Shown in pieces: positions 1 through 11,141 of a stretch of DNA of 11,141 nucleotides; positions within the stretch are counted from its first letter, which is position 1; each line of letters opens with the position of its first letter. The notes under the pieces were generated by a model. The model was not told the DNA's origin. It did no database searches and saw nothing but the letters and a program-made list of their open reading frames with translations. Source of the DNA: Octopus sinensis (lineage: Eukaryota); the NCBI RefSeq assembly GCF_006345805.1, contig NW_021827076.1, forward strand, positions 1-11,141, written 5' to 3'. The position numbers and the translations under genes were made by a program.

Positions 1-120
1 AGATACAAGACCTTGTATGTCCTTCCCACAATTACGACATCTGGCACGGCTTCCGGTCTTTCCAGGAATAATACGTTTATCAAAATAAGCCCACAAAGAA
101 TCACGCTTTCTTCCAGACAT
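1..120 (-). CDS. hAT transposase N-terminus, BED zinc finger (partial, 40 aa)
   Basis: Manual translation from ATG at 120: MSGRKRDSLWAYFDKRIIPGKTGSRARCRNCGKDIQGLVS. It has the W-x-Y/F motif plus CxxC of a BED finger. Not in the supplied ORF track. Confidence 0.85.
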   Translation of the reverse strand, partial: MSGRKRDSLWAYFDKRIIPGKTGSRARCRNCGKDIQGLVS

Positions 121-227
121 TTAAAAAAATTTAAATGATTTTTTTGATTTTTTTGATTTTTTTTAATGATTTAAATCATTGATTTTTTTGTTGATTAAAA
201 TCAAATGATTTAAATCTAACAACCCTG
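1..227 (-). mobile_element. 5' end of a hAT-superfamily DNA transposon (runs off the left edge of the window)
   Basis: Minus strand begins CAGGGTTGTTAGATTTAAATCA at 227. Subterminal GATTTAAATC palindromes lie at 168-177 and 207-216, with GATTTTTT repeats between 137 and 190. A BED-finger ORF starts 107 bp inside. The adjacent 8-mer CTCTAAAT (228-235) fits hAT target consensus nTnnnnAn and nnnTAnnn; the partner TSD is outside the window. Confidence 0.85.
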
Positions 228-969
228 CTCTAAATGGACTCGGCCATTGGACTCGTCCACAACTGTTTGGATTCAGTAATTCTCAACCGTGGTGCACAAA
301 CTTTGGAATACGCAGCATACAAAAAGGAGATAAAAGTGTTTTGAAACAACTATCGTGTGCATTCGCCCGGGGAAGGGATTCACATAAACAACCGACTCCC
401 GAAGAACAACAAAACAATCATAAAATGTATTCACCTCTAAATTAATTTTATAGACATGAATGGGGTCTCTAAAATTAGACATACTTATATTGCTTGTAAC
501 GAATTATGGGCCTCAGCACATATATTTTTGTAAAATTATGTTAATAATTGTGAGAAAATAAAAACGATTTGAAAAAAATTGATGTTAGTCCCTCAAATGT
601 GATCAGCCACGTATAGATTGGTTATTTTAAAAAAAACCAAATAAGAAAATCCACTAATCACTGTTAATAATGTTTATCAGTATTTATAAATGACTTCAAA
701 TCGACTTCCTTGGTATAAGAAAAGACTTGAGAAACCAATAAACATACTAATAATGAATAATGAGAAATAAACAGCAAATAGAAAAATAAAAAGAAAATAT
801 GTTCATAATAATGAATAAAAATATGTAAAAATTTAATTTTTATTAATACAAAATTCCATAAAGGACCACAAGAAAACGAATAACAGAAACGTATTAACAA
901 GTTGATTGTAATTGATTGTTAATATGTCAATTAATTTTATAATTTTTATGAATTATAAAGTATAATAAA

Positions 970-1010
970 TGTCACCGGTTTTAGAGCGGACCCGGTTTTT
1001 GGAAGGACCA
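970..1010 (+). repeat. Terminal inverted repeat of the Ginger-like element (downstream of the integrase gene)
   Basis: TGTCACCGGTTTTAGAGCGGACCCGGTTTTTGGAAGGACCA is the reverse complement of 10300-10340 with 4 mismatches. Confidence 0.9.
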
Positions 1011-1313
1011 CACAAAAAATTGTATAAATCGTTTTATTTTATCCTGAAAATAGTTATACAATAAATTAAACCATGTTTAAATAATTTCTTAAGCTGTTTC
1101 TGATTTTATCATTGCTCACAAAACCAACATACCCTTCAAAAGTGCTTTTTAAATTTTAAATAAGTAATTTTATTTGATTTTTGTGTAAAATATTAAAAAA
1201 ACATTATATCTTTATTTAATGATTTTAAACCTAAATATTTTAAAAATTCAAATCTTAAAATAACTGTCAATAAAAAACTATTCTAACCCACAAGGTTTGA
1301 TATAAAAATTCAA

Positions 1314-1340
1314 CTAGTCCCCTATGCGGCCTACGGCCGC
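1314..1340 (-). other. Helitron-3'-end-like motif (GC hairpin plus CTAG)
   Basis: GCGGCC-TAC-GGCCGC hairpin (1326-1340), followed on the minus strand 8 nt later by CTAG|T. No matching 5' TC terminus identified. Confidence 0.4.
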
Positions 1341-1370
1341 GGTATCTCTTCACTTAGAGAATTTTAAAAT

Positions 1371-1478
1371 TTAGTTAAACTTTTTTATTCTAGAAATATT
1401 AATATTTTTATGGACATTTCCATTTTCATCTTCTAAAGAATAGTTGTAATTATTTTCTTCGATAATTTTATATTTTGT
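1371..1478 (-). pseudogene. Integrase C-terminal segment and stop codon
   Basis: After collapsing the ATTTTGT duplication, the frame continues NITK/YKIIEENNYNYSLEDENGNVHKNINISRIKKFN* (TAA 1371-1373). It resembles the SH3-like C-terminal region of gypsy/Ginger integrases. Confidence 0.65.
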
Positions 1479-2292
1479 TGTATCTTGTCACCAAATGTGT
1501 TAATGCCAAACTGGCCGATTTCATCGAGGCATTTGGCTTAATCTCAGATAATCAGCTTGGGACGAGGAAGCAATGTCAAGGCGCCAAAGAGCAAGCCCTC
1601 ATTAACCAATGCTTAAATAAAGAGTATGGAAATGGCCTCTATTCTGCTTGGGTCGATGTGAAGAAGGCATTTGACTCAGTTGATCACGAGTTCTTGTTCC
1701 ACGTATTGGATTGCTCTGGAATACCACATTGGATTGTCAGCTTTGTAAAAAACATAGTCAAGAAGTGGACAGTAAACTTACATATCGATGGGAAAAGAAT
1801 TGGGAAAGTAAAGTTAAGCCGGGGAATACTCCAAGGAGATTCATTGTCCCCGCTGCTATTCGTTATGGCGATGGATCCCCTAAGCAGGATGCTTAACTCC
1901 ATGTTTCCCAAACTCGAAATTAGTCGGGAAGATCCCAATATGTTGACATACTCCACCAATCATTTCTTCTTTATTGACGATCTGAAAATAGTTGCCCTCA
2001 AAGAAGATGTGTTAGTCAAAATGATGGAGGCTGTTAATGGATTTTTTGAAAGTGTCGGCCTAGAGATGAATTCCGAAAAATCAGCATCTAATGTGGAATC
2101 TTTATCATGCTGTGAGACTGTCGATGGAATCAACGGATATCGCTACTTGGGTGTACTTGAAGATGGCGGAAGTAATGTTCTCAAGAATAAAGTTATGGAC
2201 TCCATATTGGAGAATGTCAAGAAGAGGATAACTATGTTGTCAAAAACAAACCTGAATGCTGTAAATTTGTTTCGTGGAATCAATGAATATGC
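1479..2292 (+). mobile_element. Internal reverse-transcriptase fragment of an R4/Dong-like non-LTR retrotransposon, truncated at both ends
   Basis: Open frame with QLG, AWVDVKKAFDSVDH, RGILQGDSLSPLLF, FIDD and YRYLG motifs. Flanked by ATTTTGT at 1472-1478 and 2293-2299. The clade call rests on motif resemblance only. Confidence 0.8.
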
Positions 2293-2399
2293 ATTTTGTG
2301 ATGTTTTTCAAAACAGATTCACAATTTTCAGATGAAATATTATCCGAGTTTGCTTGATAACAAATTTCCGCGTTTTCATCTTCAGCGTCAAAAGCCATT
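2293..2399 (-). pseudogene. Integrase segment between the LINE and RT-fragment insertions
   Basis: After collapsing the CCATT duplication, the frame continues NTM/AFDAEDENAEICYQANSDNISSENCESVLKNITK. It is in frame and AT-rich like the rest of the gene, but has no diagnostic motif. Confidence 0.65.
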
Positions 2400-2600
2400 A
2401 GACCTTCAAGCTGTTTTGTATTTGGCCGGATCACAGCCTCCAAAGCACGGATTACATTACAACGCTCAGGCTCCTTCACTCTTGAGTTCAGGAGCCCCGA
2501 GATGCTGATGCATTCTCGGCTGAGCTTGCAAGATTGAACCCGTTGGCGAAGGCGGCCATAAACTTGCCTTAGTTACTCCGCAAAAGTCAGCACTAGTCCT

Positions 2601-3424
2601 AAGGGGATTCCGCGATGGATCTCCAATCGGGACCTAGAGCTGCACCTGAAGGAAACCCTCAGTTCGGTGTTCGTTCTCGAGCGATTCACGCGAGATGGTC
2701 TCAACATCCCAGTTGCTAAGCTGACGCTTGACTCACGAGCTGAAGCTACTTCTTTGATCCGCACCGGAATCACAGCTGGTTTCTGCCTTATCACCTGTGA
2801 ATGGTTCAGACCTCCTGTCGTCCGATGTTTCCATTGTCAGAGATTCGGACACCTGTCCCGTAACTGTCAAGAAAAAGCCCGGTGCTTATACTGCGGCAAG
2901 GACCACGACCGAAGGGAATGCCCAGGCAGCAAACAAAGTCTAGTGGAGCCCTGCGGTCGGCATTGTATCAATTGTGACCGCCCCGGCCACCTCGCATCGT
3001 ATGGTGGATGCCCTACGGCCAAAGCTGCAACAGCAGCTAAATGGGCCGCCCGCGCAGAAGCAATGCCTCGGTCTCCTAACCCAACCCGCATGGTAATGGT
3101 AAAAGCTAAGCCGGTCACGCCTATCTGGAAAGTACGGCCGCTAATAACCCCGTGTGTGGCGGACGCCCATACCCAGACGACGCAAGTCGTTGAGGTGGTG
3201 CGCAGAGCATGCAGGCCCCTGTCGCCGAGGCTATGAAACCGAGGCCCGTCAGCCCAATAAGGAACGGTACTCAGCAGGCCAAAACGCAGGCGAAGGTAGA
3301 CTCTCAAAACAAGGATGCTCTGTTGGAATTTTACCAACGCTGTGTCGACGCACTGCTGAAACTGGGAGTCAAACCCAAGAAGCTAGTAGAGCTCCTATCA
3401 GAGAGGAGCTCGTCAGCAAAATGA
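2601..3424 (+). pseudogene. LINE ORF1 (gag-like nucleic-acid-binding protein) remnant with three zinc knuckles
   Basis: KGIPRWISNRDLELHL... then CFHCQRFGHLSRNC, CLYCGKDHDRREC and CINCDRPGHLASYGGC. Frameshifts are inferred near 2605 and before 3236; the probable final frame ends at TGA 3422-3424. Confidence 0.8.
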
Positions 3425-3600
3425 CCACGCCACTAAAAATCATCGCTGTGAATGCCCGATCTGTCAAGAGACGGCACCTCGACTTCGTTGAGATGGTAAA
3501 CAGCGGCCATCCTGACTTAATCGTCGTCAACGAGTCTAAGCTGAAAGAAGGTCAATGCTTCGAATTGCCAGGATACTGCTCCCTTGACCTGAAATGGAGA
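3421..3600 (+). pseudogene. LINE ORF2 N-terminus, apurinic/apyrimidinic endonuclease fragment
   Basis: MTTPLKIIAVNARSVKRR...PDLIVVNESKL...FELPGY matches the N(A/V)xS and (Q/N)E(T/S)KL motifs of APE domains. Similarity stops near 3600 (approximate deletion junction). Confidence 0.8.
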
Positions 3601-3901
3601 AATAAGTCTACGCCGATCTACGCGCCCCGCTACCCAACTGGGCAGAGGAGAAATCTCCACTAATCGAGAAAGTCATCCTTGATTCCATCCGAACTTTTCG
3701 TCGGCGGTCTCAGGTGACCGATCTTTTCGTGGATCGCGTCTGAAATTCAATCAGAGAGTGACTCTTCAAAAACCCGGCTCATATATTCCCTTAGGACGAA
3801 TCTCGGCAGAGCTCGACTGTCTTCGCAGTCGTCTCGTTTAACCTCGTCCAACCTTTTTACTTAGTCTCTGTTTTACTTACAATAAAACTTTCCATTCCAT
3901 T

Positions 3902-3987
3902 CCATTGTATTTGGCAGAAAATCACTTCCATAATTCATAAAAATGCTGAATGGTCTATGCTTTGTAGTTGCATGGACCGTCTTATTA
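3902..3987 (-). pseudogene. Integrase segment following the 3988-8835 insertion
   Basis: After collapsing the TATTA duplication, the frame continues YDYN/KTVHATTKHRPFSIFMNYGSDFLPNTM, the conserved YN-x-T-x-H-x-T-T-x-x-x-PF motif of retroviral-type integrases. Confidence 0.85.
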
Positions 3988-3992
3988 TGTCA

Positions 3993-4029
3993 CATGCCCC
4001 ACGCGTTACCATGCCCCACGCGTTACCAT
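3993..4029 (+). repeat. 17-bp tandem repeat inside the left TIR of the MITE-like element
   Basis: CATGCCCCACGCGTTAC x2.2; degenerate copies occur in the right TIR. Confidence 0.9.
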
Positions 4030-4182
4030 TGCTCTAAATTTCTAAAATTTCAATTAAAAATATTTAGACGATTGAAATATATTTACTTATTAATTTAAAA
4101 ATTAATAATATTATGGATTTTTATTTTTTCAATGCTTAACCATTAAAATTAAAAAACAATAAATTAAGCATGCTGTTTATTG

Positions 4183-4536
4183 TCGGGGTTAGGGCTAAGG
4201 TAAAGATTAGGGTTAGGGTAAAGGTTAGGGTAAAGGTTGGGGTTAGGGTAAAGGTTAGGGTAAAGGTTGGGGTAAAGGTTGGGGTTAGGGTTAGGGTAAA
4301 GGTTAGGGTAAAGGTTGGGGTTAGGGTAAAGGTTAGGGTAAAGGTTGGGGTTAGGGTTAGGGTAAAGGTTAGGGTAAAGGTTGGGGTTAGGGTAAAGGTT
4401 GGGGTTAGGGTAAAGGTTAGGGTAAAGGTTGGGGTTAGGGTTAGGGTAAAGGTTAGGGTAAAGGTTGGGGTTAGGGTAAAGGTTAGGGTAAAGGTTGGGG
4501 TTAGGGTAAAGGTTAGGGTAAAGGTTGGGGTTAGGG
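4183..4536 (+). repeat. Interstitial telomere-like hexamer array with higher-order structure
   Basis: 59 in-register hexamers, mostly TTAGGG (A), TAAAGG (B) and TTGGGG (C), arranged as ABABC (30 nt) and AABABC (36 nt) units. The first few units are degenerate. Confidence 0.97.
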
Positions 4537-4548
4537 TTTGAAAAAATT

Positions 4549-7500
4549 TGAAAGTGCTTGTTGTGATACTGTCACGATCAAATCAATCTTTCTTATAACC
4601 GCGTTAATGTAGAATTTTCGAATGGAGATACAAAGATTTTTTTTTTTTCACGTGTTGGTTCTTGTGGTGTTTTCTTGTCTCGTTCCTATCTCGTTCTAAA
4701 TCAATTCCAATCCAATCTTCCTTTCTTATTTTTCTTTTTTTTTCCAATTTACCCCCTTTTTATCTTTCCTTTCCAATCTTGTTCTTCCCTCTCTTTCTTG
4801 TCTCTCTATCTCTCTATTTTTCTTTCTCAATCTTATCTTTACTCTATCTACTAACTCACTTTTATCACTCTCTATCTTTTCATACCTCTTCAATGGCCCA
4901 CAAGCATTTTCTCCATGAAAACACCCCATGTGGCATTTGCCTCTCATCCTCCTCCAAAAAGAACGGTCTTCGCTGCTCTTCGTGTTTCACCTTCCTCCAC
5001 CTTAGCTGCCTTAAAATCCCAAAAAAATCCGCAGCTATTATCCCAAAACTACTCTGCCCTTCTTGCCTTCCGTTGTCCAGTAACTCCCCTAAAATGTGTG
5101 GCGAGATAGATGTCGCAGCTCAAGTCCCATCCTGTCCGAGCGCCGAAGAGGTGCTACTATCTATCTCTCTAATACGTAAAAATCGCTATGTTCTCACTAA
5201 GATTCCTAAATCCGCACGCCCTTCGGCGGCTGACGCCCTTTCCACCGTTATTCAAAGCGCTCTGGACCTGAAAACTCCGTTCGCTTGGATCCGCGTCTTC
5301 TTGTTCCCCCTTTATGCCTTGGGATTGCCTTACAACTGCAAATCCGACTGCTCCTTATCCTCATTAGTCAAGCATAATATCTCCAGTTTCCTGAACTCTT
5401 CCTCCTGTGACCTCTTCCTATCGGAGATTATTACCGACAACTGTCCATCCACTTCTTCCAACATAACTGATTCTTGCCGTGAGGAGTCCAATTCGGCTCC
5501 TGACTCAGGCGCTTACCTCGGCCACCGTATCATGGCCAAGCTAATGGAAGGCGACGTACGCGCTGCGCTGAGGGTACTGGCATCCAACGGGGGAGTTCTG
5601 GAATCCTCACCTGGTGTGGTCAACACCCTTAGAAACAAACATCCATCGAGCCCATCCGATCTCCGACCTTTTCCATCCACCAATTCAATTCCACTTGGCC
5701 CGGCTCTTAGCTTCGAAGCTGTGTGCCAGGCCATAAACTCATTTTCGCCAAGCAGTAGCGGAGGATTGGACGGTCTCCGTCCCAGTCATCTTCGCAACCT
5801 AATCTCGAGCCAAATCGGTGAATCGGGCAGGCGGCTTGTCAATGTCGTAAATTCTCTTATAAACCAAATGCTTGCTGCTGACATCCCCCCCTTCGCTCGC
5901 AATCTCTTGTTCTCGGCCAATCTTCTTCCCTTTTCGAAAAAGGATGGTGGAGTCCGCCCAATCGCGGTTGGCAATGTCTTTCGTCGGTTGGCGTCCAAGA
6001 TTGCCTGCTGGTCTGTTTCTCCCGACCTGAGCAAAAACTTCGTCCCCACTCAAGTCGGAGTCGGAGTCCCTTCCGGTTGTGAGGCGGCTGTCCACGCCGC
6101 CAGGCGGTATCTCTCTACAGCAACACCGAACAGAGTCCTTGTCAAACTGGATATTTCTAACGCTTTCAACAGCGTCCGACGTGATTCCTTATTAGATGCT
6201 TGCTTGTCTCGGTGTCCATCAATTTACCGTTATGTTGATCTGTCCTACGGTTCCCCCAGTTCTTTGATTTGTGGTTCTTCAGCCATCTCTTCTGAAAACG
6301 GAGTCCAACAGGGGGACCCTCTGGCCCTCTCCTGTTCTCTCTTGCTATTGACAGTGCCGTTAAAGCATGCCAGTCCGAGTTCAACGTCTGGTATCTGGAC
6401 GATGCCACCATCGGGGGCCCCGCATGCTCAATCCTCGAAGATCTGAACAATATAATCCCCGCACTTTTTTCCCTTGGCCTGTCTATAAACCCTTCGAAAT
6501 CTGAGATTTTTAACATCTCTTATGATCCCAATTATTTTAACACATCTATCTATCCATTATTTAATTCGCTTCTCCCTAATATCAAGGCTGTTACATCCTC
6601 TGATCTTATTGTCCTTGGCTCCCCAATCTTTTCCTCGGCTATCCCTTCCTTCCTGGAGCTTAAGCTCACAAAAATACAAGAATCTATAGCCACACTTAAA
6701 ACAGTCGACGCACATGCTGCCTTCTTCCTGATCAAAAATTTCCTTGCTTTCCCCCGGTTACAATTTTTTTACAGTCCGCCCCTTGTCACCGCCATCATTG
6801 TGCTCTTCAGCACTTCGATCTTTTGCTAAGAAACTCAATTTCGGCTAATACTAATGTCAATTTTGATGATGCCGGGTGGCAACAAGCGATCCTGCCAGTC
6901 CGTCACGGCGGACTAGGTCTGCAAGCTCCTTCTGTTTTGGCTCTCCCTTTCTACCTTTCTTCGTCATACCGCTGTAGTCCGCTTGTCCTTAGGATTCTTT
7001 CTCCCCATTCCGAATCCGTTCTGGACCAAGAGCTTTCTCATGGTATCGAAGTTTGGTCTTCCCGTGGCTTCGACATTCCTTGCTATCCCTGCTATACAAA
7101 GGCGTGGACGGAAACAATGTTTCTTCAGTTATACAATTCGCTATTATCCTCCTGTGATCAACACCGGCGCGCTTGTCTTTTGGCCGCATCCTCCGAATGG
7201 AGTGGCGCTTGGCTCAACGCATACCCTTCCGGAAATACGGGAACCCTGCTGGACCCAAAAAGTGTGCAGATTGGCATTTCTCTTAGACTTGGTCTGGACA
7301 TCTGCTTTCCACACACTTGCCGCTGTGGTTCTGTCGTAGATCGGAAAGGTCTCCATCCACTTTCCTGTCGCAAAAGCCCTGGCCGGATTCCCAGGCATTC
7401 TGAATTAAATTCCGTAGTAAAACATGCACTTGAAGCAGCCGGATTTCCCTGTCAGCTGGAGCCTCCTGGCCTTCTAAGGGAGGATGGTAAGAGACCTGAC

Positions 7501-7900
7501 GGGGTCTCACTCTTTCCCTACAAGAACGGGAAAGCAATCGTCTGGGATGCGACATGCTCTGATACTTTCGCATCATCATGTCTTTCCTTGTCGGCGGTCG
7601 AGGCTGGCTCAGCAGCCAAGAGGGCGGAGACGAAGAAGGCATCTAAGTACGCCTCCCTGATGGACCGTTTCATCTTCGAACCGGTGTCAGTGGAAACTTC
7701 CGGTGTACTTGGCCCGTCTACTCTCCGTTTCCTCTCGAAGATCGGAAGGTCATTGGGAAGGGCGAGGAACGACCCCCGTGAACTGATGTGGCTTTTTGAG
7801 CGCATCTCTCTCGCAGTTCTAAGGGGGAACTGTTCCTCGATCCTCCTCTCGGCTGCGGTTCCGCCTCTAATTAGTGATTTCTTTACCTTATAAACTGTCA

Positions 7901-7944
<44 letters not shown>
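4549..7944 (+). mobile_element. Apparently full-length CRE-clade non-LTR retrotransposon (RT plus restriction-like endonuclease)
   Basis: Pyrimidine-rich 5' UTR, a single long ORF and a 39-nt A run at 7906-7944 directly after the stop. The 5' boundary is tentative, based on a candidate AAAAAATT duplication (4541-4548 and the end of the A run to 7946). Confidence 0.85.
4893..7893 (+). CDS. CRE-clade polyprotein, about 1000 aa after repairing two 1-bp deletions: PHD finger, RT, CCHC knuckle, PD-(D/E)xK endonuclease
   Basis: N-terminal CGIC..CSSC..HLSC..CPSC. RT motifs KKDGGVRPIAVG, KLDISNAFNS, GVQQGDPL and WYLDD. C-terminal CRCG..HPLSC, RHSELN, EP..DGKRPDG..WDAT and AETKKASKY. Frameshifts at about 6323-6325 and in the T run at 6764-6770. 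Confidence 0.9.
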
Positions 7945-7946
<2 letters not shown>

Positions 7947-8182
7947 AGTTTACATGAAAAGAATCAAATAAAGGACAAAATATAATTTTAAATTTTATAA
8001 ACTATCAAATTATGTTGCTTAAGCTTTCACACAATTCACATCATTTAAAATATGTTTTAATGTCCGTAGCAGTCATAATGTTTTGTTGTATTAAAAATAT
8101 ATATTTTAATTTATTTATTTTAAAGCATCTTTTAGTATATCATTAAATTGTACTCTAATTAACTTTATATATAATTTGAATT

Positions 8183-8729
8183 CGGACGGCACGCTCTCTC
8201 ATGCAGACGCAGTGCAGGCCGGTTTCCAAGACATCACGCAATGAACCTAATTGTCAAGAACGCTTTGCATGCAGCTGGTTTCCCGGCACAGCTGGAGCCT
8301 CCTGGTCTCATCCGCACAGACGGAAAAAGACCTGATGGGATAACAATTTTCCCGTACACCAACGGGAAGTGCCTTGTTTGGGACTGCGCTTGCACCGACA
8401 CCTACTCAGAGACAAACCTGATCGCCTCAGCCTCCTCTCCAGGATATGCTTCACAGAACTACGAAAAAATTAAAATATTCAGAGCTCAAGGACAGGTTCA
8501 TAGTGCAACCGATTATTGTGGAGTCATCTGGAGTCTTCGGTCCGGAATCAATCTCTTTTATTAGGAAACTTGGATCCCTGATCTCGGTTCAGACGAAAGA
8601 TAGAAGGGAGACCGAATGGCTGTTTCAACGCCTTTCAACAACCGTTGTCAGAGGTAATAGCCACGCTATCCTTTCTGCTCTTAAGCAACCTTAATCCTTT
8701 TAACTTATTTTTCTTTTATAACATTGGCT
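8183..8729 (+). mobile_element. 5'-truncated 3' fragment of a second, diverged CRE family (endonuclease domain only)
   Basis: GRHALSCRRSAGRFPRHHAMN...EPPGLIRTDGKRPDG...WDCACTDT...KYSELKDRF...WLFQRLS...RGNSHAIL*, with one frameshift at the A run 8472-8475. Candidate 9-bp duplication ATTTGAATT at 8174-8182 and 8730-8738. No clear poly(A). Confidence 0.85.
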
Positions 8730-8939
8730 ATTTGAATTTTATTGCATTATGATTGTTTTAATTTTTCTTAAAAATTAAAAATCATATTTCTCAGAGGTAA
8801 CGAGTGGGGCATAGTAATCGCTGAGGCATGTGACATATTATAATCATACGTAATTTTTTTAATAATGTCCACATATCTTCCAAAATTTCCATTCGATGCA
8901 CTAGTCGAAGATATTCAGTTTTTAATGGATTGGTTAAAT

Positions 8940-8965
8940 CTAAAAATTCATAAATTAGTAATTAC
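8940..8965 (-). other. Integrase intron 4 (26 nt, phase 2)
   Basis: GTAATTACTAATTTATGAATTTTTAG. Removal restores QGQVER/FNQSIK. Confidence 0.9.
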
Positions 8966-9210
8966 CTCTCCACTTGGCCTTGTATCCACGGTGCGCGTGG
9001 TCTTCCACATACGTGATATATATCAAATTCAGCACATAACTCGTTCAAATGGGAATTGTTAAACTCTTTTCCATTGTCGGTTTGCAAAATAATTGGAGCA
9101 CCAATAATATAGAAAATATTTCTGAAGAGACTAGATATTTCTTTTGCTGTCTTAGTTTTAGATAATTCAACAGCTGCATACTTTGAAAACGAATCAATGA
9201 TAACAAGAAC

Positions 9211-9233
9211 CTAAAATATAACAATGGTAATAC
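9211..9233 (-). other. Integrase intron 3 (23 nt, phase 0)
   Basis: GTATTACCATTGTTATATTTTAG. Removal restores the frame to W/VLVIIDSFSKY. Confidence 0.9.
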
Positions 9234-9359
9234 CCATGAATTTGAATCGTTTAATTCCGAATATCTCCTTAAGTCAATGAGATCGGCTATGTATCTATCA
9301 CGCGGGCCTCTCGCAATGATTGGCCTAATAGGAGGTTTTGTTGCCATTAATCTCTTTGA

Positions 9360-9386
9360 CTAATCGCCTTATTTTAATTATTATAC
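9360..9386 (-). other. Integrase intron 2 (27 nt, phase 0)
   Basis: GTATAATAATTAAAATAAGGCGATTAG. Removal deletes in-frame stops and joins CVFCQ to SKRLMATKPP. Confidence 0.9.
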
Positions 9387-9509
9387 CTGACAAAAAACAC
9401 AGTTTTTAATAACATTTTCAATCTCATTTCGAGTAACACCGTAAATTTTTTCTGACAGCTGACTAATCATTATTCTATCTCTGCCAAAATGATTAGAATT
9501 ATGTGCCTT

Positions 9510-9536
9510 CTAAACATAAGGAGATTTATAGATAAC
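9510..9536 (-). other. Integrase intron 1 (27 nt, phase 0)
   Basis: GTTATCTATAAATCTCCTTATGTTTAG. Removal deletes an in-frame TAG and joins MIE to KAHNSNH. Confidence 0.8.
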
Positions 9537-9739
9537 CTCAATCATTGTTAGCTTTAGTTCTTTCTCTTCTATACAAAAAAATCTGAGTAAGCAATTGTTT
9601 TTTCGAATAAATGCCTTTCCGTCAGAGAATTCAAATTTTTTTGCGTGAATTCTAAATCTATGCTTTTCTCTTTTTTCAATCACTTCATCTAGATCCCTCA
9701 ACTCTTTGATTTTTTTAATTTTTTGAAGATTAGCATTTG

Positions 9740-10151
9740 GCTGAAGACTAAGCTATGGATAATGGATTTGGATGGTCGTGAGTTCGATTCCGAAGGAGGA
9801 CAGTTTTCATCCTGGGGCTAATTCTCGTTATCGTTCCCCTGCCCGTGAGGCAACGAGTACTTCTGGCACGACACAGTTGGAAATGGGGATCTCTTACCTT
9901 CCGGGCTTAGCGTGGCGTTACGGGGTCCACCATGTCAGTTGGAAATTCCTTCGGATATGGCAACGCTCAGGAGGCACTTAATGCCTTCCGAAAAAGGACT
10001 CTTAGCTTCTCAGACCCTGGGACATCGTCGTCTCAGGCCGATCTTGCGGGAAGGATTGAACCTTTCAGAAGGATCTCCCTCGTTTGGATCGGCGATCACG
10101 GGATTAACTATAATTAACTGGCTTGCCCGTATTGGTCTTTAAATAATAATA
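9740..10151 (+). mobile_element. 412-bp retroposed insert with a (TAA)n tail; SINE or truncated LINE 3' end
   Basis: 11-bp TSD ATTAGCATTTG (9729-9739, 10152-10162). Ends ...CTTTAAATAATAATA. Pol III box-B-like GTTCGATTC at 9782-9790. Removal restores the integrase start MGFVVLSNAN/LQKIKK. Confidence 0.8.
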
Positions 10152-10299
10152 ATTAGCATTTGAAAGTACAACGAAGCCCATTTTTTATGTTGAATTTAAT
10201 TAATTAATTATTACAATAATATAATAAAAAATAAAACCAATTTTTATTTTTTAATGAAAATAAATTATTTTATCCATTTTTTATTTTAATATACGCACC

Positions 10300-10340
10300 T
10301 GGTCCTTCCAAAAACCGGGTCTGCTCAGAAACCGGTCACA
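10300..10340 (-). repeat. Terminal inverted repeat of the Ginger-like element (upstream of the integrase gene)
   Basis: Reverse complement reads TGTGACCGGTTTCTGAGCAGACCCGGTTTTTGGAAGGACCA; followed on the + strand by ATAAA. Confidence 0.9.
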
Positions 10341-10479
10341 ATAAATAACAACAAATGAATAAATTATTGGGAAGGGAATTGAGGAGGTCCAACAAAGGGC
10401 CCACAGATTAACCGATCGTTGGTCGCACGCAAATTTAAACTGTGAGGTTTTTCGAATATATTTTTTACATTAGCATTAA

Positions 10480-10873
10480 AATAAAGATTATTTCCTGTGT
10501 TGGAAAGTATGTCGAAGGACATGCTTGTCTCAGGAAAGATCCCAAAGAGGGGGAGGAGTATTGTCATCGGGTTGTGCCAGGGTTAGTGTCCTTCAAAATT
10601 TGCGTTTCCATGTTCAGTTTCTAGCTTGTAGTCACTATTTCTCTCCAGTCTTCCATATGATTGCGAATCCATGAGTAAATGTATATGAGCAGTTTTGCAG
10701 AGAATTTAGTCTATTTGATTGAATAATTTATGTAAAATTGAATCACGGCAATTTCAGGAGGGACTTCACCATCTCAACAAAAAAAATAAATATTATAATT
10801 AAAATAATTATATAATTAAAATTAATATATATTTTTAATGGATAACCGTATTTTAATAAAGATTATTTCCTGT
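10480..10873 (+). repeat. 19-bp perfect direct repeat, 375 bp apart
   Basis: AATAAAGATTATTTCCTGT at 10480-10498 and 10855-10873. Confidence 0.85.
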
Positions 10874-10957
10874 TTTTATTGTCATTGTGTGTTGTGGTTT
10901 TTTGTTTTGTTTTATATTTATATTGATAATGTATTTATATTCAATTTTATTGATATA

Positions 10958-11141
10958 TTATTATTATTATTAGCACTGTCATAGGAACATAATGTAATTT
11001 AAACTAATTAAGTTCCCACATGTGCCACATATGAGACTATCTTTTCGGTCATAATTTTCCATGATGTGCGGTTGTATGCTATACTCCTGAGAGTATCTAG
11101 GTCGTCTCCATTTTTCAGTTGTCTTTTAACGCGTTGTAGTT
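10958..11141 (-). mobile_element. 3' end of an RTE-like LINE (runs off the right edge)
   Basis: Minus-strand frame LQRVKRQLKNGDDLDTLRSIAYNRTSWKIMTEKIVSYVAHVGT* (stop 11008-11010) resembles the RTE C-terminal A-x-(D/N)R-x-x-W motif. It is followed by a 35-nt UTR and a (TAA)5 tail at 10958-10972. Confidence 0.65.

What the first reader, a model, noticed from the sequence alone, without database searches (positions are those of the whole stretch)
970..10340. A complete integrase gene is hidden in pieces across 8.8 kb and reassembles when four nested insertions are removed
Four insertions, each bounded by its own direct repeat (ATTAGCATTTG 11 bp, TATTA 5 bp, CCATT 5 bp, ATTTTGT 7 bp), interrupt one minus-strand gene. 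Collapsing them and splicing four tiny introns gives an uninterrupted frame of about 367 codons from ATG 10181 to TAA 1371, with HHCC and D,D(35)E motifs and one internal stop. All four junctions rejoin in frame, and the TATTA junction rebuilds a conserved motif (YN/KTVHATT..PF). The TIRs and ATAAA TSD then bound a compact element of about 1.77 kb. About 7.6 kb of foreign DNA, from six events counting the inner CREs, accumulated while the ORF acquired only one obvious point lesion. That implies a very high local insertion rate (inference). No ORF caller would report this gene.
Basis: partly seen in the sequence, partly recalled or inferred. Interest (0 to 1): 0.85.

Follow-up and report, generated by a model that had tools for sequence, protein, structure and literature searches.

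The report
Dead Ginger-like transposon split by insertions

Summary
A 41-nt terminal inverted repeat pair (970-1010 / 10300-10340, TGTCACCGG...) with a perfect 5-bp duplication (ATAAA) bounds 9.4 kb. Removing four insertions leaves a 1,767-bp element. Removing four GT..AG mini-introns of 23-27 nt then gives a 367-codon minus-strand frame with one TGA. The frame scores above Pfam thresholds for rve and Integrase_H2C2.

Uninterrupted relatives confirm three of the four junctions and all four intron positions. These are an intronless 413-aa protein inside a 2.27-kb element with near-identical TIRs, and two Octopus sinensis copies.

Corrections:
- The gene is not complete. Its C-terminal third is about 45 residues shorter than in every full-length relative.
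- The ATTTTGT "duplication" flanks a LINE piece cut at both ends, so it is doubtful.
- CCATT overlaps the inserted LINE's own (TCCAT)3 tail.
- The nested LINE is itself frameshifted, so no exceptional insertion rate is needed.

The element is Ginger2/Tdd-like in structure, but its deep phylogenetic position is unresolved. The host is probably a cephalopod.

One unusual point remains: the introns are shorter than 30 nt, a size reported among animals only in myxozoans and in dicyemids, which are octopus parasites.

The parts
965..969 (.). Left copy of the 5-bp target-site duplication ATAAA of the outer element
   Evidence: Directly next to the TIR end and identical to 10341-10345. Chance about 0.003.
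970..1010 (+). Left terminal inverted repeat of the outer Ginger-like element (TGTCACCGGTTTTAGAGCGGACCCGG...)
   Evidence: (I1). The motif TGTSACCG..GC.GACCC..TTGG..GGACC is shared with the TIRs of L001 and with the left end of the L003 copy.
1371..1478 (-). Last coding piece of the integrase (..TKYKIIEENNYNYSLEDENGNVHKNINISRIKKFN, stop TAA 1373-1371)
   Evidence: tblastn places P0001 aa 378-410 at 1478-1380, E=1.9e-4. Translation.
1479..2292 (+). Internal piece of a LINE with a restriction-like endonuclease (reverse-transcriptase region only), cut at both ends; flanked by ATTTTGT at 1472-1478 and 2293-2299
   Evidence: Pfam RVT_1 E=7.7e-26. 70% identical, without gaps, to aa 517/520-790 of the 1,141-aa O. 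sinensis protein XP_029654503.1.
2300..2399 (-). Integrase coding piece (AFDAEDENAEICYQANSDNISSENCESVLKNITK); the roughly 40-codon shortfall against relatives lies here or at its 3' junction
2400..3906 (+). Internally deleted LINE-like retroposon: CCHC gag-like ORF, first ~60 aa of an AP-endonuclease ORF, AATAAA, (TCCAT)3 tail; CCATT also at 2395-2399
   Evidence: ORFs 2667-3236 and 3421-3663. zf-CCHC 20.5 bits, just under the 20.8-bit cut-off. Tail read from the sequence. The junction is colinear with homologues: DFLPNTMAFD against DHLNSLEAFD.
3907..3987 (-). Integrase coding piece (KTVHATTKHRPFSIFMNYGSDFLPNT)
   Evidence: tblastn hits of P0002, P0003 and P0005 at 4031-3921.
3988..8835 (.). 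Inner non-autonomous TIR element (TGTCACATGCC... ends, ~40-nt TIRs), flanked by the 5-bp duplication TATTA (3983-3987 / 8836-8840)
   Evidence: (I2). It has no transposase ORF of its own. It shares the TGTCA terminus and the 5-bp duplication with the outer element.
4187..4537 (+). 12-nt satellite (GGTTAGGGTAAA, about 28 copies) inside the inner element
   Evidence: (D1/D2).
4540..7944 (+). Near full-length LINE with a restriction-like endonuclease: PHD finger, reverse transcriptase (YLDD), CCHC plus PD..D/E..K endonuclease, 39-nt poly(A); two frameshifts (~6325, ~6770). The 5' boundary is approximate
   Evidence: Pfam PHD and RVT_1. Frames. Poly(A). No duplication found.
8180..8700 (+). 5'-truncated piece (endonuclease domain) of a second, diverged LINE of the same type; boundaries approximate
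   Evidence: ORFs 8241-8564 and 8446-8694, compared by eye with 7380-7890.
8841..9739 (-). Main integrase block: exon parts 9739-9537, 9509-9387, 9359-9234, 9210-8966 and 8939-8841. Mini-introns 9536-9510 (27 nt), 9386-9360 (27), 9233-9211 (23) and 8965-8940 (26). Internal TGA at 8917-8915
   Evidence: tblastn of intact homologues. Same intron positions in O. sinensis copies. The TGA column is W in the closest relatives.
9740..10151 (+). SINE-like retroposon (412 bp, B-box-like GAGTTCGATTCC near the 5' end, A/T-rich tail), flanked by the 11-bp duplication ATTAGCATTTG (9729-9739 / 10152-10162)
   Evidence: Chance about 0.002 even with slack. Its core 9892-10086 is 83% identical to O. sinensis L004 9782-9969. 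No Rfam or tRNA call.
10163..10181 (-). First coding piece of the integrase (ATG at 10181; MGFVVL(S))
   Evidence: The N-terminus is colinear with the O. sinensis L003 copy (MGFVKLKASDLKIIKEIQD).
10300..10340 (-). Right terminal inverted repeat of the outer element
   Evidence: (I1).
10341..10345 (.). Right copy of the duplication ATAAA

Best explanation
Window 970-10340 is one defective copy of a small cut-and-paste DNA transposon. It is 1,767 bp once the later insertions are removed.

The element:
- Its only gene encodes a retroviral-type integrase with an H2C2 zinc-binding domain and a D,D35E catalytic core.
- It has ~41-nt TIRs beginning TGTCA and a 5-bp AT-rich target duplication. This is the anatomy of the Ginger2/Tdd group.
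- Inferred mechanism, by analogy with DDE integrases: the transposase binds the TIRs, cuts at the ...CA-3' ends and joins them to target strands staggered by 5 bp.

How it came to be split, after it inserted at ATAAA and stopped being maintained:
1. A SINE-like retroposon inserted in codons 7-10, with an 11-bp duplication.
2. A 4.85-kb non-autonomous element with TGTCA ends inserted between the N and K of the conserved YN|K..H motif, with a 5-bp duplication. It was presumably moved by a related integrase. It carries a satellite and two endonuclease-bearing LINE insertions.
3. An internally deleted LINE-like retroposon inserted. Its (TCCAT)n tail paired with a CCATT in the target.
4. A LINE reverse-transcriptase fragment arrived. 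Its junction is associated with loss of integrase sequence.

The copy also carries a nonsense codon where relatives have W, and lacks about 45 C-terminal residues.

Shown: anatomy, domains, junction colinearity, intron positions, relatives. Inferred: the transposition chemistry, the order of the four first-tier insertions, the host (cephalopod), and that the inner element is mobilised in trans.
For: TIR and duplication.

Collapse and splicing.

Domains:
- Pfam rve and Integrase_H2C2 score above their cut-offs.
- The best solved-structure matches are prototype foamy virus integrase (aa 36-278, E=7.5e-12) and Ty3 integrase.

Intact relative: P0001 is 413 aa, intronless, 41% identical over 99% of the query. 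It sits in a 2,272-bp element bounded by 43-nt TIRs that start TGTCACCG and share the window's TIR motif, with no other ORF.

Junctions:
- SINE junction: the N-terminus is colinear with the L003 copy.
- TATTA junction: blastn homology to L003 stops at window 8838. L003 runs on uninterrupted into the sequence that matches window 3982 downwards. The invariant N/H/T/P columns straddle the junction.
- CCATT junction: no residue is gained or lost against P0005.

Introns:
- Removing them restores gap-free alignment to the intronless proteins.
- The same four positions hold GT..AG segments of 26-33 nt in L003.
- Two of them hold segments of 27 and 26 nt in L004, which lacks intron 2.

Ginger features are taken from PMC2836005. 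GP[YF] and YPYY are absent.

Host: the closest SINE core, LINE and integrase copies are all from Octopus sinensis.
Against: - The NJ tree does not place the family inside the reference Ginger2/Tdd clade. Deep nodes have bootstrap below 25.
- The TIRs are shorter than the 50-180 bp given for Ginger2.
- The duplication of the intact relative L001 does not match (GTAAA against ATATA). This may be an assembly artefact of a short-read contig.
- The fourth junction (ATTTTGT) is not a clean insertion.
- No uninterrupted copy from the same genome could be retrieved, so the family consensus, the copy number and the age of this copy are unknown.
Confidence: 0.85

Rival explanations
1. The region is an insertion hot spot. 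About 7.6 kb piled up so fast that the ORF had no time to decay.
For: Six or more insertions lie in a 1.77-kb target. All 33 bp of flanking repeats are still perfect. There are no frameshifts in 1,104 nt of coding sequence.
Against: - The ORF has more than one lesion: the TGA plus a shortfall of about 45 codons.
- The innermost LINE already has two frameshifts in about 3.2 kb, a lesion density similar to that of the host gene.
- The two other copies I could inspect are also split or truncated.
- The element is 24-30% G+C, and all the repeat sequences are A/T-rich. That fits the ordinary target preference of LINE endonucleases and of Ginger2.
- The two inner LINEs may have entered the inner element before it moved here.
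Confidence: 0.15
2. The pieces belong to different integrase copies brought together by misassembly of a repeat-rich region.
For: The region consists entirely of repeats. No reads were available.
Against: - The five pieces are in order, on one strand and do not overlap.
- They match one homologue colinearly from residue 1 to the stop.
- Each TIR-bounded unit has a matching duplication.
- The outer TIRs pair with each other.
Confidence: 0.04
3. It is the remnant of an LTR retrotransposon or endogenous retrovirus pol gene, not a DNA transposon.
For: The best solved-structure matches are retroviral and Ty3 integrases. Some database names for relatives read 'Gag-Pol polyprotein'.
Against: - Inverted, not direct, terminal repeats enclose nothing but the integrase ORF, both here and in the intact relative L001.
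- The reverse-transcriptase sequences in the window are non-LTR types on the opposite strand, inside separately bounded insertions.
- There is no GPY/F motif.
Confidence: 0.03
4. It is a former host gene derived from a Ginger2 transposase (as KRBA2 and SCAND3 are) that later died. The introns would reflect host-gene status.
For: Introns are present. Relatives carry automatic names such as 'KRAB-A domain-containing protein 2-like' and 'SCAN domain-containing protein 3'. PMC3575427 derives those genes from Ginger2.
Against: - TIRs plus a duplication sit directly around the ORF.
- Several diverged copies exist in O. sinensis, at unrelated loci.
- Ginger1 transposase genes also carry 1-4 introns.
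Confidence: 0.03

Closest known systems
Ginger2/Tdd DNA transposons (Bao, Kapitonov & Jurka 2010, PMC2836005; TDD-4/TDD-5 of Dictyostelium)
   Same: - Cut-and-paste anatomy, with TIRs that begin TGTNR and end ..CA.
- A short A/T-rich target duplication, 5 bp as in TDD-4/5.
- A single protein with an H2C2 zinc finger and a DDE (D,D35E) integrase core.
- No GPY/F or YPYY motif.
- Database names of relatives point to the KRBA2/SCAND3 side.
   Different: - TIRs of about 41-43 nt against 50-180.
- Metazoan Ginger2 elements make 4-bp duplications.
- In my NJ tree the family forms its own clade beside, not inside, the reference Ginger2/Tdd sequences, with no support at deep nodes.
- It carries mini-introns.
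- Its nearest intronless relatives are from microsporidia or look microsporidian.
Ginger1 DNA transposons and the GIN1 host gene
   Same: A Gypsy-integrase-like transposase, TGTNR termini, and introns in some transposase genes.
   Different: Ginger1 has CCGG/CCGT 4-bp duplications, YPYY and GPY/F motifs, and OTU or Ulp1 C-terminal domains. None of these is present here. Ginger1 groups with Gypsy integrases in the tree, away from the window protein.
GingerRoot (PMC6839031)
   Same: A DNA transposon with an integrase-related DDE transposase.
   Different: GingerRoot has a 6-bp GC-rich duplication, TA...TA termini and 100-150 bp TIRs. Here the duplication is 5 bp and A/T-rich, the ends are TG...CA and the TIRs are about 41 nt.
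Integrases of Ty3/Gypsy LTR retrotransposons and retroviruses
   Same: The same domain order and catalytic motif. Significant sequence matches to solved integrases.
   Different: No LTRs and no gag, protease, reverse transcriptase or RNase H. The integrase ORF alone is bounded by inverted repeats.
Nested transposon clusters in repeat-rich genomes (general knowledge, e.g. nested retrotransposons between maize genes)
   Same: Younger elements sit inside older ones, each with its own duplication. The original element can be recovered by peeling off the layers.
   Different: Nothing essential. Here the bottom layer is a DNA transposon, and one inserted layer is a non-autonomous element with the same kind of ends.

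Membership tests
Ginger2/Tdd | Terminal inverted repeats (reported 50-180 bp) | tested here: met
   The TIRs match at 37 of 41 nt, against at most 27 in shuffles. They are somewhat shorter than the published range.
Ginger2/Tdd | Termini follow TGTNR ... YNACA | tested here: met
   The left end is TGTCA and the reverse complement of the right end is TGTGA. The same holds in L001, L003 and the inner element.
Ginger2/Tdd | Short A/T-rich target duplication: 4 bp in metazoan Ginger2, 5 bp in TDD-4/5 | tested here: met
   The outer element has exactly 5 bp (ATAAA), and so does the inner element (TATTA). Neither 4 bp nor 6 bp fits. This matches the Tdd value, not the metazoan one.
Ginger2/Tdd | Transposase with an H2C2 zinc finger and a DDE integrase core | tested here: met
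   Integrase_H2C2 27.5 bits and rve 39.7 bits, both above their cut-offs. D,D35E read from the sequence.
Ginger2/Tdd | No GPY/F and no YPYY motif | tested here: met
   Pattern search on the reconstruction and on six relatives found neither motif.
Ginger2/Tdd | Integrase groups with reference Ginger2/Tdd sequences in a phylogeny | tested here: inconclusive
   NJ tree on 224 columns with references from the supplement of PMC2836005. The window family is a clade (bootstrap 96 for its core). It lies next to the Ginger2/Tdd references and away from Ginger1, but the joining nodes have bootstrap 11-24.
Ginger2/Tdd | No reverse transcriptase, RNase H or LTRs belonging to the element | tested here: met
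   After collapse, only the integrase ORF lies between the TIRs. The same is true of the intact 2.27-kb relative L001.
Ginger1 | CCGG/CCGT 4-bp duplication, GPY/F and YPYY motifs, OTU or Ulp1 domain | tested here: not met
   The duplication is ATAAA. The motifs are absent. Pfam finds no OTU or Ulp1 domain.
GingerRoot | 6-bp GC-rich duplication, TA..TA termini, 100-150 bp TIRs | tested here: not met
   Reverse transcriptase plus a CCHC / PD..D/E..K-type C-terminus is present, read from the sequence. No phylogeny was made. There is no sequence match to solved R2 proteins. No target duplication or target-site pattern could be defined.

The most novel reading that the evidence does not exclude
The integrase gene of this family carries spliceosomal-type introns of only 23-33 nt, at conserved positions, in what appears to be a cephalopod genome.
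- The window has introns of 27, 27, 23 and 26 nt.
- O. sinensis copies have 27, 26, 32 and 33 nt, and 27 and 26 nt with intron 2 absent.

Introns under 30 nt are reported among animals only in myxobolid myxozoans and in Dicyema japonicum, a parasite of O. sinensis (PMC13644364, PMC6736024). The nearest intronless relatives are from microsporidia or look microsporidian.

The most novel reading not excluded is this. The family acquired its introns in a tiny-intron organism, for example a dicyemid, and moved horizontally between parasite and cephalopod host. Alternatively, cephalopods can splice sub-30-nt introns in these genes.
Probability: 0.2. Interest if true: 0.6.

Novelty: new member of a known kind. 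Interest (0 to 1): 0.3.

Why it matters
As a structure it matters little. Nested insertions into a dead transposon are routine in repeat-rich genomes, and nothing here calls for a new mechanism.

It is useful in three ways:
- As a worked example: the layers can be peeled off exactly, and relatives confirm the reconstruction.
- As a record of a compact Ginger2/Tdd-like family of about 1.8-2.3 kb. It has conserved TGTSACCG... TIRs and is shared between an octopus-like genome and microsporidian-like sequences.
- As a lead on mini-introns in an animal transposase gene. If those introns are spliced in cephalopods, or came from dicyemid parasites, that bears on the lower size limit of animal introns and on transposon exchange between parasite and host.

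Tried and rejected
- **Same-genome copies.** Exact-protein look-ups of three window ORFs found nothing on record. Related copies from O. sinensis and a Logan contig served instead.
- **RNA annotation of the SINE-like insert.** Rfam found nothing even at E<=1, and ARAGORN found no tRNA. Its tRNA-like head is only read by eye.
- **A site-specific LINE.** I considered that the P0131-type LINE targets this integrase gene, because L003 also has a piece of it about 270 nt beyond the break in its copy. I rejected this. The family is scattered all over L003 and L004, the L003 piece is small, and the two pieces have opposite orientations relative to the integrase gene.
- **The missing C-terminal segment elsewhere in the window.** No convincing hit in any frame.
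- **The shorter C-terminus as a family trait.** Rejected for now, because the O. sinensis L004 copy has the segment.
- **A dicyemid or microsporidian source for the window.** The mini-introns suggested it. But the nearest SINE core (83%), LINE (70% aa) and integrase copies are all on O. sinensis contigs, one of them 1.29 Mb long and overlapped by a gene model with clathrin Pfam domains. A cephalopod is more likely; it is not proven.
- **A target duplication for the poly(A) LINE.** None found.
- **Clade of the inner LINEs from solved structures.** No R2 match.
- **Handling of the collapsed sequence.** The element is a TIR-bounded cut-and-paste transposon, not a virus or provirus. Even so, the collapsed DNA was used only inside scripts and was not printed.

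Full report
**1. What is in the sequence**

The window is A/T-rich. Its background is 24-34% G+C, and blocks of 45-55% G+C coincide with retroelement ORFs.

The longest inverted repeat pairs 963-1010 with 10300-10347 (I1). Read at the ends, the element starts TGTCACCGG at 970 and ends CCGGTCACA at 10340. ATAAA lies directly outside both ends. The TIRs match at 37 of 41 positions, against at most 27 in shuffled sequence. An identical 5-mer at two fixed positions has a chance of about 0.003 in this composition.

A second inverted repeat pairs 3988-4027 with 8796-8835 (TGTCACATGCC...). TATTA lies directly outside both of its ends (I2, 22).

**2. The reconstruction**

Keeping one copy of each repeat and removing 1479-2299, 2400-3906, 3988-8840 and 9740-10162 leaves 1,767 bp and takes out 7,604 bp.

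On the minus strand, four short GT..AG segments interrupt the frame:

| Mini-intron | Coordinates | Length |
|---|---|---|
| 1 | 9536-9510 | 27 nt |
| 2 | 9386-9360 | 27 nt |
| 3 | 9233-9211 | 23 nt |
| 4 | 8965-8940 | 26 nt |

Without them, 1,104 nt read as 367 codons from ATG 10181 to TAA 1373-1371. There is one internal TGA at 8917-8915.

- The protein scores above Pfam's own thresholds for rve (39.7 against 32.6 bits) and Integrase_H2C2 (27.5 against 25.5).
- It matches solved retroviral-type integrases, including prototype foamy virus integrase at E=7.5e-12 and Ty3.
- The H-x3-H-x30-C-x2-C and D,D(35)E motifs are there.

**3. Independent test with relatives**

The window's ORFs are not on record in the collection. 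Relatives did the job instead.

A search with the reconstruction found P0001. It is 413 aa, intronless, and 41% identical over 99% of the query. Other hits came from microsporidia (Enteropsectra, Dictyocoela, Pseudoloma, Nosema granulosis, Cucumispora), from Octopus sinensis, and more distantly from Mytilus, rotifers and others.

P0001 lies on a 2,342-nt contig, inside a 2,272-bp element. That element has 43-nt TIRs beginning TGTCACCG and no other ORF. Its TIRs, the window's TIRs and the left end of an O. sinensis copy share the pattern TGTSACCG..GC.GACCC..TTGG..GGACC. So the TIRs belong to this integrase family.

Two O. sinensis loci hold copies that are 58-68% identical in protein:
- L003, contig VCDQ01012456.1
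- L004, contig VCDQ01000492.1, 1.29 Mb. The retrieved stretch lies partly inside a gene model whose product carries clathrin Pfam domains.

*Junctions*

| Junction | Result |
|---|---|
| SINE site | The N-terminus MGFVVLSNANLQKIKKIKE is colinear, without gaps, with MGFVKLKASDLKIIKEIQD of L003 |
| TATTA site | DNA homology to L003 stops at window 8838, at the inner element's end. L003 runs straight on into the sequence that matches window 3982 downwards. In the 11-protein alignment the invariant columns N, H, T and P lie on both sides of the junction |
| CCATT site | DFLPNTM/AFD aligns residue for residue with DHLNSLEAFD of P0005 |
| ATTTTGT site | Not confirmed (see section 4) |

*Introns*
- Leaving intron 1 in place produces a 9-residue insertion with a stop, relative to all ten relatives. 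Removing the four segments gives gap-free alignment to the intronless proteins.
- L003 has GT..AG segments of 27, 26, 32 and 33 nt at the same four codon positions.
- L004 has 27 and 26 nt at positions 3 and 4 and no segment at position 2.
- The segments differ in sequence while the flanking codons are conserved. This is how introns behave.

*The TGA*

The TGA falls in a column that is W in the closest relatives and in both octopus copies. It is a nonsense lesion.

**4.

(a) *The gene is not complete.* From the YN..H motif to the stop the window has 100 residues. P0001, P0005 and the L004 copy have 144-146. The conserved segment W-K-x-D...I-G-D-x-V-x-L...D-x-D-x-N....P-L is missing. No trace of it lies elsewhere in the window. 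The shortfall falls in or beside the 100-bp piece 2300-2399.

(b) *The LINE piece at 1479-2292 is not a simple retrotransposition product.*
- It is 70% identical, without gaps, to residues 517/520-790 of a 1,141-aa O. sinensis protein. That protein continues for 350 more residues into a CCHC and restriction-like endonuclease domain.
- A target-primed insertion keeps the element's 3' end, and this piece does not have it.
- With boundaries free by 12 nt either side, some shared 7-mer appears by chance in 12% of trials.
- Most likely the junction was reshaped by a deletion that also removed integrase sequence. Reverse transcription primed from inside the RNA is an alternative. I could not decide between the two.

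(c) *CCATT is not separable from the insert's own tail.* CCATT occurs three times in tandem at 3892-3906. That stretch is the (TCCAT)3 tail of the inserted LINE-like element, just after its AATAAA signal. The "duplication" cannot be told apart from tail-to-target microhomology. A shared 5-mer is expected by chance in 58% of trials. The junction is validated by colinearity, not by the repeat.

(d) *The rate argument does not hold.*
- The host ORF has at least one nonsense codon and a shortfall of about 45 codons.
- The innermost LINE, which has a pure 39-nt poly(A), already has two frameshifts in about 3.2 kb.
- The L004 copy is itself split by a 1.45-kb TIR element, and the L003 copy is truncated.
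- The two inner LINEs may also have entered the inner element before it moved here.
- Repeat density and A/T-rich targets explain the pile-up.

**5. The insertions**

- **9740-10151:** 412 bp, with a B-box-like GAGTTCGATTCC near the start, an A/T-rich tail and an 11-bp duplication. It is a SINE-like retroposon. Its core is 83% identical to a stretch of O. sinensis L004. Rfam and ARAGORN do not call it.
- **3988-8835:** a non-autonomous element with TGTCA ends and a 5-bp duplication, the same end type as the outer element. It was presumably mobilised by a related integrase (inference). It holds:
  - a 12-nt satellite;
  - a 3.4-kb LINE with a PHD finger, reverse transcriptase and a restriction-like endonuclease;
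  - a 5'-truncated piece of a second such LINE.
  
- **2400-3906:** a CCHC gag-like ORF, the first ~60 residues of an AP-endonuclease ORF, then 3' sequence. This is an internally deleted LINE derivative.

**6. Classification**

The published Ginger2/Tdd features (PMC2836005) are TIRs, TGTNR termini, a short A/T-rich duplication (5 bp in TDD-4/5), and H2C2 plus DDE with no GPY/F or YPYY.

All are met here. Two differences remain: the TIRs are somewhat shorter, and metazoan Ginger2 elements make 4-bp duplications. Ginger1 and GingerRoot features are not met.

I built an NJ tree on 224 aligned columns, with reference integrases copied from that paper's supplement.
- The window protein falls in a well-supported clade with P0001, P0002, P0003 and P0005 (bootstrap 96).
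- That clade lies beside the Ginger2/Tdd references and away from Ginger1, which groups with Gypsy.
- The deep joins have bootstrap 11-24, so membership by phylogeny is inconclusive.
- Automatic names of relatives ("SCAN domain-containing protein 3", "KRAB-A domain-containing protein 2-like") point the same way, since those genes derive from Ginger2 (PMC3575427).

**7. Host and the one unusual point**

The nearest SINE core, LINE proteins (70%, 66% and 76% identity) and integrase copies are all from O. sinensis. The window therefore most likely comes from an octopus or a related cephalopod.

Introns under 30 nt are reported among animals only for myxobolid myxozoans and Dicyema japonicum (PMC13644364). 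D. japonicum lives in O. sinensis (PMC6736024). The closest intronless relatives of the integrase are from microsporidia or look microsporidian.

Three questions stay open:
- whether the mini-introns are spliced in cephalopods;
- whether the family came from a tiny-intron parasite;
- whether the window itself is parasite DNA.

This is the only part of the finding that goes beyond routine.

**8. Verdict**

The reading of the sequence is careful and largely correct, and the biology is ordinary. I rate it a new member of a known kind. Interest is low to moderate, and it rests on the mini-introns and the cephalopod/microsporidian distribution.

Noticed in passing
window 8940-9536 (four segments); L003 8911-9519; L004 5118-5415: The integrase gene has GT..AG mini-introns of 23-33 nt at conserved positions in three diverged copies. 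One of them is absent from the L004 copy. This size class is otherwise reported in animals only for myxozoans and dicyemids.
   Followed up: partly
window 1-120 (minus strand): The start of an ORF with a BED zinc finger (MSGRKRDSLWAYFDK...; Pfam zf-BED 20.6 bits, at its cut-off). It runs off the left edge and may be a hAT-type transposase or a ZBED gene.
   Followed up: no
window 4187-4537: A satellite of about 28 copies of GGTTAGGGTAAA, with a telomere-like TTAGGG core. It lies inside the inner TIR element, directly upstream of the 5' end of the poly(A) LINE. It could be part of that LINE's target or of its 5' end.
   Followed up: no
window 1479-2292 and flanks: A LINE reverse-transcriptase piece cut at both ends (aa 517-790 of 1,141) but flanked by a perfect 7-bp repeat. 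It sits exactly where the integrase is missing residues. The mechanism is unresolved.
   Followed up: partly
window 4540-7944: A LINE with an N-terminal PHD finger, reverse transcriptase (YLDD) and a C-terminal CCHC plus restriction-like endonuclease. It has a 39-nt pure poly(A), two frameshifts and no detectable target duplication.
   Followed up: partly
L003 6001-15228 (O. sinensis VCDQ01012456.1): The RefSeq model 'craniofacial development protein 2-like' (P0016) is a chimera. It joins a LINE AP-endonuclease domain to one exon of the Ginger-like integrase, ending exactly at the mini-intron 3 boundary.
   Followed up: partly
L004 about 5490-6955 (O. sinensis VCDQ01000492.1): The O. sinensis copy of the integrase is itself split by a ~1.45-kb TIR element with CTGTAACAGCAAAAAGG... 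ends. An unrelated H2C2 integrase-like ORF lies at L004 ~880-1200.
   Followed up: no
L001 58-62 and 2335-2339: The intact relative's flanks do not form a duplication (GTAAA against ATATA). The short-read contig may join flanks of different copies.
   Followed up: no
(hit lists): The family is abundant in several microsporidian genomes (Nosema granulosis, Dictyocoela, Cucumispora, Enteropsectra, Pseudoloma). There it is annotated variously as Gag-Pol, Tf2 polyprotein or SCAND3. This patchy distribution alongside cephalopods suggests horizontal transfer.
   Followed up: no

What the first reader, a model, noticed from the sequence alone, without database searches (positions are those of the whole stretch)
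3988..8835. A mobile element that carries a telomere-like array and landed inside a probable relative's integrase gene
The insert has TIRs and a 5-bp TSD and starts TGTCAC, like the outer element. It may therefore be a non-autonomous element moved by the same kind of Ginger-like integrase. Without the two CREs it is about 0.9 kb and non-coding, and about 40% of it is a TTAGGG-variant array. Such an element would scatter telomere-like, G-quadruplex-prone tracts through the genome. These could recruit telomere-binding proteins, seed chromosome healing or attract telomere-targeting retroelements (inference).
Basis: partly seen in the sequence, partly recalled or inferred. Interest (0 to 1): 0.7.

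Follow-up and report, generated by a model that had tools for sequence, protein, structure and literature searches.

The report
Small transposon carrying telomere-like repeats
A roughly 0.9-kb non-coding cut-and-paste transposon holding a 348-bp array of degenerate telomere-like hexamers sits inside the integrase gene of a related transposon. It is an ordinary nested insertion, and nothing here shows that the array works as, or spreads as, a telomere.

Summary
Positions 3988-8835 form an insert with TGTCACA...TGTGACA termini, 40-bp terminal inverted repeats (TIRs; 33/40 matches, at most 24 in 300 shuffles) and a perfect 5-bp target-site duplication (TSD), TATTA. It splits the C-terminal coding part of a minus-strand integrase gene. 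That gene belongs to a larger element (970-10340) with 41-bp TIRs and a 5-bp TSD, ATAAA.

Both elements share one TIR architecture: TGTCA followed by two tandem 17-bp subrepeats. The subrepeat sequences differ, so they are the same kind of element but different families.

The array (4189-4536) is 58 hexamers in perfect register: 25 TTAGGG, 20 TAAAGG, 11 TTGGGG and 2 degenerate. They are organised in 30/36/66-bp higher-order units. This is a telomere-like minisatellite, not a telomere tract. No run of TTAGGG exceeds two units, and no canonical G-quadruplex motif is present.

Two retrotransposons related to R2 and CRE account for the rest of the insert. Nine loci with relatives of them show no telomere-like arrays.

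No other copy of the insert could be found, so the decisive test, whether other copies carry the array, could not be run.

The parts
3983..3987 (.). Left copy of the 5-bp target-site duplication, TATTA
3988..4027 (+). Left TIR of the insert: TGTCA plus two exact 17-bp subrepeats CATGCCCCACGCGTTAC (3993-4009, 4010-4026)
4028..4188 (.). AT-rich non-coding spacer of the insert
4189..4536 (+). Telomere-like minisatellite, G-rich on the + strand: 58 hexamers in perfect register (25 TTAGGG, 20 TAAAGG, 11 TTGGGG, 1 CTAAGG, 1 TAAAGA). Higher-order units AABABC / ABABC, with a 66-bp super-unit. Units are degenerate at the left edge only.
4537..4550 (.). Short AT-rich spacer (TTTGAAAAAATT) between the array and the proposed start of CRE1. 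AAAAAATT here is a possible TSD with the A-run plus TT at 7937-7946.
   Evidence: the boundary is inferred, not proven
4551..7944 (+). CRE1, a near full-length non-LTR retrotransposon of the RLE type. T/C-rich 5' UTR (about 4649-4892), ATG at 4893, PHD finger, RT, CCHC zinc knuckle and RLE region, stop codon at 7891-7893, A39 tail at 7906-7944. Two frameshifts at about 6311-6320 and 6748-6769. The 5' end is uncertain within about 4538-4650.
7945..8183 (.). AT-rich non-coding interior of the insert
8184..8694 (+). CRE2, a 5'-truncated 3' fragment of a second family of the same retrotransposon group (58% and 45% aa identity to CRE1 over two segments). One frameshift at about 8464-8474. Its 3' end may extend to about 8770 (AAAAATTAAAAAT).
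8695..8795 (.). AT-rich sequence: the CRE2 3' UTR and/or interior of the insert
8796..8835 (-). Right TIR of the insert (33/40 to the left arm), with two 17-bp subrepeats; the inner one at 8797-8813 has 2 mismatches
8836..8840 (.). Right copy of the TSD, TATTA
970..10340 (-). Outer integrase-bearing TIR element. TIRs at 970-1010 and 10300-10340, each TGTCA/TGTGA plus two 17-bp subrepeats CCGGTTTT-N6-GAC. TSD ATAAA at 965-969 and 10341-10345.
3873..10181 (-). Integrase gene of the outer element (ATG at 10181, stop codon at 3875-3873). It is interrupted by the insert and by a SINE-like block. It has four 23-27-nt GT..AG introns and one in-frame TGA at a position where relative P0125 has W. The spliced ORF is 308 aa with H2C2 and DD35E motifs.

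Best explanation
The 4.85-kb insert is a non-autonomous cut-and-paste DNA transposon, about 0.9 kb before later additions, of the integrase-dependent Ginger2/TDD-like kind. An integrase of the same kind as the one in the outer element, but with a different DNA-binding specificity, would bind the paired 17-bp subrepeats just inside each TGTCA terminus. It would then cut at the TG...CA ends and insert the element with a 5-bp stagger into AT-rich DNA. Here the target was TATTA, at codons 273-274 of the 308-codon integrase gene of a related, otherwise nearly intact element. The interior of the insert holds a 348-bp minisatellite built from three telomere-like hexamers. Its 30/36/66-bp higher-order structure shows that it grew by unequal exchange or slippage of multi-hexamer blocks, not by telomerase synthesis. 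Two RLE-type non-LTR retrotransposons related to R2 and CRE then inserted into the AT-rich spacer to the right of the array, by target-primed reverse transcription at A-run/TTA sites. Shown: boundaries, TIRs, TSDs, the shared TIR architecture, disruption of the integrase, array structure and retrotransposon identity. Inferred: mobilisation by a cognate integrase; the order of events; that the array belongs to the TIR element rather than to CRE1 (about 0.7); and that the array is family-wide rather than private to this copy (about 0.4).
For: TIRs and TSDs are far beyond chance. The 17-bp subrepeat gives 3 matches in the window against 0.01 expected, all inside the two TIRs. The outer TIRs have the same layout: two 17-bp repeats starting at nucleotide 6. 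The empty site restores the integrase frame. The integrase matches rve (5e-10) and Integrase_H2C2 (2.8e-6), both above the Pfam cut-offs, has D-x35-E spacing, and its relatives are stand-alone proteins of 310-340 aa. TGTNR termini and 4-5-bp TSDs are the published Ginger2/TDD hallmarks (PMC2836005). The array is in perfect hexamer register with a 66-bp super-period. CRE1 has PHD and RT domains, and its C-terminal profile matches the RT and zinc/RLE region of solved R2 structures 8gh6 and 8ibw. Relatives of the retrotransposons in nine loci have no telomere-like arrays. They do have T/C-rich 5' UTRs like 4649-4892, so the G-rich array is not a feature of that family.
Against: This is a single copy: no second copy of the TIRs or of the array was found in any searchable collection, and the source genome is not in the protein collections. 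Multi-copy status, the cognate integrase and family-wide carriage of the array are therefore untested. The 5' end of CRE1 cannot be fixed: the candidate TSDs (AAAAAATT at 4543; AAATTA at 4161, upstream of the array) carry only 2-3 informative bases. The array could therefore be a 5'-terminal part of CRE1, as in MoTeR1. The array's right edge is sharp while its left edge is degenerate, which would also fit truncation by an insertion. Placement of the integrase among Ginger2 transposases by phylogeny was not done.
Confidence: 0.6

Rival explanations
1. The array is private to this copy. A short telomere-like seed, or none, was present in the family, and the 348-bp array expanded locally after insertion. 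In that case the family does not carry or scatter telomere-like tracts.
For: The 66-bp higher-order periodicity and the near absence of private point mutations in the right-hand 50 or so hexamers indicate recent amplification in place. No other copy with the array was found.
Against: The absence of other copies reflects the absence of the host genome from the collections, not a real negative. Internal tandem arrays are commonly family-wide in small TIR elements (own knowledge).
Confidence: 0.3
2. The array is tied to the retrotransposon rather than to the TIR element. Either it is a 5'-terminal telomere-like tract of CRE1, as MoTeR1 carries TTCGGG(TTTGGG)n, or CRE1 homed to the array edge as telomere-specific CRE-clade elements do.
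For: The array lies 13-110 bp upstream of the CRE1 5' UTR, on the same strand as both retrotransposon copies. CRE-clade elements with an RLE that target telomere repeats are known: MoTeR1, GilM and GilT (PMC10088271, PMC7367193). The 3' flank begins TTAG. The TSD evidence cannot exclude a CRE1 start upstream of the array.
Against: There are no telomere-like repeats downstream of the poly(A) tail. The TTA after the tail also follows the A-run in CRE2 and in two copies on the Octopus-assembly contig, so it is a family feature and not a telomere remnant. Nine relatives' loci, including copies with their 5' ends, carry no such arrays. The relatives' 5' UTRs are T/C-rich, not G-rich.
Confidence: 0.13
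3. The insert is a solo LTR or another integrase-made relic rather than a TIR DNA transposon. Solo LTRs also have TG...CA ends and 5-bp TSDs.
For: TG...CA termini and a 5-bp TSD are shared with LTR retrotransposons (PMC2836005, PMC6839031). LTRs often contain minisatellites (own knowledge).
Against: The 40-bp inverted termini, each made of two 17-bp subrepeats, mirror the TIRs of the adjacent element. That element encodes only an integrase with introns and no LTR-type RT or RNase H. LTR inverted termini are typically only a few bases long (own knowledge).
Confidence: 0.05

Closest known systems
[quoted passage not shown]
   Same: Cut-and-paste elements with TIRs of tens of bp, TGTNR termini, AT-rich targets and a 4- or 5-bp TSD. 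The transposase is a retroviral-type integrase with H2C2 and DDE motifs and without GPY/F or YPYY motifs.
   Different: Metazoan Ginger2 elements were reported with 4-bp TSDs in an RTATAY target; here both TSDs are 5 bp (TATTA, ATAAA), as in TDD-4/5. The integrase is short (308 aa), has four introns of 23-27 nt, and its closest database relatives are only 48-60% identical environmental sequences. Phylogenetic placement was not tested.
Small non-autonomous TIR elements (MITE-like) with an internal tandem-repeat array
   Same: A short non-coding element bounded by TIRs and a TSD, much of whose interior is a tandem array that varies by unequal exchange (own knowledge of the class).
   Different: The repeat unit here is a set of telomere-like hexamers, and the superfamily is integrase-dependent rather than Tc1/mariner, PIF or hAT. 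Copy number is unknown.
Heterogeneous interstitial telomeric sequences
   Same: An internal, degenerate TTAGGG-derived array in strict hexamer phase.
   Different: It lies inside a TIR- and TSD-bounded mobile element. Only 43% of units are canonical, and they are arranged in a 66-bp higher-order repeat.
MoTeR1 of Magnaporthe oryzae (CRE-clade, RLE-bearing telomeric retrotransposon; PMC7367193)
   Same: An RLE-type non-LTR retrotransposon with a run of variant telomere-like hexamers next to its 5' end.
   Different: MoTeR1 sits within true telomere repeats on both sides. Here nothing telomeric follows the poly(A) tail, the relatives lack such tracts, and the whole unit is interstitial inside a DNA transposon.
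R2 (solved structures 8gh6, 8ibw)
   Same: RT followed by a C-terminal zinc knuckle and RLE region (profile match); no apurinic/apyrimidinic-type endonuclease domain detected.
   Different: The N-terminus carries a PHD finger instead of the R2 zinc-finger/Myb module. No rDNA target. A single-sequence search of the C-terminal part finds no solved structure.

Membership tests
Ginger2/TDD DNA transposons | Terminal inverted repeats of tens of bp | tested here: met
   Insert 33/40 and outer element 37/41, against shuffle maxima of 24 and 25
Ginger2/TDD DNA transposons | Termini 5'-TGTNR...YNACA-3' | tested here: met
   Insert TGTCA...TGACA; outer element TGTCA...TCACA; criterion from PMC2836005
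Ginger2/TDD DNA transposons | TSD of 4 bp (metazoan) or 5 bp (TDD-4/5) | tested here: met
   Exactly 5 bp in both elements: TATTA and ATAAA; 4 or 5 bp according to PMC10045372
Ginger2/TDD DNA transposons | AT-rich target resembling RTATAY | tested here: inconclusive
   Both targets are AT-only but neither is the RTATAY palindrome, and there are only two sites
Ginger2/TDD DNA transposons | Transposase is an integrase with H2C2 and DDE motifs, lacking GPY/F and YPYY, with no RT or RNase H of its own (outer element) | tested here: met
   Spliced 308-aa ORF matches rve and Integrase_H2C2 above the Pfam cut-offs, with D-x35-E spacing and no GPY/GPF/YPYY strings. The only RTs inside are nested non-LTR pieces
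Ginger2/TDD DNA transposons | Transposase groups with Ginger2/TDD transposases in a phylogeny | not tested
   No reference Ginger sequences were available. More distant hits carry chromodomains and lack the zinc domain.
Non-autonomous derivative of an integrase-type TIR family | Shares its TIRs with an autonomous partner and occurs in multiple TSD-flanked copies | not testable with these tools
   TIR and array patterns gave 0 hits in the metagenome, genome and viral contig collections. The window's ORFs are absent from the protein collection.
CRE clade of non-LTR retrotransposons | RT with a C-terminal CCHC zinc knuckle and RLE region, and no apurinic/apyrimidinic-type endonuclease | tested here: met
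   PF00078 match; invariant C/C/H/C and PD...D columns in 37 homologues; profile match to R2 residues 933-984; no Exo_endo_phos match
CRE clade of non-LTR retrotransposons | RT phylogeny places it with CRE1/2, SLACS, CZAR and MoTeR rather than with R2, NeSL, R4 or Hero | not tested
No reference sequences.
Telomere-specific retrotransposons (MoTeR, GilM/T, TRAS/SART type) | Telomere repeats on both sides of the insertion | tested here: not met
   The 3' flank reads TTAGTTTACATG..., and TTAGGG is absent outside 4189-4536
Telomere-specific retrotransposons (MoTeR, GilM/T, TRAS/SART type) | Family members recurrently associated with telomere-type arrays | tested here: not met
   Nine loci with relatives (L001-L009) have no such arrays. 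These relatives are only 39-57% identical.
Functional telomere-type tract | Long uninterrupted runs of the canonical repeat and canonical G-quadruplex motifs | tested here: not met
   25/58 canonical units, longest run 2; 0 G-quadruplex motifs with loops of 7 nt or less
Solo LTR | TG...CA ends with a 4-6-bp TSD; the same sequence occurs as direct repeats around gag-pol elsewhere | tested here: inconclusive
   The first part is met. The second part is not testable. The 40-bp subrepeat TIRs, shared in layout with the integrase-only outer element, argue against it.

The most novel reading that the evidence does not exclude
A family of integrase-mobilised (Ginger2-like) non-autonomous transposons carries a telomere-like minisatellite as standard cargo and so seeds interstitial telomere-like tracts around the genome. 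These tracts would in turn act as preferred landing zones for RLE-type (CRE-like) retrotransposons. A DNA transposon would then be distributing the landing sites of a retrotransposon, in an animal lineage with ultra-short introns.
Probability: 0.08. Interest if true: 0.65.

Novelty: new member of a known kind. Interest (0 to 1): 0.3.

Why it matters
If other copies also carry the array, this would be a clear case of a cut-and-paste transposon spreading interstitial telomere-like repeats. That would offer one explanation for how such tracts become dispersed in a genome. As it stands, the locus is a well-resolved example of nested mobile elements. It adds a Ginger2/TDD-like lineage with 5-bp TSDs and a distinctive TIR layout (TGTCA plus two 17-bp repeats), whose integrase gene has introns of 23-27 nt. 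This is useful for transposon annotation but not surprising to a specialist.

Tried and rejected
- **Other copies by DNA.** I scanned for the TIR pattern (TGTCACATGCC-N12-ATGCCCCAC) and for 30-32-nt stretches of the array's higher-order repeat. Metagenome, genome and viral contig collections all gave 0 hits.
- **Source genome by protein.** An exact look-up of ten window ORFs among 15 billion proteins found none. The best homologues are 53-57% identical for CRE1 and 48-60% for the integrase.
- **Telomere targeting by the retrotransposon family.** Nine relatives' loci (L001-L009) have no telomere-like arrays. L006 and L007 are 99% duplicates of each other, so they are not independent.
- **The 5' end of CRE1 from a TSD.** This is undecidable. 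The candidates carry only 2-3 informative bases because the tail is poly(A) and the flanks are AT-rich.
- **N-terminal homologues of CRE1.** Only one was found, P0165 at 39% identity.
- **TIRs around integrase relatives.** No flanking TIR pair was recognisable in L004 (Enteropsectra breve) or L005.
- **Single-sequence search of the CRE1 C-terminal part against solved structures.** No hit; only the profile reached R2.
- **Rfam and tRNA scans of the window.** Nothing found, so the SINE-like block is not a recognised RNA family.
- **Ciliate origin.** I considered this because of the tiny introns and the TTGGGG units. I rejected it because the stops that looked in-frame are explained by GT..AG introns, and the retrotransposon ORFs read in the standard code.
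- **Assembly artefact.** Rejected, because the matched TIRs and TSD and the restored integrase frame make the structure coherent.

Full report
**Observation.** The window is AT-rich eukaryotic DNA (background 23-35% GC) packed with mobile-element remains.

The reported insert is real and its coordinates are right. It begins TGTCACA at 3988 and ends TGTGACA at 8835. The two 40-nt ends match in inverted orientation at 33/40 positions, against a maximum of 24/40 in 300 shuffles. The insert is flanked by TATTA at 3983-3987 and at 8836-8840, and the next base out differs on each side, so the duplication is exactly 5 bp.

The surrounding element runs from 970 to 10340. Its TIRs match at 37/41 (shuffle maximum 25) and it has a 5-bp duplication, ATAAA.

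**What the insert interrupted.** I joined the two flanks and removed a second insertion, a 412-bp SINE-like block at 9740-10151 flanked by an 11-bp duplication, ATTAGCATTTG. This gives a minus-strand gene. Once four GT..AG introns of 27, 27, 23 and 26 nt are removed, it reads as a 308-aa integrase.
- It has an H-x3-H...C-x2-C zinc domain and a D,D-x35-E core.
- It matches Pfam rve (5e-10) and Integrase_H2C2 (2.8e-6), both above the curated cut-offs.
- Its only internal defect is one TGA, at a position where relative P0125 has tryptophan.
- The insert lies between codons 273 and 274 (...ITYDYN|KTVH...), so it did land in the integrase coding sequence.

Relatives of this integrase are rare: 44 hits, the best 48-60% identical, from environmental assemblies. 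The only named one is from the microsporidian Enteropsectra breve, at 39% identity. The closest are stand-alone proteins of 310-340 aa.

An element of about 2.2 kb bounded by TIRs that encodes only such an integrase, with TGTNR ends and a 5-bp AT-rich duplication, fits the published definition of Ginger2/TDD transposons. Those have 4-bp duplications in animals and 5-bp in TDD-4/5 (PMC2836005), summarised as '4 or 5 bp' in PMC10045372. Phylogenetic placement was not tested.

**New evidence linking the two elements.** The two elements share more than TGTCAC. In both, the TIR consists of TGTCA followed, from nucleotide 6, by two tandem 17-bp subrepeats.
- Insert: CATGCCCCACGCGTTAC twice. The window holds 3 matches against 0.01 expected by chance, all inside the two TIRs.
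- Outer element: CCGGTTTT-N6-GAC twice in each arm.

The layout is the same but the sequences are unrelated. This supports 'same kind of integrase'. It argues against mobilisation by the outer element's own enzyme, so a cognate partner should exist elsewhere.

**The array.** From 4189 to 4536 there are 58 hexamers with no indel: 25 TTAGGG (A), 20 TAAAGG (B), 11 TTGGGG (C), plus CTAAGG and TAAAGA at the left edge. The order is AxxAABABCABABCBCAABABCABABCAABABCABCABABCAABABCABABCABABCA. That is blocks of AABABC and ABABC, forming a 66-bp super-unit. Tandem Repeats Finder also reports a period of 66 with 5.1 copies.

Three things follow:
- The array is telomere-like in its hexamer content, and TTAGGG occurs nowhere else in the window.
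- It grew by duplication of multi-hexamer blocks, as a minisatellite does, and not by telomerase.
- It is a poor telomere mimic. Canonical units never run more than two in a row. There is no canonical G-quadruplex motif with loops of 7 nt or less, and only 8 long-loop candidates.

**The two retrotransposons.** CRE1 runs from about 4551 to 7944.
- It has a T/C-rich 5' UTR, a PHD finger, an RT domain, a C-terminal CCHC and PD...D module, and an A39 tail.
- It has two frameshifts.
- A profile of 37 homologues matches the RT and the zinc/endonuclease region of solved R2 structures.
- It is therefore an RLE-type non-LTR element. Membership of the CRE clade proper was not tested.

CRE2 (8184-8694) is a 5'-truncated copy of a different family.

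**Is the array tied to the retrotransposon?** RLE-bearing CRE-clade elements are known to target telomeres (MoTeR1, GilM, GilT; PMC10088271), and MoTeR1 carries TTCGGG(TTTGGG)n at its 5' end (PMC7367193). I therefore tested this link.
- Nine loci with relatives show no telomere-like arrays. They include copies with intact 5' regions on a contig of the Octopus sinensis assembly and on environmental contigs.
- The relatives' 5' UTRs are T/C-rich with their own short repeats, like 4649-4892 here, and not G-rich.
- Nothing telomeric follows the CRE1 tail.
- The TTA after the tail also follows the A-run in CRE2 and in two copies on the Octopus-assembly contig, so it is a family feature.

The 5' end of CRE1 cannot be fixed from a target duplication, because the candidates carry only 2-3 informative bases. 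This rival therefore keeps some weight, about 0.13.

**What could not be done.** That needs the source genome.
- Pattern scans for the TIR and for the array in the metagenome, genome and viral contig collections returned nothing.
- None of ten window ORFs is in the 15-billion-protein collection.

Copy number, the cognate integrase and family-wide carriage of the array are therefore unknown.

**Verdict.** The structural interpretation, a non-autonomous element of the same integrase-dependent kind nested in a relative's integrase gene, is well supported and strengthened by the shared TIR layout. The claim that the element 'carries' the array as mobile cargo is plausible but untested, and the higher-order structure shows substantial local growth. 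The functional ideas (recruiting telomere proteins, G-quadruplexes, chromosome healing, attracting telomere-specific retroelements) have no support here, and two of them are weakened.

This is a new member of a known kind: a Ginger2/TDD-like non-autonomous element with an internal minisatellite. Interest is modest (0.3). The most novel reading still open is a transposon family that spreads telomere-like landing pads for RLE-type retrotransposons; I give it about 0.08.

Noticed in passing
window 8841-10181 and 3873-3987, minus strand: The integrase gene of the outer element has four GT..AG introns of only 27, 27, 23 and 26 nt. Among animals, introns under 30 nt are reported only in myxobolid myxozoans and in Dicyema (PMC13644364). 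The host may therefore be one of these parasites, or a non-animal with tiny introns. The best named relative of CRE1 lies on an AT-rich contig of the Octopus sinensis assembly, and octopuses host dicyemids.
   Followed up: partly
window 9740-10151: A GC-richer 412-bp block is flanked by an 11-bp direct repeat, ATTAGCATTTG (9729-9739 and 10152-10162). It has an A-rich (TAA)n-like tail and a B-box-like GAGTTCGATTCC motif. It looks like a tRNA-derived SINE inserted in the N-terminal coding part of the integrase. ARAGORN and Rfam find nothing.
   Followed up: partly
window 8841-9100, minus strand (codon 247 of the spliced integrase): The only in-frame stop in the spliced integrase is a TGA where relative P0125 has tryptophan. 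Apart from the two insertions, the outer element is therefore one point mutation away from an open reading frame, which points to a young element.
   Followed up: yes
window 1-120, minus strand: The start of a gene encodes a BED zinc finger (MSGRKRDSLWAYFDK...C..C; Pfam zf-BED, E 4.5e-4, at the cut-off) and runs off the left edge. It may be a hAT-type transposase or a ZBED gene.
   Followed up: partly
window 1475-2335 and 2400-3700, plus strand: Two further non-LTR retrotransposon pieces lie inside the outer element. One is an RT fragment of about 40% GC (RVT_1, E 7.7e-26). The other is a 55% GC 5' portion with a CCHC zinc-knuckle ORF1 and the start of an endonuclease-like ORF2. The outer element therefore holds at least four nested insertions.
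   Followed up: partly
L003 (Octopus sinensis assembly contig VCDQ01012976.1) 370-13134; window 7906-7947 and about 8757-8770: Relatives of CRE1 occur in clusters, and in one case head-to-tail: the upstream copy ends with an A35 tail at 12034-12068 on the minus strand. In four of four cases the A-run at the 3' end is followed by TTA. This suggests an A-run/TTA target or a conserved 3' end for this retrotransposon group.
   Followed up: partly
L005 283-1987: In the closest integrase relative (P0121, environmental contig), the integrase gene is followed by an ORF with a Peptidase_C48 (Ulp1-like) domain. This pairing was described for Ginger1 transposases (PMC2836005). It hints that this integrase lineage may sit between the Ginger groups as they are described.
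   Followed up: no
L006 and L007 (ENA ERZ19489075 contigs 348 and 9254): Two contigs carry 99%-identical segments of about 10 kb. Each has a CRE1 relative about 1.3 kb from a minus-strand rve (integrase) fragment. This is a segmental duplication rather than two independent insertions.
   Followed up: partly
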